Shown: positions 1 to 64,000 of the stretch, piece after piece
Numbering within the stretch: position 1 is the first letter of the stretch
How the letters are laid out: each line of letters starts with the position of its first letter
Source: a phage
Length of the DNA stretch: 64,000 nucleotides
Strand: one strand, 5' to 3'
Sequence record: PZ509022.1
The notes under the pieces: model-generated
What the model saw: only the letters and a program-made list of their open reading frames with translations
What the model was told of the DNA's origin: nothing
Databases searched by the model: none
Made by a program: the position numbers and the translations under genes

Positions 1-49
1 CACCTGAAACTAAAACCATAAAAATTGAACCTGCTACTAAAGTTTCCAT
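1..49 (-). CDS. 5' end of a membrane-protein gene running off the window start (N-terminus METLVAGSIFMVLVSG)
   Basis: ATG at 47-49 on minus strand with GAGG Shine-Dalgarno about 7 nt upstream; hydrophobic N-terminus; partial. Confidence 0.35.
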   Translation of the reverse strand, partial: METLVAGSIFMVLVSG

Positions 50-56
50 GTTTTCC

Positions 57-437
57 TCACTTAGTCAAATTTTTTACACATGAATTATAAGAATTCACTA
101 CATACTCCATCGGAGCATTTTTACCGGTACGCCATTGGTAATTATTAGCCCAATTTGCCCAAAGCTCGGCGCAGTAGTTTTCAATTTTTTCTTCGCGTGT
201 AATTACATCAGAATTACGATATGCTTGAGCAGATTCATCTGGACGAATAGCCTCGTCAAAATTCGCCTGCATTTGTTCTACTGTCTGTTTTGGAGCTTCT
301 TTATAACACTTGACATTAGGATTATAAAACTTGCTTGAACAGTTTACAATTTTTCCTACATCAGACTGATTTACTACCGGTCCTTGAGCTACACAACCAG
401 TAAGACCTAATGCAATAACCAAAATAGCGATTTTCAT
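57..437 (-). CDS. hypothetical lipoprotein (signal peptide with lipobox LTGC)
   Basis: ORF track 126 aa; N-terminal MKIAILVIALGLTGC. Confidence 0.5.
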   Translation of the reverse strand: MKIAILVIALGLTGCVAQGPVVNQSDVGKIVNCSSKFYNPNVKCYKEAPKQTVEQMQANFDEAIRPDESAQAYRNSDVITREEKIENYCAELWANWANNYQWRTGKNAPMEYVVNSYNSCVKNLTK

Positions 438-447
438 AATAATTTCC

Positions 448-684
448 TCAAATGCAAGTAGTAATTACTCCAGTAGTGCTTATGCAGGTATTACCCATTT
501 GCACACCTAAAGATCCATTTGTATTCACATGAAGATTATCATCAATTTTAACTGATATTTTACCATTAGTGTGAATAACAGTGCTAGATTCAATCACAGG
601 TTGAGTATCATTTTCAACACTAACAAATGGAACTGCTGCTAATGCAACTAAACAAACTGCTAAGCATCCCATAACAATTTTCAT
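448..684 (-). CDS. small secreted or membrane protein
   Basis: ORF track 448..741 trimmed to internal Met (MKIVMGCLAVCLVALAAVPF signal-like); upstream residues are read-through of the early promoter repeat. Confidence 0.45.
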   Translation of the reverse strand: MKIVMGCLAVCLVALAAVPFVSVENDTQPVIESSTVIHTNGKISVKIDDNLHVNTNGSLGVQMGNTCISTTGVITTCI

Positions 685-720
685 TTTATTCTCCAAATCC
701 GTATCAGTAGTTGATAGTTG

Positions 721-751
721 TATAGTACCATGGAAGAACATTCTTGTAAAC
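721..751 (-). promoter_or_regulatory. T4-type early promoter (rc GTTTAC, 18 nt, TACTAT)
   Basis: plus tatagtacc...tgtaaac; same architecture repeated at 12 other sites. Confidence 0.55.
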
Positions 752-828
752 AGTTTTGTGAAAATTTTTTTAGGGAATTCTAAATGTCCAGAATCATCTG
801 TTTTTCATAAGTATAGATTTATATTACT

Positions 829-856
829 TGTATGAAAAAGGGACCCGGAGGTCCCT
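829..856 (-). terminator. hairpin gggacc-cgga-ggtccc followed by U-run on minus strand, downstream of gene 43
   Basis: inverted repeat plus rc CTTTTTC. Confidence 0.6.
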
Positions 857-868
857 AGATTTATTCTA

Positions 869-3565
869 TCAGCCAAACAGGAAGTCTAACGAAGCTTTTT
901 CTTCATAGTCCATACCTGCCGATTCACACATACCAGCAAGCGGTTTAACAAACGATTTTTGGAACAAAGTTGAGTAGTCAATCCAAGACAGTACATCAGA
1001 ACGAATTTCTTTTGGAAGTTCTGTACCCGACGGCCAAGCAATGCACTTATCACCAAATGGATTTCCTTCACGCAATGGAAGAACCATTACCTTATTTCCA
1101 TCCAAAATTGGAGCTACACCTAAACCGCTAACAGCTCGACGATAAGTTAGCACACCACGAATATGGAACGGACATTTAAATCCTGGCCAACCTTTATCAT
1201 CATATTTCGCTATATCGTTCGCAGTTTTTACTTCAGCAATAACTTTATAGTCAAGTTGACGATATTCTTTCTCGAAGTTCTTGTAATATTCTTGGACAGA
1301 CTCTTCACCTTCCTGAAGAATACGACGAATACTTTCTTCGAGAGCTTCTTGGACCGCTTTAGGCGTTGAACTCTGCTGAGTTTCCATACCCATGATTTTT
1401 AGATGCGGTTCAGCAAATCGCTTATCTTCCATATCATAAACGTTCAGAGCATAACGCTTTTTCGCTTTCCAAAATCCACCAACGCCCTTTGAACCAAGTG
1501 GAGGGCAAGAAATAGCTTCACGGTCCATATGCATCAGATGCTCGCGGTTATTCATATAATCACATAACTCACGATATGCAACATCAATCATAGGTTCCAT
1601 CTTTTTCTTACCGAACTGATTCATGAATTCAACTAAATCGTTCTGCTCTTTGAATCGGTCAAGACCAACTTTTTCAATAACTTTATCTACACAAACATAT
1701 ACCGAATCAGTATCACCTGCTGCGATGAAATCTTCGCCATTAGTTCCACATACTTTATTCAGATACTCATTAATTTTACGAGCAATCCACTGAATACCGA
1801 CTTGACCAAAAATTGTAATAGCAGTAGCATTTCGCAAATCATAGTAACGGAAATGAATATTACCAAGAGCACCATAAAGACTGTTAATAAGAATTTTACG
1901 GTTCAGCTGATTTGTGTTAGCAAGTGTAGCTGCTTTTTCACATTCCTCAATCAGACTATTGAGAACGGATTCGGTGTAATTCGATAGTTCATTTAAGAAA
2001 TCATCACTGAACTTAACATATCGTTCAACTTCTGGTTTAGTTGAACAAGACCCTGCGCCTTTCATAATAATCTTTTTAATAGCTTCGGCATTCATTTCTT
2101 CAGCGAACATTTTCTTTTTCCAGTCTTTACGCTGGAAAAATACTTTAGCGATTTCCTTTGGAATGATACCTTCTTGGTGCTTATCATACATCCATCCATT
2201 CGGAGAGCAAGAATATTCATCACTTGGCTTAGGAGCTGTTCCTGCGATATATTCATGAATTGGATGAACTTTAAACTGCCCACGAATAGTCTCAGGACTA
2301 ATGTTAACCTGACGAATAATGCTAGGATACAGAGACGTCAAGTCAAAACTCATAATGTATCGACGAGCAATCGGTTTAGGTTCAAACACAAATGCACCTG
2401 GAAAACTCTGTTTAACGTGCGAACCTTGTTGAGGAATAACCTTATGTTCACCTTTCAGTGAGTTAAAAATAATAGCATCCCAAGTTTTAATAGGACTCAT
2501 TACACCAGAAAAAGGCATTTTAGCGTAATAAGACATACTTAAAACTAGATCGATAAACCCACGAATTTTATCAATTGCTTGAACTGATTCTACGTCAATG
2601 ATGTTATAACTAATGTATCGTTGATGATTAGTCTCACGAAGTTTATTAATAGGACCATCGTACGGCAATTTACCTTTTTTGGTTTCATGTTGAGCAACTG
2701 ATTCCAAAGAGAACGATGGCAAATTAGTAAATGCGAACTTCTTGTATAAATCTAAATAATCAAGAATAGATACGCCATCAATAGAATAAATTTCTTTGCT
2801 ACCGTACATATTTTGAATTAGTTTAGATTTTACTCGACCGATTGGAGAGAAGCGTTTCATACTACGTTCACCGAGAACCATTTTAACACGATTCATGATA
2901 TACGGAACGTCAAATCCCTCAATATTCCAACCGGTAAAAATAGCAGGTCGTTTCTGTTCCCAGAGATTAATATATTCCATGAGCATATCACGCTCATTAT
3001 CAAATGGCATATAAATTACTCGGTCAAGAATTTCTTGAGGAACTTCATCACCACCTTCACAGTCAAGCTTAGCAGCTAACTTTGCATCCCATTTTGATAC
3101 TGAACCGTACATTGAATTCAACAAATCAAAGACGTAAAAACGATCGTCAATTGAATCATAATGAGTGATAGCATCAATTTCATATTCTGCTTTCATTGGG
3201 TCAGGAAATTTATCACCAGTAACCTCAATGTCACAGTTAGCTACACGAACAAATTTTCGGTCATAAGCAATTTCTGAACCATATGTATCACTGATATAAG
3301 CGAGTTTAAAATCGTTCATACCGAGAGCTTCGAGACCAATGTCTTCCATTCGTTTCATCCAGTCTCGTGCATCTTTCATTGATGGAAATTTTTGAGGAGC
3401 ACAATTTTTACCATAAATGTCTTTGTATTTTGACTCTTCCTTACAATGCCTAAACATAGTCGGAAGATATTCTACTTCACGGGTACGTTCCTTTCCATTT
3501 TCATCAATATAACGTTCAACAATGTTATTTCCGACTGTTTCGATAGAGATATAAAATTCTTTCAT
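869..3565 (-). CDS. 43: DNA polymerase (family B, T4 gp43), 898 aa
   Basis: 898 aa, length and sequence as I recall T4 gp43; exo and polymerase motifs (FDIE, YGDTDS). Confidence 0.97.
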   Translation of the reverse strand: MKEFYISIETVGNNIVERYIDENGKERTREVEYLPTMFRHCKEESKYKDIYGKNCAPQKFPSMKDARDWMKRMEDIGLEALGMNDFKLAYISDTYGSEIAYDRKFVRVANCDIEVTGDKFPDPMKAEYEIDAITHYDSIDDRFYVFDLLNSMYGSVSKWDAKLAAKLDCEGGDEVPQEILDRVIYMPFDNERDMLMEYINLWEQKRPAIFTGWNIEGFDVPYIMNRVKMVLGERSMKRFSPIGRVKSKLIQNMYGSKEIYSIDGVSILDYLDLYKKFAFTNLPSFSLESVAQHETKKGKLPYDGPINKLRETNHQRYISYNIIDVESVQAIDKIRGFIDLVLSMSYYAKMPFSGVMSPIKTWDAIIFNSLKGEHKVIPQQGSHVKQSFPGAFVFEPKPIARRYIMSFDLTSLYPSIIRQVNISPETIRGQFKVHPIHEYIAGTAPKPSDEYSCSPNGWMYDKHQEGIIPKEIAKVFFQRKDWKKKMFAEEMNAEAIKKIIMKGAGSCSTKPEVERYVKFSDDFLNELSNYTESVLNSLIEECEKAATLANTNQLNRKILINSLYGALGNIHFRYYDLRNATAITIFGQVGIQWIARKINEYLNKVCGTNGEDFIAAGDTDSVYVCVDKVIEKVGLDRFKEQNDLVEFMNQFGKKKMEPMIDVAYRELCDYMNNREHLMHMDREAISCPPLGSKGVGGFWKAKKRYALNVYDMEDKRFAEPHLKIMGMETQQSSTPKAVQEALEESIRRILQEGEESVQEYYKNFEKEYRQLDYKVIAEVKTANDIAKYDDKGWPGFKCPFHIRGVLTYRRAVSGLGVAPILDGNKVMVLPLREGNPFGDKCIAWPSGTELPKEIRSDVLSWIDYSTLFQKSFVKPLAGMCESAGMDYEEKASLDFLFG

Positions 3566-3625
3566 AGATATTCCTTAGTTTATAGCCCGAGTTATTAGGC
3601 TCTTGATATATATTATACTCCAAAT

Positions 3626-3643
3626 AAGGGGCCGAAGCCCCTT
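3626..3643 (-). terminator. UUCG-loop hairpin aaggggc-cgaa-gcccctt
   Basis: perfect inverted repeat; rc loop UUCG. Confidence 0.45.
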
Positions 3644-3645
3644 GC

Positions 3646-3867
3646 TTAAATTAATACCAGTTGTCGGTGAAAAATTGTTAATCCATCTGCATTAATTGAC
3701 TTAACCACTGCGGTAAAGTGTTTTTGTTCTGGGTGAACTAATTTTTGAAATTCTACCTGAAATTTTAGTTGGAGGTTTTCTGGTAAATCAAAAAGTGTTT
3801 CTGTTGCAGAAAGATTATATTTTTCTTTAAGAGACGCCATGTATTCTTGCGGAGTTATAGCAGTCAT
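3646..3867 (-). CDS. hypothetical protein between regA and gene 43
   Basis: ORF 3646..3909 trimmed to Met just after regA stop. Confidence 0.4.
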   Translation of the reverse strand: MTAITPQEYMASLKEKYNLSATETLFDLPENLQLKFQVEFQKLVHPEQKHFTAVVKSINADGLTIFHRQLVLI

Positions 3868-3868
3868 A

Positions 3869-4237
3869 TTAATTACCAATCGTATATTTAGGAACGAGTT
3901 TCCATTCATGCTTTTGTTTAAAAGAAATAACTCGGAAGTTATTAGTTAAATCTTTCATAAAAGTTCTTTGACCAGGAACGATTTCAATCAGTCCCCAATC
4001 TTCTAATAGCCATGCAATCGAATCACGACGAACTTCATCTTCTTCTGTCATTTCAACTTGGCGACCATCCATACGAAGCATTTCTTTAAAATGAACGATA
4101 TAATATAGTCCTTTTTTCTGAAGAATATGACAGGACTGATACAGAACTTTATCTTTATTATTAGCAATTCCCATACGAGTCAAAGTTTCTTTTACTTTCA
4201 GAAAATCTTCAGGTTTTTTAAGAGTAATTTCAATCAT
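3869..4237 (-). CDS. regA: translational repressor RegA (122 aa)
   Basis: 122 aa, position between gp62 and gp43 as in T4. Confidence 0.88.
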   Translation of the reverse strand: MIEITLKKPEDFLKVKETLTRMGIANNKDKVLYQSCHILQKKGLYYIVHFKEMLRMDGRQVEMTEEDEVRRDSIAWLLEDWGLIEIVPGQRTFMKDLTNNFRVISFKQKHEWKLVPKYTIGN

Positions 4238-4238
4238 T

Positions 4239-4802
4239 TTACCATTCCAATGCTAGTTTTTTGAGTTGTTTCTGTTCTTTTACGTTCTTAGTCACTTCTT
4301 TCAAAAAATCATCCGTGACTAAACCTTTAAGTTCTTTTAATACTAAAGGTAGTTTTCCATTTTTAGTAAGAATTGATTTATAGTTAATTGCATCATTTGT
4401 ATTAACTTGATACCGTTTAGTAAGTAACTTAATAATCAATACTTCGGTGGAATCTTCAACCAGTTTTGCCCATTTACCATATCTTTTACCACGAGGAACT
4501 GCAGCCATTAGATAATTAAAATGAGCTTCATCACTTAATCCAGAACCGATTAAATTCATTGCATATACAGCTGGCATGCATTCTGGAAATTGTGATAATG
4601 CATTTTCAACCATGAATTTTGAATAATCTTTTTGAGCAATAGAGCATTTAGTTTTATTATTGATAGCTCCAATTATTTCAAAAAATTCATTTTCGGCTTT
4701 TTCTTTAAAAGAATCAGCAGCGGATTGGACAGCTGTCCAATCTTTTGAATACCAAGCAATCTGATGCTCGTTTAATTGAATATCATCTTCAAATAAGCTC
4801 AT
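4239..4802 (-). CDS. 62: clamp loader small subunit gp62 (187 aa)
   Basis: length and synteny with 44/45. Confidence 0.88.
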
Positions 4803-4803
4803 A

Positions 4804-5763
4804 TCACTTCCACTGCATTTCGCACGCTAATTGAATGAAAAGATATGCTAAATGTAATTCCGTATTAGCTGCAATACCATGATACTGGTTATTTTCACCA
4901 ACAATTTCATACATACGAATAATACTTTGCGGAGTTACGCGTGTATAGATTTCTTCGGCAAGTTTACCCACGAACCACGAATAATCAGCTGCATATTTTG
5001 GTGCTAAAGCTCTGAGTTGTTTAACATCTTTATTTTTGAGAGACTCAAGAACATCATCAATAGCACCACGATCGTTAGTAACCAGTGATAAAATACCAGC
5101 ATCCAAAACACCTTTAGATGAATAACTATCGAGCTCGCCAATAGTTTTACGAAAATCAGGAAAATTCTTTTTAACCAAAGCTGCTACAACTTTCATATCA
5201 GCTATAGCAATTCCTTCATGCTTACAGATTTCAGTCAATCGACGAATCATCTGCTTCATCATTTCAATTTTATCTTCATCGGTCGGTTGACCGAATGTAA
5301 TAACTCGACAGCGTGACTGAAGTGGTTTAATAATACCATCAATATTGTTAGCAGTAATAATAATACTACAGTTTGAACTATAAGCTTCCATAAAGGAACG
5401 AAGATGTCGCTGAGACTCTGCTAACCCTGAGCGGTCAAATTCATCAATAACGATTACTTTTTGACGACCATCAAATGAAGCGGCGCTGGCAAAATTAGTC
5501 AAAGGACCACGAACGAAATCAATTTTACAATCTGACCCATTCACAAACATCATATCAGCATTTACATCATGACACAATGCTTTTGCTACAGTTGTTTTAC
5601 CTGTTCCTGGAGAAGGAGAATGAAGAATAATATGTGGAATCTTACCTTTACTTGTAATAGATTTAAAGGTTTCTTTATCAAAGGCGGGAAGAATACATTC
5701 ATCGATAGTAGATGGACGATATTTCTGTTCAAGAATGTGTTCTTTTTCATTTACGGTAATCAT
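4804..5763 (-). CDS. 44: clamp loader ATPase gp44 (319 aa)
   Basis: Walker [15 protein letters not shown] Walker B; start set at MITVNEK. Confidence 0.93.
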
Positions 5764-5796
5764 AATTTCCTCATTCAAGTTTTAGTGTAAATTATA

Positions 5797-5812
5797 AAGG
5801 GCCGAAGCCCTC
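5797..5812 (-). terminator. UUCG-loop hairpin agggc-cgaa-gccct after gene 45
   Basis: inverted repeat. Confidence 0.45.
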
Positions 5813-5814
5813 TA

Positions 5815-6501
5815 TTAAAAATCGTGGGTAGAATCAGCTTCAAGAGCTACTACATAATTCGCGTGTTCACCTTCAAATTTAGCAGCGCCTTGTTTACCTT
5901 TTGCCCAGAGCAGAAGTTTATAATTTCCTGGTTGCATTTTCATATTTGCCATATTGATAATGAAATTAAATGTGTTTTCACCATCATAATCACCAAGAGT
6001 CAAAGAATATTTAACACGAGTCAAAGCAGAATCTTCTACTTTATTAAAACCGTTAATTACGATTTTACCTTCTTTTACCGTGATAGCAATTGTATCAATT
6101 TGCAGACCACGAGATACACGCAACAGTTGTTGAAGGTCTTCAGCTTTAATTTCAGTAACAACAGATGCTACCGGGAATGGAATTGGTTTATTAGGAGCAA
6201 CTACTGTACTCGGATCGGCTGCTGGCCAAAAAATTGTTGAGCGGGCATCAGCAATTTTAATATTTCCATCTTCTGACTGGGAAATTTCTGCATCATCATT
6301 AACTAGAGACAGAATACCGAGAAAACCGTTCAAATCGTAAATTGCTACATCAAAATCAATAACGTCAGAAATATTTGCTTCCGCATAAGTTGTACCATTA
6401 ACTGCGCGAGTCATAATAAATTGACCGGATTTAAGCATAATACCAGAGTTAATAGTAGCGAAATTTTTGAGCAGAGCAGTAGTATCTTTAGACAGTTTCA
6501 T
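5815..6501 (-). CDS. 45: sliding clamp gp45 (228 aa)
   Basis: 228 aa, synteny. Confidence 0.93.
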   Translation of the reverse strand: MKLSKDTTALLKNFATINSGIMLKSGQFIMTRAVNGTTYAEANISDVIDFDVAIYDLNGFLGILSLVNDDAEISQSEDGNIKIADARSTIFWPAADPSTVVAPNKPIPFPVASVVTEIKAEDLQQLLRVSRGLQIDTIAITVKEGKIVINGFNKVEDSALTRVKYSLTLGDYDGENTFNFIINMANMKMQPGNYKLLLWAKGKQGAAKFEGEHANYVVALEADSTHDF

Positions 6502-6556
6502 GTAATTTCCTTCAATTCAAATGAGATTTAATTTTATAACTAATTTAATAAAGCAA

Positions 6557-6946
6557 TTAACGATTAAAATCAGCCGCAATTGTTTCCGCAACAATTTGAG
6601 CAGCAACAATTAGACGTTCATCTGCATTACCGCAATAATCATCTTCAAGACGTTCACCACATGAAGTCATAATAAATTTAGCACCGGCGTTTAGGGATTC
6701 TGTAGTATGTTTGCGCATTAGTTCAATCCATTTATTACTTACTTCACGATCGATAGCTTCATAATACGCATGACGAGCAGGTGCAGATTTAATTTTGTTC
6801 TGAATAACTTCCATTGCGTTATCAGAAAGAGACAAAACCCATGCTCGACGAATTTTATTTTGGTTTTGTGGATTTGATTCAGAACGCACGTGTTTTGGCT
6901 GAATATCTTTTACATCAACGTTATAATTCACAGTAATTTTAGTCAT
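6557..6946 (-). CDS. rpbA: RNA polymerase binding protein RpbA (129 aa)
   Basis: 129 aa, position downstream of 45. Confidence 0.75.
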
Positions 6947-6955
6947 AATACACCT

Positions 6956-7144
6956 TTAGTCATAATAATCAGTAACAGTCCAAGCTTCATTTCTATTGGA
7001 CATTATTTTTGTATATTCTGCTTTAAATGCATTCCTAAGCATAGATTCAGTAACTATATGCTCTTCATTAGAAAAATTATTTCTCAGAATATATCGTTTT
7101 ATTTCAGGAATAGTTAATAGATGCTGTCCAGTTGAATATTCCAT
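6956..7144 (-). CDS. small protein 45.2-like (62 aa)
   Basis: 62 aa ORF at the T4 45.2 position. Confidence 0.55.
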   Translation of the reverse strand: MEYSTGQHLLTIPEIKRYILRNNFSNEEHIVTESMLRNAFKAEYTKIMSNRNEAWTVTDYYD

Positions 7145-7161
7145 GTTTTTCCTCCATAGAG

Positions 7162-7186
7162 ATTATACTCTAATAAATTAAAGCAT
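7162..7186 (-). promoter_or_regulatory. MotA-dependent middle promoter candidate (rc TGCTTTA box plus TATAAT)
   Basis: plus attatac (rc TATAAT) and aaagca (rc TGCTTT) about 18 nt apart. Confidence 0.45.
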
Positions 7187-7199
7187 AATCTCTTATAAA

Positions 7200-8882
7200 T
7201 TAAACCATTACAGTAAATCGACCAACTTTCTTCATTTGAAGATGCTGACCGTATGCTTGTGGGTCATGGTCTCTATGCGAAATAACAAAAACATTAGTAT
7301 TTTTTAAACTATCTAAAATAGTTGAAATAGCTTTTACACCTTCAACGTCGGTCGCTGAATCAAAAACTTCATCAAGAATTAGTGTGTTTATTTTAACACC
7401 TGAAACTTTTTCAGCAATATCACGCCAAGTAAATAAAATAGCAATATCAATTCGTGCTTTTTCACCTTGACTGAATGAAGCATAACTAAAATCTTCACGA
7501 CCACGGGATTTAATTGTCTCATTAAATTCTTCATCTAATGTAAACACATAATCCGCTTCCATTATTTTAAGATAATAGTTAATCTGCTTATTAAATAATG
7601 GAATGTACTTTTTAATAATAGCACCTTTAATACCAGAATCTTTGAGCATATCAGTCAAAATTCCTCGGTGGTATTTTTCCATTACTAAATTAGTTTTTGT
7701 CTTAACAATTTTATCAAGTTCTTCTTGAAGCAGTGCTATTTCATCAGCATGGTCAATAAACTCAGAAGATGCTTTTTCTATAGCCGCTTTAACTTTTTTA
7801 GCTTTATCTACTGCTGCGATCAGAGATTGCTTTTTATTGCGAATATCATTTGCCAACGACTGCTGAGTTTTAATATTATCTCGGTATTCATCAACAAGAA
7901 CTTTTAAATTATCACGATGTGTTGAAAGCTGTTCAAACGAATGCGTGCATTCAGAAACTTTATCTTTAATTTTAGAAACAACTTTATCACCGGAACTCAA
8001 TTGTGACAAACAGGTTGGACATAATCCACCTTCGTGATACATATTAATGACTTTATTATACGAGTCAATTTTTGATTTAATTAAAACTGCTTCTTGACCG
8101 ATTTTATTAAATGCATCAGTCGGGTCTTCATCTAAAACAATATTAACTAATCTTTCATTAGCTTCTTCTATTTCCGATTTTAGCGTTCTAGCTTCTTTTG
8201 CCAAATCATCATACATATTTTGCAGACGAGTAAGGTTGTCACCAGTTAATTTTTTCTGGCGTTCAACATTATCATTATATATTTTAATTTGTTGGATAAT
8301 ACTATCTTTTTTAACATCAAGCACTTGGTTTTGTGAATTTAATTCACGTATTAGTGCTTTATTAAGCTTATCCATTTCAGCTAATGTTCCTACCTCAAGC
8401 AGGTCTTCCACAAGCTTTCTTCGTGCAGGGGTCGACAAACCCATGAAAGGGGTATACCCTGCTGTACCAAGGACAACAATCTGCTTGAAACTGGCATATG
8501 ACATTCCGATAAGCTGTTCAAATTCTGCTTGGAAATCTTTACTGCTGGCAGATTCATTAAGACGTGTACCGTTAACGGTGATTTCAAAAACGTTCGGTTT
8601 TTGTCCTCTTTTGATATAGTACTTTTTCTCATCATATTCCATCCACAGTTCAACTAAAAGTTCTTTCTTATTTGTGCTGTTTATTAATTGACCTTTCTTT
8701 ACATCACGAAATGGCTTGCCAAAAAGCCCAAATGTGATGGCTTCTAACATAGTAGACTTACCACCGCCATTTCGGCCAGTAATAAGAGTTTTTTGAACCT
8801 TATCTAATTGAATGTCAATCCCATTTTGACCAACTGACATTATATTTTTATATTTTACTCTATTAAGTTTAAAATTCTTCAC
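7200..8882 (-). CDS. 46: recombination endonuclease subunit gp46 (Rad50/SbcC-like, 560 aa)
   Basis: N-terminal P-loop GRNGGGKST, long coiled coil, C-terminal signature/D-loop. Confidence 0.93.
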   Translation of the reverse strand: MKNFKLNRVKYKNIMSVGQNGIDIQLDKVQKTLITGRNGGGKSTMLEAITFGLFGKPFRDVKKGQLINSTNKKELLVELWMEYDEKKYYIKRGQKPNVFEITVNGTRLNESASSKDFQAEFEQLIGMSYASFKQIVVLGTAGYTPFMGLSTPARRKLVEDLLEVGTLAEMDKLNKALIRELNSQNQVLDVKKDSIIQQIKIYNDNVERQKKLTGDNLTRLQNMYDDLAKEARTLKSEIEEANERLVNIVLDEDPTDAFNKIGQEAVLIKSKIDSYNKVINMYHEGGLCPTCLSQLSSGDKVVSKIKDKVSECTHSFEQLSTHRDNLKVLVDEYRDNIKTQQSLANDIRNKKQSLIAAVDKAKKVKAAIEKASSEFIDHADEIALLQEELDKIVKTKTNLVMEKYHRGILTDMLKDSGIKGAIIKKYIPLFNKQINYYLKIMEADYVFTLDEEFNETIKSRGREDFSYASFSQGEKARIDIAILFTWRDIAEKVSGVKINTLILDEVFDSATDVEGVKAISTILDSLKNTNVFVISHRDHDPQAYGQHLQMKKVGRFTVMV

Positions 8883-9094
8883 AAAAGATTCCTTTTAATG
8901 TATCTTTTAGACCATTCTATCATATCATCATAATCTAAAAAGTATTCATCAAATTCAGCCATGCAAACAACACCTTGTGCTGCTTTTGATGTGATATAAA
9001 TTATTCCAACATATCTAGAATCTTCTTCGGTATAATCAATATTTGCTATGAATTCATCATTAATGTCAAATGTCGAAAACTTCACAGTATGCAT
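8879..9094 (-). CDS. hypothetical protein (46.1 position)
   Basis: ORF 8879..9142 trimmed to internal Met. Confidence 0.45.
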   Translation of the reverse strand: MHTVKFSTFDINDEFIANIDYTEEDSRYVGIIYITSKAAQGVVCMAEFDEYFLDYDDMIEWSKRYIKRNLL

Positions 9095-9329
9095 CCTTAA
9101 TACAAGATACAGCCATATCTCGTAATGATTTAGGCGTGTCATTATCTAAAATGTTGAAGTTAAAAGATACAGCCCAGTCAGTGCAGACTGTAACCTTTTT
9201 AATACAATTATCTTCAACCTCTAGTGGTTCAAACCAATATTCAATAATTTCTTTATGACCAATATCATCTTTTACTTCACATTCAAAATGCTGACTCATC
9301 ACAACATTTTTAAATTCATCAAAAGTCAT
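9066..9329 (-). CDS. hypothetical protein (46.2 position)
   Basis: 87 aa ORF overlapping gp47 stop. Confidence 0.45.
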   Translation of the reverse strand: MTFDEFKNVVMSQHFECEVKDDIGHKEIIEYWFEPLEVEDNCIKKVTVCTDWAVSFNFNILDNDTPKSLRDMAVSCIKDAYCEVFDI

Positions 9330-10345
9330 TGTGTTGCCTCTACATATAACTGATTTGCATATTGAATAAGTGCTTCACGGTCAGAATCAGTGATGTCTGG
9401 AATTGCATTAATGTATTCTTCCATCAATGTCTGAAGAGATTGAACTTCAACTTCTTCACTGTCATCTGACTCGACAGAGTTATCAATTTTTGACACAACT
9501 CGTAATGAATGCACAACTTTTTCTAGTTCAGATTCGAACTTCGTCAGATTTTTGTCTACCTCAGTTACTATAACACGTACTGATAGATTTGTAAAATCTT
9601 TATAGTCAATTTTTCCTTTAAATGGATAATGAATTCTACGATGCCAGGTAGTATTGTTTGGAATAAATTCCATTCGTTCTGTTTCTGTATCAAACATCCA
9701 GAACCCACGAGGGTCATTCTCGTCACCTGCAGTTAGTGTCCATGGTGTCCCAATGTATCTGACGTTTGCAGCCTCAGAGATAGTATGGAAGTGACCAGAC
9801 CACACCTCTTTATAAGTCTTAAGGAAATCAGGTTCAAGACCGTGAGATTTCATTCCTTTATAAAAATAAAATCCATTCAGTTCCCAGTGACCAACACAAA
9901 AAGAAGCAGATGAAGTTTTGATGTGCTCAAGAATTTCACCAGTATTTTCTTCGCACATCCAAGGAATTAAATCAATTAAACATCCGTCAAAATCGACTGT
10001 AGTAGGCTTATCATATACTTTAACATTAGGATATTTAGCCAAAAGCTCAGTAGAAGCATTTGGGGTTAAAGTATTTTTAAAGTGCATATCATGGTTTCCT
10101 ACAACAGTATGTAGGGTAATACCAGCATCATCAAGCATTTGAACTATTTCACGGGCGAACTCCATAGTTTTATGTGTGATTGCTTTTCGCACATCAAAAA
10201 TATCGCCATATTGAATCCATGTAGTAATTCCATTTTTCTTAGAATATTCTATTGCTTGTTTAATTCCATCCAACTGAATAGATTGAACCCACTCATCATC
10301 GGCTTTAACGCCTAAATGCCAATCACCTAAATTTAAAATTTTCAT
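9326..10345 (-). CDS. 47: recombination nuclease gp47 (Mre11/SbcD-like, 339 aa)
   Basis: phosphoesterase motifs (GDWH, GNHD, GHWE). Confidence 0.93.
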   Translation of the reverse strand: MKILNLGDWHLGVKADDEWVQSIQLDGIKQAIEYSKKNGITTWIQYGDIFDVRKAITHKTMEFAREIVQMLDDAGITLHTVVGNHDMHFKNTLTPNASTELLAKYPNVKVYDKPTTVDFDGCLIDLIPWMCEENTGEILEHIKTSSASFCVGHWELNGFYFYKGMKSHGLEPDFLKTYKEVWSGHFHTISEAANVRYIGTPWTLTAGDENDPRGFWMFDTETERMEFIPNNTTWHRRIHYPFKGKIDYKDFTNLSVRVIVTEVDKNLTKFESELEKVVHSLRVVSKIDNSVESDDSEEVEVQSLQTLMEEYINAIPDITDSDREALIQYANQLYVEATQ

Positions 10346-10482
10346 ATATCAAGAACCGTCATTGAAATGCAAAATAAAATTATTGAAATAAATCCATCTG
10401 GAGTGCTAAAGAACCCAATCCAACATGCTCTAGTGAATAGATAAAATGCAAGAAAAAGTATCACATATCCAAGAAATATCAT
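10342..10482 (-). CDS. small hydrophobic protein (46 aa, 47.1 position)
   Basis: hand-translated MIFLGYVILFLAFYLF...; start overlaps nothing, stop overlaps gp47 start (ATGA); below ORF-track cutoff. Confidence 0.3.
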   Translation of the reverse strand: MIFLGYVILFLAFYLFTRACWIGFFSTPDGFISIILFCISMTVLDI

Positions 10483-10505
10483 TATATCAAACTCCGTATA
10501 AAGCT

Positions 10506-10523
10506 AAAGGGCCGAAGCCCTTT
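10506..10523 (-). terminator. UUCG-loop hairpin aaagggc-cgaa-gcccttt after a-gt
   Basis: inverted repeat. Confidence 0.5.
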
Positions 10524-11724
10524 ATTTTGTAATAATGTCAAACTGTTCTTTAAAGCAGAAGCTTGAATCTTGATGCTGATACAAAAATTCATATGCTTTT
10601 TCTCGCTCACGGTCATAAAGAGCTCTGTCAGATGACAGTTCTTTAATACGCTCGAATGTTGATTCCATGTCATTTTCATCAAACCAAATGATACCGCTAT
10701 CATGCGAGGTCAAAGGAGTATTATCAACACGGAATTTTAAATTTTCGCCAGTAGATTTCCAGAAAACAGGAATTGTACCGCAAGCACCTAATTCAAGATG
10801 AGTATATTCTAGTGAGCGTTGTAAGTATTTCTGGTTAAGTTTACTCAACTGATATCCAAAGCCAGATTTACTCATTCGTTCAAGCATTTCACTATTAATA
10901 TAACAATCTAGGATTTGTGCCGGTTGATTCGGCGTGAGATTCATTTTATCGATCTCACGATTACCGTAATATTCATACGGAATACCTTTTTCCTTAATTG
11001 CAATAAAAGCAGGGGAACGTTCAAGACCTTCCATTACAGTGGATTTACCAGCAGGTTTTAAGAATTTTTCATGAAAATCAAACATCTGATAAAAACCTTT
11101 CCATGTAGTCGTACGACCAATCCAACGGTTGATGTTCATGTTAATTTCAGAAACATCTTTCCAATAAGTTGACCGAACCTTCGCAATATCCATAGGAGGC
11201 TGAAAGTTATATACTGTTGGTGCTTCTTCAATATCATCAAACAGAGAAACAGTTTCTGGATACCATTCTTTCATCAAAACTTTATTAAAATCGCCATTAT
11301 CAGAATGACTAAAAATAACATCAGCTCGACGAACAGTTTCTTCTAATCCCAAATTTCGACGCAAAGAAAGAACAGAATGATCATGCTGATAAACTACAAC
11401 ACGAATAGAAGGTTTAATATTATCTAAAAGTTTTTTATAGTTATTAATCGTGGCTTCTTGAACGGAAGTAGCAGGAACAGAATTAATAATTAGAATATCA
11501 CAATCATTTACCAGCTTAAGTGCTTTATCGTATTCTTTAGCTAAAATAACTGGAATTGAAAATGATTTGTGGTCATGAGAACTTGTACGAGTAAATGATT
11601 TATCTTTAGCATAAACCAAAGTTACTTCATGACCATTTTTAATAAACCAATCACGCTGCTCAAGAGAAAATTTAGTTACACCGCAACCTTCAAGACCTCG
11701 AGCCATAAAAATACATACTTTCAT
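10522..11724 (-). CDS. a-gt: DNA alpha-glucosyltransferase (400 aa)
   Basis: 400 aa at the T4 a-gt position between 47 and 55. Confidence 0.85.
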   Translation of the reverse strand: MKVCIFMARGLEGCGVTKFSLEQRDWFIKNGHEVTLVYAKDKSFTRTSSHDHKSFSIPVILAKEYDKALKLVNDCDILIINSVPATSVQEATINNYKKLLDNIKPSIRVVVYQHDHSVLSLRRNLGLEETVRRADVIFSHSDNGDFNKVLMKEWYPETVSLFDDIEEAPTVYNFQPPMDIAKVRSTYWKDVSEINMNINRWIGRTTTWKGFYQMFDFHEKFLKPAGKSTVMEGLERSPAFIAIKEKGIPYEYYGNREIDKMNLTPNQPAQILDCYINSEMLERMSKSGFGYQLSKLNQKYLQRSLEYTHLELGACGTIPVFWKSTGENLKFRVDNTPLTSHDSGIIWFDENDMESTFERIKELSSDRALYDREREKAYEFLYQHQDSSFCFKEQFDIITK

Positions 11725-11775
11725 TTAATATCCTCTTTGTTTTGGTTTATTTTACCAAAAATTTATAAAGCAATA

Positions 11776-11793
11776 TAGGAGCCGAAGCTCCTA
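11776..11793 (-). terminator. UUCG-loop hairpin
   Basis: taggagc-cgaa-gctccta. Confidence 0.4.
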
Positions 11794-11982
11794 TCCGCAT
11801 AATACGCCATACAGAGGCTCATTAGAACTTCTAAATTTTATGCGCTTATATGTTATAGTTCCTTCTGCTTTAGCTTTATCGTAAGACTCTTGAAAGCGTC
11901 TCATCATTTCTACTTTAGAGGAACGAATTTTATTATAATCTATTTCAGAAGTCTGGTGTTCATCTTTCATAACTGCCACCAT
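11791..11982 (-). CDS. hypothetical protein
   Basis: ORF track 63 aa. Confidence 0.4.
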   Translation of the reverse strand: MVAVMKDEHQTSEIDYNKIRSSKVEMMRRFQESYDKAKAEGTITYKRIKFRSSNEPLYGVLCG

Positions 11983-12173
11983 TTTTTAACTTGATAAGAA
12001 TCAACCCACACTTTCATATTAGGGTCTGCTCTTACAATAGGAGGATTAACTTCTTTAATTGAACTATCATGGTATTCTTTTTCAGAAATTTTCACACAAA
12101 GATGACCATTCAAAGATTCAGTAAATCCTGCATTAATTTTAAGACGCTTGAATTTTACGTGTGTAAGCATCAA
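11967..12173 (-). CDS. hypothetical protein
   Basis: ORF track 68 aa. Confidence 0.4.
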   Translation of the reverse strand: MMLTHVKFKRLKINAGFTESLNGHLCVKISEKEYHDSSIKEVNPPIVRADPNMKVWVDSYQVKKWWQL

Positions 12174-12456
12174 TCATATCCTCAATCTGCGATCTAGTAG
12201 TCTTCCAAAGAATACTGATGAGTTCATCGTTATATGGCTGTTTTAGAATATCCCGACTTTTCTTGATAGCATATTCGTATTGAGCAAAATTATTATTTTC
12301 AGCCGCAATCTGAGCGTGCTTATAAAGACGATTCAGTTCGCGTTTATTTTTAGACAATAACTTATTTGCTTTTCTTTCTGCTTCAAGACGGTTCTTTTCT
12401 TCAATAGAAGAAATAAGCTTTTCCACTTCATCATTAATTTCGGGTTTATCAGTCAT
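12139..12456 (-). CDS. hypothetical protein
   Basis: ORF track 105 aa. Confidence 0.45.
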   Translation of the reverse strand: MTDKPEINDEVEKLISSIEEKNRLEAERKANKLLSKNKRELNRLYKHAQIAAENNNFAQYEYAIKKSRDILKQPYNDELISILWKTTRSQIEDMIDAYTRKIQAS

Positions 12457-12457
12457 A

Positions 12458-12676
12458 TTATTTCTCTAATATAAAATAAAAATCATCATCTGTTAAATGA
12501 TACCGATAGTTTAATTCTACACCATTAGATTTAAAAGCGGTATCATACGGATTTTCTGGATCAATATCAATGTCAAGAGCTAAAACTTCCCTGAGATACA
12601 TTTTAAGTAAATAGGGAATAGCTTCAACTTCAGGTATTTCTTCCAAGAATCCGGAGAGGTTAATCGTTAGCCTCAT
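12458..12676 (-). CDS. hypothetical protein
   Basis: ORF track 72 aa, abuts gp55. Confidence 0.45.
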
Positions 12677-13217
12677 ATAAAAAATCCAAACTAGGAGAAT
12701 CGTCTACAACACTTTTCTTTTCAGCCCCTGGTGTTCTATAGGTTGATTCTTCGTAATGCGTCATTTTATCGTAGATGTCTTGAATAAAAGTTTCATCTAC
12801 TAACGCAACCATATCGTCGTCACGGCTGTCATAGACATTGTGAACGAAGTAACTATATTTCTTTGCAACTTCCTTACGTTCTTTTTTAATACGTTGGACG
12901 AATGCATTAAAACAAGCTTGAGTTATATACGCATGTGGGTTTTTATATTTCGTTTCATCAAAATTGTGAAGTCCCTTAATAGAAGCTTCTATACCATCTG
13001 CAATCATTTCTTGTTTCCAAGACTGGGTGTATCCTGAAAAGTTGAAACGTTTAGATAAGCCTTCTGCAATAAGCATAATGGCTAATCCGATAGTATCATT
13101 CTGACGAACTACTTTATTTGGGTCTTTATTATTTGCTAATTCTGTTTTCCAATCAATAATAGCTTGTAAAAGCTCTTTATTGTTTACGTAATTATATTTA
13201 GGCTTAGTTTCTGACAT
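12660..13217 (-). CDS. 55: late-transcription sigma factor gp55 (185 aa)
   Basis: start set at [10 protein letters not shown]; 185 aa. Confidence 0.9.
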
Positions 13218-13560
13218 TTTCACCTCTTAGCTCAATTCATAGATCTATTATATCATAATATTTGAAGATCTATCTTAAAGCATAGAGGATATCAGTTATC
13301 TAAGTAAACAGTATGCTTGGAACACTTTTTCCATCATCTTTTTAAATTCATGAATATCTATGTAATGACTAGTTAAATCAGCATGATATAAAAAGTCTAA
13401 AACTTTTCATGTGTACTAACATATTCACTTTCATTTAATTCAGAAACATGGCTTTCCCAATATCCAACACCAGTCTTATTTGGGAAAAATGAAATTTTCA
13501 TGTATTGGTCAACATAGAAAATGCCATAATTTTCAATAGTAATAGAAATATTAATAAATT

Positions 13561-13776
13561 TCATACATTCATCAACTTAGCCGCTTCAAGAGCTGCATCT
13601 AGTGAATCAAATTGATCGACATATTCAATCAGTTCGCCATAATTGGCATATAACCACCATTGGCTAAATTCATACTCAAGGATGAATCCATTTCCTTCAA
13701 TTTGAGTTAAACCAATGCCATTTGTATTTACTTCATATCCAGCAAGACGCAAATCGTTAATAAGAGCTTCGTTCAT
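13561..13776 (-). CDS. hypothetical protein
   Basis: ORF track 71 aa. Confidence 0.45.
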   Translation of the reverse strand: MNEALINDLRLAGYEVNTNGIGLTQIEGNGFILEYEFSQWWLYANYGELIEYVDQFDSLDAALEAAKLMNV

Positions 13777-13778
13777 AA

Positions 13779-14105
13779 TTATACCTTAGTAATTTTCAGG
13801 TCTGCAAATTTTTTCTTGCGTTGATTTTTCATACGACGAATAGTTTTATCGGAAATTTCATGCTTTTGATAAGCTTTAGATTCTACGCCAAAAGCTTTAA
13901 CATCAAATTCTGACAAGATATATTGAACCAACAATTCACGGACAGTGTTGCGTCCAATCTTCTGATCATTCTGTTTCATCGTCTGATGAAGCTCTTTTTC
14001 CCATTTATCCAAAATTTGAGGAGTTACAATATCGCCTTTTTCTAGCAAAGAAACTACTTTATCGTATGCGTAAGAATTAATGACGTTTTTAATTTGAATA
14101 GTCAT
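13779..14105 (-). CDS. hypothetical basic protein
   Basis: ORF track 108 aa. Confidence 0.45.
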   Translation of the reverse strand: MTIQIKNVINSYAYDKVVSLLEKGDIVTPQILDKWEKELHQTMKQNDQKIGRNTVRELLVQYILSEFDVKAFGVESKAYQKHEISDKTIRRMKNQRKKKFADLKITKV

Positions 14106-14143
14106 ACATTATCCTCAATTACGTTAAAATTTTATTATCCAAA

Positions 14144-14159
14144 AAGGGCCGAAGCCCTT
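14144..14159 (-). terminator. UUCG-loop hairpin
   Basis: aagggc-cgaa-gccctt. Confidence 0.4.
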
Positions 14160-14358
14160 AGCTAAACTTTTTGGCACCCTTCCAGCCTTCGTACATCATT
14201 GCGGCTGATATTAATATTGCTCCTGAGCAACTTGAATATTTGTGATTCCAAAACCAGTTCAGAAAAACTTCGTCATCAATACCTTGGGCTATCATATTTT
14301 CAAAGAACTGACGACGAGCTTCGGCAATTCGCTGCGATAATTTAGATTCAGGATTCAT
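14158..14358 (-). CDS. hypothetical protein
   Basis: ORF track 66 aa. Confidence 0.4.
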   Translation of the reverse strand: MNPESKLSQRIAEARRQFFENMIAQGIDDEVFLNWFWNHKYSSCSGAILISAAMMYEGWKGAKKFS

Positions 14359-14497
14359 TTAAATTTTCCAGTTACCGTTTTCATCAATAAATTTAATCCA
14401 GTCATTTACTGACCACTTGGTCGTATCGCCTTTTGGAGCAATATTTAAAGTGTATAATCCTTGTTTAAAAAGCATGCGTTTGATATTCATATTTTCC

Positions 14498-14791
14498 TCA
14501 GCTGTAACGATAGCACTCGTTTGATTTACGCTTAGCAACTCGTTGAGAAGTATTGTAATCAAAATCATCGTCAATGTAAACTGATTTTTTCAACTTTCTT
14601 ACTTCACCGCGTAATTGACGATTTAGCTCATCTTTAACTTCTGAATCAATGCCTTTCATTCTACGCCATTTATCTGAGCGAAAAATGTTTTCAACCATAT
14701 CTTTATGACTTACCCCATCAGGAGCTTTACGCTTTCCGAAATAGTCATAATCACGCACTTTTAAGTCTTTACGACGATACGTTTTACCCAT
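14498..14791 (-). CDS. hypothetical basic protein
   Basis: ORF 14498..14836 trimmed to internal Met. Confidence 0.4.
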   Translation of the reverse strand: MGKTYRRKDLKVRDYDYFGKRKAPDGVSHKDMVENIFRSDKWRRMKGIDSEVKDELNRQLRGEVRKLKKSVYIDDDFDYNTSQRVAKRKSNECYRYS

Positions 14792-14966
14792 GGAGTTTAA
14801 TTTTCTTAGCAACTGAACTAAATACAGCACGATCACAAATCATGCGTTTATGTAACTTGAGTATAATATAGCAAACTTCAAAACTATTTACATGAGTAAC
14901 ACGAACAGCATTACCATTAATGAGATAATACTGTCCCTTTTTAATTTCTTTATCAACCATAACCAT
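14784..14966 (-). CDS. hypothetical protein
   Basis: ORF track 60 aa downstream of early promoter. Confidence 0.35.
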   Translation of the reverse strand: MVMVDKEIKKGQYYLINGNAVRVTHVNSFEVCYIILKLHKRMICDRAVFSSVAKKIKLHG

Positions 14967-14995
14967 ATCAATTCCTCAAAGGCAATTCATATGTT

Positions 14996-15026
14996 AATAA
15001 TACCACAGTTTGAGCTCGTTGTAAAC
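14996..15026 (-). promoter_or_regulatory. T4-type early promoter
   Basis: plus tgtaaacaactttgtgaaaa block with -10-like element. Confidence 0.5.
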
Positions 15027-15106
15027 AACTTTGTGAAAATTATTTTAGGGAATGATAAGAAAGGAACGATAGCTTAGAATGGTAATATACAGAATGCGAG
15101 AAAGAA

Positions 15107-15121
15107 AGGCCCAGAGGGCCC
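15107..15121 (-). terminator. hairpin ggccc-aga-gggcc after nrdH
   Basis: inverted repeat followed by U-rich tract on minus strand. Confidence 0.45.
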
Positions 15122-15124
15122 GTC

Positions 15125-15433
15125 TTAGTCTTCTATGATATCTCTATCATATCCAAGTGAAATGAGAGTTTCTTTGAAGTGTTTAATGTTCTTTTGTCTA
15201 GAATCATTAATGAAAATGACTGGATAACGAATGTTAAGAGATGTGAATCCAGCGCGTTTAGCAAGAGATACAATCAGTGGACGATCATACTCAATCTTAC
15301 CGTTATTTGTAAGAACTTTATAGAAAGTAAAAGGAGCATTGAGCTCCTTTAGAAGTTTTGTAACTGATTGACATCCAGGACAACGACCAACTTCATCTGG
15401 AATTCCATAGACTTCAATCTTATTTTGTTTCAC
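15125..15433 (-). CDS. nrdH: glutaredoxin-like NrdH-type redoxin (CPGC)
   Basis: 102 aa, CxxC motif, adjacent to nrdG/nrdD. Confidence 0.7.
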   Translation of the reverse strand: MKQNKIEVYGIPDEVGRCPGCQSVTKLLKELNAPFTFYKVLTNNGKIEYDRPLIVSLAKRAGFTSLNIRYPVIFINDSRQKNIKHFKETLISLGYDRDIIED

Positions 15434-15435
15434 AA

Positions 15436-15648
15436 CTATTCCTTACTAAGAGCAGCATTCAGCTTGTTAGTAATTTTATCCAGACGCTCATTGAACTCAC
15501 TAGAAGATAAGCCCTTTTCTGGAGAAATCAAACTAATCACGAAAAATATAGCAATAAAAGGAATAAGGAAAATAGCTCCAACTGCCATAAACAGAAAGAA
15601 TGTTACAGATGTAAGAAAATCAGCTAAACCTTTACGAAATTTATACAT
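15436..15648 (-). CDS. small membrane protein
   Basis: 70 aa with central hydrophobic stretch. Confidence 0.45.
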   Translation of the reverse strand: MYKFRKGLADFLTSVTFFLFMAVGAIFLIPFIAIFFVISLISPEKGLSSSEFNERLDKITNKLNAALSKE

Positions 15649-15763
15649 ATTTTACCCTTAATTGATTAACCAAGCATTGATAAGCACTAAACTATATTGG
15701 GAATAAAATTCTGGACCAAAATGAAAAATCATATCATTTATAGTATCCATAATGTAATTCAAT

Positions 15764-16234
15764 TTAATCATGTTTCCACACCCCATCGGTATTTGACCAA
15801 AGCCGCTGATTATCTGATCCTCGCCACAGCTTTTTAGTCGGAAGATTTTTCTCATACTTCCCATCAATAATAACATCAACATATTTAAGCATTTCTAGCT
15901 GTTTAACATCTTCAAACTTATATCCTGTCCACAACCAAATGCTTTTATTGGGATAAAGATTTTTTACTGTTTGAACAATGCAATGAATAACATCTCGGTT
16001 ATCAGGATAGAGAGGGTCACCTCCAGTTATAGTCAATCCTTCTATATAATCATTATTCAAACATTCAATTAATTGTTCTAGTGTTTCACCAGTGAATGGA
16101 ATACCATTTCTAGCATTCCATGTTGATTTATTATAACACCCTTCGCATTTATGCAAACAACCTGTAACGAAAAGAACGACCCTGCAACCAGGGCCATTCA
16201 CAAAATCGCAAGGATAAAATCTATCATAATTCAT
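15764..16234 (-). CDS. nrdG: anaerobic ribonucleotide reductase activating protein NrdG (radical SAM)
   Basis: 156 aa; CLHKCEGC cluster motif. Confidence 0.9.
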   Translation of the reverse strand: MNYDRFYPCDFVNGPGCRVVLFVTGCLHKCEGCYNKSTWNARNGIPFTGETLEQLIECLNNDYIEGLTITGGDPLYPDNRDVIHCIVQTVKNLYPNKSIWLWTGYKFEDVKQLEMLKYVDVIIDGKYEKNLPTKKLWRGSDNQRLWSNTDGVWKHD

Positions 16235-18048
16235 TGGTGTTTAACCCTATGCATGATTTCTTTATTTTTACCGAGATTAAATCCGCGTTCGTTCGGATTT
16301 CCCAAATAACCACATGTTCTTCTTATTGTGTTCATCTTTTTAGGATCAGTTTCTCCACAAATAGAACAAACAAATCCGTTTTCAGTAGGAGTCATTTCAT
16401 GGGTACTTCCGCATGTAAAACATTTATCTACTGGCATATTAACACCAAAATAATCTAAATGTTGTGCAGCATAATCCCATACGGCCTCAAGGCCTTTTAA
16501 GTTATTTTTCATATCAGGAAGTTCAACATAAGAAATGTGACCACCTGTCGCAATGAAATGATATGGCGCTTCACGAGAAATCTTTTCAAACGGAGTAATA
16601 TTTTCTTCTACTGAAACATGGAAACTATTAGTGTACCAGCCTTTATCAGTAACATCCTTTACACTTCCATATTTCTCAGTATCAAGTTTACAGAAGCGAT
16701 AGCACAGGTTTTCAGCAGGAGTAGAATACAAGCTAAAAGCAAAACCAGTTCTTTCAGTCCACTGCTTAAGACGAGCATTCATTTTAGTTAAAATTTCTTG
16801 TCCAATATCACGACCGACAAGAATATTCAATTCGTGAATACCAATGTATCCTAGGGACACTGAACTTCTACCGTTTTTAAATAACTCAATTATGTCGTCA
16901 TCAGGTTTAAGACGAACCCCGAATGCACCTTCTTGGTAAAGAATAGGAGCAACAGTAGCTTTAACTCCTTTTAAGGAACTAATTCTACACATCAAAGCTT
17001 CAAAACATAAATCCATTCGTTCATTAAATAGCTCAACAAATTTCTGTTCATTGAATTGTGTTCCAATATAAGAATCTAACGCGATGCGAGGAAGATTCAG
17101 TGTTACAACACCAAGATTATTACGTCCATCAAGAATTTCATTACCAGTCGAATCTTTCCATACGCTCAAGAAACTACGGCAACCCATTGGAGAAACAGGA
17201 ACAGATGAACCAGTGATAGCTTTATTGTTCTTAGCTGAAATAATATCAGGATACATCCTTTTGCTTGCACACTCTAGAGCAAGCTGCTTAATATCATAGT
17301 TCGGATCGTCTTTGTAAAGATTAACGCCTTCTTCGACGAACATAACAAGCTTAGGGAAAATAGGAGTTATCCCATCACGACCGAGACCTTTAATACGATT
17401 TTTCAGAATTGCTTTCTGAATCATTCGTTCAGTCCAGTCAGTTCCCGTACCAAATGTAATTGTTACAAAAGGCGTTTGTCCGTTTGAACTAAAGAGAGTA
17501 TTTACTTCATATTCATAAGCTTGGAATGCATCGTATACGTCTTTTTCTGTTTTAGATTGAGCATAATTCAACGCATCAGCGATTTGCCATTTTTCTGCAT
17601 CCTCAATATGTTTTGCATATGTGCGTTTAACATAAGGAGAAAGTACTTTATCTACATTAGCAAAAGTCGTTCCGCCGTATTGGTGAGAAGCAACCTGTGC
17701 AGTAATTTGTGCCATAATTGCAGTAGCAACGCCAATTGATTTAGGAGTTTCAATTTGAGCATTGCCTAATTTAAATCCATTCTCAAGCATTCCTTTTAAA
17801 TCTACTAAACAGCAATTAGTAAAAGGCAATGATATACTGTAATCTAAATCGTGAAAATGAATTAATCCGACATTATGAGCATTTACAATATGGCTCGGAA
17901 GAATACTACAAGCGATATGTTTAGAAACAATACCGGCCATTAAATCTCTTTTTGTTGGAAAGACACGAGAATCTTTGTTGGCATTTTCGGTATTTAATTC
18001 TTTATCTTTATTTGAAATAAAATTTAAAACATCTTTCTCTAAAGACAT
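16231..18048 (-). CDS. nrdD: anaerobic ribonucleoside-triphosphate reductase NrdD, uninterrupted (605 aa)
   Basis: 605 aa single ORF; C-terminal zinc ribbon and glycyl radical region. Confidence 0.95.
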   Translation of the reverse strand: MSLEKDVLNFISNKDKELNTENANKDSRVFPTKRDLMAGIVSKHIACSILPSHIVNAHNVGLIHFHDLDYSISLPFTNCCLVDLKGMLENGFKLGNAQIETPKSIGVATAIMAQITAQVASHQYGGTTFANVDKVLSPYVKRTYAKHIEDAEKWQIADALNYAQSKTEKDVYDAFQAYEYEVNTLFSSNGQTPFVTITFGTGTDWTERMIQKAILKNRIKGLGRDGITPIFPKLVMFVEEGVNLYKDDPNYDIKQLALECASKRMYPDIISAKNNKAITGSSVPVSPMGCRSFLSVWKDSTGNEILDGRNNLGVVTLNLPRIALDSYIGTQFNEQKFVELFNERMDLCFEALMCRISSLKGVKATVAPILYQEGAFGVRLKPDDDIIELFKNGRSSVSLGYIGIHELNILVGRDIGQEILTKMNARLKQWTERTGFAFSLYSTPAENLCYRFCKLDTEKYGSVKDVTDKGWYTNSFHVSVEENITPFEKISREAPYHFIATGGHISYVELPDMKNNLKGLEAVWDYAAQHLDYFGVNMPVDKCFTCGSTHEMTPTENGFVCSICGETDPKKMNTIRRTCGYLGNPNERGFNLGKNKEIMHRVKHQ

Positions 18049-18860
18049 AATTCTAATTTATCCTTTTGAAATTCTTCGTCTAAATATGGGTTCCAACCCA
18101 TTTTAAACCTTTTGATGAAATTATCAATTCTAAATTTCGGTAAATTTAACTCCGCAAAAATAGATGATTTACTTTTAAAATCTGGACCTAAATAATCATA
18201 TAAAATTTCTGCGTATTTTAACCATAATATATAAGTACCAGATTTAATTGCTCTAGGAGTTTTCCAAGGTTTTACGCCGTACATCGGATTTCCACTTCCT
18301 TTATGCCTGATAGAAGATGAAATTCCAATTTTAATTTTAGCTTCCTTTGTGTGCGAAAATCCATGATGTGGATTTTCTTTCCAGTATTTTTTAGAAGCTT
18401 CTGATATTTTCTTTCTGGCTAAATTAGTATGATGCTTTCCATAAAATCCATGATTTTTACCTTTATTACGATTTCTTTTAATCATGGTTATTGATTGCTT
18501 TTCTCTAGTTTCTTTAGAAGGGGAAACACCGTACGTTGTAAATTGACCATTAGCATATGCTAAATTAAAATACTCTTTATTCCATATATCTTTTTCTATA
18601 TTCTTTTGAAATTCAGCTTCAATGCTAGTTATTTGTTCATCTCCGACTAATTGAAAATATAATATTTCAACTTTCGGTGTTTCTTTCAACAGAGCTTTTT
18701 GAAATTCGGAAGATGACGAAGACGAATAATAAAATTTACCATTTTTATCAATAATATTCGTTCCGTCAAAAGTGCAATTGGTTTTACTTCCAATATAATA
18801 ATATGGCGGGGTTTTAGCATTAATTCTACTAATAAATGATAGTTTATATACTACATTCAT
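18039..18860 (-). CDS. Seg-like GIY-YIG homing endonuclease candidate with NUMOD3-like repeats (273 aa)
   Basis: N-terminal VYKLSFI...YYYIGSKTN; repeats GKNHGFYGKHHTNLARKKISEA and NPHHGFSHTKEAKIKIG. Confidence 0.6.
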   Translation of the reverse strand: MNVVYKLSFISRINAKTPPYYYIGSKTNCTFDGTNIIDKNGKFYYSSSSSSEFQKALLKETPKVEILYFQLVGDEQITSIEAEFQKNIEKDIWNKEYFNLAYANGQFTTYGVSPSKETREKQSITMIKRNRNKGKNHGFYGKHHTNLARKKISEASKKYWKENPHHGFSHTKEAKIKIGISSSIRHKGSGNPMYGVKPWKTPRAIKSGTYILWLKYAEILYDYLGPDFKSKSSIFAELNLPKFRIDNFIKRFKMGWNPYLDEEFQKDKLELCL

Positions 18861-19330
18861 TTTAAACTCTTTCTAAGCTGCTTCTTAAATGAAGCTATTA
18901 ACTGTGTTTTGGTGTCAGATTCATTATATTCAAATCCTCTTTGAAGCATCTCAGCCATCATTTCCTCTTTTCCTAAACGAGAAAATTCCTTTGATTTATC
19001 TCCAACAAAGTTAGGGTGAATATTATTTTGGGTGTAATCGGATTTTAAATAAGTAAGTAAATTTTCTAACCATTCAAGATAATCAACACCTTGACCCTTT
19101 AAGCCAGAACGATTAAATTTATGCTTCATTTGACCTTCCGCTGCATTGCAGAGATTACAGAGCAATCCACGTACCTTTCCTGCTTTTGGTCCATTTAATT
19201 CATGATCATGGTCAAGGTGATTAGCTTGAACATCAGGATTTAGTTCTCGTTGGCAAATTAAGCATTTACCGTTTTGTGCATCATAAAATTTCTGTTTTTC
19301 TTCTTTATATAATTTGCCAGTCAATAACAT
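18857..19330 (-). CDS. 49: endonuclease VII (gp49, 157 aa)
   Basis: 157 aa; Cys cluster CLICQ...CNLCN and HDHE motif. Confidence 0.88.
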   Translation of the reverse strand: MLLTGKLYKEEKQKFYDAQNGKCLICQRELNPDVQANHLDHDHELNGPKAGKVRGLLCNLCNAAEGQMKHKFNRSGLKGQGVDYLEWLENLLTYLKSDYTQNNIHPNFVGDKSKEFSRLGKEEMMAEMLQRGFEYNESDTKTQLIASFKKQLRKSLK

Positions 19331-19371
19331 AATAAACCCTTACCTTAAATAGATAAGGGTATTTATTATTT

Positions 19372-19857
19372 TCAAGTATTGTAAAACATTTGATTCAATC
19401 GCTTATATTGCCGAATCTTTTGGTCAGAAAAAGAAATTTGGGTTTCAAGCCATTCAATATATTCTGCCGCAGCTTGCATCAAATTTCCTTCATAGCCATC
19501 GTTATTTTCTTGTGCAGCTAATTTAGCTAATGCGTATGGAATACGTTCACCTTGAAAATCGGCTTTAGGCTTCTGAACAACTTGATTAGTTCTCTCTACA
19601 ACTTCTTCAATTTCACCATTTTCTACTGATTCAGTATTCCACAAGCACCAATACGTAGTTGGCTTATCGTAGATGTTAATAATCTTTCCATCAGAAAGTT
19701 CAATTTCAATAATTCCAGTATCAGGTTCTATATCATCTTCACATTCTTTTGCAAGTTCACGAACTTTAAAGACAGTACCTGCACTAAGTTCCGGCCAGTA
19801 ATTACATAGCTCTTTATCAGCACGATTAATTCTAAACCACTTATCTACTGTAATCAT
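19372..19857 (-). CDS. hypothetical protein, possibly Pin-like (161 aa)
   Basis: ORF trimmed to ATG; size and position match T4 pin; identity unverified. Confidence 0.45.
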   Translation of the reverse strand: MITVDKWFRINRADKELCNYWPELSAGTVFKVRELAKECEDDIEPDTGIIEIELSDGKIINIYDKPTTYWCLWNTESVENGEIEEVVERTNQVVQKPKADFQGERIPYALAKLAAQENNDGYEGNLMQAAAEYIEWLETQISFSDQKIRQYKRLNQMFYNT

Positions 19858-19979
19858 GTCCCATCTCCATATCAATTAAGTCATTTATCGTTGGTTCATT
19901 ATATATTGTTTCTTCATCAGTGTAAACCGGTTCTTCCGGCTCTGGCTCTACAGTTTCCCATCTAACCGCCCACCAAGGT

Positions 19980-20150
19980 TTAACCCCGAAGCTTATTAAG
20001 TTCTTCATAATCAATCCAGGATTCTAATCCTGATGGCAAATCAGATTCAATTTCCCAAAGAAGTTCTTCAATTTTCTGAAGACGATCTAGTTCTTCGGCT
20101 GGAATAGTAACCATTGACGGAGCTCGTGATACATTAATATCGTAAATCAT
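19980..20150 (-). CDS. hypothetical protein
   Basis: ORF 19980..20189 trimmed to internal Met. Confidence 0.35.
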   Translation of the reverse strand: MIYDINVSRAPSMVTIPAEELDRLQKIEELLWEIESDLPSGLESWIDYEELNKLRG

Positions 20151-20152
20151 AT

Positions 20153-20368
20153 TTACCCCAGTTTGACCATGCAATCGCCGTATTTCCACTTAGAAATAGA
20201 CTTTTCACCGTTAGAATAATAAACTTCGAGTTTAGCACGATTATTTTTAATTTGAATAACCTTTGCTGTCATCAAAGTTCCATACCCATAGTAAACTGCA
20301 ACTTCATCACCTACATATACCGCGCTTCCGCGGTAATCGTGAATATAGTCAGTTCCTTCGAGCATCAT
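20153..20368 (-). CDS. hypothetical protein
   Basis: 71 aa; start overlaps nrdC stop (ATGA). Confidence 0.45.
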   Translation of the reverse strand: MMLEGTDYIHDYRGSAVYVGDEVAVYYGYGTLMTAKVIQIKNNRAKLEVYYSNGEKSISKWKYGDCMVKLG

Positions 20369-20628
20369 TTAAAATATTCTCGCAGTTGGTCAAATCCACC
20401 AATATGACTTCCATCAGGAGCAAATACCTGAGGCATTGTCAAGCCGATTTGAGTATCACGACCTAGTTTAGTCAGAAGCTCAGCGATTTTCTCATCATCA
20501 AAAACACCTTTTTCCGGCATAATGTTGATAAATTCAAACGGCTGTTTCTTCACGGTCAAAAGACGTTTTGCATTATCGCAATACACACATTTATGGATGT
20601 TGCTATCATAACCATATACTTTAAACAT
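20365..20628 (-). CDS. nrdC: thioredoxin/glutaredoxin NrdC (87 aa, CVYC)
   Basis: 87 aa with CxxC. Confidence 0.85.
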   Translation of the reverse strand: MFKVYGYDSNIHKCVYCDNAKRLLTVKKQPFEFINIMPEKGVFDDEKIAELLTKLGRDTQIGLTMPQVFAPDGSHIGGFDQLREYFK

Positions 20629-20629
20629 A

Positions 20630-20872
20630 TTATTCCTTAATTCCTAGTACTTGTTTAAAAGTCTCGTCGTAATCAAGACTTTGGCCCGTTTGTTCTTTAT
20701 GTTTGTATATAATATCACTTACTTCTGATAGCATATTTTTATATGAACGAGTTAAAGCAGATTTAAGCACGCTGTATCTATCAGGAAATTTACCGTGTTC
20801 ATTATAATAAGCTATTGCTAATTCACGGACTGCCTTTTCAGCAGTCTCCATATATTCTTTACGCTTGGCCAT
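20630..20872 (-). CDS. hypothetical protein
   Basis: ORF 20630..21031 trimmed to MAKRKEY. Confidence 0.4.
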
Positions 20873-21176
20873 TTTCTTCTCGGTCAAATCGGTGTTTACA
20901 ATGGCGACATTTATAACGAAGATTACTAGTCTGCCAATGGACCAATTGCACCTGTTCAGTTCCACATTCAGGGCAATTAGGAACGTTTTTAGAAGCGCGT
21001 TCGCGGCGTTCAACCATAACCATAATGGCATACCAAGCAGGAGGTTTAAAATCTAAATCATCACAACCATGAATCTTTCCGCGCATTTCCAGATCGTCTT
21101 CTTCACCAGCCATAATAATTTTAATTAGACTGGAATTACTTGAAGCTGCAATATCTTCTAATAGACGCTTTTTCAT
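20859..21176 (-). CDS. zinc-ribbon protein (CPECG...CRHC)
   Basis: 105 aa, two Cys pairs. Confidence 0.45.
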
Positions 21177-22102
21177 TTCAATACCTCAATAGCATTACGT
21201 AAACCATTTGCTTTTGCATTAAGAGCTTTTAACAATTTAGTGTGTTCGGCAATCTGAGCTTCAACTTCAACTAGTCGAGATTTGAGGTATTCACGTTCTT
21301 CGCTCAAGTTATCAATCTTTTCTACTTTAGGCTCTTTTACAACTGTCTTATATGTATTAGGGTTCTTCAGTTTAATTAAAATGCGTGAACTGTATAACAT
21401 TGAACCATTATCTTCGGTTTCGTCATACATTTCTACTACATCCATAATTTTTAACATCATGCGGAGTTTATAAGACAACGAACGAATAGTTTTGTTGTGC
21501 TTATTAATTTCTTTAGCTGTCATGGTGCCGAGATTACGTGAGTAATAATAAGGAACCTGGATATTAATTAATACTGATGAACCACCTGGCTTGTGTGTTA
21601 CTTCATCAGCAATAACCCAATCTTTAACATGAACTTTATTTGTACGATTATCGCCACCTGTGAATAATTTACAAGAATGTTTAAAAAGCATATTCACTTG
21701 GTTATTGAATTCACAAGCAAATTTATCAGCAAATTTAGTTTCAGGAATGGTAGATAACCAATCAGCTAAATGAGTCTTTTTAACATCGTTAATAATAGTA
21801 AATTCAACCAAATCGGTTATAGATGTCGCAGTTTTAATGAAGCTCGGCTTCATAAAGTTTTTAATGTTATCACGAGCTACAGTAGAAGATAACATACGAG
21901 AACGTTTGAACCATTGAAGCAACGTCCCTAACGAATGAGAATAAGCGTTTTGAGTATCTTTACAGATATGATTTTCCTGGCCAACATATTGAAGGAAATC
22001 ACGAAGAATATTATTGATTACTGCTCTGTGTCCGATCTGATAATTACGGTGTTTAGTAATAAGACTGTCAAAATAATCAATATAATGTTTACGAGTTTTC
22101 AT
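21173..22102 (-). CDS. hypothetical protein with C-terminal coiled coil (309 aa)
   Basis: ORF track; heptad-like C-terminus. Confidence 0.55.
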   Translation of the reverse strand: MKTRKHYIDYFDSLITKHRNYQIGHRAVINNILRDFLQYVGQENHICKDTQNAYSHSLGTLLQWFKRSRMLSSTVARDNIKNFMKPSFIKTATSITDLVEFTIINDVKKTHLADWLSTIPETKFADKFACEFNNQVNMLFKHSCKLFTGGDNRTNKVHVKDWVIADEVTHKPGGSSVLINIQVPYYYSRNLGTMTAKEINKHNKTIRSLSYKLRMMLKIMDVVEMYDETEDNGSMLYSSRILIKLKNPNTYKTVVKEPKVEKIDNLSEEREYLKSRLVEVEAQIAEHTKLLKALNAKANGLRNAIEVLK

Positions 22103-22154
22103 GTTCTTCTCACTTGGTTAATGATTTATACTCCGAGCCATCCTTGGCTTTAAA

Positions 22155-23156
22155 TTACTTAATTAACTGTAAAGCTTGTTCCAGACGATCAAGACGATTA
22201 ACAGATTCTTCCCAAATCCTTTTAGCCTGCTCATATTCTTTCTGCGCTTTATTAGAAATTTCTAGAACTTCTTTATAAGCTTTTTCTAGTGCAATAACTT
22301 CTGGACGAATTTCTACCGGTTCAGGTGAATCGTCAAGACATTCCATTAGTTCCTCAAGGGTAGTTTCTTCTTTAGGAGTATTCACAATTTCATCACATTT
22401 TTGTTGGTAAATTTCTTTATCAGTAGGTGAATAAGCACATTTCACTTCACGAAGGCTAATTACGAGTTTATATCCTTCCCAACCGCATATATTCTTAAAA
22501 GGATATGTATGAATATTTTCTACTGTTTCCATACAAAGTAATGCGGTCTCTAATTGACGAGTTATAGTGCTAGCAATTGAGAAAAATTTATTAATATTCT
22601 TTTGGTTAGTTTCTGGTGTAAAAAATCCATAATTCACAAAAATAGATACTTTATTTTTATCAAGTTCATATTCTTTTATGATAATCATATCAGAAGCCAA
22701 AGGATGAATTTGACGATAATCGCCATAACATAATTTAGAAGCTGATTTTAGAATCTGTCCTTTGAAAAGTCTGAAATTACTAATCCAACGACGAGTAAAA
22801 ATATTCTCAGGGTCTTCTTTATTATTAAGATGATAAGAATTAACATCACCGAACCAATTATATCCTACTACATCTTTGGTTCGTTTAATTTCTTTCCCAA
22901 AATTACCAAGAATATCCCGATTAACCAAATATGAAAGAAGACGAGACTCTTTAAAGGTTTTCTTGATAACATCTTTATCTACACGACTAGAAATTTTACG
23001 AATTTCATGAATAAATTTAGTAGAAGAAACAATACTTGCATCAACACTATTGAGCCATTGATTGATAATAGAAAGAACGATATTTTGACCAAACATCGGT
23101 ATAGCTTTATCATCAATAACGCTATTGAATGATTTGATATATTCGTTACGAGTCAT
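22155..23156 (-). CDS. hypothetical protein with C-terminal coiled coil (333 aa)
   Basis: ORF 22155..23207 trimmed so the early promoter lies upstream. Confidence 0.5.
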   Translation of the reverse strand: MTRNEYIKSFNSVIDDKAIPMFGQNIVLSIINQWLNSVDASIVSSTKFIHEIRKISSRVDKDVIKKTFKESRLLSYLVNRDILGNFGKEIKRTKDVVGYNWFGDVNSYHLNNKEDPENIFTRRWISNFRLFKGQILKSASKLCYGDYRQIHPLASDMIIIKEYELDKNKVSIFVNYGFFTPETNQKNINKFFSIASTITRQLETALLCMETVENIHTYPFKNICGWEGYKLVISLREVKCAYSPTDKEIYQQKCDEIVNTPKEETTLEELMECLDDSPEPVEIRPEVIALEKAYKEVLEISNKAQKEYEQAKRIWEESVNRLDRLEQALQLIK

Positions 23157-23184
23157 ATTAATCTCCTCAGTAGAAAGTAAGAAC

Positions 23185-23215
23185 ATTATACCACATCCTT
23201 GTGGCAAAGTAAACT
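23185..23215 (-). promoter_or_regulatory. T4-type early promoter (rc GTTTAC, 18 nt, TATAAT)
   Basis: plus attataccac ... agtaaac. Confidence 0.5.
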
Positions 23216-24239
23216 AGTTCAGTGCATTTAGTGCATTGTTCAGTTTAGAACGTTGCTTTGTCAGATTTTGAACCCTTGACTGAGCTTGTTCTAACGCTTT
23301 TTCAGCTTCTAGCACTTCATTGGTCGCTTTAACGAGTTCATCATCTACTGCCTTAAGGGACTTCTCAATCGCATCCGCGTGCCATTTTTCAACAGGTTTA
23401 AGACTCGGATTTTCAATAGGAAGAAAATTCACTTTATTGAATTTCCATGCATCATTATTACCTGAACTATACATCCAAAATTTAGAATCGTTTGATGAGT
23501 AATTGGATAAATTTAAATTTAAGTTATCTTGCACTTCTTGCTTTTTCTCTTGCGGGACTTCGTCCTTTCTCAAAAATTCATATTTAAATGAAACAATCAT
23601 ATCAAGTTCATATGTTGTTGTATCTAACTTAAATCGTTCAAAACGAGGTAAAATCTTAGATTGAACAGCAGCAACAACATCCATATACTTAAATGCTTCT
23701 GTCAACTGTGATTTAAGGCATTCACAAATTGAAAGAGAATTTTTTGTATTAGGTTTAAAGCTAATTCGTGCAGTTCTATTATTTTCTTTTAACGGTCTTA
23801 CTTCCATCTGAAGAGTATAACCATCAAATTTCAGATTCTTTAAGTTAATATCAGAACCTTTTAATCGACTAGCCGTAGACAAAATTTGCTTTAATTGTTT
23901 ACGGAATAGAGCAATAAATCTCCATTCAAGACGATAATGATTTGGATTAAAAAATCCTGTTGATAAATCAACCTTACTCTGACCAACGCCTTGAACAAAT
24001 AGAGGATTTTTATAATCAATAGTTTTACAGAAATCGGTGAGCTGCTCACGAGCAGTCATTTGTGTAATATATCCCGCTTTACTAAAATGACGTAACCATT
24101 CACTGCTATTCATATACTTAAAGTGAATGGAACTATTAACTCTATCAGGGTCTAAATTATTTTGGCACAAAAATGTCATAACATTACGGGTATAGCTAGC
24201 ATTACGAACCATATCTTCAATTTGAGAACGAGTTTTCAT
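23214..24239 (-). CDS. hypothetical protein with C-terminal coiled coil (341 aa)
   Basis: ORF track. Confidence 0.55.
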   Translation of the reverse strand: MKTRSQIEDMVRNASYTRNVMTFLCQNNLDPDRVNSSIHFKYMNSSEWLRHFSKAGYITQMTAREQLTDFCKTIDYKNPLFVQGVGQSKVDLSTGFFNPNHYRLEWRFIALFRKQLKQILSTASRLKGSDINLKNLKFDGYTLQMEVRPLKENNRTARISFKPNTKNSLSICECLKSQLTEAFKYMDVVAAVQSKILPRFERFKLDTTTYELDMIVSFKYEFLRKDEVPQEKKQEVQDNLNLNLSNYSSNDSKFWMYSSGNNDAWKFNKVNFLPIENPSLKPVEKWHADAIEKSLKAVDDELVKATNEVLEAEKALEQAQSRVQNLTKQRSKLNNALNALN

Positions 24240-24247
24240 GGTGTTCC

Positions 24248-25156
24248 TTAAGATTTAAGTAAATCAACGATTTTAATTAATTTTTCACGCTCAGATTTAG
24301 CTTTACTACTCAATCCAGATAGTCTGAAAATTTCATCATCATATTGCTGAATAGAAATATTTAGCTCTTCAATCTGCTTATTAAAATAAGCAATTTGTTC
24401 AGAATGTTTTTCATTACTGCGAACTGGTACAGGTTTTGTAGGTAATTTAGTTGAACTGGATTCATCTGGGCGATAAATTAAAATGCAATTTGAACCAATC
24501 GGACATTTAGCACCAGACACATATTCTAATATTCCGGCTTCTTTTAAAACTTCAAAAGCTAAACAGAGATGATGCCCCATATTAACATAATCTGTAGAGC
24601 GAGCTCTGATGTAATAATCATCTCCACGAGTACTAAATTTAAAGCATTTAAGGTCTTCTGTATTATTGGTCTTAAAAATCATTTGTTTATCTAGACCTTT
24701 AGCTAATCGAGCGCCTAATGCTAATAATCGTCTTTGATTTTCCCACAAATCTGCGATCATTTGGTCAAATGATAATTTCGGCATTAGTCGACCATAAAGG
24801 TCGTATCCTTTATTATAATTGCGAAGGATTTCACTCGCATTAATACGAGACAATGCTCCAATTTTATTAAGGGCTTTCATAATGCGATTAGATAAACCCA
24901 TTCCAGACCCGTTTGTTCGCTGCAAATGTTTTTCTAATCCAAATCCAATATCAACTTTAAACTTATCTAAAATTTCTGCATGAACATCTCTGTCAATAAC
25001 ATTCAAATCCAAAGTTGGGTTAAATCTATGAAAAAATTTATCTGGCTCTCCACGACGAAGTACAGTCCATTCATTTGATTTTTTATTAACTAAAGATTTA
25101 ATTACTGCATTGACATTATTAATTACTACTGACATATTTTCCTCACTCAATTTCAA
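24248..25156 (-). CDS. hypothetical protein with C-terminal coiled coil (302 aa)
   Basis: ORF track. Confidence 0.55.
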   Translation of the reverse strand: MKLSEENMSVVINNVNAVIKSLVNKKSNEWTVLRRGEPDKFFHRFNPTLDLNVIDRDVHAEILDKFKVDIGFGLEKHLQRTNGSGMGLSNRIMKALNKIGALSRINASEILRNYNKGYDLYGRLMPKLSFDQMIADLWENQRRLLALGARLAKGLDKQMIFKTNNTEDLKCFKFSTRGDDYYIRARSTDYVNMGHHLCLAFEVLKEAGILEYVSGAKCPIGSNCILIYRPDESSSTKLPTKPVPVRSNEKHSEQIAYFNKQIEELNISIQQYDDEIFRLSGLSSKAKSEREKLIKIVDLLKS

Positions 25157-25556
25157 TTTTAATTTTACTAAATACGCAGAATATGATGGAAAAGACTATA
25201 TAAGCACCACACACAGATTGAACTAATACCATTCCAAAGAACCAAACAATATTATCAAACAATGTCTGTTTTACGTCGAAAGGACGTAAACTTACAGTAA
25301 TATTATCGCCTTTTTCTATTGATGAATACATCTCTGGGGAAATATATTCACTAAATCTATAACCGTCTTTGAGTTCATATACGGCAATAAACGATAAACT
25401 AGACCCCTTTCCTTGAGTTCCTGTAAGGGTATTAACTACAGTAACATCATAATCTTTATAATGCATATAATCATTAATTGCGTAATAACCATATGCAACT
25501 ACTACGCATAAACAACATATCAATAAATTCAATCTTTTAATTATCAACTGTTTCAT
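25143..25556 (-). CDS. membrane protein with N- and C-terminal TM segments (137 aa)
   Basis: hydrophobic stretches at both ends. Confidence 0.5.
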   Translation of the reverse strand: MKQLIIKRLNLLICCLCVVVAYGYYAINDYMHYKDYDVTVVNTLTGTQGKGSSLSFIAVYELKDGYRFSEYISPEMYSSIEKGDNITVSLRPFDVKQTLFDNIVWFFGMVLVQSVCGAYIVFSIIFCVFSKIKIEIE

Positions 25557-25611
25557 AATAATCTCAATTAAAAGGGCTTAGAACCATTATACCATCCTTG
25601 GTATAAAGCGG

Positions 25612-26139
25612 TTATGCGAGTACCGTCTTTAACCGTTCTTCAAACTTCCGAAGAGTATTTTGGCGTTCAGCTCTTTGCTTTTTGTAAGTTTCAATACGCT
25701 CTGAAATGAGAGTGTATCGTTCATTTACTGATTCTTTCATAAAATCAGGAATTTCACGAGAAGCTTTAATCTCATCAAATTTATCAATAACAGCTTGCTC
25801 TTCAGCAATTAAGTTATCATACATCAAAATATCTTTCTTGATGAACTCAATATCTTCTTGAGTTACACGAGATAATTTAGATGCTTTATCCTTTTTGTAC
25901 TGTTCGTTAGTATCACGAGACCAGTGCAATGTACGATTTTTATTCGTATTTTTGTAAATTTCTACAATACCAATCTCATCGATAATAACGATCCAATTCC
26001 AACGAGATTTGTAAATTTGTCCTCCGTCAACCGTGATTTCACCTCCGATTGAGATGTCATTAAAGAACTTACTTTGTGCTTCAGATTTAAATTTACCATC
26101 GTTGTAATTTACCAGGTTGAAAATATCTTTAGCGTTCAT
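25612..26139 (-). CDS. hypothetical protein (175 aa)
   Basis: ORF track, early promoter upstream. Confidence 0.5.
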   Translation of the reverse strand: MNAKDIFNLVNYNDGKFKSEAQSKFFNDISIGGEITVDGGQIYKSRWNWIVIIDEIGIVEIYKNTNKNRTLHWSRDTNEQYKKDKASKLSRVTQEDIEFIKKDILMYDNLIAEEQAVIDKFDEIKASREIPDFMKESVNERYTLISERIETYKKQRAERQNTLRKFEERLKTVLA

Positions 26140-26167
26140 TTTCTGTTCCTCCGTAGTTGATAGGGTA

Positions 26168-26196
26168 ATAATACCACGGAAGAACAGTCTTGTAAA
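26168..26196 (-). promoter_or_regulatory. T4-type early promoter
   Basis: plus ataataccac...tgtaaac. Confidence 0.5.
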
Positions 26197-26199
26197 CCA

Positions 26200-26514
26200 C
26201 TAAAAGAAACTTCTTTCACAATTTTTTCCACTGAACCATGCGCTTACCGCTTTCTTAGTCTCAGGAGCAGTGTTATCCATAAACCATTCAAAGGCAGCCT
26301 TTTTATGATTCTGGAGGGCTTCTCGGGCTTTAATCTGCTCACGGTCTATTAACACTAACATATGAGCCTTTCTTGTCACCATGGGCTTCTTATGATTTTT
26401 TGAATACTCCCAGTCATTTGTCCATCGCATTGTCGTTGCGAACTTAAATACTGCTTCTTTAATTTTAGTTTCGTAAATTTCACGAGCCTTTGAGTATAAC
26501 ATCATTACCTCCAT
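26200..26514 (-). CDS. hypothetical protein (104 aa)
   Basis: ORF track. Confidence 0.45.
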   Translation of the reverse strand: MEVMMLYSKAREIYETKIKEAVFKFATTMRWTNDWEYSKNHKKPMVTRKAHMLVLIDREQIKAREALQNHKKAAFEWFMDNTAPETKKAVSAWFSGKNCERSFF

Positions 26515-26603
26515 TCACCAGTTTAATTCTAGTCATCTTTTTAATGGCAGTCCATATAATCTATTTCTGAACTGCCTTTTTGTCATAGAAGTCCTCTTAT
26601 GAA

Positions 26604-27572
26604 TTATTTCAGAAGAGTAACCTCAGCAATTTCTTCCCAACCGTTTTTGTCGGTCATAATAAAGTCAGCAAGATAAAGAGCAGTACGCAGTGAAACATTG
26701 CGTAAACGGTTAACATTGACTTTCATCCATGATAATGCTTTATAAGTTTCTTCATCAGAAAGACCACGCTTTTGCATCATGTCGGTTGAAAGAATAACAT
26801 CTTCAACCCTGACCATAATTTCTTCATTAGTGTGAACACCCAAATCCAAATAAACTGAGCGGGACACTAATGCTTGTAAATGTGGAGCAAGTTTAGTACC
26901 ACGGTCTAATTCGCGGTCAATGTCAACGTTTGTGATAAAAACAATCGTTCCTTTAAATTCAAACTCACGCTCAATGCCTTTTTCTTCTAAGTAAGAAGAT
27001 GCAGTGCTCCAGCAGACTTTACGGGTCTCTCCAGTGTCCAGAGCAGCTTTCAGAAGATTAAGAATGTCCATATCAGAGAAAACATCCACATCATCAATCA
27101 AAAGGACAGAATTCTCTTCACGATTATTCCAAAGCTGTTCATAAAGACCGATACCGGAGATTTTACCGTTAATGCTTTTATATTCAATGTATCCATTGTC
27201 ATTTGCTTTATTTAAAGCTTTATCTAAAGAATACGTTTTACCAATACCCGCCGCACCAGAGATAATTAATGAACGAATGTTTCCGTTAATAATACCATTC
27301 GTCATCATTCCCATAACATTAAATCTTTTATTAATGCGGGTTTTCATATCTTCATACGATTCTTTAACTTCTTCAACTTTTACACCATCATATGAAATGT
27401 CTGATTTGTAAACCCAAACGCCGCGACGCTTACCGTCAATTTCAACAAAAACTTTACCATCTCCTTGTGCATCTACCGGAGCATTATCTGGGAACCATTC
27501 GCCTAAGAGCTCAAAAGTTCCAGAGATTTCTTTACCGAAGTAGATACCCTTATTGATAGTTACAGTTTTCAT
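26604..27572 (-). CDS. P-loop NTPase, AAA-like (322 aa)
   Basis: Walker A GAAGIGKT, Walker B VLLIDDVD. Confidence 0.6.
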   Translation of the reverse strand: MKTVTINKGIYFGKEISGTFELLGEWFPDNAPVDAQGDGKVFVEIDGKRRGVWVYKSDISYDGVKVEEVKESYEDMKTRINKRFNVMGMMTNGIINGNIRSLIISGAAGIGKTYSLDKALNKANDNGYIEYKSINGKISGIGLYEQLWNNREENSVLLIDDVDVFSDMDILNLLKAALDTGETRKVCWSTASSYLEEKGIEREFEFKGTIVFITNVDIDRELDRGTKLAPHLQALVSRSVYLDLGVHTNEEIMVRVEDVILSTDMMQKRGLSDEETYKALSWMKVNVNRLRNVSLRTALYLADFIMTDKNGWEEIAEVTLLK

Positions 27573-27629
27573 TTTATTCTCCTTTGATTTGATAGGACTA
27601 CTATAACATAATCCTATCAGTTTGTATAC

Positions 27630-27830
27630 TTATTTTGACATTTCTTCGATGTCACGACGATACCCGTCACGAACTTCACGAAGAGCTTCAAGGCCACACA
27701 TAGGCTCGATACCTGTAATGTGAACTTGATTAATCTGATACTCTACATCTTCTAACTGAGCGAAAACATAACGACGTTCAGCTGCACAACCAGATTTAGC
27801 TTTACCGAAACGCTTATTCAAAGTAGTCAT
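27630..27830 (-). CDS. hypothetical protein (66 aa)
   Basis: ORF track, early promoter upstream. Confidence 0.4.
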   Translation of the reverse strand: MTTLNKRFGKAKSGCAAERRYVFAQLEDVEYQINQVHITGIEPMCGLEALREVRDGYRRDIEEMSK

Positions 27831-27867
27831 TTTGTATCTCCAATTTACTCATTTGTTTTGATAGGTC

Positions 27868-27898
27868 TATAGTATCAACAACTACAGACCATGTAAAC
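27868..27898 (-). promoter_or_regulatory. T4-type early promoter
   Basis: plus tatagtatc ... tgtaaac. Confidence 0.5.
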
Positions 27899-27901
27899 AA
27901 T

Positions 27902-28165
27902 TTATTTTAATTTTCGCCAAATTTTTACTGCTTCTCGCCTCGATACTTCTACGGCGCCAAGTTCTATAGCTTTTTGACGACGACTTGCACGTAAGTCATA
28001 ATGTTTAATGCGTTTATCTTGAAACCAAGAACGTTTCATTCCTATTGCTTCTGCCATTTCGTGAAGCTCTTCAATATCTCCATCAGTGAACATATGACAA
28101 TTTTTAGTTGGATGACCGCGAAGTTTCCATCCATGATTCATTAAAACATCTACGTAAACTGTCAT
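27902..28165 (-). CDS. hypothetical protein (87 aa)
   Basis: ORF track. Confidence 0.45.
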   Translation of the reverse strand: MTVYVDVLMNHGWKLRGHPTKNCHMFTDGDIEELHEMAEAIGMKRSWFQDKRIKHYDLRASRRQKAIELGAVEVSRREAVKIWRKLK

Positions 28166-28345
28166 TGATTCTTCTCCAAATAAGTTTCGATAATTTTCTG
28201 GGCGAGATAAACCGCGTTATCTTCAGTTGCGTCTTCTAAGAAACTTTCAAAACACTCTGAAATTTCTTCTGTATCAATCAACTTTTTTACTTCAATTGGT
28301 GTAATTTTCATTTTGTTTTCCGTTTAAGTGTTTGTTTTGATAGTT

Positions 28346-28377
28346 GTATAGTACCATAAAGCTTTATGCTTGTAAAC
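28346..28377 (-). promoter_or_regulatory. T4-type early promoter
   Basis: plus tatagtacc ... tgtaaacaactttgtgaaaa. Confidence 0.5.
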
Positions 28378-28407
28378 AACTTTGTGAAAAATTTTTGAAA
28401 TAAAAAA

Positions 28408-28428
28408 GGAGCCCGAAGGCTCCCTATC
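28408..28428 (-). terminator. UUCG-loop hairpin ggagcc-cgaa-ggctcc plus U-run
   Basis: rc gives hairpin followed by TTTTTTATTT. Confidence 0.65.
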
Positions 28429-29440
28429 ATTTATAATAACTTCGATGGTTTTCGAGATACACCTTCTCAAGGAAGTCATCCCAGAAACTCATGTCTACTT
28501 TTTGCTGCATACCGTTCTTAGAAGCTTCAGTAGATGCTGCTTCTACTTGATCGACCACATCTTCCAAAAACTCTTGAACCGTTTTAAATGGATGTTTACC
28601 CAACTTCACGTCGAGAATAAATGGAGCGTCTTGAAGTGGATAAACCAAGTCACCAGTTTTGTAAATTTCCAATAGTTGAAGTCCACCACGGCATGCATGG
28701 CTCAGAGCTTTCCAGTCAATGCCTTCATTGGCTTCGGCCTTACGAGCGCGTTCACCGTATTCAGCATCTAATTTGTTCAGTGACTGCTTAAGCTCAATAA
28801 GAGAAAGCGTTGTCTGATATTTACGACCCAACACAGTGTAGAACGTTTGTGGGCCTGTTTTCTCATGATTATGGAACACCCATTCACAGAATTCGTTTTC
28901 TGGAAGACGATGCTTAATATCTTCAACTTTAGTACGACGCTGCTTAATAGAACCATCTTCTTGGTAATCAATCCATTGCTCAGGGATTTGATTAACTACT
29001 TTCAATACATCACGTAATGCAGCCAAACGAGAACCCTTGACGCCATATTTAGAAGCTTGCTTACGGACATATCCTAAATAGGATTTCATGTTAGTCGTAT
29101 AAAAACGAGAACGGTTGTCTTGAATAAACTTCCACACATCAGGCAAATCAGATTTAACCACTAGTTCAGGTGGAGTGTGAAGCATATCCAATGCTACAGT
29201 TTCACCATCTGCTGCTAATTTAAAGAAATATTTAAGACTGTATAGTTCATGGTCAATATCATCTTTAGTGTTTTTAGATGATGTGTTGTTAGTGTTTTTA
29301 CTCATGTGCTCTTTAACATTTCCGATAAGAATATCACGAGCAGGAGGAACAAAGATTTCTTTAAAATCTACATCAGATTCTGGGGTAGAAGTTCCATAAA
29401 GATGACTACCAAAATAGCTTTTCATTACTGTTTTCATCAT
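28427..29440 (-). CDS. predicted nucleotidyltransferase (Pol beta superfamily) (337 aa)
   Basis: N-terminal GSHLYGTSTPESDVDF matches the G[SG]x9-13DxD motif. Confidence 0.6.
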   Translation of the reverse strand: MMKTVMKSYFGSHLYGTSTPESDVDFKEIFVPPARDILIGNVKEHMSKNTNNTSSKNTKDDIDHELYSLKYFFKLAADGETVALDMLHTPPELVVKSDLPDVWKFIQDNRSRFYTTNMKSYLGYVRKQASKYGVKGSRLAALRDVLKVVNQIPEQWIDYQEDGSIKQRRTKVEDIKHRLPENEFCEWVFHNHEKTGPQTFYTVLGRKYQTTLSLIELKQSLNKLDAEYGERARKAEANEGIDWKALSHACRGGLQLLEIYKTGDLVYPLQDAPFILDVKLGKHPFKTVQEFLEDVVDQVEAASTEASKNGMQQKVDMSFWDDFLEKVYLENHRSYYK

Positions 29441-29898
29441 TCAGCCTTATATTCAATAACAGGACATACTTTAGCTTTACGAGCTTTTAAAAATTCGACG
29501 ATAATCGATTTCTTGGGTTGAATAGGAGGTAAACCTTTATACGCCCTATCAATATTTTCTACGTGTAAAGCATAATCCTTTTTCCATTTATAATCTTTAT
29601 ATTTTTCACGCAGTTGTGCAGGAATAACAAATGAACCGATAATAAGTAAAACAAGCAAAATGGCAAGTATAAATGCTGATGGAATAAGAGTCCATAAACT
29701 ACCAAAAATAAGCCATTTCTGCATGATTTCTGCGCAGATAATAGTTAGACCTGCGAGTATAGTACATCCGAAAAAAGAAACGAAAAATGTAGGAATAACA
29801 ATAGACCAAAAATACGCGCACAGTGTCTTAGGTCGTTGCCATTCATCGTTAAACAATTTGAATAATTTATAGTGCCAAGAGTTTTCATTAATAATCAT
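29437..29898 (-). CDS. membrane protein (153 aa, multiple TM)
   Basis: hydrophobic segments; translationally coupled to neighbours. Confidence 0.5.
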   Translation of the reverse strand: MIINENSWHYKLFKLFNDEWQRPKTLCAYFWSIVIPTFFVSFFGCTILAGLTIICAEIMQKWLIFGSLWTLIPSAFILAILLVLLIIGSFVIPAQLREKYKDYKWKKDYALHVENIDRAYKGLPPIQPKKSIIVEFLKARKAKVCPVIEYKAE

Positions 29899-29900
29899 AA

Positions 29901-30422
29901 TTATCCTTTCATTGAAGGTGTAACAGTTGTTAAATACTTAATCATAGCTTCAGCTTCTGATTTTGATAATGAAATTTCTCCATTGTTTTGACGAATAGAA
30001 ATAAAATCCGGATGACGGTCACCACCAGCTTTTAAAACACACATATAAGTATCAACTTCATCTTCAATATTTGAAATGATTGAAGCAGTTCCACATGAAT
30101 GCGGTTTTTGATAAATCAATACAGCTTTTCTTCCACCGTTTGACTGTTCATAAACTTTTAACACATCAAACAAATCACTTCTTTTATCAATAGCTAAAAT
30201 GTTGTTTTCATCTTCAATGTTAAATCCTTCGGATACTTCATAAAGTGTCACCCATAAATCACCTATATCGATAGTAGCATTTTCCTTTCCATGACTTTCA
30301 AGAGCATGACAAATTTTCTTGATTTCGTCATAACTCATTTTAATAATATCATCTCCTTGACTAAGGAAGATGTCATTTTTAAATTCAACACGAATTAAAC
30401 CACTTTCACTTGAAATAAACAT
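29901..30422 (-). CDS. hypothetical protein (173 aa)
   Basis: ORF track. Confidence 0.5.
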   Translation of the reverse strand: MFISSESGLIRVEFKNDIFLSQGDDIIKMSYDEIKKICHALESHGKENATIDIGDLWVTLYEVSEGFNIEDENNILAIDKRSDLFDVLKVYEQSNGGRKAVLIYQKPHSCGTASIISNIEDEVDTYMCVLKAGGDRHPDFISIRQNNGEISLSKSEAEAMIKYLTTVTPSMKG

Positions 30423-30643
30423 ATTTCCTCACTTTGAAATCATAGTTGGAATAACAGAATCAAGATAAGTCTTTAGTGCAATAGCTTCGTCTTTGGTAAA
30501 TGTGACAATATGTGCTCGAAAATCGTCAATTTGACGAATAGTTAAGACGTCTCCATCTTCATAGCATTTTGAAACATTTAAAATAGTTTCATCATTATGA
30601 TTACAGGAGTTAGTAATAATAGCATTGCAATTTTTAAGCCATT

Positions 30644-30982
30644 TTAAACTATGTTTTCTTTCATTAGAATAATAAAATATTTAATCTTAGTTATAAAATT
30701 ATCCCAATTGTTAATTGATAAGCATATTGACTCGCTTTCAATATTAAATCCTAGGCATAAAGAATAGAAATGAATTTTATGCTCATCATTAATGCTTACA
30801 ATTTTATCAGTATAAGGTTTTTCAATTTGGGTTAAATGAATAATTTCGCTAGGCGTAAAATATAGCATATCGTCTTCTTGCGTCAAACGATACATATTAT
30901 TTACTTTTTCTATAGCCAATTCACCAAAAAATGAACTAACTTCTAATACTAATCGTTTCATATTAATCCTTTTTATTGGCAC
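30644..30982 (-). CDS. hypothetical protein (112 aa)
   Basis: ORF track. Confidence 0.4.
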   Translation of the reverse strand: MPIKRINMKRLVLEVSSFFGELAIEKVNNMYRLTQEDDMLYFTPSEIIHLTQIEKPYTDKIVSINDEHKIHFYSLCLGFNIESESICLSINNWDNFITKIKYFIILMKENIV

Positions 30983-31241
30983 GAATTTGTTCTAAAATTT
31001 TAGAATATTCCTTTGTATCAGATTTACGTACAATTGATACACTATAAGGCATACTATCGGTGTCTTTTATAAAGCGTTCCAAATGACACTCTAACAAAAT
31101 TTCTGGATTATAAATCGTGTACATCAAATTACCTGTTGCTCCACGATATTGGCAGATTTCTACTGATTGAACACCATTCCATAATTTTGTTAAAACTAAA
31201 TCACCTACTTCTAATTTAGGAAAGCCCATGTTATTCACCAA
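30963..31241 (-). CDS. hypothetical protein (92 aa)
   Basis: ORF track. Confidence 0.4.
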   Translation of the reverse strand: MVNNMGFPKLEVGDLVLTKLWNGVQSVEICQYRGATGNLMYTIYNPEILLECHLERFIKDTDSMPYSVSIVRKSDTKEYSKILEQIRANKKD

Positions 31242-31416
31242 TTAAAGTTTCAATATAAGAATCAAGATTTACTTTAGCTTCTTCCATAAGAGTTTTGTAT
31301 TTAATCTTGTTAGCATGTCCGGAGAAAGCTGATTCATCAATAATTGTTGATGTATGAACAGCTTTACTATACGTCTCAATTAATTCTCTTAATTTAAAAG
31401 CCTGCTCACTTGTCAT
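31231..31416 (-). CDS. hypothetical protein (61 aa)
   Basis: ORF track. Confidence 0.35.
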   Translation of the reverse strand: MTSEQAFKLRELIETYSKAVHTSTIIDESAFSGHANKIKYKTLMEEAKVNLDSYIETLIGE

Positions 31417-31540
31417 TACATACTCCTTTGAATAATATCAATAATGTTGTTCACCAGATTATAAGTAAACATTGGGTAATTATATTGAATCATCACATAC
31501 ACAACAAACAAAACTTTCATTCTCTTCTCCTTGGCAGTTG

Positions 31541-31578
31541 ACAAGATTACTATACCATAACCTTGTCAACTTGTAAAC
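31541..31578 (-). promoter_or_regulatory. T4-type early promoter
   Basis: plus tactataccat ... tgtaaac. Confidence 0.45.
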
Positions 31579-31743
31579 CATTAAATGGCGTTTTCAATAA
31601 AATTCTGAAGCTTTGTGTGAGCATCAACCATGATTTTCATTTCTTCTTTTGCGAAAGCTGTACCTCTTTCCCGAGCAGAATACTCATAGTCAGAAACTGC
31701 GTTAGCATATTCTTCAATTAGTTTCATTAAAAACATCTGCTTT

Positions 31744-31938
31744 TCAGTTTTCATTATTCCACCTAATCATTTCAAGATATTGAACTAACTTAGCTTTGGA
31801 TTTATCCAAATCCTTTTTAGCTGCTTCTATACCGTCGTATGAATATCCTTCACAATGCTCAACTGCTAATTGATATGAATCTATTTCAATATCACGTGCT
31901 AATTTAATGATTTTTTCAAACTGTTCGCGTGTTAGCAT
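31744..31938 (-). CDS. hypothetical protein (64 aa)
   Basis: ORF track. Confidence 0.4.
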   Translation of the reverse strand: MLTREQFEKIIKLARDIEIDSYQLAVEHCEGYSYDGIEAAKKDLDKSKAKLVQYLEMIRWNNEN

Positions 31939-31940
31939 AC

Positions 31941-32180
31941 TTAAACTCTCGTATTATGATCGATAATTTCATCAAGAAACATATCTAACGCTTCTACAGC
32001 ATTATTAACTTTATCTTCAAGTTCTTCAATACTTTTATTTGCAATTCCTGACGAAAACCAAGCAAAGTCACTAAGTTCCTCATCTGCTTTACGAATTAAA
32101 GCTACCAATTCCTTAATTTTATCCGCTTGTTCGATACTAATCATTATTCTACCACATATGAAAGAGAGAATATTGCACAC
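31941..32180 (-). CDS. hypothetical protein (79 aa)
   Basis: ORF track. Confidence 0.4.
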
Positions 32181-32332
32181 GCCATGTGAGTTGCAACTTC
32201 ATCACACATATTATAACGTTTCTTAAGAAGTTCTACAAGTTCTTCACTAGTAACTTCATCCATGTCGACGAAAAAATCACCATTAATGATGACGTAGATA
32301 TTTCCTTCTTGATTGAGTGCTTCAATTTTCAT
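32144..32332 (-). CDS. hypothetical protein (62 aa)
   Basis: ORF 32144..32377 trimmed to MKIEALNQ so the early promoter lies upstream. Confidence 0.4.
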
Positions 32333-32358
32333 GATGTTCTCCTCTTTATCTGATAGTT

Positions 32359-32390
32359 GTATAGTACCACAACTCAAACGGAAAGTAAAC
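32359..32390 (-). promoter_or_regulatory. T4-type early promoter
   Basis: plus tatagtacc ... agtaaac. Confidence 0.5.
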
Positions 32391-32397
32391 CGGTAAA

Positions 32398-32420
32398 ATG
32401 AAAAAAGTCTCCCGAAGGAG
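32398..32420 (-). terminator. UUCG-loop hairpin gtctcc-cgaa-ggagac plus U-run
   Basis: rc hairpin followed by TTTTTTCATTTT. Confidence 0.65.
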
Positions 32421-32427
32421 ACTAATG

Positions 32428-32814
32428 TTATTCGAGGGAAAGAAGATACTTACTCTGGTAAAACATTCCAGTAATATCATCTATCGTGCTTTGAATGGCT
32501 GGAGGCATTTCTTTATAAATGCTGTTAGATTGGTCTAGTATGCGATCAATCATTTTAATTGTGTCGGTAGGAAGTTTACTGGCATCTGGAATTGAAGGTG
32601 TGTATTTTCTACCAGAATACCCCAAATATTGCTCACCAAATTTATCAATCAAATCTGGCAACTCGGAGAAAATAAAATCGTATGCTTTGTGTCTAGCATA
32701 ATTTTTAGTTTCAAAATGTGCAGAATGAAAATAAGCTTGTGCAGCCATTAATAAACCTAAGTATTCATCTGCCTTTGAAGGTTTTCCACTTTGTGAAAAG
32801 TCGCTGAATTTCAT
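32428..32814 (-). CDS. hypothetical protein upstream of rI (128 aa)
   Basis: ORF track. Confidence 0.5.
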
Positions 32815-33104
32815 TCAGTCTCCAATTTAATGTTCATAATTCTAGCGTATGATTGTGCCATCTCCGCGCCTCGCTCTATACATTCAAAATCAGAAGAGCA
32901 CGGGTCATTTTTATAGGTCGTTCTCATAAAACTATAGAATTGTTCAGACGATTCTACGCTTTTATTTTCAAAAAGTGTATAAACGTGCCTAATACCAGAT
33001 TCCATAAATTTATCAAAATGAGGATCGACATTCGCTTCAATCGGTGGAGATAAAGCAAACGCTAATCCTAGCATGGCAAATAGTGCCGTTGCTTTTAAGG
33101 CCAT
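32811..33104 (-). CDS. rI: lysis-inhibition regulator RI (97 aa, signal-anchor)
   Basis: 97 aa, N-terminal signal MALKATALFAMLGLAFA, matches my recollection of T4 RI. Confidence 0.8.
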   Translation of the reverse strand: MALKATALFAMLGLAFALSPPIEANVDPHFDKFMESGIRHVYTLFENKSVESSEQFYSFMRTTYKNDPCSSDFECIERGAEMAQSYARIMNIKLETE

Positions 33105-33116
33105 AAAGGCCTCCTA

Positions 33117-33329
33117 TCATTTTTGTCCTGTATTTACTTTATGCCGATGCACGGCCTTAACTTTATCAAGGTATTTTTCAAAATTTCGCAATCTAGTATA
33201 GTCTGCCGGAGATTGGTTGAGTGATACTTCTCGACGCAAAGCTGAAATGATATTTCCAACTTCCCTACGAATTTCATCTAATTGAAGAACAGTAAGATTG
33301 CGAAGTTGCTTTTCAGTTAATTGTAGCAT
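33117..33329 (-). CDS. hypothetical protein (70 aa)
   Basis: ORF track. Confidence 0.4.
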
Positions 33330-33371
33330 ATATACCCCTTTAGTTAGATAAACCTATTTATAACTTTTGCA

Positions 33372-33953
33372 CTAACCGAGCTTTTTAGTTAATTCGTTCC
33401 AATGTTTTCTACACAAAGAAACATAAATTTCATCACCAATACAGATTTGATTACCTTCTTTAACTGGTGTTCCATCTTCCATTAATCGAGCTGTCATAAT
33501 AGCTTTTTTACCACAATGACAAACTGCCTTTAGTTCAATAAGTTTATCTGCAATCGCCAAAAGTTCTTTAGAACCTTCAAATAATTTTCCAGCGAAATCA
33601 GTCCTTAGCCCATAAGCCATAACAGGAACATTATATGTATCAACAATTCGACTTAATTGATGCACCTGTTCAGTTTTTAAAAACTGAGCTTCATCTACAA
33701 ATACACAATGAATATCTTTTTGTGCTTCAGCCCATTTATAGAACTCAAAAATATCCATATCATCCGTAATAATATTCGCTTCCTGCTTAATTCCAATGCG
33801 AGAAACGACTTCACAGACAGAATCGCGAGTATCAATAGCAGGCTTAAGAACTAATACACCCATTCCGCGTTCTTTATAATTATGTGCAGCAGTCAAAAGA
33901 GAAGCAGATTTTCCAGCATTCATTGCTGCGTAAGTAAAAATTAAACTCGCCAT
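33372..33953 (-). CDS. tk: thymidine kinase (193 aa)
   Basis: P-loop MNAGKSASLL, C-terminal Cys pairs. Confidence 0.9.
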   Translation of the reverse strand: MASLIFTYAAMNAGKSASLLTAAHNYKERGMGVLVLKPAIDTRDSVCEVVSRIGIKQEANIITDDMDIFEFYKWAEAQKDIHCVFVDEAQFLKTEQVHQLSRIVDTYNVPVMAYGLRTDFAGKLFEGSKELLAIADKLIELKAVCHCGKKAIMTARLMEDGTPVKEGNQICIGDEIYVSLCRKHWNELTKKLG

Positions 33954-33962
33954 ATCACCTTC

Positions 33963-34154
33963 TTAAAGCATATTCACATAAGCTATTAATTCGTTTTCTT
34001 TCTTATCAAACCGATCAGCAAATTCTTCTTGCTGTTCGGGAGATAGCGGGCCGTATTCATCATAAAAGGTGTTTGCTTCTGTATGCTCATCTAGAAGTTC
34101 ATGGATAAGCTCAAACAATTTATCTTTTTGTTCTTTACTCAGACTCATAACCAT
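33963..34154 (-). CDS. hypothetical acidic protein (63 aa)
   Basis: ORF track. Confidence 0.4.
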   Translation of the reverse strand: MVMSLSKEQKDKLFELIHELLDEHTEANTFYDEYGPLSPEQQEEFADRFDKKENELIAYVNML

Positions 34155-34372
34155 GTCACCTTTAAGCAGTATTCTTCTACATGCTGTTTACGACCTTTCT
34201 TATCAATAAAGGTATATTCAACGAATGTTCCAATGTAGTCTTTATCTACATCATGTGGACTATTAATTGGACATTTAGTACGGCAAATGCGTTCCCATTG
34301 ACGAATAATTACTGCCTTATTCTTTGGGTCATACGGATGTGGATAATGTATATTCATAATAACGGTTCCCAA
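34145..34372 (-). CDS. hypothetical protein (75 aa)
   Basis: ORF track. Confidence 0.4.
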   Translation of the reverse strand: MGTVIMNIHYPHPYDPKNKAVIIRQWERICRTKCPINSPHDVDKDYIGTFVEYTFIDKKGRKQHVEEYCLKVTWL

Positions 34373-34821
34373 TCAACAATCACAATTTCTAATTTAGAGG
34401 AATATGTATCTAAAATCCCCTCAATAATATCCCAGTTCCCTTTACCTATGGCTGCTCCAATCCTAGGCATATAGATTGTAGGTTTAATCAGTTTATTTTC
34501 ACCAAACTCATTTAATTCTAACATACAATTCATTAAAGCGGAATACTCAAAATTTGGCCCTGGTTGAAATTGAGTATAAAGATTAAAGCAGTAAGCTTTA
34601 TGAGTCCTAAAGTATTTTTCATAGACTGAGTAAGAACCGAGTTTAGTTACATCGCCCCATTCTGTCTGTAATTTATCAGCTTCCAAAATTTTAGGGAAAG
34701 CTTTGGTTAATTGACCCGCTACGCCTGAACCCATAGTATGAAAACAATTGCATCCATGCGCAATATTTTTACCTTCAGCGAAAAGGGCGACAATATCGCC
34801 CTTGATATATTTTACAATCAT
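34354..34821 (-). CDS. macro-domain-like protein (155 aa)
   Basis: GDIVALFAEGKNIAHGCNCFHTMGSGVAGQL resembles the macro-domain Gly-rich ADP-ribose-binding loop. Confidence 0.5.
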   Translation of the reverse strand: MIVKYIKGDIVALFAEGKNIAHGCNCFHTMGSGVAGQLTKAFPKILEADKLQTEWGDVTKLGSYSVYEKYFRTHKAYCFNLYTQFQPGPNFEYSALMNCMLELNEFGENKLIKPTIYMPRIGAAIGKGNWDIIEGILDTYSSKLEIVIVDWEPLL

Positions 34822-35159
34822 CTAGTACTCAATCCTCGATTATAAGAATCTACCAAACGGTCAACCATTGAATGACAAGCGGCTTTATCTTTCTCCTCCG
34901 CAACTGAACATTCTAAGGTATTCCACTTTTTAGCATATCGTTTTAATAATGTATCGTTTTTGTATCTGCTTGATTTATCTCTTTCTCCGTCTTTATATGC
35001 ATATATTAATTTCTGTGCAAATTCAGCTTGGCATGCTTTATTTTTCCCACAATAATCTGCCGCAGTGCGGTTTACATATTCTCTAATTTCAGTATATGAT
35101 GTATCTGCTAACGCAGAAAATGAAATTAATCCTATACATAAAACCAAAATTTTAGTCAT
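34818..35159 (-). CDS. secreted Cys-containing protein (113 aa, signal peptide)
   Basis: N-terminal MTKILVLCIGLISFSALA. Confidence 0.5.
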   Translation of the reverse strand: MTKILVLCIGLISFSALADTSYTEIREYVNRTAADYCGKNKACQAEFAQKLIYAYKDGERDKSSRYKNDTLLKRYAKKWNTLECSVAEEKDKAACHSMVDRLVDSYNRGLSTR

Positions 35160-35697
35160 TTACTATTTCCAAAAGTTTATTATTTTTAAGGTAATTAGCC
35201 TTTTCTAGGACTTCAGAAGCATATTTAGAACCAGCTTTAACATTCCATCCCGAATTATAAGAGGATATTGCTTTTCTTATATCGCCCTTATGTATATTTA
35301 ACCAATAAGAAAGTTCAATGTACGCCCAGGAAGCTGAATTGGACCGTTTATTCAACATTCTTTTTATTTCAGCATCGGTCATATTATAACCAAGTTCCTT
35401 AACTCTCGCTCGCATAGTAGGCAAATAATTTTGGAACATTCCGTAGGCGTGATGCTTTGGTTTAGATTTTAAATTAACTCCGCCAGAGCTTTCTTGCCAT
35501 AAAATGGCTGCCATTATATGACCTAATCCGCTCTTGTGGATATTTTTGTGTGTTTTATATTTTCCATCCTTAGAAAATTGTTCCCCGAATTGATACGCGT
35601 AACGCATGTTATCGAGTTGGACATTACTGAAAGTATGCTCGGAGCTATGCGCCATCATTGAAATGGCCAATAGACCAGCGAGTAGTGCTTTTCTCAT
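35152..35697 (-). CDS. secreted lytic-transglycosylase-like protein (181 aa)
   Basis: signal peptide; WQESSGG ... YGMFQ resembles the SLT catalytic region. Confidence 0.45.
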   Translation of the reverse strand: MRKALLAGLLAISMMAHSSEHTFSNVQLDNMRYAYQFGEQFSKDGKYKTHKNIHKSGLGHIMAAILWQESSGGVNLKSKPKHHAYGMFQNYLPTMRARVKELGYNMTDAEIKRMLNKRSNSASWAYIELSYWLNIHKGDIRKAISSYNSGWNVKAGSKYASEVLEKANYLKNNKLLEIVND

Positions 35698-35704
35698 GCT
35701 TACC

Positions 35705-36166
35705 TCATTGAGTTTTAATTACTGCTTTAGAAGCCTTTCCTGGTAAACGACGACTGTTGATAATTGCCATCCTACATTGAAGTGACGGGTCTTTGAACTT
35801 CGCGTTAGGTTTACAAACTGTAAATCCAAGCCAAAGATTTCCATCTGTGATTTCTAAACGTCCAGGACGATATTCAACCCCATCAATAAAATCCTCGTCA
35901 ATGTCAGGACGCGGAGGCATACTCAGGAATTCATTAACTTCTAAAACATGGTCTTTTATTTTATGGAATAATTCAAAAACATATGTCTCATCAATCTCCC
36001 GTTGAATTGCACGATCAAGAAGATGTTGAGAATATTTTAGATGAAACGATGAGACTCCTGCTGCTTTTGATGCCTCACGAATCTCATTGTTAATTTGACG
36101 AAACTCCGACTCAAAGTGACGACGAAGCTTATTTCGACGGATAAAAACTTCTGTATTGATAGTCAT
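35705..36166 (-). CDS. regB: RegB endoribonuclease (153 aa)
   Basis: 153 aa at the T4 regB position with early promoter upstream. Confidence 0.7.
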   Translation of the reverse strand: MTINTEVFIRRNKLRRHFESEFRQINNEIREASKAAGVSSFHLKYSQHLLDRAIQREIDETYVFELFHKIKDHVLEVNEFLSMPPRPDIDEDFIDGVEYRPGRLEITDGNLWLGFTVCKPNAKFKDPSLQCRMAIINSRRLPGKASKAVIKTQ

Positions 36167-36193
36167 GTTATTCTCCTCTTAACTGATAGAAAA

Positions 36194-36223
36194 ATTATAC
36201 CACAGTCAAGAGGAAAAGTAAAC
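36194..36223 (-). promoter_or_regulatory. T4-type early promoter (rc GTTTAC, 18 nt, TGG TATAAT)
   Basis: plus attataccac ... gtaaac. Confidence 0.55.
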
Positions 36224-36225
36224 AG

Positions 36226-36504
36226 TTATTCTTTAAATCTAATCAATTTATTCATAGACTTTGAAACTTCTGCACGAACCTCATGTAGATTTTTGAGCTG
36301 TTCAAGACGCTGCTCATAGTAAGCAATTTCATCTTCTTCGAGACAGTCCTGTGAATCTTCTTTAAGATAACGTGCATAGTCCTGGAAAGCGTTACGAACT
36401 ACTTCCTGGAAGTCATCAAGACTTTGAATTTTCTTAGGAGCAACAGATACACGACGAGGGGCAGTATAATACTCATAACCAAACCCTGCGCTTAATTGAG
36501 CCAT
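36226..36504 (-). CDS. hypothetical protein
   Basis: ORF 36226..36546 trimmed to MAQLSAG. Confidence 0.4.
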
Positions 36505-36770
36505 TAGTATTTTTCCTCTGGTTGGAACACTGCGCGACAAGCCCACATACTGGCTTCTTTGAGTTTCATTTTAGCAATAGTTAACTGATCGAGGCTTTCG
36601 GCGTAATTCTTCGCGAGTTCATCATCTTCACAGCTATCAAATGCTTCCCAGAATTCATCATATAAAGCATCAAAGATAAGCCCTAAACGAACTTCAGCAT
36701 CTTTGATAGCATTCACTTTACTGATTTTATCGTCAGTATGTGGTTTATAACCTTTAATGTCTTCAATCAT
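36504..36770 (-). CDS. hypothetical acidic protein (88 aa)
   Basis: ORF track. Confidence 0.45.
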
Positions 36771-36984
36771 ATTTTACTTCCTCACCTGTTCCCAAATCAT
36801 ATTCAACTAAACGAATAGGTTCATGAATGCCATATCCTTGAACAGAAATTTCTGTCGTAGGATAAATTCCATTAATATCACCCATGTTCCATGCTTCGTT
36901 AAATTGCTGTTCGCCTGAATTACTAAACCACTCGGCGAAAGCATTTAGCACATCTTCAGAACCTTCAATAATTATCTTTGCCAT
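36763..36984 (-). CDS. hypothetical protein (73 aa)
   Basis: ORF track. Confidence 0.45.
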   Translation of the reverse strand: MAKIIIEGSEDVLNAFAEWFSNSGEQQFNEAWNMGDINGIYPTTEISVQGYGIHEPIRLVEYDLGTGEEVKYD

Positions 36985-37346
36985 TACAAACTCTCGGTGA
37001 AGGTACGAGCGATAACGTCGCGCTGCTGTTCCGGAGTCAGAGAGTTAAAGCGAACTGCATAACCGGATACACGGATGGTCAGCTGCGGATATTTTTCCGG
37101 ATGCTTAACTGCATCTTCCAGAGTTTCACGACGCAGAACGTTAACGTTCAGGTGTTGACCACCTTCAATTTTAACTGTAGGCTGTTGCTCAATTTCAATT
37201 TCACGGGCATGCAAACCATAGAAAATTTCTGGGTCTACAAAAGAGTCCTCTTTAAAGGTTTTAGAGACAATAATTCGTGCTTGAATACCATCTTCAAAAT
37301 AAATAGTACCTTTATGTGTGCCTTCAAGAATTTGATATGCTTTCAT
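36984..37346 (-). CDS. autonomous glycyl-radical cofactor, GrcA/YfiD-like (120 aa)
   Basis: C-terminal [19 protein letters not shown] matches the RVSGY glycyl-radical motif. Confidence 0.7.
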
Positions 37347-37352
37347 ATAACC

Positions 37353-37682
37353 TCAATTAAAAAATAAATTTATCCAAGATTGTTCTTTAATTAAAAATGG
37401 CTCAGAATCATATGCCATTAAACTCTGTGTGATTAGTCCTTTAAAAGGCCCATCAATAAATTCCATGGTAAAATATGGAATTTTATTCATTAGCCGTGCA
37501 TTAGGAGCCGTGCACAAAACTCTGCATCCTTTGAATACGCCTTTTTGTAATTTGTATTGCTTGGGATAAAATTCGCTCAAAATGTTATTTTTTGCCAAAA
37601 TTTCAAAATGATTCACCAATTTATTTTTAATAGTTTTTGGCGAAAAATAAAGATATTCGAAAAGCTGAGTGTCTGTCATCAT
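37353..37682 (-). CDS. hypothetical protein
   Basis: ORF 37353..37733 trimmed to internal Met after upstream stop. Confidence 0.35.
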   Translation of the reverse strand: MMTDTQLFEYLYFSPKTIKNKLVNHFEILAKNNILSEFYPKQYKLQKGVFKGCRVLCTAPNARLMNKIPYFTMEFIDGPFKGLITQSLMAYDSEPFLIKEQSWINLFFN

Positions 37683-38218
37683 TGCATTCCGATTACGAAA
37701 AACTGTGGACGAGTAATACCACCAATGCAACATTTAATATTACAGCAGCAGTGTACAGTGTCAATATGGACACTATAAATCTTATCCATATCAGGAGATT
37801 TGACAGGCTCATCAATTATATACAAAATTCGCGAAAGCGATAAACCTCTGAACTTGCTTCCTTTATTACCAATAAAACTGCGCACAGAATCAGTAAATAA
37901 ACGAAAACGTATATCATCATTAGAATAACGCGAAAATTCCTTTTTAATATTATCTGCGGAAATTTTAGCGTAAGCTGAAGTATTAGAAAGAACAATAACT
38001 GTTCCACCGTCATACAACCAATTAGCGGCAAAATTAGTTACTGCAGTTGATTTACCAGATTGACGCCCACCATCTAGTCGAAGTGTACAATACTGTTTAA
38101 GTAAGTCTTCAAATGGCGGGATATATTCGTTTTTACAAATTTCTTCTACTCTAGCATCAGAATGGTGTGTAAAAGCATTCATCAGGGATAGATAAGGACC
38201 AGTTAAAAATGTTCTCAT
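37679..38218 (-). CDS. small P-loop protein (GGRQSGKST)
   Basis: ORF 37679..38266 trimmed; Walker A-like and hhhhDE motifs. Confidence 0.4.
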   Translation of the reverse strand: MRTFLTGPYLSLMNAFTHHSDARVEEICKNEYIPPFEDLLKQYCTLRLDGGRQSGKSTAVTNFAANWLYDGGTVIVLSNTSAYAKISADNIKKEFSRYSNDDIRFRLFTDSVRSFIGNKGSKFRGLSLSRILYIIDEPVKSPDMDKIYSVHIDTVHCCCNIKCCIGGITRPQFFVIGMQ

Positions 38219-38363
38219 TTTGTTCTCTCTAGGTTTGGGCCATTCCATGGCGCATGAATTGTCCATTTCTGTATTTACCCATTACCGCACTTGGGCTCGA
38301 CCTTATTACAGGTTGGCGGGAATCCCTCACAGAATCATGAGGTCCAGGTTATTCCCATGTTAT

Positions 38364-38780
38364 TTAAATGTAAATATTTTTGCCGTAATACTTATACCAG
38401 TGTGGCTTCATTAAAATTTTTTCATCGAGTCGTTGTTGACTCAACTTAATAGCTGATTTGCATGGATTATAATCATTTTTCCATTCTACTGGAATATCGC
38501 TGATGTCAGGAACTTCAGTATCTTTTATACTGAACCCGCGTTTTAAGCATTCCGTTATAATGTCCGATTGACGCTTTCGCAAAAATTCTAACTTATCGTA
38601 AAAGAAAGTAACATGACCAGAACCTAAAATAAATTTAGAAGATATTTTAAAATCTTTAACACGCTTACCATTTGCCACATGCTTACGAACTATACCAAAA
38701 ACACGCGGCAATTCACGGTATTCTGCGATTAAATGTTGATCAGCAAGTTCAGATACTAAAGTCAAATTAATACGAGTCAT
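38364..38780 (-). CDS. denV: endonuclease V, pyrimidine-dimer DNA glycosylase (138 aa)
   Basis: 138 aa, N-terminal [17 protein letters not shown] as in T4 DenV. Confidence 0.9.
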
Positions 38781-38803
38781 TTTATCCCTCCAAGTAACTG
38801 TGA

Positions 38804-38835
38804 ATATACTATCACAATTCTAGGAGAAAGTAAAC
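38804..38835 (-). promoter_or_regulatory. T4-type early promoter
   Basis: plus atatactatcac ... gtaaac. Confidence 0.5.
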
Positions 38836-38839
38836 AACT

Positions 38840-39370
<531 letters not shown>

Positions 39371-39826
39371 TTAAAAGAGGCTGTTCATTATTCGGTAAAG
39401 TGAAGGACCCATCACATATTGCCACTGAGTACGAGGAATAAGAGCAAAAGCATCCATCTCTGGAATCATAACGCCATCTTTATTTTCAAAATAAGACTCG
39501 CAATGGCAATTTCTAAACATCTCATGCTCTACTGGAATCGTATAATAAAATAACTGTAAGTCTTTATTACTAGAATATTTAAATACACCTAGGTCTTCTA
39601 GAAGGTCTGGATTATAATTGCTAAAACCGGTCTCTTCTAAGCATTCTCTTTTTGCAGCTTCCAGTGCATTCAAATCAGAACTTTCTACACGTCCCTTTGG
39701 AATATCCCAGCGATGTGCCATCATTCCAGGCTTACGAGAACCAGTAACCCGACCCATAAATAAATCTTTATCTTCTGTCATGAAGATAATACCAGCTGAT
39801 AATGTTTTCATTTTAATTTCCTGCAT
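39371..39826 (-). CDS. nudE: Nudix hydrolase (151 aa)
   Basis: Nudix box GRVESSDLNALEAAKRECLEETGF. Confidence 0.8.
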   Translation of the reverse strand: MQEIKMKTLSAGIIFMTEDKDLFMGRVTGSRKPGMMAHRWDIPKGRVESSDLNALEAAKRECLEETGFSNYNPDLLEDLGVFKYSSNKDLQLFYYTIPVEHEMFRNCHCESYFENKDGVMIPEMDAFALIPRTQWQYVMGPSLYRIMNSLF

Positions 39827-40296
39827 TCAGTGATAAAGTTATTTAAATTTTGAGTATATTTCTTTTCATCAAAAATCTTTTGTTGTCTGCGTAGCCGCCA
39901 TGGCATTTCAATGAACGTGTACCATATCCCAGATAATATTGATGCTGTAAAAATATTAACAAGTATGGTTAAAAGAATCCAATCTCCTATTCTGTCCATT
40001 GGATTTTTTATAAAAAAGTAAAATACGAATGATGACACAGGAAGACTAATGATATACCACAGAATCATAATCTTATCTGTGAACCATTCAGCATTCGTTA
40101 ACTTAGCACGACCATTATGAATACACACGAATTTATCATCTGTTACAGTAGATGGCTTAACTGCTTGATATCCCATTCTAAACTCCCTAATTAATCGTTT
40201 CTTTGTATCTTCAGAACAGCCGCTCCAGTCAACTCTATCAACTGAAATGCCATCGTCCCCATCATCTAAATCATACCAGCGAGTTTTTAAAATCAT
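39808..40296 (-). CDS. 2-TM membrane protein, paralog family member (162 aa)
   Basis: two TM segments; C-terminal NNFITECRKLK. Confidence 0.5.
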   Translation of the reverse strand: MILKTRWYDLDDGDDGISVDRVDWSGCSEDTKKRLIREFRMGYQAVKPSTVTDDKFVCIHNGRAKLTNAEWFTDKIMILWYIISLPVSSFVFYFFIKNPMDRIGDWILLTILVNIFTASILSGIWYTFIEMPWRLRRQQKIFDEKKYTQNLNNFITECRKLK

Positions 40297-40655
40297 TTAA
40301 TTTTCCTACAATCACTCACAAACTCTTCCATTGATTCTTTTTCAATATAAGACATATAGCTATTATATTCCTTTAATTGTATTTTGTAATCCTTTTTTCT
40401 TTGCCAATTTATTTTAAAATTATCATAATGAAAATATAACATGGTACCAAAGAATGAAAATAATGAAATCGCTATAGTAAAACGAAGTTCACTCCAAACC
40501 TCTGTTATAATTACTGTGCCGTCGATATTTAAAATAAAACAGTCAATTAACAATCCAATAAGACTACCCGCAAGAGCTGTAAATACTGATACAGCAAGAA
40601 TTAATAGTGCCTCAGGAAACGAATATTTGACTTTATTTAGTTTTGGCTTTTGCAT
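40293..40655 (-). CDS. 2-TM membrane protein, paralog family member (120 aa)
   Basis: two TM segments; C-terminal EEFVSDCRKIK. Confidence 0.5.
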   Translation of the reverse strand: MQKPKLNKVKYSFPEALLILAVSVFTALAGSLIGLLIDCFILNIDGTVIITEVWSELRFTIAISLFSFFGTMLYFHYDNFKINWQRKKDYKIQLKEYNSYMSYIEKESMEEFVSDCRKIK

Positions 40656-41050
40656 CGTGATTCCTTAACAAATTTCATAATTTCATCAAATTCATACATA
40701 TCTAGCTTAAGCTGGTGTTCCTTTTTAATCTTTTTACACTGAGCTTTCCAATCACGTACACGTTTACGATAATGTCTTCCTTGATACCAGTATCCTACCC
40801 AATTTACGGGTACTAATAAAAGTGGAACTATTAATGGAAGAATTAGCATTAACACAAGTATTTCGCCAGAATCAATATCAGTCATAACATCTAAAACACC
40901 TCCAATAATCAATAGAATTACAAATGATATGAGTATAACAGGACCTATTAACACATCAGTAGAAATTATCTGACGCTTTGGTTCATACTTCACAGGTTTA
41001 CTTGGAAGGTATAGTGATGGTTTTGACATATTCTCTACATTCCTTAACAA
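40637..41050 (-). CDS. 2-TM membrane protein, paralog family member (137 aa)
   Basis: two TM segments; C-terminal MKFVKESRCKSQN. Confidence 0.5.
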   Translation of the reverse strand: MLRNVENMSKPSLYLPSKPVKYEPKRQIISTDVLIGPVILISFVILLIIGGVLDVMTDIDSGEILVLMLILPLIVPLLLVPVNWVGYWYQGRHYRKRVRDWKAQCKKIKKEHQLKLDMYEFDEIMKFVKESRCKSQN

Positions 41051-41612
41051 ATTTTTCTAGTAATAAATCACTTTCAAAATTGGGATTTTCTACAAATTTA
41101 TCAAAAAGATCATCAACAATAGTTAAGATATTCTTTTTACTAAGAATACGTTTATTTTCATGCTTCGTTTCAGAATCAACTATAAGAGTAAAGAAATATT
41201 TCTTGCCCTGAAATTTTACAGTAGTATCAATATAAAATAAATTTGACTTTTGTAAATTACGTTTAAACCATGCGTCACTTAAACTATAAACACCGAGATA
41301 ATCAAAATCGTCGTTTAAATAACAAACCGTCCATTCAGGAGAAATGAAATCAGTAAATTCAACATCAAAATCACACGTCAATGAATGAATTGATTCAATA
41401 CTGTTAATGAGTATTCCAGGACGTATTAAAGACTTTTTACCTCTAGAAAATCTTCCGGAAAGGCTTTCATCAGTTTCATATGAAGACCCCCAATAGTAAT
41501 TACGTCCTTCTGCCATGCGTTTAAGAGCATTTAGTAATTGGTCTGGAACATCAACCTGTCTTTGGAACTCTTCAAACATTGAATTGAAATCACTTTGCAT
41601 TTTCATTTTCAT
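40998..41612 (-). CDS. hypothetical protein (204 aa)
   Basis: ORF track. Confidence 0.5.
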   Translation of the reverse strand: MKMKMQSDFNSMFEEFQRQVDVPDQLLNALKRMAEGRNYYWGSSYETDESLSGRFSRGKKSLIRPGILINSIESIHSLTCDFDVEFTDFISPEWTVCYLNDDFDYLGVYSLSDAWFKRNLQKSNLFYIDTTVKFQGKKYFFTLIVDSETKHENKRILSKKNILTIVDDLFDKFVENPNFESDLLLEKFVKECREYVKTITIPSK

Positions 41613-41631
41613 TCCTATTTACTCCAAGTAT

Positions 41632-41649
41632 AAGGGGCCGAAGCCCCTT
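41632..41649 (-). terminator. UUCG-loop hairpin aaggggc-cgaa-gcccctt
   Basis: inverted repeat. Confidence 0.5.
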
Positions 41650-41653
41650 ATCA

Positions 41654-42247
41654 TTATTTCAGAGAATTAATGTATTCCTGAACATCGGCAGAGGTAGTTT
41701 CAACCCCAGAAATATTACCGTTAAAGGTTTCAACTCGAGCAAGGGTATCTTCAATATCAACCTTAGTCAGTGCTGCAATTTCAACTACATCATCAGCAGT
41801 ACTAATTCCAAGGGCATTTGCTGCACGAGTTTCACGGATATATTCCAATTTAACCGCAAGTTCTTGACGAGCATCATCTAACTCAACTACTTTCTTGGCG
41901 ATTTCAATTCGCATTTCAGCATAACCGTCAGCCTTAGTAGTCAACTGCTCAGCTGTTCGACGATATAGTAAACCGAGTTTAGCATGCATTGTTACATCTT
42001 GGCCTTCGGAAAGAAGTTTACGAATTTCACGCTCTTTTGATTCGGCCTGTCGATTCTTTTCGATAACAAGTTCACGAATACGTTTTTCTTCGTTAATAGA
42101 TTTAACAGAAGCAGTTTTTAGATCTTTAATTTTATCAAGTAGTTTTGCTGCTGCAGCAGTATACTGTTCTTCGACAGATAGATTTTTAGCCATAGCAGAA
42201 CCAAGTTTAGTGCGAATAAACTCAACAATTTTCTTCAGTGTGTTCAT
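41654..42247 (-). CDS. hypothetical coiled-coil protein (197 aa)
   Basis: ORF track. Confidence 0.5.
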
Positions 42248-42348
42248 AGTATTTCCTTAGGTTAATTGAGATTTAAAATCCGTAGGAGTATAATACTCTA
42301 TCGTCAAATTATAGGCTCATAATATCTCAATCATGAGCCTGCGTAAAC

Positions 42349-42612
42349 TTATTTCATATTATTGAAATATTCTTCTGCGATTTCGTCGTTATCATGGTAA
42401 ACTTTAGAAGACAGTTTAACATAACCTTCTGCTGTGAACATATTAATCACAACTTTTACAGTATACCACTGACCGTCTTCATTACCCATTACTGCGTAAG
42501 TTTCAAACATCGGATGATCAGGACCGATAACTTTAATATCATTCACTGTACGACCGAAATATTCTGAAACGCATTTCATAAAGAAGTTGAACAGTTCGCC
42601 GTAATTATCCAT
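42349..42612 (-). CDS. hypothetical protein (87 aa)
   Basis: ORF 42349..42732 trimmed to MDNYGELF; upstream residues are promoter-repeat read-through. Confidence 0.45.
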   Translation of the reverse strand: MDNYGELFNFFMKCVSEYFGRTVNDIKVIGPDHPMFETYAVMGNEDGQWYTVKVVINMFTAEGYVKLSSKVYHDNDEIAEEYFNNMK

Positions 42613-42654
42613 TTCATTCTCCAAGTTGTTTTCTGTATCAGTAGTTGATAGTTG

Positions 42655-42685
42655 TATAGTACCATGGAAGAACAGAGATGTAAAC
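42655..42685 (-). promoter_or_regulatory. T4-type early promoter (near-identical copy of the 721-751 element)
   Basis: plus tatagtaccatggaagaaca...tgtaaacagttttgtgaaaa. Confidence 0.55.
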
Positions 42686-42797
42686 AGTTTTGTGAAAAAA
42701 TTTTTAGGGAATTCTAGGGCAGGGATGGGCAATTAAAGGATAGGATAATATATTATAAAGGGTATAAACTAAATGATGCCTAGAGAGGTCCAGAAAG

Positions 42798-42826
42798 GCC
42801 TAGATACCAAAAAGCCCTATCATTTA
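42798..42826 (-). terminator. hairpin plus U-run on minus strand
   Basis: rc atccctatc-taaat-gatagggc followed by TTTTT. Confidence 0.5.
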
Positions 42827-42841
42827 GATAGGGATTTAAAA

Positions 42842-43405
42842 TTATTTACCTAGTTTACTTATTATAGCTTCTGCAGCAGCTTTTAGCTTAGATGCAGTGT
42901 TAATACGATTTTTAATTTCAGTATACGCATCGCCAAGAACATCAAGGCTATCAGAATAAACACTTACACTATTGCGTTCGCTATTTGAAATAGAACCTTT
43001 AGTTTTGCGGTCAAAATCGGTGTACACGTCTTGAAGATCGCGGGCTGCCTTCTTTGCATCATCCAATGCATCAAGAGCTTTATTCAAAGCATTAACGTAT
43101 TTTTTAGTGTCGAACATATTCTTAGAAATTTTAACAGGTGCGCGTTCAGGAGTAGCTAACACAGATTTAGGAACCTGAGCGCCAGATGCCAATTTCTTAG
43201 AAATTTTGAAAAATGCTTTATTGAATTTATTTTCTTGACTCATTGTAAAAGAACTATTATCGATGTTGTACATTTCAATAGCTTTAGCTTTCCACTTAAG
43301 AAAATCGCCGCGGTCTTTTGGGTCCAATTGGAAGAATACTTTAGTAAGATCTGCTTCAGATGGTAATTTTGCTGCTTCGGTTAAAAATTCGGCATAGGTT
43401 TTCAT
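42842..43405 (-). CDS. internal-protein-like, N-terminal capsid-targeting-like sequence MKTYAEFLTEA (187 aa)
   Basis: N-terminus resembles the T4 IP targeting peptide as I recall it (MKTYQEFIAEA); Glu-Ala junction consistent with prohead protease processing. Confidence 0.5.
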   Translation of the reverse strand: MKTYAEFLTEAAKLPSEADLTKVFFQLDPKDRGDFLKWKAKAIEMYNIDNSSFTMSQENKFNKAFFKISKKLASGAQVPKSVLATPERAPVKISKNMFDTKKYVNALNKALDALDDAKKAARDLQDVYTDFDRKTKGSISNSERNSVSVYSDSLDVLGDAYTEIKNRINTASKLKAAAEAIISKLGK

Positions 43406-43496
43406 TTAAAATCCTTGAAATAATTTATCGGTTGGTTATTAATTATTTATTACTTTGTTACTATCCGTAACAGCGTTATCCGAGTGATTCAAACTA

Positions 43497-43530
43497 AAAA
43501 GCCCCAACCTTTCGGTCGGGGCTAAGCCTT
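43497..43530 (-). terminator. rho-independent terminator closing the tRNA/stable-RNA unit
   Basis: rc gccccgaccgaaaggttggggc followed by TTTTTAGTTT. Confidence 0.6.
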
Positions 43531-43834
43531 GCGGCAACCTTGTCGGGGTTCCACCTGCTAAGGCAAGTGTTTGTACGAAACGCCGGGATTCGAACCCGGT
43601 TATTAAGCAGTTGACGCTACTCAATATTTTTAAAAGGCCATATCTCGACCATATCCGAACGTTCCGTCAAAAACGCTACTCGGCTTACGGCAAAGATATT
43701 TCCTCGAATCGATAATTCGGTGCGCCGTTTCTGCTGTGATGTAAGGGGATATTAACAAATCGTAAAGATTTGTTAAGACCAGTCCTTACTCAGGGAACAT
43801 CAGTCCGACGACTTACCGGTAGCGACCCGGTTTC
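43531..43834 (-). ncRNA. candidate stable small RNA(s) distal to the tRNA island (analogous to T4 RNA C/D)
   Basis: about 300 nt without credible ORF, locally GC-richer, T-arm-like ccgggTTCGAATcccgg element on minus strand, bounded by a terminator; boundaries approximate. Confidence 0.35.
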
Positions 43835-44185
43835 TTAATATTCTTTTAAAGCATCAATCTGTTCACGGCGTTTACGCCATAAATCAATTGCTTCATACGC
43901 AGATTCAGCATTTCGAATTAGACGGCATTTATATAAAGACTCGTGATTTTGATATTGCGTAGATAACGTAATTTTATCTAAAAGGTCTTTACGTTCAAAG
44001 TATTCGTAACCATCTAAGCCAAATGAACGATTTTTGAGAAATTGCCAATGACCATATTCGTTTTCGACATAAACATAATCCGCGTGTTGATAAAGCAAAT
44101 TAATTACACGTTCAGAAATAACAGTGTCATTGTGATTAAAATAAAATGTTAAATCATGAACTACTAAATAAACATTACCTTTCAT
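43835..44185 (-). CDS. hypothetical protein (116 aa) between tRNA-Arg and the small-RNA region
   Basis: ORF track. Confidence 0.5.
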   Translation of the reverse strand: MKGNVYLVVHDLTFYFNHNDTVISERVINLLYQHADYVYVENEYGHWQFLKNRSFGLDGYEYFERKDLLDKITLSTQYQNHESLYKCRLIRNAESAYEAIDLWRKRREQIDALKEY

Positions 44186-44201
44186 ATTTTCCTCACTTAA
44201 T

Positions 44202-44277
44202 TGGTCGAGGCAGTAGGGATCGAACCTACGACCTAGGACTTAGAAGGTCCTTGCTCTTCCTTCTGAGCTATGCCCCG
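44202..44277 (-). tRNA. tRNA-Arg (anticodon UCU)
   Basis: hand-folded cloverleaf; AC stem AGGAC/GTCCT, loop CTTCTAA; CCA encoded. Confidence 0.8.
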
Positions 44278-44281
44278 TAAT

Positions 44282-44357
44282 TGGGGTGACCGATGGGAGT
44301 CGAACCCATGACTACGAGAATCACAATCTCGAGTTCTACCAACTGAACTACGGCCAC
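44282..44357 (-). tRNA. tRNA-His (anticodon GUG)
   Basis: hand-folded; loop TTGTGAT; T-loop TTCGACT; discriminator C. Confidence 0.7.
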
Positions 44358-44471
44358 ATTAATACCTACTCCAACAATCAAGATGTCTTCACACGAAATT
44401 AAGAGAAGAGTGATCAGTTCAACCCCGATAATCGCGTCAAGTAGATATTAATGTGACAATTGTCACAAATT

Positions 44472-44546
44472 TGGCGGACGTGATAGGATTCGAACCTATA
44501 ACCAATCGCTTAACAGGCGATCGCTCTGCCATTGAGCTACACATCC
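44472..44546 (-). tRNA. tRNA-Asn (anticodon GUU)
   Basis: hand-folded; AC stem ATCGC/GCGAT, loop CTGTTAA. Confidence 0.75.
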
Positions 44547-44550
44547 AAAT

Positions 44551-44637
44551 TGGTGGGGAGTGATGGAGTCGAACCACCCGAGTCGCAATGACAATGGATT
44601 TACAGTCCACACCGCTACCTCTACGGGATAACTCCCC
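44551..44637 (-). tRNA. tRNA-Tyr (anticodon GUA), class II with long variable arm
   Basis: hand-folded; loop CTGTAAA; 15-nt variable arm. Confidence 0.7.
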
Positions 44638-44650
44638 TTAATTCTTAATT

Positions 44651-44725
44651 TGGTGGCCCTGGGTGGAATTGAACCACCATCTGGCGATTATGAGTCGCTT
44701 GCTTGAACCTTCCAGCTACAGGGCC
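44651..44725 (-). tRNA. tRNA with CAU anticodon (Ile2 or Met)
   Basis: hand-folded; loop CTCATAA; order after Ser-Thr matches the T4 Ile position. Confidence 0.7.
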
Positions 44726-44726
44726 T

Positions 44727-44802
44727 TGGTGCTGATTGACGGAATCGAACCGCCGACCTTCTCATTACAAGTGAGTTGCTCTACCTACTGAGCTAAATCA
44801 GC
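44727..44802 (-). tRNA. tRNA-Thr (anticodon UGU)
   Basis: hand-folded; loop CTTGTAA. Confidence 0.75.
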
Positions 44803-44807
44803 AAAAC

Positions 44808-44897
44808 TGGCGGAGGCGATAGGATTTGAACCTATGAGTCGCCGGAGCGACTGCCGGTTTTCAAGACCGGTGCATTAAACCACTCTGCCACGCCTCC
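44808..44897 (-). tRNA. tRNA-Ser (anticodon UGA), class II
   Basis: hand-folded; AC stem CCGGT/ACCGG, loop CTTGAAA, long variable arm. Confidence 0.8.
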
Positions 44898-44900
44898 AAA

Positions 44901-44908
44901 TATTTATA
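44901..44908 (-). promoter_or_regulatory. possible late promoter (rc TATAAATA) between segB and tRNA-Ser
   Basis: plus tatttata; only 4 nt from tRNA 5' end, so uncertain. Confidence 0.25.
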
Positions 44909-45554
44909 TATTGTTAATTTGATTTAGAATTCTTTTTGCTTGAGTATGACTTACACCAATATGCTTAGCATATTTAGATAATTCACCACGCTTAGAAAAA
45001 TCATATAATTTAGAAATTTCTATTCTTCTTTTTCTTTCATCCGCCGAAACTTTTGCTTCGTTTGCTTTTGCTATTTTACGTTTAGCTTCTTGAGAGTGAG
45101 TTTTACCAGCAAAGCCATTCTTCATTAATCCATTTGAAGACCATCCTTTTAATTTTCCGTTAGAATGTGCCTTTTTAACACCCAATGAAATTAATTCGCG
45201 TTGCTGGTCTGTCATAGGATAATTATTTATATGATCCCATCCACCTTCACCACCAAGTTTTAAATTATACACATCTGGTCTATTTAAAAACTCTTCCGTG
45301 ACAATATTTTTCTCGGCTTCAAGCATAGATTCTTTATCATCAAAATACTCTAATATTTCTTTAGAAAAATTTTCTATACCATACTTATCTTGGGCTCTTT
45401 TTAATAATTTACCAGAACCCATATATCCATCATCTAAATTTTCGGTAGAATGCACACCAATATAAATTTTATTATTAATTTTATTTGTTATTTTATAAAG
45501 ATAAAAATGCATATCAGTCCCTAATAAAGAACTGAGCGTCTCACGACGAGTCAT
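44904..45554 (-). CDS. segB: GIY-YIG homing endonuclease SegB (216 aa) inside the tRNA island
   Basis: FYLYKITNKINNKIYIGVH GIY-YIG motif; NUMOD3-like GKTHSQEAKRKIAKA. Confidence 0.85.
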   Translation of the reverse strand: MTRRETLSSLLGTDMHFYLYKITNKINNKIYIGVHSTENLDDGYMGSGKLLKRAQDKYGIENFSKEILEYFDDKESMLEAEKNIVTEEFLNRPDVYNLKLGGEGGWDHINNYPMTDQQRELISLGVKKAHSNGKLKGWSSNGLMKNGFAGKTHSQEAKRKIAKANEAKVSADERKRRIEISKLYDFSKRGELSKYAKHIGVSHTQAKRILNQINNI

Positions 45555-45558
45555 AAAT

Positions 45559-45632
<74 letters not shown>

Positions 45633-45637
45633 AAATT

Positions 45638-45724
45638 TGGTGCGAGAAGTGGGACTCGAACCCACAAGGAAATCATTCCGCAGCATTTTAAGTGCTGTGC
45701 CTTTACCAATTTGACCATTCTCGC
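45638..45724 (-). tRNA. tRNA-Leu (anticodon UAA), class II
   Basis: hand-folded; AC stem CAGCA/TGCTG, loop CTTAAAA. Confidence 0.8.
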
Positions 45725-45725
45725 G

Positions 45726-45799
45726 CTGGGAATAAAGGACTCGAACCTTTGCATCCTGGAATCAAAATCCAGTGCCTTACCAACTTGGCTAATTCCCAA
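45726..45799 (-). tRNA. tRNA-Gln (anticodon UUG), CCA apparently not encoded
   Basis: hand-folded; acceptor TGGGAAT/ATTCCCA, AC stem CTGGA/TCCAG, loop TTTTGAT. Confidence 0.75.
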
Positions 45800-45895
45800 T
45801 TATTAACAAAGGCTCTCAAGCAAGAACCCTTGATGATAGAGGGTATTAATCAGTGCGATATGAGTTAATAATAACAAATAATTCTTAAAGCATAT

Positions 45896-46183
45896 TTACC
45901 ATTTATGATAATACATATTTATGATGCATTCAAGACCCAAAGGATTCTTGAAAATATCATATTCAAGAGGACCTTTTTCTGTTTCAATAAAGAAATCAAA
46001 ATTTACTGTATTAAATTTACGATCTTCCTTTACTAATTTAACCTGCGAAGATGAACGATCAATGTAAACCTTTTCAACTTCAAAACATGTTAAAATGCCA
46101 TAATCATTAATCAAGGCTTTAGCTGCTTCTTGATCATATTTATATCCATTTTCAACAGACGATACTTTTGCATAAAGAATCAT
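45896..46183 (-). CDS. hypothetical protein (95 aa)
   Basis: ORF track. Confidence 0.45.
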   Translation of the reverse strand: MILYAKVSSVENGYKYDQEAAKALINDYGILTCFEVEKVYIDRSSSQVKLVKEDRKFNTVNFDFFIETEKGPLEYDIFKNPLGLECIINMYYHKW

Positions 46184-46185
46184 TA

Positions 46186-46590
46186 TTAACCTTTATCAAC
46201 AATAGTGTGAGTATGGGCATTTACAATTTGCCACCAATCGAAACTATCGCCAAATCGTTTTGATTTATTGTCTTCAATAATTTGACGTAATTCATCTTCT
46301 GTTTCAGCATACGCAATCAAATCATCATATCCACCGCAAGGATAATAATTATCGCCTGCAAACAAAAGAAAATTTACTTTAGATGGGTCTACATAATAAT
46401 GCTCTTTAGGATATTTAGTTCCTTTCCAATCAGTTACTTCAACATAACGGTAAGAAAATCCATTTTTACTTTCAACCCAACTCCACGCTTCAAAAGGAGT
46501 ATTAAAAACTCTATCAGGTATTAAATTACCTTCAAAATGAGAAGGATTTGCATAATCCCCAGCATAAACATAATATTCGTTAATATTCAT
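46186..46590 (-). CDS. hypothetical protein (134 aa)
   Basis: ORF track. Confidence 0.5.
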   Translation of the reverse strand: MNINEYYVYAGDYANPSHFEGNLIPDRVFNTPFEAWSWVESKNGFSYRYVEVTDWKGTKYPKEHYYVDPSKVNFLLFAGDNYYPCGGYDDLIAYAETEDELRQIIEDNKSKRFGDSFDWWQIVNAHTHTIVDKG

Positions 46591-46776
46591 TTATTCACCT
46601 TTAGAAATTTTATCCATAACGATAGCAATTAAACCAATTAAAAATGCTACTACAAGTGAAAAAACATTTTCTGCTGTAGTCAATAATCCGCATATAAATC
46701 CAACAAACATTGAAAAACTAAAAGCAGAAGCAGAAATTGCAATAGCAACATTTCGAATTAATTCACAACGTTTCAT
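46591..46776 (-). CDS. small membrane protein (61 aa)
   Basis: two hydrophobic segments; early promoter upstream. Confidence 0.45.
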   Translation of the reverse strand: MKRCELIRNVAIAISASAFSFSMFVGFICGLLTTAENVFSLVVAFLIGLIAIVMDKISKGE

Positions 46777-46800
46777 TTTATTCTCCTCGGTAGTTGATAG

Positions 46801-46833
46801 GGTAATAGTATCACAACTAAAACCCTATGTAAA
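46801..46833 (-). promoter_or_regulatory. T4-type early promoter
   Basis: plus taatagtatcac ... tgtaaacaactttgtgaaa. Confidence 0.5.
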
Positions 46834-46852
46834 CAACTTTGTGAAATATTTA

Positions 46853-47140
46853 TTACAAAAGATTTTTAGCAATAATCTTGAGATGTGCTGCAGAAATGTG
46901 TTTAGCTTTAAACAACGCAGTTTCTTCGGCAGGAGAGATAACGATTGTAGCACCATCCTTTTTAGCAGACCACCCATCACCTAGGTAAACAGTACCTTTG
47001 ATTTCTTCGCCATCAACCAAGCTAATCATTGGTTTACCTTCTCGTCCTTTATTTGCTTTAATAACTTCAGAAGTAAGAGTAGCCTCGGTAATGGTAGAAA
47101 CCGGGGTAGTTGTAGAAGTAAATTCTTTAAATGTTTTCAT
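46853..47140 (-). CDS. ipI: internal protein I-like (95 aa) with N-terminal MKTFKEF targeting-like peptide
   Basis: 95 aa at the T4 ipI position just upstream of 57B; own early promoter. Confidence 0.55.
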   Translation of the reverse strand: MKTFKEFTSTTTPVSTITEATLTSEVIKANKGREGKPMISLVDGEEIKGTVYLGDGWSAKKDGATIVISPAEETALFKAKHISAAHLKIIAKNLL

Positions 47141-47168
47141 TTTATTTTCCTAATTAATTTTGATGAGA

Positions 47169-47200
47169 TAATAGTATCACTACCTCATCAACGTGTAAAC
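47169..47200 (-). promoter_or_regulatory. T4-type early promoter
   Basis: plus taatagtatcac ... tgtaaacaactttgtgaaa. Confidence 0.5.
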
Positions 47201-47212
47201 AACTTTGTGAAA

Positions 47213-47909
<697 letters not shown>

Positions 47910-47910
<1 letters not shown>

Positions 47911-48635
47911 TATAGTACCTTTAGTGTATTTTTAATTTTAGAAAAAAGTTCTTCAAGAGAACCATCGTTTGTAATTACTAAATCGCCATCACGAATTGGC
48001 AATCCAGCTTCTGTAATATGAGTATCATTGGATTTTTGACCAGGACGAACTACATGAATTACTGTAGCACCCATCGCCCTAGCCGCATCCATTTCATGAT
48101 CTTGACGAGTATCAGGAACGATATAATAATCATAACCTGAGTTAAATTTATCAAGATAATCTAAAGCAAATAATTTTACCCAATACATGCGGTCGAAGTT
48201 ATTAACAATCAAATCCGTACCTAGGGCTTGCATCAGACGACGGACTGACCATTGATCTTCAATATTATTTATAACGTCAGTAATTTTGTTAAATGCTACG
48301 AAATTAACTGATTCTTTTCCTTCGTCATCAAAAACAAACACACCTTTAATTGGGCTTTTGCCGTTAAGATAGCAAAATGCTTGTTCCATAATCGTGATTA
48401 CTTCTAATTTAGTCAGATTTAAATTAGTCTCACGATCATAGTCAATTCCTTCAAACTCTTTACGAGTCAAGCAAGGATAGTCGGTGTTTGCTGCAAATAC
48501 TCCCCATGCATAAGCCAATGCATCCTTAATAGGGCCAGCAAGTTGGTATTTAACTGCAGAATAATTACTCATGATAAAATCAGCAGTAGTATCTTTTCCA
48601 CTACGCTTTACACCGCTTAAAAAGATTAGTTTCAT
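47910..48635 (-). CDS. 1: deoxynucleoside monophosphate kinase gp1 (241 aa)
   Basis: P-loop GVKRSGKDT; start set at MKLIFLSG. Confidence 0.88.
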
Positions 48636-48684
48636 GTGTTTCTCCTCAAATTTAATTAAGATTATAACACACAAAACTGAAGCA

Positions 48685-49215
48685 TTAAACTTCTGCTATA
48701 ATTTTACCATCTTTTTCTACTTGAAAATAGGTGTAAGGAATCGTTGCTGTACATACTAAAGCCGGGTCTGAATCTTCCGTGTAGCTAAATTCTACTTCAG
48801 ATAGGTCAGAAACCCAAGGCTTATAAAAATTTATTGACATCACGATTTCAGTTTTACTATTATCTAAAATGTAAAGCGTAATGTATTCAGGACCTGTTTT
48901 TTGGGCAGTATTTTCGCCTGTAAGATAGTTACTAGTTCCTAGCATCCATTCATACATTCCTATCCACGACTTAAGCTCTTCGTCAACTATAAATCTCACG
49001 ATGAGTGGATCGTACTCAAATGTAACACCTGGACGTTGTGCTCGACCAAGTCCAAACGGCCCAGTCACGGTATCAGTAACAGGTATTCTAATTCCTGGAA
49101 TAGGAACTGACTGAGCATTTAAAGTAAAAGCAGATGTAGTATTACTATGTGGTATTGATACTACAAAGTTAGTTGTATTTGCTTGGTTAAAAATTTGTTG
49201 CAGTGCTTGCGACAT
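48685..49215 (-). CDS. 3: tail completion/sheath stabiliser gp3 (176 aa)
   Basis: ORF trimmed to MSQALQQ; synteny 1-3-2-4. Confidence 0.75.
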   Translation of the reverse strand: MSQALQQIFNQANTTNFVVSIPHSNTTSAFTLNAQSVPIPGIRIPVTDTVTGPFGLGRAQRPGVTFEYDPLIVRFIVDEELKSWIGMYEWMLGTSNYLTGENTAQKTGPEYITLYILDNSKTEIVMSINFYKPWVSDLSEVEFSYTEDSDPALVCTATIPYTYFQVEKDGKIIAEV

Positions 49216-49321
49216 ATATTCCTCATAATGCTTTATAAATGTTGGTGGTATAATGGGTCTAAGTCCCTTCCATTCAATTCCAATTAGAACAAACAATAGA
49301 AAAGAATGGAAGATAATAGAA

Positions 49322-50146
49322 TTAGATATTTGACCAGACTTTGTTTGCAGAGAAACGTTTTCCTTTTGAAACGAACTGCTGAAGTGGCATTAACACAACG
49401 TTCGCCCAGTCTTTCGGGGCGATTTCAACAAGGCTACCCATAATATTACCAGGTATATATGCCTTAATCATTTGGTCTGCACCCCTAAATCCTTTCACTT
49501 GACTCCAATCAATTTTTAATTTCGTTTTATTAGTAATAGTAGGTGTATTTGAATATTGCTTTAAAAGCTCTTCTAGAAACTGTTGACGAGCTTTAGGTGG
49601 AATATAGTGCAAGTTCAATCCGTGCATTAAATTATGCTTACCTAAACCAAGGTAAATTATCAAAGGAAATTTATCCCAGTAAGGAAGAGTTTCCTTGTGT
49701 TTAGCATCATAAGCAAAAGCATATATTCGTCCCGGCTGCGGGCGAACAACCTTATGTCCTTTTACTTGCTTAATAGTTTCAGCAAACCATTTTCTGGTTT
49801 TATTATTAATTGCTGCGCCTTCATTACGAATTTTATCGCGCAATGTTTGTCTGAATGAATTTATCATAAGCAGTTGTCTTTCTTGCTTATTGAGTTTATT
49901 CATTGGTTTTGATTCAAGCTTTTGAATCTTTTCAGCCGTTTTAATTCCTGAAGCATATTTTGACATTGCTGAAGTAAACGTAGAGTATTTGATTCCTCTT
50001 TCTTCAGCAAATTGCTTTCCTGTCATTCCTTTTGCTTTGGCCTTTTTATATTCAAGACCTATCTGAATCCATTTCTTTTCGTTTAATGATTGCTTAACTT
50101 TTGGAACTTGGGGAGTGCTTTCATTAATTATTTGAAAAATAGCCAT
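49322..50146 (-). CDS. 2: DNA end protector gp2 (274 aa)
   Basis: 274 aa, synteny. Confidence 0.8.
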
Positions 50147-50598
50147 TATGCCCCCTTAAAGCCAAGAGCTCGTAATCCATCTTCTGTTAGAATTCTAAAT
50201 TTTATTCCACGCTTTTCAGCTAAAGATTGTGCTGCTTTCCATTTGTCAGTATTAACGGAATATGTATAAATTTCATTCATAAATCTTTTCTTCGCTGCAG
50301 TTGTTAGATGTGCTGGTTTAACCGGTGGTTGTGTTTCTTTTTTAGGTTTTATTTCAATAAAAAATTCTTGTCCAGAAGAATCTTTCATCCAAATATCCAT
50401 GAAGTATCTACGTTTTTTCCCTTCTGCATTACAAAAATAAGGAATTACTGCTGTTTCACTACCCCATGCAATAATTTCTGGATTTTTATCTAACCATTCA
50501 AAAAAGAATTTTTCCCAATTTGATCTATACGTAATTTTTTTAGGGTCACCTCTATACTTTGATATATTTTTAGGAACCCATTTTCCAGAATATGCCAT
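50146..50598 (-). CDS. 4: head completion protein gp4 (150 aa)
   Basis: 150 aa, synteny, late promoter upstream. Confidence 0.8.
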
Positions 50599-50609
50599 TG
50601 GATTCTCCT

Positions 50610-50632
50610 TATAAATAGATAATATATTTATA
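50610..50632. promoter_or_regulatory. divergent late promoters: TATAAATA for gp53 (plus, 50610-50617) and rc TATAAATA for gp4 (minus, 50625-50632)
   Basis: exact TATAAATA on both strands in the 47-nt intergenic gap. Confidence 0.65.
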
Positions 50633-50645
50633 AACAGGAGGGCCC

Positions 50646-51236
50646 ATGCTCTTTACATTTTTTGATCCGATTGAATATGCGGCCAAAACGGTGAATAAAA
50701 ACGCGCCGACTATTCCTATGACAGATATTTTTAGAAACTATAAAGACTATTTTAAACGCGCTCTTGCGGGATACCGCTTACGTACTTACTATATTAAAGG
50801 TTCACCACGCCCGGAAGAATTAGCAAATACTATATATGGAAATCCACAGCTGTATTGGGTTTTATTGATGTGTAATGATAATTATGATCCATATTATGGA
50901 TGGATTACTTCACAAGAAGCAGCTTATCAAGCATCTATACAAAAATACAAAAATGTGGGTGGAGACCAGATAGTATATCATGTGAATGAGAACGGTGAAA
51001 AATTTTATAATTTAATATCATACGATGATAATCCATATGTTTGGTATGATAAAGGTGATAAAGCTAGAAAATATCCTCAATATGAAGGAGCACTTGCTGC
51101 GGTCGATACGTATGAAGCGGCTGTTCTTGAAAATGAAAAACTTCGTCAAATAAAAATAATAGCAAAATCAGACATTAATTCATTTATGAACGACCTTATA
51201 CGTATAATGGAGAAATCTTATGGAAATGATAAGTAA
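50646..51236 (+). CDS. 53: baseplate wedge protein gp53 (196 aa)
   Basis: 196 aa, precedes gp5. Confidence 0.85.
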   Translation: MLFTFFDPIEYAAKTVNKNAPTIPMTDIFRNYKDYFKRALAGYRLRTYYIKGSPRPEELANTIYGNPQLYWVLLMCNDNYDPYYGWITSQEAAYQASIQKYKNVGGDQIVYHVNENGEKFYNLISYDDNPYVWYDKGDKARKYPQYEGALAAVDTYEAAVLENEKLRQIKIIAKSDINSFMNDLIRIMEKSYGNDK

Positions 51237-52947
51237 TAACCTTAATTGGTTTGTTGGTGTTGTTGAAGATAGAATGGACCCATTAAAATTAGGTCGTGTT
51301 CGTGTTCGTGTGGTTGGTTTGCATCCACCTCAAAGAGCACAAGGTGATGTAATGGGTATTCCAACTGAAAAATTACCATGGATGTCAGTTATTCAACCTA
51401 TAACTTCTGCAGCAATGTCAGGAATTGGAGGTTCTGTTACAGGGCCAGTAGAAGGAACTAGAGTTTATGGTCATTTTTTAGACAAATGGAAAACTAACGG
51501 AATTGTCCTTGGCACGTATGGTGGAATAGTTCGCGAAAAACCGAATAGACTTGAAGGATTTTCTGACCCAACTGGGCAGTATCCTAGACGTTTAGGAAAT
51601 GATACGAACGTACTAAACCAAGGCGGAGAAGTAGGATATGATTCGTCTTCTAACATTATCCAAGATAGTAACTTAGACACCGCAATAAATCCCGATGATA
51701 GACCACTATCAGAGATTCCAACCGATGATAATCCAAATATGTCAATGGCTGAAATGCTTCGCCGTGATGAAGGATTAAGACTAAAAGTTTATTGGGATAC
51801 CGAAGGATATCCGACAATTGGTATTGGTCATCTTATCATGAAGCAGCCAGTTCGTGATATGGCTCAAATTAATAAAGTTTTATCAAAACAAGTTGGTCGT
51901 GAAATTACAGGAAATCCAGGTTCTATTACAATGGAAGAAGCGACAGCTTTATTTGAGCGTGATTTGGCTGATATGCAACGTGACATTAAATCACATTCTA
52001 AAGTAGGACCAGTCTGGCAAGCTGTCAACCGTTCTCGTCAAATGGCATTAGAAAATATGGCATTTCAGATGGGTGTTGGCGGTGTAGCTAAATTTAACAC
52101 AATGTTAACTGCTATGTTAGCCGGAGATTGGGAAAAAGCATATAAAGCCGGTCGTGATTCATTGTGGTATCAACAAACAAAAGGCCGTGCATCCCGTGTT
52201 ACCATGATTATTCTTACGGGGAATTTGGAATCATATGGTGTTGAAGTGAAAACTCCAGCTAGGTCTTTATCGGCAATGGCTGTGACTGTAGCTAAATCTT
52301 CTGACCCTGCTGACCCTCCTATTCCAAATGACTCGAGAATTTTATTCAAAGAACCAGTTTCTTCATATAAAGGCGAATATCCTTATGTGCATACAATGGA
52401 AACTGAAAGCGGACATATTCAGGAATTTGACGATACCCCGGGACAAGAACGATACAGATTAGTTCATCCGACTGGAACTTATGAAGAAGTATCACCATCA
52501 GGAAGAAGAACAAGAAAAACTGTTGATAATTTGTATGATATAACAAATGCTGATGGTAATTTTTTGGTAGCCGGTGATAAAAAGACTAACGTCGGTGGAT
52601 CAGAAATTTATTACAACATGGATAATCATCTTCACCAGATAGATGGAAGTAATACAATATTTGTACGTGGCGACGAAACGAAAACTGTTGAAGGTAATGG
52701 AACTATCCTAGTTAAAGGTAATGTTACTATTATAGTTGAAGGTAATGCTGACATTACAGTTAAAGGAGATGCTACCACTTTAGTTGAAGGTAATCAAACT
52801 AATACAGTAAATGGAAATCTTTCTTGGAAAGTTGCTGGGACAGTTGATTGGGACGTTGGTGGCGATTGGACAGAAAAAATGGCATCTATGAGTTCTATTT
52901 CATCTGGTCAATACACAATTGATGGATCGAGGATTGACATTGGCTAA
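51220..52947 (+). CDS. 5: baseplate hub/cell-puncturing protein gp5 with lysozyme domain (575 aa)
   Basis: central lysozyme domain similar to gene e (MLRRDEGLRLKVYWDTEGYPTIGIGHLI), C-terminal VxGxxxxxx beta-helix repeats. Confidence 0.95.
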   Translation: MEMISNNLNWFVGVVEDRMDPLKLGRVRVRVVGLHPPQRAQGDVMGIPTEKLPWMSVIQPITSAAMSGIGGSVTGPVEGTRVYGHFLDKWKTNGIVLGTYGGIVREKPNRLEGFSDPTGQYPRRLGNDTNVLNQGGEVGYDSSSNIIQDSNLDTAINPDDRPLSEIPTDDNPNMSMAEMLRRDEGLRLKVYWDTEGYPTIGIGHLIMKQPVRDMAQINKVLSKQVGREITGNPGSITMEEATALFERDLADMQRDIKSHSKVGPVWQAVNRSRQMALENMAFQMGVGGVAKFNTMLTAMLAGDWEKAYKAGRDSLWYQQTKGRASRVTMIILTGNLESYGVEVKTPARSLSAMAVTVAKSSDPADPPIPNDSRILFKEPVSSYKGEYPYVHTMETESGHIQEFDDTPGQERYRLVHPTGTYEEVSPSGRRTRKTVDNLYDITNADGNFLVAGDKKTNVGGSEIYYNMDNHLHQIDGSNTIFVRGDETKTVEGNGTILVKGNVTIIVEGNADITVKGDATTLVEGNQTNTVNGNLSWKVAGTVDWDVGGDWTEKMASMSSISSGQYTIDGSRIDIG

Positions 52948-52981
52948 TATACTTCCAATGAGCGCTGATTTAGGAGAATCC

Positions 52982-53476
52982 ATGGAAGGTTCTTCTATCG
53001 ACGTCACCTTTACCGCTCAATTAGAAACAGGTGAAACGTTAGTATCTATAAATATAACTAGTTACGAAGAAACTCCTGGGGTTTTAGTAGAAGAAAATCG
53101 TTTATATGGAACGTATGAATCTGTATTTGGATTTGGAAATGATGCGTTGAAATATCGTTTAGATAATGAATTTAAAACTGCTGCTTCATGGGAAGACCTT
53201 CCAACTGATTCTAATACTCAGTTATATTTATGGAAAGCTCCTCAAAACCTCCAGAAGACATTCACTTACGAAGTAACATTAATATATGACTACCAAGAAC
53301 AAGGTGAATCTGGAGGTTCTGGCAGTAATTCTAGGTCATCTTCTGATACTACTGAACCGACGAATCCTCCAGCTCCAATAAGAAAAACTCTTGTTAAAAA
53401 TTATACAAAAACTATAGTTGGAAATTGGAGTCGTTGGGCTAATAAATTGAGAAGCTACGTGTATGAGAGGCCATAA
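52982..53476 (+). CDS. gp5.1-like protein
   Basis: ORF 52919..53476; start chosen at Met with AGGAG 9 nt upstream; start uncertain. Confidence 0.5.
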
Positions 53477-53770
53477 ATGTCAGGATTGAGTTATGATAAG
53501 TGTGTTACTGCCGGCCATGAAGCATGGCCTCCAACAGTTGTGAATGCTACACAAAGTAAAGTATTCACTGGAGGAATTGCTGTTCTCGTAGCAGGCGATC
53601 CAATTACAGAACATACAGAAATTAAAAAGCCATATGAAACACATGGCGGAGTGACACAACCTAGAACTTCTAAGGTATATGTCACTGGAAAGAAAGCTGT
53701 TCAAATGGCTGATCCAATATCATGCGGTGATACTGTGGCTCAGGCATCATCTAAAGTATTCATTAAATAG
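53477..53770 (+). CDS. 5.4: PAAR-repeat spike tip protein gp5.4 (97 aa)
   Basis: 97 aa between gp5 and gp6. Confidence 0.8.
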
Positions 53771-53778
53771 GATTTAAA

Positions 53779-55761
53779 ATGGCAAATACCCCTGTAAATT
53801 ATCAATTAACAAGAACAGCAAATGCTATTCCCGAGATATTCGTCGGGGGTACGTTTGCTGAAATAAAACAAAACCTCATTGAATGGCTTAATGGTCAAAA
53901 TGAATTTTTGGATTATGATTTTGAAGGCTCAAGATTAAACGTTCTGTGTGACCTTTTGGCTTATAATACGCTGTACATTCAACAGTTTGGTAATGCTGCT
54001 GTGTATGAAAGCTTTATGCGTACTGCTAACTTACGAAGTTCAGTTGTTCAAGCTGCACAAGATAACGGATATTTACCTACTTCAAAATCCGCTGCGCAGA
54101 CCGAAATTATGTTAACATGCACAGATGCATTGAATAGAAATTACATTACTATTCCTCGCGGTACTCGCTTTTTAGCATATGCAAAGGATACTTCTGTTAA
54201 TCCTTATAACTTTGTATCTACCGAAGATGTTATTGCTATTCGTGATAAAAATAACCAATATTTTCCGCGTTTAAAATTGGCCCAGGGGCGTATAGTAAGA
54301 ACTGAAATCATTTATGATAAGTTAACACCTATTATCATTTATGATAAAAATATTGATAGAAACCAGGTTAAATTATATGTTGATGGAGCGGAATGGATTA
54401 ACTGGACGAGAAAGTCAATGGTTCATGCTGGTTCAACATCAACGATTTACTATATGCGTGAAACTATTGATGGAAACACTGAATTCTATTTTGGCGAAGG
54501 TGAAATTTCTGTTAATGCTTCTGAAGGAGCTTTGACCGCTAATTATATCGGAGGTCTTAAACCTACCCAGAACTCTACGATTGTTATTGAGTACATCAGT
54601 ACTAACGGTGCAGATGCGAATGGCGCAGTCGGATTTTCATATGCAGATACATTAACAAATATAACTGTCATCAATATTAATGAAAATCCAAACGACGACC
54701 CAGATTTTGTCGGAGCAGATGGCGGCGGTGATCCAGAAGATATTGAGCGTATTCGCGAATTGGGTACTATTAAACGCGAAACTCAGCAACGATGCGTAAC
54801 TGCGACTGACTACGATACATTCGTTTCAGAGAGATTTGGTTCTATTATTCAAGCTGTTCAAACTTTCACTGATTCTACTAAACCTGGGTATGCATTTATT
54901 GCTGCTAAACCTAAATCAGGACTGTATTTAACTACTGTACAACGTGAAGATATTAAAAATTATCTCAAAGACTATAATTTAGCTCCTATTACGCCATCAA
55001 TTATTTCTCCTAATTATCTTTTTATTAAGACTAATTTAAAAGTCGCATATGCTTTAAATAAGCTGCAAGAATCCGAACAGTGGCTCGAAGGTCAAATAAT
55101 TGATAAAATTGATCGCTATTATACCGAAGATGTAGAAATTTTTAACTCGTCTTTCGCTAAATCTAAGATGTTAACTTATGTAGATGATGCAGATCATTCT
55201 GTCATTGGTTCATCAGCGACTATTCAAATGGTTCGTGAAGTACAAAACTTCTATAAAACACCTGAAGCAGGTATTAAATACAATAATCAAATAAAAGATC
55301 GTTCTATGGAATCTAATACGTTTTCATTTAATTCTGGACGAAAGGTTGTAAATCCTGATACTGGTTTAGAAGAAGATGTATTATATGATGTTCGTATAGT
55401 ATCAACAGACCGAGATTCTAAAGGAATTGGTAAAGTTATTATTGGTCCATTTGCTTCTGGCGATGTTACAGAAAATGAAAACATTCAGCCATATACAGGC
55501 AATGATTTTAATAAATTAGCAAATTCTGATGGACGCGACAAATACTATGTTATCGGTGAAATAAATTATCCGGCTGACATGATTTATTGGAATATCGCTA
55601 AAATTAATTTAACATCTGAAAAATTTGAGGTTCAGACTATTGAATTATATTCTGACCCAACCGATGATGTTATCTTTACCCGTGATGGTTCACTGATTGT
55701 ATTTGAAAATGATTTACGTCCGCAATACTTAACTATCGATTTGGAGCCTATATCACAATGA
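53779..55761 (+). CDS. 6: baseplate wedge protein gp6 (660 aa)
   Basis: 660 aa, synteny. Confidence 0.92.
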   Translation: MANTPVNYQLTRTANAIPEIFVGGTFAEIKQNLIEWLNGQNEFLDYDFEGSRLNVLCDLLAYNTLYIQQFGNAAVYESFMRTANLRSSVVQAAQDNGYLPTSKSAAQTEIMLTCTDALNRNYITIPRGTRFLAYAKDTSVNPYNFVSTEDVIAIRDKNNQYFPRLKLAQGRIVRTEIIYDKLTPIIIYDKNIDRNQVKLYVDGAEWINWTRKSMVHAGSTSTIYYMRETIDGNTEFYFGEGEISVNASEGALTANYIGGLKPTQNSTIVIEYISTNGADANGAVGFSYADTLTNITVININENPNDDPDFVGADGGGDPEDIERIRELGTIKRETQQRCVTATDYDTFVSERFGSIIQAVQTFTDSTKPGYAFIAAKPKSGLYLTTVQREDIKNYLKDYNLAPITPSIISPNYLFIKTNLKVAYALNKLQESEQWLEGQIIDKIDRYYTEDVEIFNSSFAKSKMLTYVDDADHSVIGSSATIQMVREVQNFYKTPEAGIKYNNQIKDRSMESNTFSFNSGRKVVNPDTGLEEDVLYDVRIVSTDRDSKGIGKVIIGPFASGDVTENENIQPYTGNDFNKLANSDGRDKYYVIGEINYPADMIYWNIAKINLTSEKFEVQTIELYSDPTDDVIFTRDGSLIVFENDLRPQYLTIDLEPISQ

Positions 55762-58700
55762 CAGTAAAAGCACCTTCAGTCACTAGTCTCAGAATTTCCA
55801 AGTTATCCGCAAATCAGGTGCAAGTACGCTGGGATGACGTTGGTGCTAATTTCTACTATTTTGTAGAAATCGCTGAGACAAAAACAGACTCGGGGGAAAA
55901 TCTCCCGAGTGATCAATATCGTTGGATTAATTTAGGATATACAGCAAACAATAGTTTCTTTTTTGATGATGCTGATCCACTAACATCATACATCATTAGA
56001 GTAGCTACAGCTGCACAAGATTTTGAGCAATCTGATTGGGTTTATACGGAAGAGTTTGAAACTTTTGCTACGAATGCTTACACATTTCAAAACATGATTG
56101 AAATGCAATTAGCCAATAAATTCATTCAGGAAAAATTTACTCTTAACAATTCTAATTATGTCAATTTTAATAATGACACTATAATGGCTGCATTGATGAA
56201 TGAATCGTTCCAATTCAGCCCATCATATGTTGATGTTTCATCAATCAGTAATTTTATTATTGGTGAAAATGAGTATCATGAAATACAAGGTTCCATTCAG
56301 CAAGTATGTAAGGATATTAACCGAGTTTATTTGATGGAATCAGAAGGGATTCTATATCTTTTTGAGCGTTATCAACCCGTGGTTAAAGTATCTAATGATA
56401 AAGGACAAACCTGGAAAGCTGTGAAGCTCTTCAATGACCGTGTAGGATATCCTTTATCTAAGACAGTATATTACCAATCTGCGAACACAACATACGTTCT
56501 AGGATACGACAAGATTTTCTATGGCCGTAAATCGACTGACGTTAGATGGTCAGCAGATGATGTCAGATTCAGTTCGCAGGATATAACATTTGCTAAACTT
56601 GGCGACCAGTTACATTTAGGATTTGATGTAGAAATCTTTGGTACTTATGCGACTTTACCAGCGAATGTATATCGTATAGCTGAAGCCATTACTTGTACGG
56701 ATGATTATATCTATGTTGTTGCCAGAGATAAAGTTAGATATATAAAAACGAGTAATGCACCTATAGATTCTGACCCGTTATCACCAACATACTCGGAAAG
56801 ACTTTTTGAACCTGATACAATGACTATAACTGGAAATCCTAAAGCAGTATGCTATAAAATGGATTCTATCGGTGATAAAGTTTTTGCTCTTATTATTGGT
56901 GAAGTTGAAACATTAAATGCCAATCCGAGAACTTCAAAAATAATTGATTCTGCTGATAAAGGAATATATGTTTTAAATCATGACGAAAAAACATGGAAAA
57001 GAGTTTTCGGTAATACCGAAGAAGAAAGAAGACGTATTCAACCTGGATACGCAAACATGTCAACTGACGGTAAATTAGTTTCTCTGTCTTCGAGTAATTT
57101 TAAATTTTTAAATGATAACGTTGTTAATGACCCTGAAACTGTAGCAAAATATCAGTTAATCGGTGCCGTTAAATATGAATTTCCTCGTGAATGGTTAGCT
57201 GATAAGCATTATCATATGATGGCATTTATAGCAGATGAAAAGTCTGATTGGGAAACTTTTACGCCTCAGCCAATGAAATACTATGCAGAACCATTCTTTA
57301 ACTGGTCTAAAAAGTCTAATACACGGTGCTGGATAAACAACTCTAATAGGGCTGTGGTAGTTTATGCAGATTTAAAATATACTAAAGTTATTGAAAATTT
57401 TCCAGAAACATCGCCAGATAGATTAGTTCATGAATACTGGGATGACGGCGATTGCACTATAGTAATGCCAAACGTTAAATTCACGGGATTTAAAAAATAT
57501 GCGTCTGGGATGCTTTTTTATAAATCCTCTGGTGAAATAATTTCTTATTACGATTTTAACTATCGAGTGAGAGACACGGTTGAAATAATTTGGAAGCCAA
57601 CTGGAATATTTTTAAAAGCATTTTTACAAAACCAAGAGCATGAAACTCCTTGGGCACCAGAAGAAGAGCACGGATTAGCTGACCCTGATTTAAGACCATT
57701 GATTGGCACAATGATGCCTGATTCTTATTTACTACAAGATTCGAATTTTGAGGCATTTTGCGAAGCATATATTCAATATCTTTCTGATGGATATGGAACT
57801 CAGTATAACAATTTACGAAATTTAATTCGTAACAAATATCCACGAGAAGAGCATGCATGGGAATATTTGTGGTCAGAGATATATAAAAGAAACATTTATT
57901 TAAATGCTGACAAACGTGATGCTGTTGCAAGATTTTTTGAATCACGTAGCTATGATTTTTATTCTACTAAAGGAATTGAAGCATCATACAAATTTCTTTT
58001 TAAAGTTCTTTATAATGAAGAAGTTGAAATTGAAATTGAATCTGGTGCTGGTACTGAATACGATATAATCGTTCAATCTGATTCTTTAACTGAAGATTTG
58101 GTAGGACAAACGATTTATACATCTACAGGAAGATGTAATGTTACTTATATAGAAAGAAGTTATTCTAATGGTAAATTGCAATGGACCGTAACTATTCATA
58201 ATCTTTTGGGAAGATTAATTGCTGGTCAAGAAGTTAAAGCAGAAAGACTTCCGAGTTTTGAAGGCGAAATTATTCGTGGTGTTAAAGGAAAGGATTTGCT
58301 TCAAAATAATATAGACTATATTAATAGAAGCCGATCATATTATGTAATGAAAATTAAATCCAATTTACCTTCTTCTCGCTGGAAATCTGACGTTATTCGT
58401 TTTGTTCATCCAGTAGGATTTGGATTTATAGCAATTACCCTTTTAACGATGTTTATTAATGTTGGTTTAACTCTTAAACACACAGAGACTATAATTAATA
58501 AATACAAAAACTACAAATGGGATTCTGGATTGCCTACTGAATATGCTGATAGAGTAGCTAAATTAACTCCAACTGGCGAAATTGAACATGATTCAGTGAC
58601 AGGAGAAGCAATTTATGAACCTGGCCCAATGGCTGGTGTAAAATATCCTCTTCCTGATGACTATAATGCTGAAAATAGTAATTCAATATTTCAAGGTCAA

Positions 58701-58856
58701 TTGCCTTCTGAACGACGCAAGTTAATGAGTCCTCTATTTGACGCATCTGGAACAACATTTGCACAGTTTAGGGATTTAGTTAATAAACGTCTAAAAGATA
58801 ATATAGGAAATCCAAGAGACCCTGAAAATCCAACACAGGTTAAAATAGATGAATGA
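55758..58856 (+). CDS. 7: baseplate wedge protein gp7 (1032 aa)
   Basis: 1032 aa, synteny. Confidence 0.92.
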   Translation: MTVKAPSVTSLRISKLSANQVQVRWDDVGANFYYFVEIAETKTDSGENLPSDQYRWINLGYTANNSFFFDDADPLTSYIIRVATAAQDFEQSDWVYTEEFETFATNAYTFQNMIEMQLANKFIQEKFTLNNSNYVNFNNDTIMAALMNESFQFSPSYVDVSSISNFIIGENEYHEIQGSIQQVCKDINRVYLMESEGILYLFERYQPVVKVSNDKGQTWKAVKLFNDRVGYPLSKTVYYQSANTTYVLGYDKIFYGRKSTDVRWSADDVRFSSQDITFAKLGDQLHLGFDVEIFGTYATLPANVYRIAEAITCTDDYIYVVARDKVRYIKTSNAPIDSDPLSPTYSERLFEPDTMTITGNPKAVCYKMDSIGDKVFALIIGEVETLNANPRTSKIIDSADKGIYVLNHDEKTWKRVFGNTEEERRRIQPGYANMSTDGKLVSLSSSNFKFLNDNVVNDPETVAKYQLIGAVKYEFPREWLADKHYHMMAFIADEKSDWETFTPQPMKYYAEPFFNWSKKSNTRCWINNSNRAVVVYADLKYTKVIENFPETSPDRLVHEYWDDGDCTIVMPNVKFTGFKKYASGMLFYKSSGEIISYYDFNYRVRDTVEIIWKPTGIFLKAFLQNQEHETPWAPEEEHGLADPDLRPLIGTMMPDSYLLQDSNFEAFCEAYIQYLSDGYGTQYNNLRNLIRNKYPREEHAWEYLWSEIYKRNIYLNADKRDAVARFFESRSYDFYSTKGIEASYKFLFKVLYNEEVEIEIESGAGTEYDIIVQSDSLTEDLVGQTIYTSTGRCNVTYIERSYSNGKLQWTVTIHNLLGRLIAGQEVKAERLPSFEGEIIRGVKGKDLLQNNIDYINRSRSYYVMKIKSNLPSSRWKSDVIRFVHPVGFGFIAITLLTMFINVGLTLKHTETIINKYKNYKWDSGLPTEYADRVAKLTPTGEIEHDSVTGEAIYEPGPMAGVKYPLPDDYNAENSNSIFQGQLPSERRKLMSPLFDASGTTFAQFRDLVNKRLKDNIGNPRDPENPTQVKIDE

Positions 58857-59853
58857 TTCAAGTGTTATCTATCGTGCGATAGTTACTTCAAAATTTAGAA
58901 CAGAAAAAATGTTGAATTTTTATAATTCAATTGGGAGTGGTCCGGATAAAAACACTATCTTTATCACATTTGGAAGATCAGAACCGTGGTCATCAAATGA
59001 AAATGAGGTGGGCTTTGCTCCACCTTATCCAACTGATTCTGTATTGGGTGTAACTGACATGTGGACTCATATGATGGGAACCGTAAAGGTTCTTCCATCT
59101 ATGCTTGATGCAGTTATTCCTCGCAGAGATTGGGGAGATACTAGATATCCGGATCCATACACATTTAGAATTAACGATATTGTAGTGTGTAACTCAGCTC
59201 CTTACAATGCTACTGAATCAGGCGCAGGATGGCTAGTATATCGTTGTTTAGATGTTCCTGACACAGGAACATGCTCAATAACATCTTTGACTGACAAGGA
59301 TGAATGTATTAAGTTAGGTGGAAAATGGACTCCTTCTGCTAGGTCAATGACTCCTCCTGAAGGTCGAGGAGATGCTGAAGGAACAATTGAACCTGGGGAC
59401 GGGTATGTGTGGGAATATCTATTTGAGATTCCGCCTGATGTATCTATAAATAGATGCACGAATGAATATATCGTGGTTCCTTGGCCTGAGGAATTAAAAG
59501 AAGACCCGACTAGATGGGGGTATGAAGATAATCTCACTTGGCAGCAAGATGATTTTGGATTAATTTACCGTGTTAAGGCAAATACTATCCGTTTTAAAGC
59601 ATATTTAGATTCAGTTTATTTTCCTGAAGCTGCATTGCCAGGAAATAAAGGATTTAGACAAATATCAATAATCACGAATCCTCTTGAAGCTAAAGCTCAT
59701 CCAAATGACCCAAACGTTAAAGCTGAAAAGGATTATTATGATCCGGAAGATTTAATGAGGCATTCGGGCGAAATGATTTATATGGAAAATAGGCCACCTA
59801 TTATTATGGCAATGGATCAGACAGAAGAAATCAATATTCTGTTTACATTTTAA
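58849..59853 (+). CDS. 8: baseplate wedge protein gp8 (334 aa)
   Basis: 334 aa, synteny. Confidence 0.92.
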   Translation: MNDSSVIYRAIVTSKFRTEKMLNFYNSIGSGPDKNTIFITFGRSEPWSSNENEVGFAPPYPTDSVLGVTDMWTHMMGTVKVLPSMLDAVIPRRDWGDTRYPDPYTFRINDIVVCNSAPYNATESGAGWLVYRCLDVPDTGTCSITSLTDKDECIKLGGKWTPSARSMTPPEGRGDAEGTIEPGDGYVWEYLFEIPPDVSINRCTNEYIVVPWPEELKEDPTRWGYEDNLTWQQDDFGLIYRVKANTIRFKAYLDSVYFPEAALPGNKGFRQISIITNPLEAKAHPNDPNVKAEKDYYDPEDLMRHSGEMIYMENRPPIIMAMDQTEEINILFTF

Positions 59854-59857
59854 ATTA

Positions 59858-59886
59858 AGGGAGCCCATGGGCTCCCTTTTTCTTTA
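59858..59886 (+). terminator. rho-independent terminator after gene 8
   Basis: gggagccc-atg-ggctccc followed by TTTTTCTTT. Confidence 0.7.
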
Positions 59887-59892
59887 TAAATA
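59885..59892 (+). promoter_or_regulatory. late promoter TATAAATA upstream of gene 9
   Basis: exact TATAAATA 25 nt before the gp9 ATG. Confidence 0.65.
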
Positions 59893-59916
59893 CTATAAAC
59901 TCATAAGGAAACCGCT

Positions 59917-60783
59917 ATGTTCATTCAAGAACCAAAGAAATTGATTGATACCGGCGAAATTGGTAACGCTTCTACTGGTGATATCTTATTCGACGGTGGT
60001 AATAAAATTAATAGTGATTTTAACGCAATTTATAATGCGTTTGGCGATCAGCGCAAAATGGCAGTAGCAAATGGCACTGGAGCAGATGGTCAAATTATCC
60101 ATGCTACTGGGTATTATCAAAAACACTCTATTACAGAGTACGCAACTCCAGTGAAAGTTGGCACTAGACATGATATTGATACCTCTACTGTAGGTGTTAA
60201 AGTTATTATTGAAAGAGGCGAACTCGGCGATTGTGTTGAATTCATTAACTCTAATGGATCAATATCAGTTACTAATCCTTTAACAATTCAAGCTATTGAT
60301 TCAATTAAAGGTGTTTCAGGTAATTTAGTAGTAACTAGCCCATATAGTAAAGTAACTTTACGCTGTATTTCATCTGATAATTCTACATCGGTTTGGAATT
60401 ATTCTATTGAAAGTATGTTTGGACAAAAGGAATCACCAGCTGAAGGTACATGGAATATTTCTACATCCGGATCAGTTGATATTCCACTATTTCATCGCAC
60501 TGAATACAATATGGCTAAATTGTTAGTTACGTGCCAATCGGTAGATGGAAGAAAAATTAAAACAGCAGAAATAAATATTCTTGTGGATAATGTTAATTCA
60601 GAGGTCATTTCTTCTGAATATGCTGTCATGCGAGTTGGGAATGAAACTGAAGAAGACGAAATCGCTAATATTGCATTTAGTATTAAAACAAATTATGTAA
60701 CAGCGACTATAAGTTCTTCAACTGTCGGTATGAGAGCAGCAGTTAAAGTTATCGCTACGCAGAAAATCGGGGTGGCTCAATAA
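59917..60783 (+). CDS. 9: baseplate protein gp9, long tail fibre socket (288 aa)
   Basis: 288 aa, synteny. Confidence 0.9.
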   Translation: MFIQEPKKLIDTGEIGNASTGDILFDGGNKINSDFNAIYNAFGDQRKMAVANGTGADGQIIHATGYYQKHSITEYATPVKVGTRHDIDTSTVGVKVIIERGELGDCVEFINSNGSISVTNPLTIQAIDSIKGVSGNLVVTSPYSKVTLRCISSDNSTSVWNYSIESMFGQKESPAEGTWNISTSGSVDIPLFHRTEYNMAKLLVTCQSVDGRKIKTAEINILVDNVNSEVISSEYAVMRVGNETEEDEIANIAFSIKTNYVTATISSSTVGMRAAVKVIATQKIGVAQ

Positions 60784-62591
60784 TGAAACAAAATATTAAT
60801 ATCGGTAATGTTGTTGATGATGGTACCGGTGACTACCTGCGTAAAGGTGGTATAAAAATAAATGAAAACTTTGATGAACTTTATTATGAACTTGGCGATG
60901 GAGATGTTCCATATTCAGCCGGTGCCTGGAAAACTTATAATGCTTCATCCGGTCAAACATTAAAAGCTAAGTGGGGAAAATCATACGCTATTAATACCTC
61001 TTCTGGAAGAGTAACTTTACAACTTCCTAAAGGAACTGTTAATGATTATAATAAAGTAATTAGAGCTAGGGATGTATTTGCAACATGGAACATTAATCCA
61101 GTTACTTTAGTAGCTGCTTCTGGGGATACAATTAAAGGGTCGTCATCGTCAGTTGAAATTAATATTCAATTTAGTGATTTAGAGCTCGTTTATTGCGCTC
61201 CAGGACGTTGGGAGTATGTCAAAAACAAACAAATTGATAAAATTATTAGTTCAGATATTAGTAATGTAGCTCGCAAAGAATTTTTAGTAGAAGTTCAAGG
61301 ACAAACTGACTTTTTAGATGTTTTCCATGGAACTAGTTATAATGTCAATAACATCAGAGTAAAACACCGCGGTAACGAATTATATTACGGCGATGTATTT
61401 AGTGAAAACAGTGACTTTGGCTCTCCGGGCGAAAATGAAGGAGAACTAGTTCCTCTTGATGGATTTAATATTCGATTAAGACAGCCTTGTAATATTGGCG
61501 ACACTGTTCAAATTGAAACGTTTATGGATGGTGTATCACAATGGAGAAGTTCATATACAAGACGTCAAATTAGATTGTTAGATTCAAAATTAACGTCAAA
61601 AACTTCTTTAGAAGGAAGCATTTACGTTACTGATTTATCAACAATGAAATCAATTCCATTTTCTGCTTTTGGATTAATTCCAGGAGAACCTATTAATCCT
61701 AACTCTCTTGAGGTTCGTTTTAATGGAATTTTGCAGGAATTAGCTGGCACAGTTGGAATGCCATTATTTCATTGTGTTGGTGCCGATTCAGACGATGAAG
61801 TAGAATGCTCTGTTTTAGGTGGAACTTGGGAACAATCTCATACCGATTATTCAGTTGAAACTGATGAAAACGGCATACCTGAAATTTTACATTTCGATAG
61901 AGTATTTGAGCATGGTGACATTATCAATATCACCTGGTTTAATAATGATTTGGGTACATTATTAACAAAAGACGAGATTATTGATGAAACTGATAATCTT
62001 TATGTATCGCAAGGACCAGGGGTAGATATTTCCGGTGATGTAAATTTAACAGACTTCGATAAAATTGGTTGGCCAAATGTAGAAGCAGTTCAATCTTATC
62101 AACGCGAATTTAATGCTGTTTCAAATATCTTTGATACGATTTATCCTATTGGAACTATATATGAAAACGCTGTTAATCCAAACAACCCTGTTACATATAT
62201 GGGATTTGGCTCATGGAAATTATTTGGGCAAGGAAAAGTTTTAGTTGGATGGAATGAAGATATTTCGGATCCGAATTTTGCTCTAAATAACAACGATTTA
62301 GATTCTGGCGGAAATCCTTCGCATACTGCAGGTGGAACAGGTGGTTCTACTTCTGTTACATTGGAAAATGCTAATCTTCCTGCAACTGAAACAGATGAAG
62401 AAGTTCTAATAGTTGATGAAAATGGATCAGTCATTGTTGGTGGGTGTCAATACGATCCAGATGAATCCGGTCCAATTTACACTAAATACCGTGAAGCTAA
62501 AGCATCTACTAACTCTACTCACACTCCGCCAACATCAATAACTAACATTCAACCGTATATTACAGTTTATCGTTGGATAAGGATTGCATAA
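60783..62591 (+). CDS. 10: baseplate protein gp10 (602 aa)
   Basis: 602 aa, synteny. Confidence 0.92.
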
Positions 62592-63250
62592 TGAGTTTAC
62601 TTAATAATAAAGCGGGAGTTATTTCCCGCTTAGCCGATTTTCTTGGTTTTAGACCTAAAGCTGGTAATATAGATGTAATGAATCGTCAATCAGTTGGGTC
62701 AGTGACAATTTCTCAATTAGCGAAAGGTTTTTATGAACCAAACGTAGAATCAGCTATTAATGACGTTCATAATTTTTCTATAAAAGACGTTGGTACAATT
62801 ATTACTAATAAAACTGGTGTTTCTCCTGAGGGTGTTTCTCAAACTGATTATTGGGCATTTTCTGGAACTGTAACAGACGATTCTCTTCCTCCGGGTTCTC
62901 CTGTTACGGTATTAGTATTTGGTCTTCCAGTTTCAGCAACAACTGGAATGACGGCAATTGAGTTTGTTGCAAAAGTTCGTGTTGCCATTCAAGAAGCTAT
63001 TGCGTCATTTACTGCTATCAACTCATATAAAGACCATCCAACAGATGGTAGTAAATTAGAAGTTACTTATTTAGATAATCAAAAACATGTATTAAGCACA
63101 TATTCTACATATGGAATAACTATTTCACAGGAAATTATTTCTGAGTCTAAACCTGGCTACGGTACATGGAATTTATTAGGCGCACAAACGGTAACTTTAG
63201 ATAATCAGCAGACTCCTACAGTATTTTATCATTTTGAGAGAACAGCATGA
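62591..63250 (+). CDS. 11: baseplate protein gp11, short tail fibre attachment (219 aa)
   Basis: start at MSLLNNKAG overlapping gp10 stop (TAATG). Confidence 0.9.
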
Positions 63251-64000
63251 GTAATAATACATATCAACACGTTTCTAATGAATCTCGTTATGTAAAATTT
63301 GATCCAACTGGTACAAATTTTCCGGAAGAGATTACTGATGTTCAGGCTGCTATAGCAGCCATTTCTCCTGCTGGCGTAAATGGAGTTCCTGATGCATCGT
63401 CAACAACAAAGGGAATTTTATTTCTTGCCACTGAACAGGAAGTTATAGATGGAACTAATAATACCAAAGCAGTTACACCGGCAACGTTGGCAACAAGATT
63501 ATCATATCCAAATGCTACCGAAGAAGTTTATGGACTTACACGTTATTCAACAGACGATGAAGCTGTAGCTGGTGTTAATAATGAATCATCTATAACTCCG
63601 GCTAAATTTACTACAGCAATTAATCACATTTTTGATACACGAATTTCTTCTGAAAGTTCACTTGGCGTTATTAAGTTATCATCTCTACCGCAAGCATTAG
63701 CTGGTGCAGATGATACTACTGCAATGACTCCATTAAAAACGCAGCAGTTAGCTATTAAATTAATTGCGCAAATTGCTCCTTCTGAAACCACAGCTACCGA
63801 ATCGGACCAAGGTGTTGTTCAATTAGCAACAGTAGCGCAGGTTCGTCAGGGAACTTTGAGAGAAGGCTATGCAATTTCTCCTTATACGCTAATGAATTCT
63901 ACTGCTACTGAAGAATATAAAGGCGTAATTAAATTAGGAACACAATCAGAAGTTAACTCGAATAATGCTTCTGTTGCTGTTACTGGTGCAACTCTTAATG
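63247..64000 (+). CDS. 12: short tail fibre gp12, 5' portion (runs off window end)
   Basis: [21 protein letters not shown]..., overlaps gp11 stop (ATGA); partial. Confidence 0.88.

Follow-up and report, generated by a model that had tools for sequence, protein, structure and literature searches.

The closest described relatives of the phage gene analysed here encode the Escherichia coli protein GrcA (YfiD) and the product of the bacteriophage T4 gene vs.6, known as Y06I. According to Andorfer et al. (2021, PMC8683613), who cite Wagner et al. (2001, BBRC 285:456), just two 'spare part' proteins have been validated, Y06I and YfiD; the pyruvate formate-lyase (PFL) activating enzyme, PFL-AE, installs a glycyl radical on both, and the activated proteins form a complex with oxygen-cleaved PFL and restore PFL activity, in vitro in the case of Y06I. 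The radical of GrcA G102 is passed to C419 of PflB (PMC12338860). The RefSeq name of T4 vs.6 is 'autonomous glycyl radical cofactor GrcA', and the same label is found on the ORF in related phage records. Both the GrcA identity and the PFL-rescue role are already known; for T4, they were established in 2001. The novelty implied by a preliminary description of the locus is therefore not sustained, because the gene has been both annotated and biochemically characterised in T4-like phages; vs.6 is routinely annotated in them, and a spare glycyl radical domain in itself adds little. The origin of the gene and its metabolic setting are considered below.

The DNA studied, referred to as the window, is a 64,000-nt stretch of phage PZ509022.1, a Tequatrovirus (T4-like phage), and the features discussed are collected in Table 1. 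The product of the gene in question shares 118 of 120 residues with T4 Vs.6/Y06I (NP_049730), and 6 of the 363 nucleotides of the gene differ. With a probability of about 0.9, as judged from sequence comparison, the window gene is the Tequatrovirus orthologue of T4 vs.6 and encodes a phage autonomous glycyl radical cofactor; it is the identity to a characterised protein that settles this assignment.

Table 1. Positions of vs.6, its parts and other features of the 64,000-nt window.
Feature	Position	Strand	Basis or remarks
nrdG, radical-SAM activase of NrdD	15764..16234	minus	Pfam Fer4_12 E = 4e-48, Radical_SAM E = 3e-7
nrdD, class III anaerobic ribonucleotide reductase, 605 aa, no intron	16231..18048	minus	Pfam NRDD E = 6e-171, Gly_radical E = 1e-25
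273-aa ORF with NUMOD3 motif	18039..18860	minus	between nrdD and gene 49 (endonuclease VII); overlaps nrdD start by 10 nt
vs.4 orthologue, 88 aa	36504..36770	minus	second gene downstream of vs.6; 'Acb2/Tad1 hairpin domain' (Pfam PF24729), E = 3.3e-18
vs.6/Y06I orthologue (phage GrcA)	36984..37346	minus	ATG-initiated ORF, 120 codons
vs.6 3' half, codons 60-120 and stop, host-grcA-derived	36984..37168	minus	DNA identity and composition
Perfect-identity run with E. coli grcA, 169 nt	37000..37168	minus	DNA alignment
Gly95 codon GGT, predicted radical site	37062..37064	minus	HMMER alignments to 1CM5 and 6OWR; gene position from DNA alignment
vs.6 5' half, codons 1-59, phage-type N-terminal region	37169..37346	minus	composition; no DNA similarity to bacterial grcA
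Shine-Dalgarno GAGG	37351..37354	minus	4 nt upstream of vs.6 ATG; overlaps vs.7 stop codon; read from sequence
vs.8 orthologue, 195-aa ORF	37679..38266	minus	Walker-A-like GGRQSGKST motif; just upstream of vs.7 and vs.6
denV	38364..38780		directly adjoins e
Lysozyme gene e	38840..39334		
Part of tRNA cluster	~44486..44643		84-85% identical to plasmid tRNA-Tyr/Thr/Asn cluster

The stop codon of vs.7 lies 6 nt upstream of vs.6, and the stop codon of vs.6 overlaps the start codon of vs.5 (TAATG at 36982..36986), which indicates that vs.6 is a member of a tightly packed string of co-oriented genes. The order of genes, vs.8-vs.7-vs.6-vs.5-vs.4-vs.3-regB, is the same as in T4 and in phage DalCa; in the T4 genome (NC_000866), vs.6 is likewise located between vs.7 and vs.5 in the denV-regB block. 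Over positions 36000-38800, the window shows 100% identity to Escherichia phage UTI-E2, and many Tequatrovirus genomes reach at least 98% there. The UTI-E2 annotation was unusable as a map of the whole window, being out of register elsewhere (29,864 position-by-position mismatches), so nrdD and nrdG were located directly in the window. A scan for promoters and terminators around vs.6 gave consensus matches no commoner than in shuffled sequence, and no claim is consequently made about the transcription unit of vs.6.

Some neighbouring genes deserve mention in their own right. The hairpin domain PF24729 found in the vs.4 orthologue is the fold of the sponges with which phages sequester cyclic nucleotides and so evade CBASS and Thoeris defence; metabolic genes and candidate anti-defence genes thus stand side by side among the small vs genes. 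The vs.8 orthologue weakly resembles the ATPase part of the terminase large subunit (phrog_2, E = 2.4e-6) and has no Pfam match; judging by its motif, it may represent a P-loop NTPase not yet characterised. In T4, denV and e are separated by the internal-protein genes ipII and ipIII; these are missing in the window, as they are in phage DalCa.

The preliminary description had recognised a 120-aa protein with a glycyl radical signature at its end and had proposed a stand-alone cofactor of the GrcA/YfiD type, and the searches clearly bear out both points. Gly_radical (PF01228) is the sole Pfam domain of the protein and matches it with an E-value of 2.5e-18 (67 bits, cut-off 22.2), a relationship far beyond chance. 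The radical motif comprises the 17 residues 92-108 (18 if counted from residue 91), with 12 further residues to the stop codon. The top match in the PDB is E. coli GrcA as solved by NMR (6OWR, E = 9e-42), with which the last 60 residues of the phage protein are 100% identical; the next is the C-terminus of E. coli PFL (1CM5, 2PFL and others), where residues 697-759 align with phage residues 58-120 (E = 5e-26), the alignment including a 13-residue motif and Gly734. HMMER alignments to 1CM5 and 6OWR place Gly95 of the phage protein opposite Gly734 of PFL and Gly102 of GrcA; the conserved glycine, on which the preliminary description had made its reading depend, is present.

Among the NCBIfam models, the protein fits best to TIGR04365 'autonomous glycyl radical cofactor GrcA' (IPR011140), which covers residues 20-120 with a score of 154.9 bits, below the equivalog cut-off of 170; the shortfall is explained by the divergent and shorter N-terminal half, and NCBI still names the T4 and DalCa proteins GrcA. 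The protein also belongs to PHROG 1209 (phrog_1209, E = 5.7e-63, residues 1-120), has the size expected for GrcA/YfiD (a small stand-alone protein of about 14 kDa, essentially one glycyl radical domain) and carries the PFL-type RVSGY motif. With 120 aa only, it is not a full-length glycyl radical enzyme of the PFL/TdcE kind, which has a barrel of ~750-800 aa and a catalytic Cys: matches to PFL-family models cover just the last 55-65 model positions, and both the 10-stranded barrel and the catalytic Cys418/Cys419 of PflB are missing. The sequence is that of a cofactor module rather than an enzyme.

Matches to the gene were found in 1,507 records of the phage collection, T5-like phages included, and in 863 of them the match extends over at least 80% of the gene length. 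A full-length intact ORF is conserved in Tequatro-, Mosig-, Slopek-, Pseudoteven- and Winklervirus (Straboviridae) and in T5-like phages, and the N-terminal half is homologous, at the protein level, to the corresponding part of vs.6 products from other Straboviridae. Many phage records mislabel the small radical domain as 'pyruvate formate-lyase', '2-ketobutyrate formate-lyase' or 'acetyltransferase', and PHROG 1209 is labelled 'unknown function'; the function of the protein being known, these labels are annotation errors or gaps.

Comparison with bacterial genomes divides the gene into two dissimilar parts. The last 185 nt (gene nt 179-363) share 97.3% identity with the grcA of every one of the 5,426 complete E. 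coli genomes, and upstream of gene nt 179 there is no DNA similarity to E. coli grcA and weak amino acid similarity. The composition switches at the same place: GC content is 34% and GC3 20% in the 5' half (window average GC 35%), as opposed to 49% and 45%, respectively, in the 3' half. A megablast search of the whole window against the E. coli collection found the vs.6 tract as the single match to the E. coli chromosome. The other matches of that search fall in the phage tRNA cluster; the corresponding tRNA-Tyr/Thr/Asn cluster resides on plasmids of ~97-110 kb, present in 255 E. coli genomes, with no chromosomal match. These plasmids resemble phage-plasmids.

An identity matrix was computed over a 171-nt core of the 3' half of vs.6/grcA. 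In this core, identity to E. coli is 98.8% for the window, 99.4% for T4 and 97.7% for Mosigvirus p000v, and E. coli itself is 92.4% identical to Citrobacter amalonaticus, 87.7% to K. pneumoniae and 83.0% to Salmonella. The gene of Klebsiella phage Phi_KR8 shares the phage-type 5' half; in its 3' half (578..763), the core has its nearest counterpart in grcA of K. pneumoniae (93.6%, versus 87.7% to E. coli). Slopekvirus Miro and Pseudotevenvirus JC03 have 96.5-100% of the same core residues, with DNA that is ~80-84% identical to grcA of either E. coli or K. pneumoniae, 28-30 synonymous codon differences per 61 codons and longest perfect runs of 14-20 nt; against E. coli grcA, these runs in the 171-nt core measure 14-17 nt, compared with 169 nt for the window. 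Between the window and the Mosigvirus genes, the 3' half contains no non-synonymous differences and 5-8 codons with synonymous changes.

Two explanations of the host-like DNA were considered and ruled out. Constraint on the protein does not account for it, since Miro and JC03 combine 96.5-100% residue identity with 80-84% DNA identity; co-divergence of phage and host does not either, since phage-host identities (98.8% and 93.6%) exceed the identity between the hosts (87.7%).

The comparisons presented here show a gene whose radical-domain half has recently been overwritten by, or acquired from, the chromosomal grcA of E. coli via recombination, and whose N-terminal half is old phage sequence. 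As phages of the Miro/JC03 type keep 96-100% of the residues with ~80-84% DNA identity, the near-identity seen in the window reflects recent host-to-phage transfer or gene conversion; the core identities show that the E. coli phages received the tract from an Escherichia-type allele once the enterobacterial genera had split. That the core of Phi_KR8 is closest to the grcA of its own host speaks for two or more such transfers or gene conversions from host to phage, independent of each other. Since the full-length gene is common to Straboviridae genera, conversion of a pre-existing phage gene is likelier than first acquisition. A more general scheme, in which the radical half of phage grcA is repeatedly overwritten by the allele of the current host through gene conversion across the ~185-nt core, can be put forward tentatively and is, on these alignments, rather less probable than its opposite; Miro and JC03 would then represent unconverted lineages. 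If true, repeated overwriting would be a clean natural case of a virulent phage with modified DNA that continues to exchange homologous sequence with the chromosome of its host. No description of the vs.6/grcA mosaic or of gene conversion was found in the searchable literature, and older T4 papers may well have noted it. The mosaic marks, with a date and a direction, the recombination of a lytic T-even phage with the chromosome of E. coli, and it has a parallel in a Klebsiella phage; a host-derived tract that tracks the host is a modest evolutionary observation.

The mechanism reported for T4 Y06I and E. coli YfiD/GrcA can be carried over to the window protein by 98% and 100% identity, respectively, the latter over the radical domain. 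When infection takes place at low oxygen, PflA, the radical-SAM activase of host PFL, would abstract a hydrogen from Gly95; where host PflB has been cleaved by O2 at Gly734, the radical-bearing 14-kDa protein would dock in the place of the lost C-terminal radical domain and hand the radical to Cys419 of PflB. The rescue of oxygen-damaged host PFL, suggested in the preliminary description, agrees with the in vitro finding for the 98%-identical T4 orthologue (Wagner et al. 2001, as cited in PMC8683613).

The phage might benefit by keeping fermentative production of ATP and acetyl-CoA going, and possibly by maintaining the supply of formate as a reductant for its own class III ribonucleotide reductase (RNR), NrdD. 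Most of the class III RNRs characterised use formate as their reductant, and T4 NrdD has been proposed to possess a formate site (PMC4493059). The connection between vs.6 and nrdD/nrdG would then be metabolic, not physical: PFL makes the formate that the class III RNR consumes. The literature searched yielded no in vivo phenotype for vs.6 mutants, so the benefit to the phage, and the link from formate to NrdD in particular, is something we infer; the PFL-formate-NrdD link is a testable idea with value beyond the known function.

A direct partnership with the anaerobic RNR, in which NrdG would install the radical and the protein would rescue oxygen-cleaved NrdD or act as a radical reservoir, is very improbable. 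It has in its favour that nrdD and nrdG are encoded in the same 64-kb window, that NrdD is also an oxygen-sensitive glycyl radical enzyme, and that an early comparative paper speculated about a role of vs.6 in nucleotide metabolism (PMC1524935). The preliminary description was right in that both genes are present in the window, and its statement that vs.6 lies near them went too far: they are ~19 kb away, in a separate gene block, with dozens of intervening genes. Activation by NrdG, which it also raised, finds no support. The radical domain is of the PFL type and identical to host GrcA over 60 aa; the similarity of the vs.6 protein to phage NrdD is not significant (BLASTP E = 2.4), and its motif IRVSGYAV differs from the C-terminal RRTCGYLG of NrdD; the published biochemistry (PMC8683613, citing Wagner et al. 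2001) consists of activation by PFL-AE and complementation of PFL. Neither a radical-domain relationship nor genomic linkage thus marks vs.6 as an accessory component of NrdD/NrdG, and grcA of T5-like phages has no adjacent nrdD within 1.5 kb on each side.

The ORF with the NUMOD3 motif next to nrdD is present in only 50 phage records, one of which annotates it as a homing endonuclease of the SegG type, and it is missing at the matching site in UTI-E2. It represents a free-standing mobile endonuclease adjoining an intron-less nrdD.

The protein might instead manipulate the host, as a decoy that titrates PflA, or occupies PflB/TdcE, and redirects or stops host fermentation. Exact mimicry of the host radical domain would suit such a competitor too, and the phage-specific N-terminal half, unlike that of bacterial GrcA, could bring another activity. 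The T4 orthologue nevertheless restores PFL in vitro rather than inhibiting it (PMC8683613, citing Wagner et al. 2001), and the protein retains the catalytic Gly with all its flanking residues, which a pure decoy does not need; the chance that it acts in this manner is slight. Least credible of all is a neutral passenger, host DNA that recombination brought into the phage and that has no selected function there: the 3' half is indeed almost pure host DNA and the one tract of the window that matches the E. coli chromosome, but the ORF is kept intact at full length across many Straboviridae genera and T5-like phages, its phage-type N-terminal half is conserved as well, the changes in the 3' half relative to the Mosigvirus genes are exclusively synonymous, and the gene is translationally packed into an operon.

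A cofactor that rescues host PFL, encoded by a phage gene with a host-derived radical half, accordingly remains the preferred reading, and the protein can be set beside its described counterparts in these terms. E. coli GrcA, like the vs.6 protein, is a stand-alone protein of ~14 kDa, and the two part in their N-terminal halves: that of the phage is weakly similar, lacks ~15 N-terminal residues and contains an 8-residue insertion. T5-like and other phages also possess grcA-like genes that encode small stand-alone radical domains of the PFL type; their products have ~51-54% overall amino acid identity to the window protein, the DNA of the 3' half is ~71-76% identical, the N-terminal halves are different and the host-identical DNA tract is missing. 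T4 vs.6 stands closest, and both it and the window gene have the E. coli-like 3' half. The two proteins differ by the substitutions Q54P and R73H alone; at residue 73, the window phage keeps the host-type Arg, and T4 has His, whereas three synonymous changes near the 3' end of the window gene (gene nt 348, 351 and 354) are not present in T4.

Follow-up and report, generated by a model that had tools for sequence, protein, structure and literature searches.

Three short open reading frames (ORFs) that overlap from stop to start, each encoding two predicted TM helices and a basic tail with a similar ending, raise the question of what this cluster is, why its tails are alike and what the proteins might do for the phage. 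They lie on the minus strand of a 64,000-nucleotide stretch of DNA (PZ509022.1; hereafter the window) that is 100% identical to Escherichia phage WilhelmHis, a Tequatrovirus. By sequence, these ORFs are orthologous to e.2, e.3 and e.4 of T4: each matches a PHROG family over its full length (Table 1; E-values of the block as a whole range from 1e-58 to 1e-110) and is 77–98% identical to database members, and the WilhelmHis and T4 annotations agree in the order e – nudE – e.2 – e.3 – e.4 – e.5 – e.6 on one strand. These are early genes that have been catalogued before and hitherto remained uncharacterised; the genes themselves are already known and the locus represents no new kind of system.

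An earlier note on this DNA had described the ORFs as three tandem membrane genes, and they are indeed real and overlap as proposed. The third does not extend to position 41050, where the TTG is not a start; all homologues begin MSKPSL, and e.4 starts at the downstream ATG. Together with their neighbours on both sides the three form a single block of five overlapping cistrons, e.5, e.4, e.3, e.2 and nudE, with overlaps of 32 nt (e.5/e.4), 19 nt (e.4/e.3) and twice 4 nt (e.3/e.2 and e.2/nudE, both ATGA). AAGGAA or AGGAAA is found 5–10 nt ahead of each ATG, inside the upstream ORF; the likely start of nudE, for instance, is the ATG at 39809–39811, which overlaps the e.2 stop codon and draws on AGGAAA within the tail of e.2. 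From the overlaps we infer coupled translation of the five block proteins, which would be made early. A scan of the region for promoters and terminators had one standout, a UUCG hairpin between e.6 and e.5.

Table 1 Positions of genes, tail motifs and repeats of the e.5–nudE block in the window
Feature	Position	Strand	Remarks
nudE	39371..39811	-	Nudix hydrolase; last cistron of the overlapped block
Imperfect direct repeat bracketing the e.2 cassette, right copy	39778..39837	-	e.2 tail into nudE start
e.2 orthologue	39808..40296	-	162 aa; phrog_2203 (E 1.8e-77)
e.2 tail motif F-I-T-E-C-R	39820..39837	-	TGC AGG AAA contains the nudE Shine-Dalgarno
Imperfect direct repeat bracketing the e.2 cassette, left copy	40262..40322	-	e.3 tail into e.2 start
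e.3 orthologue	40293..40655	-	120 aa; phrog_2330 (E 2.2e-58)
e.3 tail motif F-V-S-D-C-R	40305..40322	-	TGT AGG AAA contains the e.2 Shine-Dalgarno
e.4 orthologue	40637..41029	-	130 aa; start ATG at 41029; phrog_2604 (E 1.5e-70)
e.4 tail motif F-V-K-E-S-R	40655..40672	-	AAG GAA is the e.3 Shine-Dalgarno; e.3 ATG inside CGA TGC
Perfect 16-nt repeat AAATTTGTTAAGGAAT, e.4 tail	40660..40675	-
e.5 orthologue	40998..41612	-	204 aa, without hydrophobic segment; 32-nt overlap with the e.4 start
e.5 tail motif F-V-K-E-C-R (KFVKECREY)	41034..41051	-	AAG GAA TGT AGA GAA upstream of the e.4 ATG
Perfect 16-nt repeat AAATTTGTTAAGGAAT, e.5 tail	41039..41054	-	twin of the e.4 copy

Each of the three membrane proteins has two Kyte-Doolittle peaks, corresponding to TM1 76–96 (40009–40071) and TM2 105–129 (39910–39984) in e.2, to TM1 16–40 (40536–40610) and TM2 57–77 (40425–40487) in e.3, and to TM1 26–47 (40889–40954) and TM2 57–80 (40790–40861) in e.4. 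The second helix is followed by a basic, predicted helical tail of 33–50 residues (43 in e.3, 50 in e.4). Lysine and arginine are found mostly in the N-terminus and the tail (4–15 residues), the loop between the helices being nearly devoid of them (0–2). By the positive-inside rule this distribution, combined with the hydropathy, predicts an N-in/C-in hairpin, which bears out the two TM helices and basic cytoplasmic tail originally assigned to each protein. We accordingly describe e.2, e.3 and e.4 as predicted helical-hairpin proteins of the inner membrane with both ends in the cytoplasm. The layout is the same in e.3 and e.4, e.2 possesses in addition a conserved N-terminal domain (residues ~1–75) that is predicted to be cytoplasmic and is absent from the other two, and e.5 bears its tail without any TM helix. 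An AlphaFold2 model of e.4 (mean pLDDT 67.6, moderate confidence) is an all-helical hairpin without a globular domain, with helices at 24–48, 54–108 and 111–128; the model of e.2 (mean pLDDT 49) was unusable and was set aside.

The feature that drew attention to the cluster is the similarity of the tails. The endings quoted earlier, NNFITECRKLK and EEFVSDCRKIK, are present exactly in the sequence; the Cys-Arg-Lys then taken as the conserved core is not, e.4 having S/I-R-C or I-R-N at this place, and the core is better written Φxx-F-[IV]-x-[ED]-[C/S/I]-R. Nor is the motif confined to the three membrane ORFs. In its wider form, Φ(-3)-x-x-F-[IV]-x-[E/D/G]-[C/S/I]-[R/K], it lies in the last helix of e.2, e.3 and e.4 and also in the tail of the soluble e.5 encoded immediately upstream. 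Profile–profile comparison and a six-frame scan of T4 place the similarity above chance. hhalign aligns e.3 with e.4 over 42 columns (E 4.5e-6) and e.3 with e.2 over 19 columns (E 1.1e-5), a further comparison yields E 2.3e-4 and that of e.4 with e.2 is not significant (E 0.059), all of these values being derived from shallow profiles (Neff ~2). The pattern F[IV]x[DEG][CSI][RK] has six matches in all six frames of the whole T4 genome, four of which are the last 3–11 residues of e.2, e.3, e.4 and e.5, and in the window the same four tails make up four of the five matches, although such counts are partly circular in that the motif was derived from these sequences.

The motif is kept across five Tevenvirinae genera: beyond Tequatrovirus it was found in Mosigvirus, Gaprivervirus, Dhakavirus and Kanagawavirus, as well as in metagenomic relatives of e.2, in proteins whose overall identity is 23–53%. 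F, C/E and R belong to the small set of invariant columns in each family, and the hydrophobic positions i, i+3, i+4 and i+7 form one face of an amphipathic helix. Since Ile or Ser can stand in place of the Cys, this residue probably serves in packing and not in redox chemistry or metal binding; a Cys-based metal site is unlikely given its replacement by Ile or Ser in e.4. Cleavage at the I-x-E by the gp21 protease was considered and not adopted. Wider searches led back to the same genes. A profile HMM of e.2 matched 15 proteins among 1.84 billion representatives, and the full-length matches were all T4-like relatives of e.2 with the same architecture, and hence offered no outside clue to function. 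An exact-pattern scan of IMG/VR for the junction DNA TTYATTAARGAATGYMGNAA returned 34 loci, four of them real (e.2 or e.3 relatives) and the others chance matches in non-coding frames, so that no additional gene family with the module was found.

How far does the kinship extend beyond the tails? The earlier note had called all three proteins paralogues, and this is supported for e.3 and e.4, which look like true paralogues: to the 42-column tail alignment they add the same hairpin layout with similar segment lengths and an M-x-[KR]-P-x-L start not met with elsewhere in T4. It is not supported for e.2 as a whole gene, whose likeness to e.3 covers some 19 tail residues. Serial duplication of a single 2-TM ancestor, followed by divergence of everything but the tail, would make whole-gene tandem paralogues of all three; apart from the likeness of e.3 and e.4, the 16-nt perfect repeat at the two junctions speaks for this history, as does an in-frame e.4::e.2 fusion, which fits equivalent topologies. 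We regard it as rather doubtful. Neither BLASTP nor hhalign detected similarity among e.2, e.3 and e.4 outside the tails, TM regions included, and the three fall into separate PHROG families although PHROGs are built by remote-homology clustering. The 75-residue N-terminal domain of e.2 is missing from the others, and in Dhakavirus and Kanagawavirus e.2 is located apart from e.3 and e.4. The same tail also sits on the unrelated body of soluble e.5; the stretch that e.2 and e.5 share with the others is only ~18 residues long. Because the tail occurs on this non-membrane protein, the comparison shows a shared C-terminal module and not the signature of a membrane-protein family.

At the DNA level the tails are also the junctions between cistrons. 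The motif codons for K-E (AAG GAA) or R-K (AGG AAA) are the Shine-Dalgarno sequence of the next gene, whose ATG overlaps or precedes the stop codon; peptide and nucleotide constraints thus coincide at most junctions, and their relative weight is not fully separable in silico. The similarity of the tails might be a by-product of 3' ends that have to carry a Shine-Dalgarno sequence, a spacer and an ATGA overlap for the gene that follows, the peptide itself being functionless. Every motif copy in the window does overlap the region in which the following cistron is initiated, most copies contain AAGGAA or AGGAAA, and the junction DNA is in places more alike than the peptides (the 16-nt perfect repeat, and a repeat that continues past the ATG in a different frame). 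We nevertheless consider this explanation improbable. F and I/V are invariant, and they lie upstream of the Shine-Dalgarno sequence; the Cys is written as both TGT and TGC, and the Arg in five codons from both codon boxes (AGA, AGG, CGT, CGC and CGA). The e.5 tails of the Dhakavirus type, FITECREY or FIAECREY, keep F-I-x-E-C-R-E-Y without AAGGAA, with ACT, GCT or AAA at the would-be Shine-Dalgarno position, and the next gene begins 20–40 nt further on and is served by its own AAAGAGG further downstream. Nor do the other overlapped junctions of T4 produce this peptide. With Arg in five codons and a peptide that survives loss of the Shine-Dalgarno sequence, the codon-level evidence favours selection acting on the peptide. 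Another candidate, that RegA or RegB recognises the junction RNA, was considered and not adopted.

The junctions have a third property, in that their DNA is repeated. Besides the perfect 16-nt repeat in the e.5 and e.4 tails, an imperfect direct repeat of ~60 nt, spanning different reading frames, brackets the e.2 cassette, and the score of its downstream part was reached in 6 of 2000 shuffles. The RB33-like phages RB33 and L017 have lost exactly e.2, with the crossover within the repeat, in AGGAAA, and the e.3 tail joined to the nudE start to give a hybrid CRKLK tail; UFV05 has an in-frame fusion of e.4 to e.2 and has lost e.3. Judging from these genomes, homologous recombination acts at the repeated junction DNA, and whole cassettes are thereby lost or gained in frame. 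The earlier note would have abandoned its proposal if the tail similarity were at chance level or the genes were absent or merged in close relatives with no phenotype. The former is not the case; the latter is so in part, e.2 being deleted in the RB33-like phages, fused to e.4 in UFV05 and split in T4, where a 102-aa ORF is accompanied by a remnant of 53 codons in which the terminal NNFITECRKLK persists.

As to function, the proposals of superinfection exclusion, lysis timing and antagonism of membrane defence found no link to Imm, to holin families or to models of defence systems. The Pfam, NCBIfam and PADLOC libraries and sequence searches of the PDB (for e.5, and with the e.2 profile) gave nothing above threshold; holin family models had no match at E<=1 in Pfam, nor in PHROGs, and the PADLOC defence models had none at E<=1. 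The name 'sulfurtransferase', which e.3 and e.4 carry in some records, is supported by no NCBIfam HMM. The vicinity of lysis genes, earlier taken as a clue, is fortuitous: a lysis cassette is absent from T4-type phages, and in T4 the holin gene t maps to 160221, e to 66503. T4 t mutants fail to lyse and exclusion is accounted for by imm plus sp, which speaks against a part for e.2–e.4 in either process. That these small 2-TM proteins beside the lysozyme gene e time lysis, in the manner of holins or antiholins, or serve to exclude superinfecting phage is very improbable, for although their architecture resembles that of T4 Imm and of class II holins (a charged C-terminal tail behind two TM helices, N-in/C-in) and the e.3 protein is placed in the 'late' proteomics class (PMC9697503 supplement), the RNAs are early in the same supplement, no holin or Imm family is matched in Pfam at E<=1, hhalign probabilities to T4 Imm are 2.9% and 0.4%, t is 94 kb from e with imm and sp elsewhere, and in Mosigvirus and Gaprivervirus e.3 and e.4 do not adjoin e.

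Literature searches of main texts gave nothing on e.2–e.5, and the information comes from supplementary tables. According to one such table the mRNAs of e.2–e.5 are early, and their proteins are assigned temporal protein classes and so were apparently detected (PMC9697503 supplement). In another, the four genes are listed as 'Not Fit' in CRISPRi-ART, which we read as knock-down without a fitness effect (PMC11879866 supplement). The missing phenotype fits a conditional role and little or no function equally well.

Our preferred account is that e.2–e.4 are the orthologues of the T4 genes, that they encode hairpins bearing a shared, peptide-selected tail with an embedded Shine-Dalgarno sequence, that their junctions recombine, and that they serve as an early docking accessory; we give it, as a whole, a probability of about 0.62. 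The shared helix would then be a common element for docking or assembly on the cytoplasmic side of the inner membrane, by which the hairpins may bind one another, e.5 or a single shared partner. The e.2–e.5 module would be a dispensable accessory of host interaction whose value would depend on the host strain or on the defences of the host, and would have no part in lysis. We also entertain, as a rather unlikely extension, that the tail is a bifunctional 'coding junction module', at once a conserved amphipathic helix by which e.2–e.4 and soluble e.5 assemble or dock on a single inner-membrane target, the place where the following cistron is initiated and a repeat that enables whole early genes to be inserted, deleted or swapped in frame without breaking the coupling. 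The motif provides a testable handle on four T4 genes among the many of unknown function. If the tails are a common docking element, they would afford a first functional grouping of the block and would illustrate how superimposed constraints on peptide, translation and recombination shape hyperplastic regions in T4-type phages.

Comparison with known systems places the locus as follows. Relative to T4, the WilhelmHis genes e.2–e.4 are identically ordered, between nudE and e.5, and show the same overlaps and 82–90% identity, the difference being that WilhelmHis e.2 is an intact gene. T4 Imm (83 aa, two TM helices) is likewise a small, early inner-membrane protein from the same phage group, but it has no sequence or profile similarity to e.2–e.4 and lacks both the long basic helical tail and the motif. 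Class II (two-TM) holins are likewise N-in/C-in hairpins with a charged cytoplasmic C-terminus, whereas e.2–e.4 match no holin family and are transcribed early, the T4 holin being the unrelated t encoded elsewhere. A parallel in terms of genome dynamics is with the PeSL cassettes, promoter-early stem-loop repeats that drive modular shuffling in T4-type phages (PMC2839356, PMC4122927). Both kinds of repeat are short, lie at gene boundaries in a hyperplastic region and are associated with the gain or loss of whole genes, and the precise loss of a gene between repeat copies that characterises PeSL is seen here in RB33 and L017. At the e.2–e.5 junctions there is no signal above background for a PeSL-type promoter or terminator (28 promoter-like matches in the region against 24.8 expected). 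PeSL is an intergenic promoter–terminator unit, whereas the e.2–e.5 repeat lies inside coding sequence and comprises the C-terminal peptide, the Shine-Dalgarno sequence and the start codon. What is added here is a helix motif of e.2–e.5 that extends across genera, doubles as a ribosome-binding site and coincides with the crossover point for the loss of e.2; the coding junction module, if true, would be an equivalent, within coding sequence, of the intergenic PeSL cassettes.

The three overlapping ORFs lie within a 2.3-kb stretch that matches Escherichia phage WilhelmHis (Bas35, Tequatrovirus) at 100% identity and about 500 further T4-like genomes at 91-98%. On the basis of annotation and synteny with T4, which underlie the gene assignments in the window, they are assigned as orthologues of T4 e.2, e.3 and e.4 (Table), known ORFs with a long-standing annotation as 'conserved hypothetical, predicted membrane proteins'. 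They match separate PHROG families (2203, 2330 and 2604; E 1e-58 to 1e-77); searches of Pfam-A, NCBIfam and PADLOC gave zero matches for e.2-e.4, and neither e.5 nor the e.2 profile had a significant hit in sequence searches of the PDB. Many NCBI records call e.3/e.4 homologues 'sulfurtransferase' (e.g. protein records P0002, P0107, P0120 and P0140) and one names e.3 'DNA primase'; since no NCBIfam or Pfam model was found behind either name, both look like propagated annotation errors. In T4, ipII and ipIII separate denV from e, whereas here e directly follows denV, and the internal-protein repertoire therefore differs from that of T4. A 187-aa ORF further along the window starts with MKTYAEFLTEAAK, which appears to resemble the capsid-targeting sequence at the N-terminus of T4 internal proteins (MKTYQEFIAE).

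Table. Features of the e.5-nudE block and its surroundings
Feature	Position	Strand	Overlap with next gene	K+R (N-terminus, loop, tail)
denV	38364-38780	minus		
e (lysozyme gene)	38840-39334	minus		
nudE (Nudix hydrolase)	39371-39811/39826	minus		
Repeat bracketing e.2	39778-39837			
e.2	39808-40296	minus	4 nt with nudE, if nudE starts at the ATG at 39811	13, 2, 9
Repeat bracketing e.2	40262-40322			
e.3	40293-40655	minus	4 nt (ATGA) with e.2	4, 0, 10
A-rich run, e.3 codons W84-K89	40390-40405			
e.4	40637-41029	minus	19 nt with e.3	5, 0, 15
e.5	40998-41612	minus	32 nt with e.4	
UUCG hairpin	41630-41651	minus (coding)		
e.6	41654-42247	minus		
187-aa ORF	42842-43405	minus		

The ORFs are real and overlapping, and their tails read exactly as the earlier note had quoted them. 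The start of e.4 is the ATG at 41029 and not a TTG at 41050, because MSKPSL opens every homologue. The WilhelmHis and T4 annotations start nudE at the ATG at 39826 (151 aa), which lacks a Shine-Dalgarno sequence; the ATG at 39811, the annotated start in phage RB33 (146 aa), lies 6 nt downstream of AGGAAA and overlaps the e.2 stop as ATGA. A stable UUCG-tetraloop hairpin (GGGGC-UUCG-GCCCC) without a T-run is located between e.6 and e.5 and marks the 5' boundary of the overlapped block from e.5 to nudE. Within e.3, the A-rich run TGG CAA AGA AAA AAG GAT corresponds in RB33 (locus L002) to an A11 tract that shifts the frame, leaving an annotated e.3 of 98 aa. Truncation to 97 aa recurs in several further records and metagenome proteins (P0037-P0040, LH2 among them), of which P0038 terminates in the same frame-shifted peptide as RB33; the cause is either repeated sequencing error at a homopolymer or genuine slippage at this site.

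Two TM helices per ORF had been proposed, and hydropathy plots agree, with two peaks each in e.2, e.3 and e.4 and none in e.5. Lysines and arginines are concentrated in the N-terminus and the tail with few in the loop (Table), for which the positive-inside rule predicts N-in/C-in hairpins.

The similarity of the tails is, judged by profile comparison, above chance. The one match from pairwise BLASTP among e.2, e.3 and e.4 covers the 14 C-terminal residues of e.2 and e.3 (E 0.005). Comparison by hhalign of profiles that included orthologues from other genera aligned e.3 with e.4 over 42 columns, the entire post-TM2 tail (E 4.5e-6), e.3 with e.2 over 19 columns (E 1.1e-5) and e.5 with e.3 over 17 columns (E 2.3e-4); the 39-column match of e.4 with e.2 was not significant (E 0.059), and TM regions never aligned. 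All ORF segments of the window together hold five copies of the pattern F[IV]x[DE][CS]R, four of them at the C-termini of e.2-e.5, and a relaxed motif has six matches in the complete T4 genome scanned in six frames (120,895 aa), again with four in the e.2-e.5 tails, 3-11 residues before the stop; the motif was derived from these same sequences, so that the counts are illustrative and the hhalign values constitute the independent test. The tail had been described as a property of the three membrane ORFs: the similarity stands, the restriction does not, as the soluble e.5 carries the motif too.

The description of the three ORFs as tandem paralogues likewise holds in part. Probably e.3 and e.4 are true paralogues, because they share the 42-column tail, the same segment layout and an M-x-[KR]-P-x-L start, which, followed by at least 50 open codons, is found in the whole T4 genome at these two starts only. 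The terminal ~19 residues are all that e.2 has in common with the other tails; it possesses its own conserved N-terminal domain (W..DDG..G....DW.GC....K..LI.E..M), and in Dhakavirus and Kanagawavirus it adjoins nudE, apart from the e.5/e.3 block. Given that e.5 is soluble and otherwise unrelated to e.2-e.4, the locus is better described as four adjacent families with one common C-terminal module, two of them paralogous. Upstream of the e.2-like gene in Dhakavirus and Kanagawavirus, and translationally coupled to it via a TAATG or TGATG overlap, lies a gene for a conserved 228-aa protein ending VYLEFPMEGW-stop (loci L006, 1719-2408; L007, 722-1408; L008, 1743-2429). This protein is absent at the Tequatrovirus locus and might be a functional partner of e.2.

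A search of other T4-like phages recovered the motif in four further genera, in orthologues of 23-53% identity: Mosigvirus (e.5 FIMECREY, e.4 FVKEIRC, e.3 FIKECRK-stop), Gaprivervirus VR7 (e.4 FIKEIR, e.3 FIKECKS-stop), Dhakavirus (195-aa e.2-like FIKECRK-stop, e.5-like FIKECREY, e.3 FIKECKS-stop) and Kanagawavirus (e.2-like FIKGCR). Searched exhaustively by HMM with the e.2 profile, 1.84 billion representatives yielded 15 proteins in all, and the full-length matches all combine the N-terminal domain with two TM helices and a tail that ends F-I-x-x-C-R. The motif F, E/C and R are among the few invariant columns in each family alignment, and position -3 from F is hydrophobic in nearly all aligned sequences. 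The full pattern, Φ-x-x-F-[IV]-x-[EDG]-[C/S/I]-[R/K], is thus hydrophobic at i, i+3, i+4 and i+7, which makes one face of a predicted amphipathic helix. The AlphaFold2 model of e.4 (17 sequences, mean pLDDT 67.6) has helices at 24-48 and 54-108, the latter being TM2 extending into the cytoplasm, and sets the motif in a separate terminal helix at 111-128; the e.2 model (pLDDT 49) was too poor for use. Replacement of the motif Cys by Ile or Ser in e.4 argues for a packing role over a redox or metal role. Downstream of e.3 in Mosigvirus, Gaprivervirus and Dhakavirus are 3-5 tandem small ORFs of 65-101 aa (outside the window; loci L004, 3231-4025; L005, 2851-4110; L009, 2782-3072), all ending W-[VI]-[SA]-S-S-x-x-C-stop followed by GGAA(A)nnnnATG. 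They are a second tandem-paralogue array whose conserved C-terminus abuts the next ribosome-binding site, and the window yielded no member of it.

Both peptide and nucleotide constraint act on the tail. Each junction in the window has the following cistron's Shine-Dalgarno sequence inside the motif codons, as AAG GAA (K-E) in e.4 and e.5 and as AGG AAA (R-K) in e.2 and e.3, and the next ATG follows 5-10 nt later, overlapping or preceding the stop; the e.4 and e.5 tails share the perfect 16-nt repeat AAATTTGTTAAGGAAT. Several observations nevertheless point to selection on the peptide for itself: the motif Arg uses five codons from both boxes (AGA, AGG, CGT, CGC, CGA), Cys is TGT or TGC and Phe TTT or TTC, and the invariant F and I/V are upstream of the Shine-Dalgarno sequence. 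Dhakavirus-type e.5 keeps F-I-x-E-C-R-E-Y although its third motif codon is ACT, GCT or AAA and AAGGAA is thereby lost; the start of the next gene lies 20-40 nt further downstream there and has a separate AAAGAGG. The simplest account is a conserved peptide whose choice of codons was co-opted as the downstream initiation signal.

Superinfection exclusion, lysis timing and membrane-defence antagonism had been proposed for tandem small membrane paralogues next to the lysis genes. This adjacency is no functional clue, as a lysis cassette is absent from T4-type phages (t maps at 160 kb and e at 66 kb in T4). Entries in the supplement to PMC9697503 class the e.2-e.5 RNAs as early, and the proteins as early (e.4, e.5), middle (e.2) and late (e.3). 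With early RNAs, no similarity to Imm or holin families found, and e.3 and e.4 apart from e in Mosigvirus and Gaprivervirus, a lysis role finds no support. A supplementary table of the CRISPRi-ART screen of T4 (PMC11879866) scores e.2-e.5 all 'Not Fit', which we read as no fitness effect of knock-down; their prior essentiality entry there is 'unknown'. The earlier note's observation is real but only partly correct; of its interpretation, the paralogy has partial support and the proposed functions have none. As to physiological role and tail interaction, our best inference is that the block would encode a dispensable, early, inner-membrane-associated accessory module, whose members would be made together via coupled translation and whose shared terminal helix would bind other members, e.5 or one common partner at the cytoplasmic membrane face.

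The block, whose architecture, conservation and dual coding are established, has also undergone recombination. Absence or merger of the genes in close relatives, which the earlier note would have counted against its proposal, does occur at the level of gene content. RB33 and an IMG/VR genome (L017) lack precisely e.2: the e.3 tail reads ...GATTGTAGGAAA and continues as TTAAAATGAAAACA directly into nudE, giving a hybrid CRKLK tail with the crossover within AGGAAA. In phage UFV05 an in-frame deletion removes e.3 and joins the first 31 e.4 residues to e.2 within TM1, and in T4 e.2 is broken into an ORF of 102 aa plus a remnant of 53 codons. The repeat copies bracketing e.2 align over ~61 nt, their similarity extending past the ATG in different reading frames; this downstream part is identical at 15/19 positions, and its score is reached by 6/2000 shuffles and 23/2000 random window 48-mers. 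The two-residue extension CRK[LI]K-stop is common to e.2 and e.3 in the Tequatrovirus sequences examined and missing in other genera, where their relatives end CRK-stop, CKS-stop or otherwise, which suggests exchange between the tail copies. Counts from tblastn identity bands (at least 60% identity) of ~448 records for e.2 against ~499 for e.3 and ~504 for e.4 would put Tequatrovirus records without e.2 at roughly one in ten.

The triple role of the tail as peptide motif, initiation region and recombination repeat is a modest, testable addition, and neither it nor the shared module is mentioned in the small sample of papers and supplementary tables searched. Gene shuffling at PeSL (promoter-early stem-loop) repeats has been described for T4-type phages (PMC2839356, PMC4122927). 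Unlike these, the repeat bracketing e.2 is coding sequence, and no promoter or terminator was found in the junction repeat of the e.5-nudE block; the likeness lies in the gain and loss of genes by shuffling at repeats.

Follow-up and report, generated by a model that had tools for sequence, protein, structure and literature searches.

The 187-aa ORF lying between the e.x genes and the tRNA island of the phage DNA analyzed here probably encodes a previously unannotated internal (i.e., head-packaged) protein of the T4 type, which would define a new family. This DNA, hereinafter the window, is a 64-kb part of a T4-like (Tequatrovirus) genome, with the genes of the region under discussion on the minus strand. 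Its features are best explained by an overlooked family of internal proteins (IPs) at a third, hitherto unrecognized IP locus, which would be situated between the tRNA/rnaC terminator and e.8 and would have the 187-aa gene as one of its cassettes. From its sequence we infer the packaging, cleavage, injection and target of the product. The gene and the elements at its 5′ end are as follows:

42842..43405, minus strand: CDS of the candidate IP precursor, 187 aa plus stop, ATG start, N-terminus MKTYAEFLTEAAKLP
43376..43405, minus strand: propeptide resembling a capsid-targeting sequence, MKTYAEFLTE, codons 1–10, with the gp21 cut predicted after Glu10 (LTE/A; here and below the slash marks the cut)
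43412..43416, minus strand: ribosome-binding site AAGGA, 6 nt 5′ of the ATG, read directly from the sequence
43444..43451, minus strand: putative weak late promoter AATAAATA, agreeing at 7/8 positions with TATAAATA, the late-promoter box of T4, and lying 38 nt 5′ of the ATG

The ORF is a real gene: it is present in 165 phage records, in all of them with at least 85% protein identity (megablast and tblastn), shows a dN/dS of 0.11 and has its own ribosome-binding site and terminator. The dN/dS value was obtained from the alleles of the window and RB69, which show 19 synonymous and nine non-synonymous differences, and indicates that the reading frame is under purifying selection. The AATAAATA box 5′ of the gene is kept in KarlGJung and RB69. 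No canonical TATAAATA was found on the same strand within 42000–44500, nor any canonical promoter, late or early, that could serve the gene in the window; as the box near the gene is AATAAATA and not TATAAATA, late expression is a tentative prediction for this copy. The sequence TAATAAATA also occurs 29 nt 5′ of gene 49, both in the window and in T4, and Barth et al. in 1988 reportedly located the late promoter of gene 49 at that position. As regards gene 49 (endonuclease VII) itself, AATAAATA is the sole late-promoter-like box 5′ of it (19360–19367 in the window and about 4380–4390 in the T4 stretch), and in both genomes this box sits just 5′ of the hairpin that masks the gene 49 ribosome-binding site.

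The case for an IP begins with the N-terminus. A preliminary description of the ORF had pointed to its resemblance to the targeting peptide of the T4 IPs, and alignment bears this out: in the T4 record both IPII and IPIII start with MKTYQEFIAE/A, as compared to MKTYAEFLTE/A in the candidate, and BLASTP against T4 IPIII returns an alignment limited to residues 1–12, with 8/12 identical and 10/12 positive positions. Since the similarity ends at residue 12, homology of the mature part to IPIII was ruled out. The tag is not a frequent string in DNA of this composition: the pattern MKT[YFW].[ED]F has two matches in the six frames of the window, each at the start of an ORF, against an expectation of 0.0037 per window and none in 100 shuffles. 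The other match is ipI, and the window contains no further tag-bearing ORF.

The residues retained are those with established roles in T4. Work by Mullaney and Black showed that residues 1–10 of IPIII are enough for head incorporation, and ten such residues package foreign proteins in T4; suppressor analysis assigned targeting mainly to residues 4 and 7 and processing to residues 8 and 10, while the prohead protease gp21 cleaves after the Glu in (L/I)-x-E (all reviewed in PMC9026906). The candidate has the targeting determinants Tyr4 and Phe7, the same as in IPII and IPIII, and the processing determinants Leu8 and Glu10 followed by Ala11. L8-T9-E10/A11 is the single [LI]xE of the whole 187-aa protein, with Ala coming next as in IPI, IPII and IPIII. 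The predicted mature candidate, starting at Ala11 with AAKLPSEADLTK, has 177 aa, a mass of 19.6 kDa, a pI of 9.54, 32 Lys+Arg and no Cys, closely comparable to processed IPIII (IPIII*; 183 aa, 20.4 kDa, pI 9.65, 33 Lys+Arg, no Cys). We also considered depletion of the gp21 motif in the mature parts as a signature of residence in the head, and it received no support: across 18 family members 21 [LI]xE were observed versus 19.7 expected, i.e., no depletion, and the lack of the motif in the mature part of the candidate itself has P = 0.42.

The surroundings of the gene display the anatomy of a discrete insertion:

43496..43525, minus strand: intrinsic terminator closing the tRNA/rnaD/rnaC transcription unit, TTAGCCCCGACCGAAAGGTTGGGGCTTTTT, from a terminator scan; upstream boundary of the cassette
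42809..43495, minus strand: 687-bp cassette missing in T2, T4 and T6, made up of leader, ribosome-binding site, 187-aa ORF and a terminator of its own
42809..42833, minus strand: intrinsic terminator belonging to the cassette, CCCTATCTAAATGATAGGGCTTTTT, located by the terminator scan 8 nt past the stop

When aligned to T4, the window shows identity through rnaD, rnaC and the operon terminator that ends exactly after GGGGCTTTTT and restarts at GGTATCTA, past the candidate's terminator with its end ...ATAGGGCTTTTT. The T4 junction accordingly reads GGGGCTTTTT/GGTATCTAAGCC and that of the window GGGGCTTTTT/AGTTTGAATC...ATAGGGCTTTTT/GGTATCTAGGCC, the slash here denoting the junction; this break and restart place the gene within the 687-bp cassette. 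The 9-nt GGGCTTTTT, which forms the last 9 nt of the rnaC terminator (43504–43496), recurs at the end of the cassette terminator, so that the cassette is flanked by a 9-bp direct repeat that is the 3′ half of two terminators. The junctions are identical in RB69, and the cassette terminator is annotated as such in the records of fPS-90, fPS-65 and SP1. The GC content of the cassette (34.4%) is close to that of the window (34.8%). The site is empty in T4, T2 and T6, where e.8 and tRNA-Arg are about 550 bp apart.

Several further differences were noted in the neighborhood of the site. T4 lacks the 116-aa ORF that lies at 43835–44185, between tRNA-Arg and rnaD, whereas T2, KarlGJung and RB69 (as ORF150c) have it. 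The tRNA island at 44202–45798 comprises 10 tRNAs (Arg, His, Asn, Tyr, Met-CAT, Thr, Ser, Gly, Leu and Gln) and lacks tRNA-Pro; a GIY-YIG endonuclease gene resembling segB (44904..45554) splits it. T4 has eight tRNAs, Pro and Ile among them. At the e.2 position, 39808–40296, there is a 162-aa ORF that by its sequence looks like a membrane protein, as compared to the 102 aa of T4 e.2; a CDS of the same length is found at this position in KarlGJung and T6, and a 163-aa one is annotated there as e.2 in RB69.

The two classical IP loci of the window are as follows:

46853..47140, minus strand: ipI, its 95-aa product 100% identical to internal protein I of T4; Pfam IPI_T4 E = 7.3e-54
38781..38839, no strand: empty ipII/ipIII slot, the 59-bp denV–e intergenic region

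The ORF at 46853–47140, earlier noted as a second tag-bearing candidate at the ipI position, thus turns out to be T4 IPI residue for residue; it matches PHROG 4363 (internal virion protein) and Pfam IPI_T4 with 180 bits. Likewise, the proposed gap of about 60 bp between denV and e, without ipII or ipIII, measures 59 bp (denV, 38364..38780; e, 38840..39334), whereas in the T4 record both genes sit between denV and e. We discarded the idea that such an empty slot is unusual: up to 274 of 596 records have a contiguous denV–e junction, this being an upper bound that counts records with one match covering at least 80% of the junction, a few of which join across a small insert. Of 60 rows sampled at even spacing, 25 were single uninterrupted full-length junction matches. 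A second idea, that the 187-aa gene replaces ipIII, was likewise dropped. A combined query with the 187-aa gene and ipIII matched 420 places in 370 records, which means that at most about 50 records, e.g., Shfl2, hold both. The empty ipII/ipIII slot is hence a common polymorphism that is uncoupled from the 187-aa gene. In a separate observation, the ipI position of JS98 (NC_010105) has two ORFs, starting MKSYKEFLTE/A (69 aa) and MKTYQEFIKE/S (97 aa), at 2507–2716 and 2796–3089 of the stretch examined, both of which are unannotated in RefSeq.

The carriers of the 187-aa gene include RB14, Shfl2, pSs-1, HY03, HP3 and BASEL phages, and the gene is absent from T2, T4, T6 and PST. Throughout the matches listed it is called a hypothetical or "phage" protein, as it is in protein-cluster names, save for one stray automated label. 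It matches PHROG 2280 (function unknown) with E = 2e-53 over residues 1–181 against positions 1–178 of the 178-position profile, and a Pfam search returned no family match, PF11634 (IPI_T4) included. An exhaustive HMMER search against 1.8 billion proteins recovered one full-length relative (31% identity, E = 2.6e-6), and searches seeded by that relative and by the alignment yielded about 45 additional proteins. The N-termini of these homologues read, among others, MITFNEFLNE/S, MLNFKEFIAE/S, MLKFKDILTE/S and MRFKEFLTE/T. Full-length homologues of 25–31% identity retain the pattern M..[FY].[EDQ][FI][LIT].E with S, A or T as the next residue; across the 12-sequence family alignment Glu10 does not vary, and [LI]xE is found at residues 8–10 (or 7–9) in 17 of the 18 full-length members, the one exception resembling IPI in having the cleavage site at residues 15–17.

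In JS98 (Dhakavirus), HX01 and RB69 (Mosigvirus) and PG7 (Karamvirus), homologues are found with the tRNA cluster on one side and e.8 on the other. Those of JS98, HX01 and PG7 have a canonical TATAAATA right after a terminator, 25–35 nt before the ATG. The persistence of the tag at the protein level despite this divergence, together with the late promoters, constitutes the strongest indirect evidence that these sequences offer for loading into the prohead. The location, first described as non-canonical, is so relative to T4 only: the tRNA-to-e.8 position is syntenic in four Tevenvirinae genera, and a paralogue occurs there in 403 records, so that with the site empty in T2, T4 and T6 it is the locus that is conserved and T4 that deviates.

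This paralogue was identified in KarlGJung (Bas37), which has an additional cassette between rnaC and the 187-aa gene, with the 30-nt rnaC terminator repeated identically on either side of it. The cassette contains a 157-aa ORF (bas37_0244; 8330–8905 of the MZ501089 stretch) with the start MKSYTQFLNE/A, preceded by a perfect late promoter TATAAATA. This ORF belongs to the family as a distant paralogue (E = 2e-10 to JS98 orf135), is called hypothetical throughout the matches listed for its 403 records, and is absent from the window, T2, T4 and T6. Its identification with the IpIV of PST was rejected, the two being equal in length and unrelated in sequence. The site is therefore an array of zero, one or two tag-bearing cassettes, of which the classical T-even phages have zero. 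These cassettes are evidently gained and lost via recombination between the terminator repeats.

Relatives have other tag-bearing ORFs at the tRNA-to-e.8 locus, an ART-PolyVal protein being among them. In the Logan contig from SRR28624380, a 144-aa ART-PolyVal/DUF3990 protein with the N-terminus MITFKQFLNE/S is encoded at 2092–2526, beside a homologue of the family; judging from its tag, this protein is possibly an ADP-ribosyltransferase that is packaged in the head and distinct from Alt.

RB69 has the cassette at 94.9% nucleotide identity to the window. Its reference copy has a 1-nt deletion that splits the gene into ORF149c and ORF148c, indicating that the gene is dispensable in the laboratory, which is equally true of the known IPs. 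The similarity extends beyond the cassette: an identity of 89.5% is seen between 10889–12862 of the RB69 stretch and 42314–44277 of the window, which comprises tRNA-Arg, the 116-aa ORF, rnaD/rnaC, the candidate and e.8, whereas most of the 38–48 kb region shows 69–76% identity between the window and RB69. This combination of a similar block, a still more similar cassette and divergent flanks suggests a recent lateral exchange of the tRNA-Arg-to-e.8 block between Mosigvirus and Tequatrovirus, two genera which are said not to recombine freely. Among deposited phages no end-to-end match was found to the 6.1 kb at 41600–47700, the best reaching 95% coverage and 97.2% identity in six pieces, from which the window emerges as a mosaic of alleles. 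The alleles that it combines are a T4-type ipI, the empty denV–e slot and, unaccompanied by the 157-aa cassette, the 187-aa one.

An AlphaFold2 model of the candidate, built with the 12-sequence alignment (mean pLDDT 78.7), predicts two domains joined by a disordered linker (residues 76–94):

43181..43372, minus strand: small helical N-domain, residues 12–75, AlphaFold2 helices 17–26, 35–45 and 55–73, pLDDT 72–87
42848..43123, minus strand: C-domain, residues 95–186, confidently predicted by AlphaFold2 as a bundle of three long helices

The N-domain is the best conserved part across the wider family, with the core RGDFLKWKAKAIEMYNID matching ERGDFMKFSA.VQKLYGID, and its mean pairwise identity among the non-Tequatrovirus members is 70.6%. 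Among the same members the C-terminal 85 residues have 37.4% identity and fall into two unrelated classes. The mature part gave no match to a characterized IP, an anti-restriction protein, a Pfam family or a solved fold; without an informative match, any target named for it is a guess.

We propose that the 187-aa protein would be made late in infection and that MKTYAEFLTE would act as a capsid-targeting sequence directing it to the scaffolding core of the prohead, where gp21 would cut after Glu10 (L-T-E/A). The 177-residue, 19.6-kDa, lysine-rich product (pI 9.5) would stay in the head with the DNA, from where it would be ejected with the genome into the next host. Of these steps, packaging and processing can be predicted with good confidence. 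As for what the protein might do after injection, each of the T4 proteins Ip1, Ip2 and Ip3 inhibits a GmrSD-type type IV restriction enzyme of its own; the three have only the leader in common, and the authors of that work expect other IP-locus proteins to target further GmrSD variants (PMC12373910; 10.1101/2022.04.14.488369). Given that Ip1–3 are specific GmrSD inhibitors, the most likely role of the candidate would, by analogy, be the neutralization of a first-line host defense. Placing its target within the GmrSD family of type IV restriction systems is a more tentative step along the same analogy, and we found no sequence or fold similarity between the candidate and IPI. The genera carrying the family have different cytosine modifications. 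A single enzyme specific for glucosyl-hmC thus fits poorly as a universal target.

A broader reading, which we offer as doubtful speculation, is that the tRNA/rnaC-to-e.8 site might be a general "injected-effector island" of the Tevenvirinae, i.e., a terminator-bounded array with all of its genes tagged. The family would then be a two-module effector, in which a conserved N-domain serves packaging, DNA association or delivery, and swappable C-domains act against different host immune systems, not only GmrSD, with enzymes such as the ART-PolyVal ADP-ribosyltransferase apparently loaded by the same route.

A packaged and processed protein might, however, have a mainly physical role, serving in place of IPIII as a lysine-rich, DNA-associated bulk protein that contributes to charge neutralization and to genome condensation or ejection. 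The near equality with IPIII* in size, pI and charge is in keeping with this, as is the fact that, with neither ipII nor ipIII in the window, the candidate would be its only large IP. Moreover, lysines of the T4 IPs contact DNA phosphates (PMC3012670), the linkers of the homologues are rich in Pro, Ala and Lys like histone-tail-like DNA binders, and the 70.6% conservation of the N-domain across genera is as would be expected for a phage-internal partner. Yet the linker of the candidate itself is short and not rich in Pro, Ala and Lys, the gene is uncoupled from the absence of ipIII (up to about 50 records have both, including Shfl2), and T2, T4 and T6 manage without it. IPIII itself, long considered structural, is a specific GmrSD inhibitor (PMC12373910). 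We therefore view a mainly physical role as unlikely.

The two remaining alternatives deny that the protein is injected. In one, the product would be a cytoplasmic accessory protein, with the DNA of the tag and the leader being kept as a recombination site for cassette shuffling. The locus clearly evolves by gain and loss of cassettes between short repeats, which would suit this explanation, as would the window's want of a canonical late promoter near the gene; nor is there proteomic support for a virion protein, our search of the literature having found no virion proteomics for carriers (fPS-65/90, RB14, Shfl2, HY03, pSs-1, JS98 and Tequatrovirus generally). However, the tag is conserved in protein rather than in DNA, down to the cleavage Glu, in homologues of 25–31% identity from several genera, and the recombination junctions lie in the terminators and not in the tag. 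When the late promoters of the homologues and the sufficiency of ten such residues for packaging foreign proteins in T4 (PMC9026906) are added, this explanation becomes quite improbable. In the other, the protein would be a minor prohead-core or scaffold accessory comparable to gp67 or gp68, which is degraded and expelled at maturation. An N-terminal gp21 site combined with a helical, coiled-coil-like C-domain is indeed seen in scaffold proteins, but core proteins are cut into several fragments (PMC9026906), as opposed to the single [LI]xE at residues 8–10 here, and the variable presence of the gene, with its absence from T2, T4 and T6, is unlike that of an assembly component, leaving this option with hardly any probability.

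If the 187-aa protein is a head-packaged IP, as we favor, its significance lies in part in the breadth of the family: of about 600 Tequatrovirus-type records, 403 have the paralogue and 165 the 187-aa gene, with relatives in at least three other genera. That both are called hypothetical throughout the matches listed is apparently due to their absence from all of T2, T4 and T6. As all three T4 IPs are specific GmrSD inhibitors, each new tag-bearing protein is a candidate for anti-defense activity and a probe for host defenses. Therapeutic or biocontrol isolates are numerous among the carriers, and for these an injected host-range determinant, if this is one, would be of practical relevance.

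Among known systems, IPII and IPIII offer the closest comparison. They share with the candidate a nearly identical 10-residue targeting propeptide with an (I/L)-x-E/A gp21 site and a basic, Cys-free mature protein, IPIII being also close to it in size; in both cases the genes are non-essential and variably present, each with its own terminator. In contrast, there is no detectable similarity past residue 12, ipII and ipIII lie between denV and e while the candidate comes after the rnaC terminator, and their promoters are of the early stem-loop type, unlike the leader of the candidate. Packaging, injection and a GmrSD target have been demonstrated for IPII and IPIII, whereas for the candidate they are predicted. 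IPI (Ip1, PF11634), which the window also encodes, carries a targeting propeptide of the kind seen in the candidate and, as an injected anti-restriction inhibitor of GmrSD, provides by analogy the model for the function proposed for the candidate. It differs in having a 19-residue propeptide and a 76-residue α/β fold, while two domains, both helical throughout, are predicted for the candidate.

The polymorphic IP set of the T-even phages (Repoila et al. 1994; e.g., IpIV, IpV and IpVI of PST and the "internal head protein 7" of T2) consists of unrelated small proteins that have only the targeting sequence in common and are swapped among close phages, and the same principle is seen here. Those genes occur at the two classical loci, ipI and ipII/ipIII, whereas the candidate family is at a third site; in none of the records listed is the family named as an IP, and an earlier mention by Repoila et al. 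is possible. Finally, the PeSL mobile cassettes of T4-type phages (Arbiol 2010, Comeau 2014) are, as here, single-gene modules bounded by stem-loops that give rise to recombinational indels. However, PeSLs are stem-loops with early promoters, whereas the repeats at the candidate locus are intrinsic terminators, followed in the paralogues and homologues by a late promoter.

Follow-up and report, generated by a model that had tools for sequence, protein, structure and literature searches.

Orthologues of the T4 stable RNA genes rnaD and rnaC in a Tequatrovirus genome, and a probable tRNA-like fold for rnaC

Positions 43838-43574 (minus strand) of the window, that is, of the whole 64,000-nt stretch of phage DNA analysed here (record PZ509022.1), very probably encode orthologues of rnaD (species 2 RNA) and rnaC (species 1 RNA) of phage T4, two small stable non-coding RNAs; judging from sequence similarity, we put the probability of this assignment at about 95%. 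As genes, rnaD and rnaC are already known T4 features and the finding of textbook T4 genes in a T4-like genome is ordinary. Both were sequenced in the 1970s, their dimeric precursor is cleaved by RNase P, and T4 deletions of the tRNA region that include these genes are viable on laboratory strains. Comparison among homologues yielded a concrete, testable fold for rnaC, in which the top half resembles a tRNA, a putative elbow contact is made and two loops are complementary to each other. In T4, RNAC and RNAD were described as late RNAs "of yet unknown functions" and checked by northern blot in a transcriptome study of 2022 (PMC9697503); papers of 2010 and 2025 (PMC12685909), like that of 2022, state their function as unknown.

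Locus and identity of the two RNA genes

The source is a Tequatrovirus (T4-like phage) and the genes of this region lie on the minus strand. A 501-nt query spanning the locus matched 762 phage records, mostly of Escherichia and Shigella phages, at 90-99% identity. Ten tRNA genes, interrupted by a GIY-YIG SegB-like ORF, were located at 45798-44202 by ARAGORN, and ten tRNAs were also the only matches at or above the gathering score of Rfam 15 in the 64-kb window. They are followed by a 116-aa ORF (44185-43835), which is a member of phrog_3355, a family of unknown function, then by an ORF-free stretch and a terminator. The TAA stop codon of this ORF (43837-43835) overlaps the 5' end of rnaD. Its position between the RNAs and tRNA-Arg, already pointed out by an earlier note on this DNA, corresponds to a layout common in Tequatrovirus (T2, G4507).

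The earlier note, made from the sequence alone, had delimited an ORF-free region at 43531-43834, richer in GC than its surroundings and closed by a strong terminator, and had proposed it as a possible counterpart of the two small stable RNAs of T4. These descriptions held: no ORFs other than mechanical ones of 34-61 aa overlap the interval, the G+C content of the region is 47.4% versus 34.8% across the window, and the terminator has a G+C-rich stem of 10 bp with a T-run behind it (43523-43500, minus strand). The feature begins about 4 nt outside the interval (at about 43838), and some 45 nt of the interval belong to a 3' precursor trailer outside the mature RNAs. Folding exceeded chance relative to dinucleotide shuffles, with z = -4.05 for rnaC, -3.16 for rnaD and -3.70 for the trailer and terminator together.

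The proposed equivalence with T4 was borne out by a near base-for-base alignment to its two annotated RNAs, which makes the feature one already known. In the T4 record (NC_000866), rnaD ("species 2 RNA", 119 nt) occupies 71053-71171 and rnaC ("species 1 RNA", 139 nt) 70908-71046, both directly after tRNA-Arg. rnaC differs from its T4 counterpart at 2 of 139 positions and rnaD shows about 88% identity (88.3%); the alignment continues almost base for base through about 85 nt past rnaC, terminator included. As in T4, rnaC is the distal element of the tRNA region and is followed by the conserved trailer and terminator, and rnaD, directly upstream of it, carries a central hairpin of the T4 type. 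Both genes are annotated at the matching place in the records of Aplg8, RB5 and RB6. A covariance-model search, suggested by the earlier note as a check, returned no family at threshold from Rfam; release 15 holds none for rnaC or rnaD, and a permissive search of 43300-44300 gave no credible match. A model built here (R1) scored 162.4 bits (E=4e-33) for the orthologue and 163.6 bits for T4 rnaC. From its near-identity with T4 rnaC, rnaC would be expected to form a stable, discrete species of some 140 nt that accumulates in cells infected by this phage. The coordinates of the features are collected in Table 1.

It is worth noting that many deposited records place CDS features ("hypothetical protein") over the locus, and that hundreds of deposited phage genomes mislabel it, giving it to hypothetical proteins or to a spurious tRNA-Lys, tRNA-Phe or tRNA-Met.

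Table 1. Features of the rnaD-rnaC locus (positions in the window; structural assignments are predictions)
Feature	Position	Strand	Basis or remark
rnaD orthologue (probable)	43719..43838	-	about 120 nt; alignment to T4 rnaD; fold z = -3.16
rnaD 5' hairpin ACCGG / loop GUCGCUA / CCGGU	43815..43831	-	RNAalifold (A5): 5 pairs, identical in 9/9
rnaD hypervariable central hairpin, "type A" cassette	43740..43790	-	alignment A5
Spacer GAAUUA between rnaD and rnaC, 6 nt	43713..43718	-	alignment to T4
First annotated rnaC base (U), taken to be nucleotide -1 relative to the predicted RNase P cut	43712	-	acceptor-stem register
rnaC orthologue (probable), predicted tRNA-shaped four-way junction	43574..43712	-	139 nt by T4 annotation; R1 match at 43713-43571
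rnaC acceptor stem, 5' strand CGAUUCG	43705..43711	-	pairs with CGUUUCG 43582-43576
rnaC acceptor stem, 3' strand CGUUUCG, and discriminator-like U43575	43575..43582	-	then ACAA, not CCA
rnaC T-arm CCGGG / UUCGAAU / CCCGG	43583..43599	-	adjoins acceptor 3' strand as in tRNA
GG 5' of the CCU strand, candidate G18/G19 counterpart	43638..43639	-	predicted contact with T-loop U43593/C43592
Kissing loop 1 UUGACG, apical loop of long arm	43665..43670	-	exact complement of loop 2
Kissing loop 2 CGUCAA, loop of 10-bp hairpin	43611..43616	-	covaries with loop 1
rnaC 10-bp hairpin, between A-rich linker and T-arm	43601..43626	-	anticodon-arm or variable-arm position
rnaC long arm, three helical segments	43640..43701	-	covariation; closed by AGG/CCU helix
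Invariant AGG/CCU helix enclosing the rnaC long arm	43702..43704 / 43635..43637	-	
Conserved 3' precursor trailer	43527..43573	-	7-bp hairpin at 43569-43552
Intrinsic terminator	43495..43523	-	consensus scan: 10 pairs, 7 G-C, GAAA loop, T-run

On the minus strand, a late-promoter consensus (TATAAATA) precedes tRNA-Ser, at 44908. The RNAs lie in one unit with the second tRNA sub-cluster, which runs from tRNA-Ser to tRNA-Arg, the 116-aa ORF, rnaD and rnaC, and is closed by the terminator at 43523-43495. The trailer is near-identical in T4, T2, VR7 and DCP80, and in JS10 it adjoins rnaD. Matches in relatives that were split into two pieces over about 560 bp first resembled an insertion inside the RNAs; they correspond to an extra ORF and a second terminator downstream of the first one. 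A sigma-70-like site inside rnaD (43776-43749) was attributed to chance, 12 such sites being found for 11.2 expected. On the anatomy of the locus and what is known of T4, we infer the following biogenesis. Both RNAs would be the last products of the transcript of the second tRNA sub-cluster and would be matured by tRNA-processing enzymes of the host; RNase P would cut between U43712 and C43711, because rnaC presents an acceptor/T-arm/elbow substrate. This cut would free rnaC, and the short tail that rnaD retains would be removed by exonucleases up to the terminal helix. The 3' trailer would be taken off by host nucleases.

Fold and distribution of rnaC

On comparative evidence, we are fairly confident that rnaC folds as a four-way junction in which the acceptor stem would be stacked on the T-arm, a GG dinucleotide docked on the T-loop, and a long arm and a 10-bp hairpin connected by their paired loops. 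The comparative folding with related phages that the earlier note had recommended led to a covariation-supported fold; the alignment to the model comprised 30 distinct sequences. In it, 96.2% of cells were paired and 30 of 47 pairs displayed double changes, values reached by none of 500 shuffles, with the caveat that alignments A4 and A6, having been fitted to the model, are biased towards its structure. As a control, sliding the partners by 1-3 columns left a pairing of only 37-44%. An independent MAFFT alignment of 13 sequences gave 40 pairs with RNAalifold, among which 22 showed compensatory changes.

The tRNA-like half comprises a 7-bp acceptor stem beside a T-arm with the G53-C61 closing pair and a UUCRA loop. 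The acceptor stem has two U·U mismatches in its middle; its third pair is A-U in 9 and G-C in 20 of the 30 sequences, the switch occurring between genera, and in PM2 the mismatches are replaced by U-A and the first pair C-G by A-U. The middle pair of the T-stem is U-A in 18, G-C in nine and A-U in one of the 30 sequences. No CCA is encoded in T4-type rnaC, which has UACA instead; U-CCA is encoded in Marfavirus-type homologues and PM2. The long arm (62 nt) has compensatory changes in 16 of its 17 pairs and its sequence is wholly replaced in Melville-type homologues, with the pairing kept. Compensatory changes were likewise observed in 8 of 9 counted pairs of the 10-bp hairpin, which is separated from the CCU strand by an A-rich linker. 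The T-arm-like element recognized by the earlier note (CCGGG-UUCGAAU-CCCGG, 43599-43583, minus strand) is present. Its statement that a full cloverleaf is lacking was in agreement with ARAGORN, which called neither a tRNA nor a tmRNA; the arm would, however, be part of a complete acceptor/T-arm/elbow module and not an isolated fragment.

Two tertiary contacts complete the fold and are well indicated rather than proven by the comparison, few independent events standing behind either of them. The loops UUGACG and CGUCAA are exact 6-nt complements (chance of about 2e-4 for one given loop pair), with 99.4% of cells paired in the 30 sequences, and both loops are invariant in 24 of these while the stems around them change. 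Covariation of the loops amounts to one clade, five Marfavirus-type sequences in which UUGGCG faces CGCCAA (a compensated A-U to G-C change), and to a partial two-sided loss in PM2, where two A-U pairs are lost on both loop sides together. Duplex energies of the matched loop pairs are -5.5 and -7.6 kcal/mol, against -0.4 and -4.9 kcal/mol for the mixed pairs. At the putative elbow, columns 80/128 hold G·U in 26 and C-G in 4 of the 30 sequences, and columns 81/129 G-C in all 30. The GG to CG switch was found in four phages of two genera, exactly those four whose T-loop has UGC (UGCAxxC) and not UUC; this covariation, resting on four sequences and two genera, may be a single evolutionary event. 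The GG at 43639-43638 is a candidate counterpart of G18/G19 of tRNA, whose elbow pairs are G18:U55 and G19:C56. As far as the searchable literature shows, this comparative structure of rnaC is undescribed, and it is absent from Rfam; the same literature contained no functional study of species 1 RNA or of a tRNA-like rnaC.

BLAST followed by covariance model R1 retrieved rnaC at 29 loci with 90-164 bits. They belong to Tequatrovirus, Gaprivervirus, Kagamiyamavirus, Moonvirus, Karamvirus, Gelderlandvirus, Winklervirus, Kanagawavirus, Mosugukvirus and Marfavirus, as well as to phages whose records give no genus, for a total of at least ten genera of T4-like enterobacterial phages. Outside Tequatrovirus, rnaC usually fills exactly the gap between two tRNA genes (EcS1, Moon, Melville, VPA32, LC53 and PM2), the order being Phe-rnaC-Trp in EcS1 and Trp-rnaC-Gly in Melville and VPA32, which implies its release by the tRNA-processing machinery. 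VR7 keeps rnaC, with a single tRNA gene annotated in the surrounding stretch of about 4 kb. In JS10 and EAWsc9, rnaD is kept and rnaC is missing, so that rnaC is dispensable in some lineages.

Searches beyond this range were negative. Scanning 185,579 bacterial and archaeal genomes with the conserved T-arm/acceptor motif gave no match, and BLAST from PM2 gave no additional divergent relatives. The tRNA cluster of Aeromonas phage 44RR2.8t, searched with filters off, contained no rnaC homologue and only tRNA cross-hits of about 12 bits, so that the family as modelled seems confined to T4-like phages of enterobacteria. A loose pattern (TTCGAGGA...GGCGTTYCGT) retrieved 91 loci from IMG/VR, almost all of them by chance, and no new one passed a stricter pattern. 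Of 20 loci from a metagenome scan, two were real; both were of Marfavirus type and added no new independent event of loop covariation.

Conserved scaffold and exchangeable hairpin of rnaD

rnaD is not tRNA-like. It consists of a 5' hairpin and a long imperfect hairpin whose base is invariant and whose tip is exchangeable. Among nine aligned homologues, the first 44 nt and the last 19 nt were invariant, including the terminal helix (GUCGUCG with CGGCG(C)AC), which is followed by a short 3' tail, CC-G here versus CC-A in T4; one internal pair changed from U-A to A-U. Three unrelated central hairpins, type A (present here), T2-type and JS10-type, were found at the same place of rnaD. Matches covering at least 80% of rnaD were obtained in about 730 phage records. 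It was found only in Tequatrovirus, Gaprivervirus and Dhakavirus, over which the cassettes are mixed regardless of genus. In phage BW1, the same host-adaptation SNP was reported in three independent lines evolved on ECOR34 (PMC12685909); by coordinate arithmetic, this SNP appears to fall near nt 73 of the BW1 rnaD, within the domain that corresponds to the central hairpin.

Possible roles and relation to known systems

The most likely function of rnaC is, in our reading, that of a trans-acting tRNA mimic. Mature rnaC would be an L-shaped tRNA look-alike whose decoding side is shut by the loop-loop helix, and which could occupy tRNA-binding sites and not read codons. The candidate targets, by which rnaC might be taken up or for which it might compete, are host factors reading the acceptor/T-arm/elbow half of tRNA, among them the ribosome, enzymes that process or modify tRNAs, and defence toxins directed at tRNAs. 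We tentatively suggest that rnaC acts in this way as a non-decodable mimic and that rnaD is an accessory RNA mattering only in some hosts. A more speculative and rather doubtful extension is that rnaC is a purpose-built decoy titrating a host factor and rnaD its companion with an arms-race hairpin, both forming a host-range or counter-defence RNA module of T4-like phages. If this decoy reading were true, rnaC would preserve all that host enzymes, the ribosome or defence toxins recognize on the acceptor/T-arm/elbow side and could bind a host factor with no decoding, the loop-loop helix would represent a built-in imitation of the codon-anticodon pair and the exchangeable hairpin of rnaD would be under host-specific selection.

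Other explanations fit the pattern of conservation less well than a tRNA-mimic role. The RNAs could be inert by-products released when the tRNA operon is processed, or tRNA genes in decay, accumulating only by virtue of their tight folding and devoid of any function. Their position within or at the end of tRNA clusters, the tRNA-type acceptor and T-arm of rnaC, which fit descent from a tRNA gene, the loss of rnaC in JS10 and EAWsc9, and the fact that no function is known for either RNA are all in agreement with such an origin. We nevertheless regard it as unlikely: decay would not leave 96% of the base pairs intact, with compensation at 30 positions, over at least ten genera, nor would it hold two 6-nt loops and a linker invariant amid fully rewritten helices. 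VR7, where rnaC is retained with one annotated tRNA gene nearby, and the convergent adaptive SNP in rnaD point the same way. The region could also act in cis only, as a structured 3' UTR or processing platform that guards the upstream tRNAs and the message of the 116-aa ORF from 3' exonucleases or guides their maturation, and its location between the last ORF and the terminator, together with the conservation of trailer and terminator along with it, might suggest so. Such a role is improbable, considering that rnaC of most other genera lies in mid-cluster, flanked on either side by tRNAs and with neither an ORF nor a terminator next to it, that the T4 RNAs are discrete stable species according to annotation and northern blot (PMC9697503), and that a plain protective hairpin needs no T-loop, elbow contact or loop-loop helix.

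Misassignment of the locus has also to be considered. ARAGORN calls a 94-nt tRNA-Lys(ttt) in G4507, positions 43575-43667 align with the tRNA-Sec-like model of Rfam at 16.6 bits, and an alternative acceptor helix can be formed in 83.8% of cells, which could indicate that a genuine tRNA of unusual length, tRNA-Lys(UUU) or tRNA-Sec-like and active in translation, makes up the 94 nt at the 3' end of rnaC. However, the score (E=3.3) is far below the gathering threshold of 47 bits, no call was made by ARAGORN here or in EcS1, LC53, F48 and PM2, and that in G4507 accompanies an A-run shorter by 1 nt in the linker. The alternative acceptor helix shows no covariation, is equalled by 500 of 500 shuffles and has one pair broken in 19 of 30 sequences; the helices competing with it (5'/3' acceptor stem and P5) do covary, and the supposed anticodon loop falls in a linker of varying length. 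A translating tRNA is on these grounds very improbable. That the stretch encodes small proteins is hardly credible: the mechanical ORFs occur on both strands and CDSs are annotated in many records, but these CDSs differ in strand and frame from record to record, substitutions between genera affect base-paired couples and do not follow a codon pattern, and the curated record of T4 has the RNAs there.

The distribution of rnaC spans at least ten genera, is restricted to phages and includes at least one phage with very few nearby tRNA genes. Among known systems, the closest are rnaC and rnaD of T4, with the same order, strand, trailer and terminator; there tRNA-Arg lies 1 nt from rnaD, whereas the 116-aa ORF (phrog_3355) stands between them here. 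Canonical tRNAs, especially those of class II with a long variable arm, share with rnaC a 7-bp acceptor beside a 5-bp T-stem, a UUCRANY loop and a four-way junction, and the covarying contact from GG to the T-loop is a candidate counterpart of their elbow. They also share its location among tRNA genes, which implies the same processing enzymes. Unlike them, rnaC has no D-arm of normal size, no 5-bp/7-nt anticodon arm and no exposed anticodon, the two 6-nt loops being predicted to pair with each other; it is 139 nt long, has the two acceptor U·U mismatches and, in the T4 type, no encoded CCA. No cloverleaf was recognized by ARAGORN or matched by RF00005; in its place, the covariation-supported fold has the arm of 62 nt and the 10-bp hairpin, whose loop comprises 6 nt. 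The tRNA-like domain of tmRNA resembles rnaC in that the acceptor/T-arm half is kept and the decoding half is replaced by structure with tertiary pairings. rnaC differs from it by the lack of a tag reading frame and of G3:U70 and by its size (about 140 versus about 360 nt); accordingly, neither a tmRNA call by ARAGORN nor an Rfam match was obtained for this RNA of 139 nt, tmRNAs having pseudoknots and about 300-400 nt.

Viral RNAs with a tRNA shape are represented by the 3' tRNA-like structures of plant viruses and by PKI of the dicistrovirus IGR IRES. In the latter, an anticodon stem-loop is pre-paired to a codon, so that an "anticodon-side" loop forms a helix with a complementary segment of the same RNA, resembling the situation proposed for rnaC. 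These mimics are cis elements of RNA-virus genomes, whereas rnaC would be a small RNA that a DNA phage produces as a free molecule; its loop-loop helix would have 6 bp, and any binding to the ribosome would be hypothetical. Finally, YrlA (Y-RNA-like) is a non-coding RNA with a T-arm/acceptor-like module, as rnaC is, and some YrlA RNAs are phage-encoded. rnaC gave no match to such RNAs in Rfam at E up to 10 and is distinguished from YrlA by having no Ro/Rsr-binding stem and by its tRNA-like ends, which would be the true 5' and 3' ends of the molecule.

Variation at the rnaC position

Two phages, JS10 and EAWsc9, were found to retain rnaD and to lack rnaC. The rnaC position of EAWsc9 was occupied by a hairpin of about 26 nt (GAGCGGAYGGUGCRUCCGGUA), present as two copies in tandem. 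In the distant T4-like Aeromonas phage 44RR2.8t, two gaps of the tRNA cluster adjoining tRNA-Trp, tRNA-Thr and tRNA-Pro carry no annotation, and the covariance model built from rnaC homologues matched neither of them; unrelated small RNAs are conceivable there.

Annotation of the rnaD/rnaC locus among deposited phage genomes was frequently wrong: the 3' part of rnaC was labelled 'tRNA-Lys' in some of them, and 'hypothetical protein' CDSs were placed over rnaC or rnaD on either strand. The RNAs were labelled in a few records only (T4, Aplg8, RB5, RB6 and Kha5h).

Features of the window and of related loci (L-numbers, loci of other phage genomes in their own coordinates)
Feature	Position	Strand	Remark
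187-aa ORF	42842-43405	minus	phrog_2280; immediately downstream of rnaC terminator
Terminator arms	43500-43523	minus	left arm directly repeated in trailer
Trailer repeat	43527-43545	minus	direct repeat of terminator left arm
116-aa ORF	43835-44185	minus	phrog_3355; between tRNA-Arg and rnaD
Spacer, 114 nt	44358-44471	minus	separates tRNA-His and tRNA-Asn
216-aa ORF	44904-45554	minus	GIY-YIG/NUMOD3 homing-endonuclease-like (SegB-like)
JS10 rnaD locus without rnaC	L120 1001-1230		rnaD fused directly to conserved trailer
EAWsc9 rnaD locus without rnaC	L123 601-835		hairpin repeats in place of rnaC
44RR2.8t gaps	L153 7201-7545; 7983-8260		345 and 278 nt
Wrong annotation (examples; others exist)	L003 1670-1763; L022 1516-1653; L006 1120-1305; L114 1942-2115		

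Terminator and downstream region

The left arm of the terminator (CCCCGAC..AAGGUUG) recurs within the trailer, and this upstream copy could base-pair with the terminator right arm GGUUGGGG. Since VR7, DCP80 and JS10 combine mismatches in the proximal arm with an intact upstream copy, the terminator hairpin may have an alternative form with long-range pairing.

The 187-aa ORF gave a weak, sub-threshold cytochrome b562-like match. Its place holds only non-coding DNA in T4, whereas relatives carry other ORFs, followed in some cases by a second terminator; these differences account for the 'two-piece' BLAST matches of about 560 bp.

Spacers and ORFs of the tRNA cluster

Neither a tRNA nor an Rfam match was found in the tRNA-His/tRNA-Asn spacer. 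It folds strongly (z = -3.5), with a long-range stem and a small 5' hairpin, and may represent a further structured spacer RNA of the cluster; an equally long gap was found in G4507 and Aplg8.

The 116-aa ORF had no Pfam match and ends in a TAA stop codon that shares bases with the start of the rnaD homology. It is also present in T2 and G4507, whereas some Gapriverviruses have a different ORF of 79 aa at this site and T4 a gap of 1 nt between tRNA-Arg and rnaD. A late-promoter consensus (TATAAATA, at 44908) lies in the 3' end of the SegB-like ORF, immediately upstream of tRNA-Ser. This ORF interrupts the tRNA cluster of the window, as segB does that of T4.
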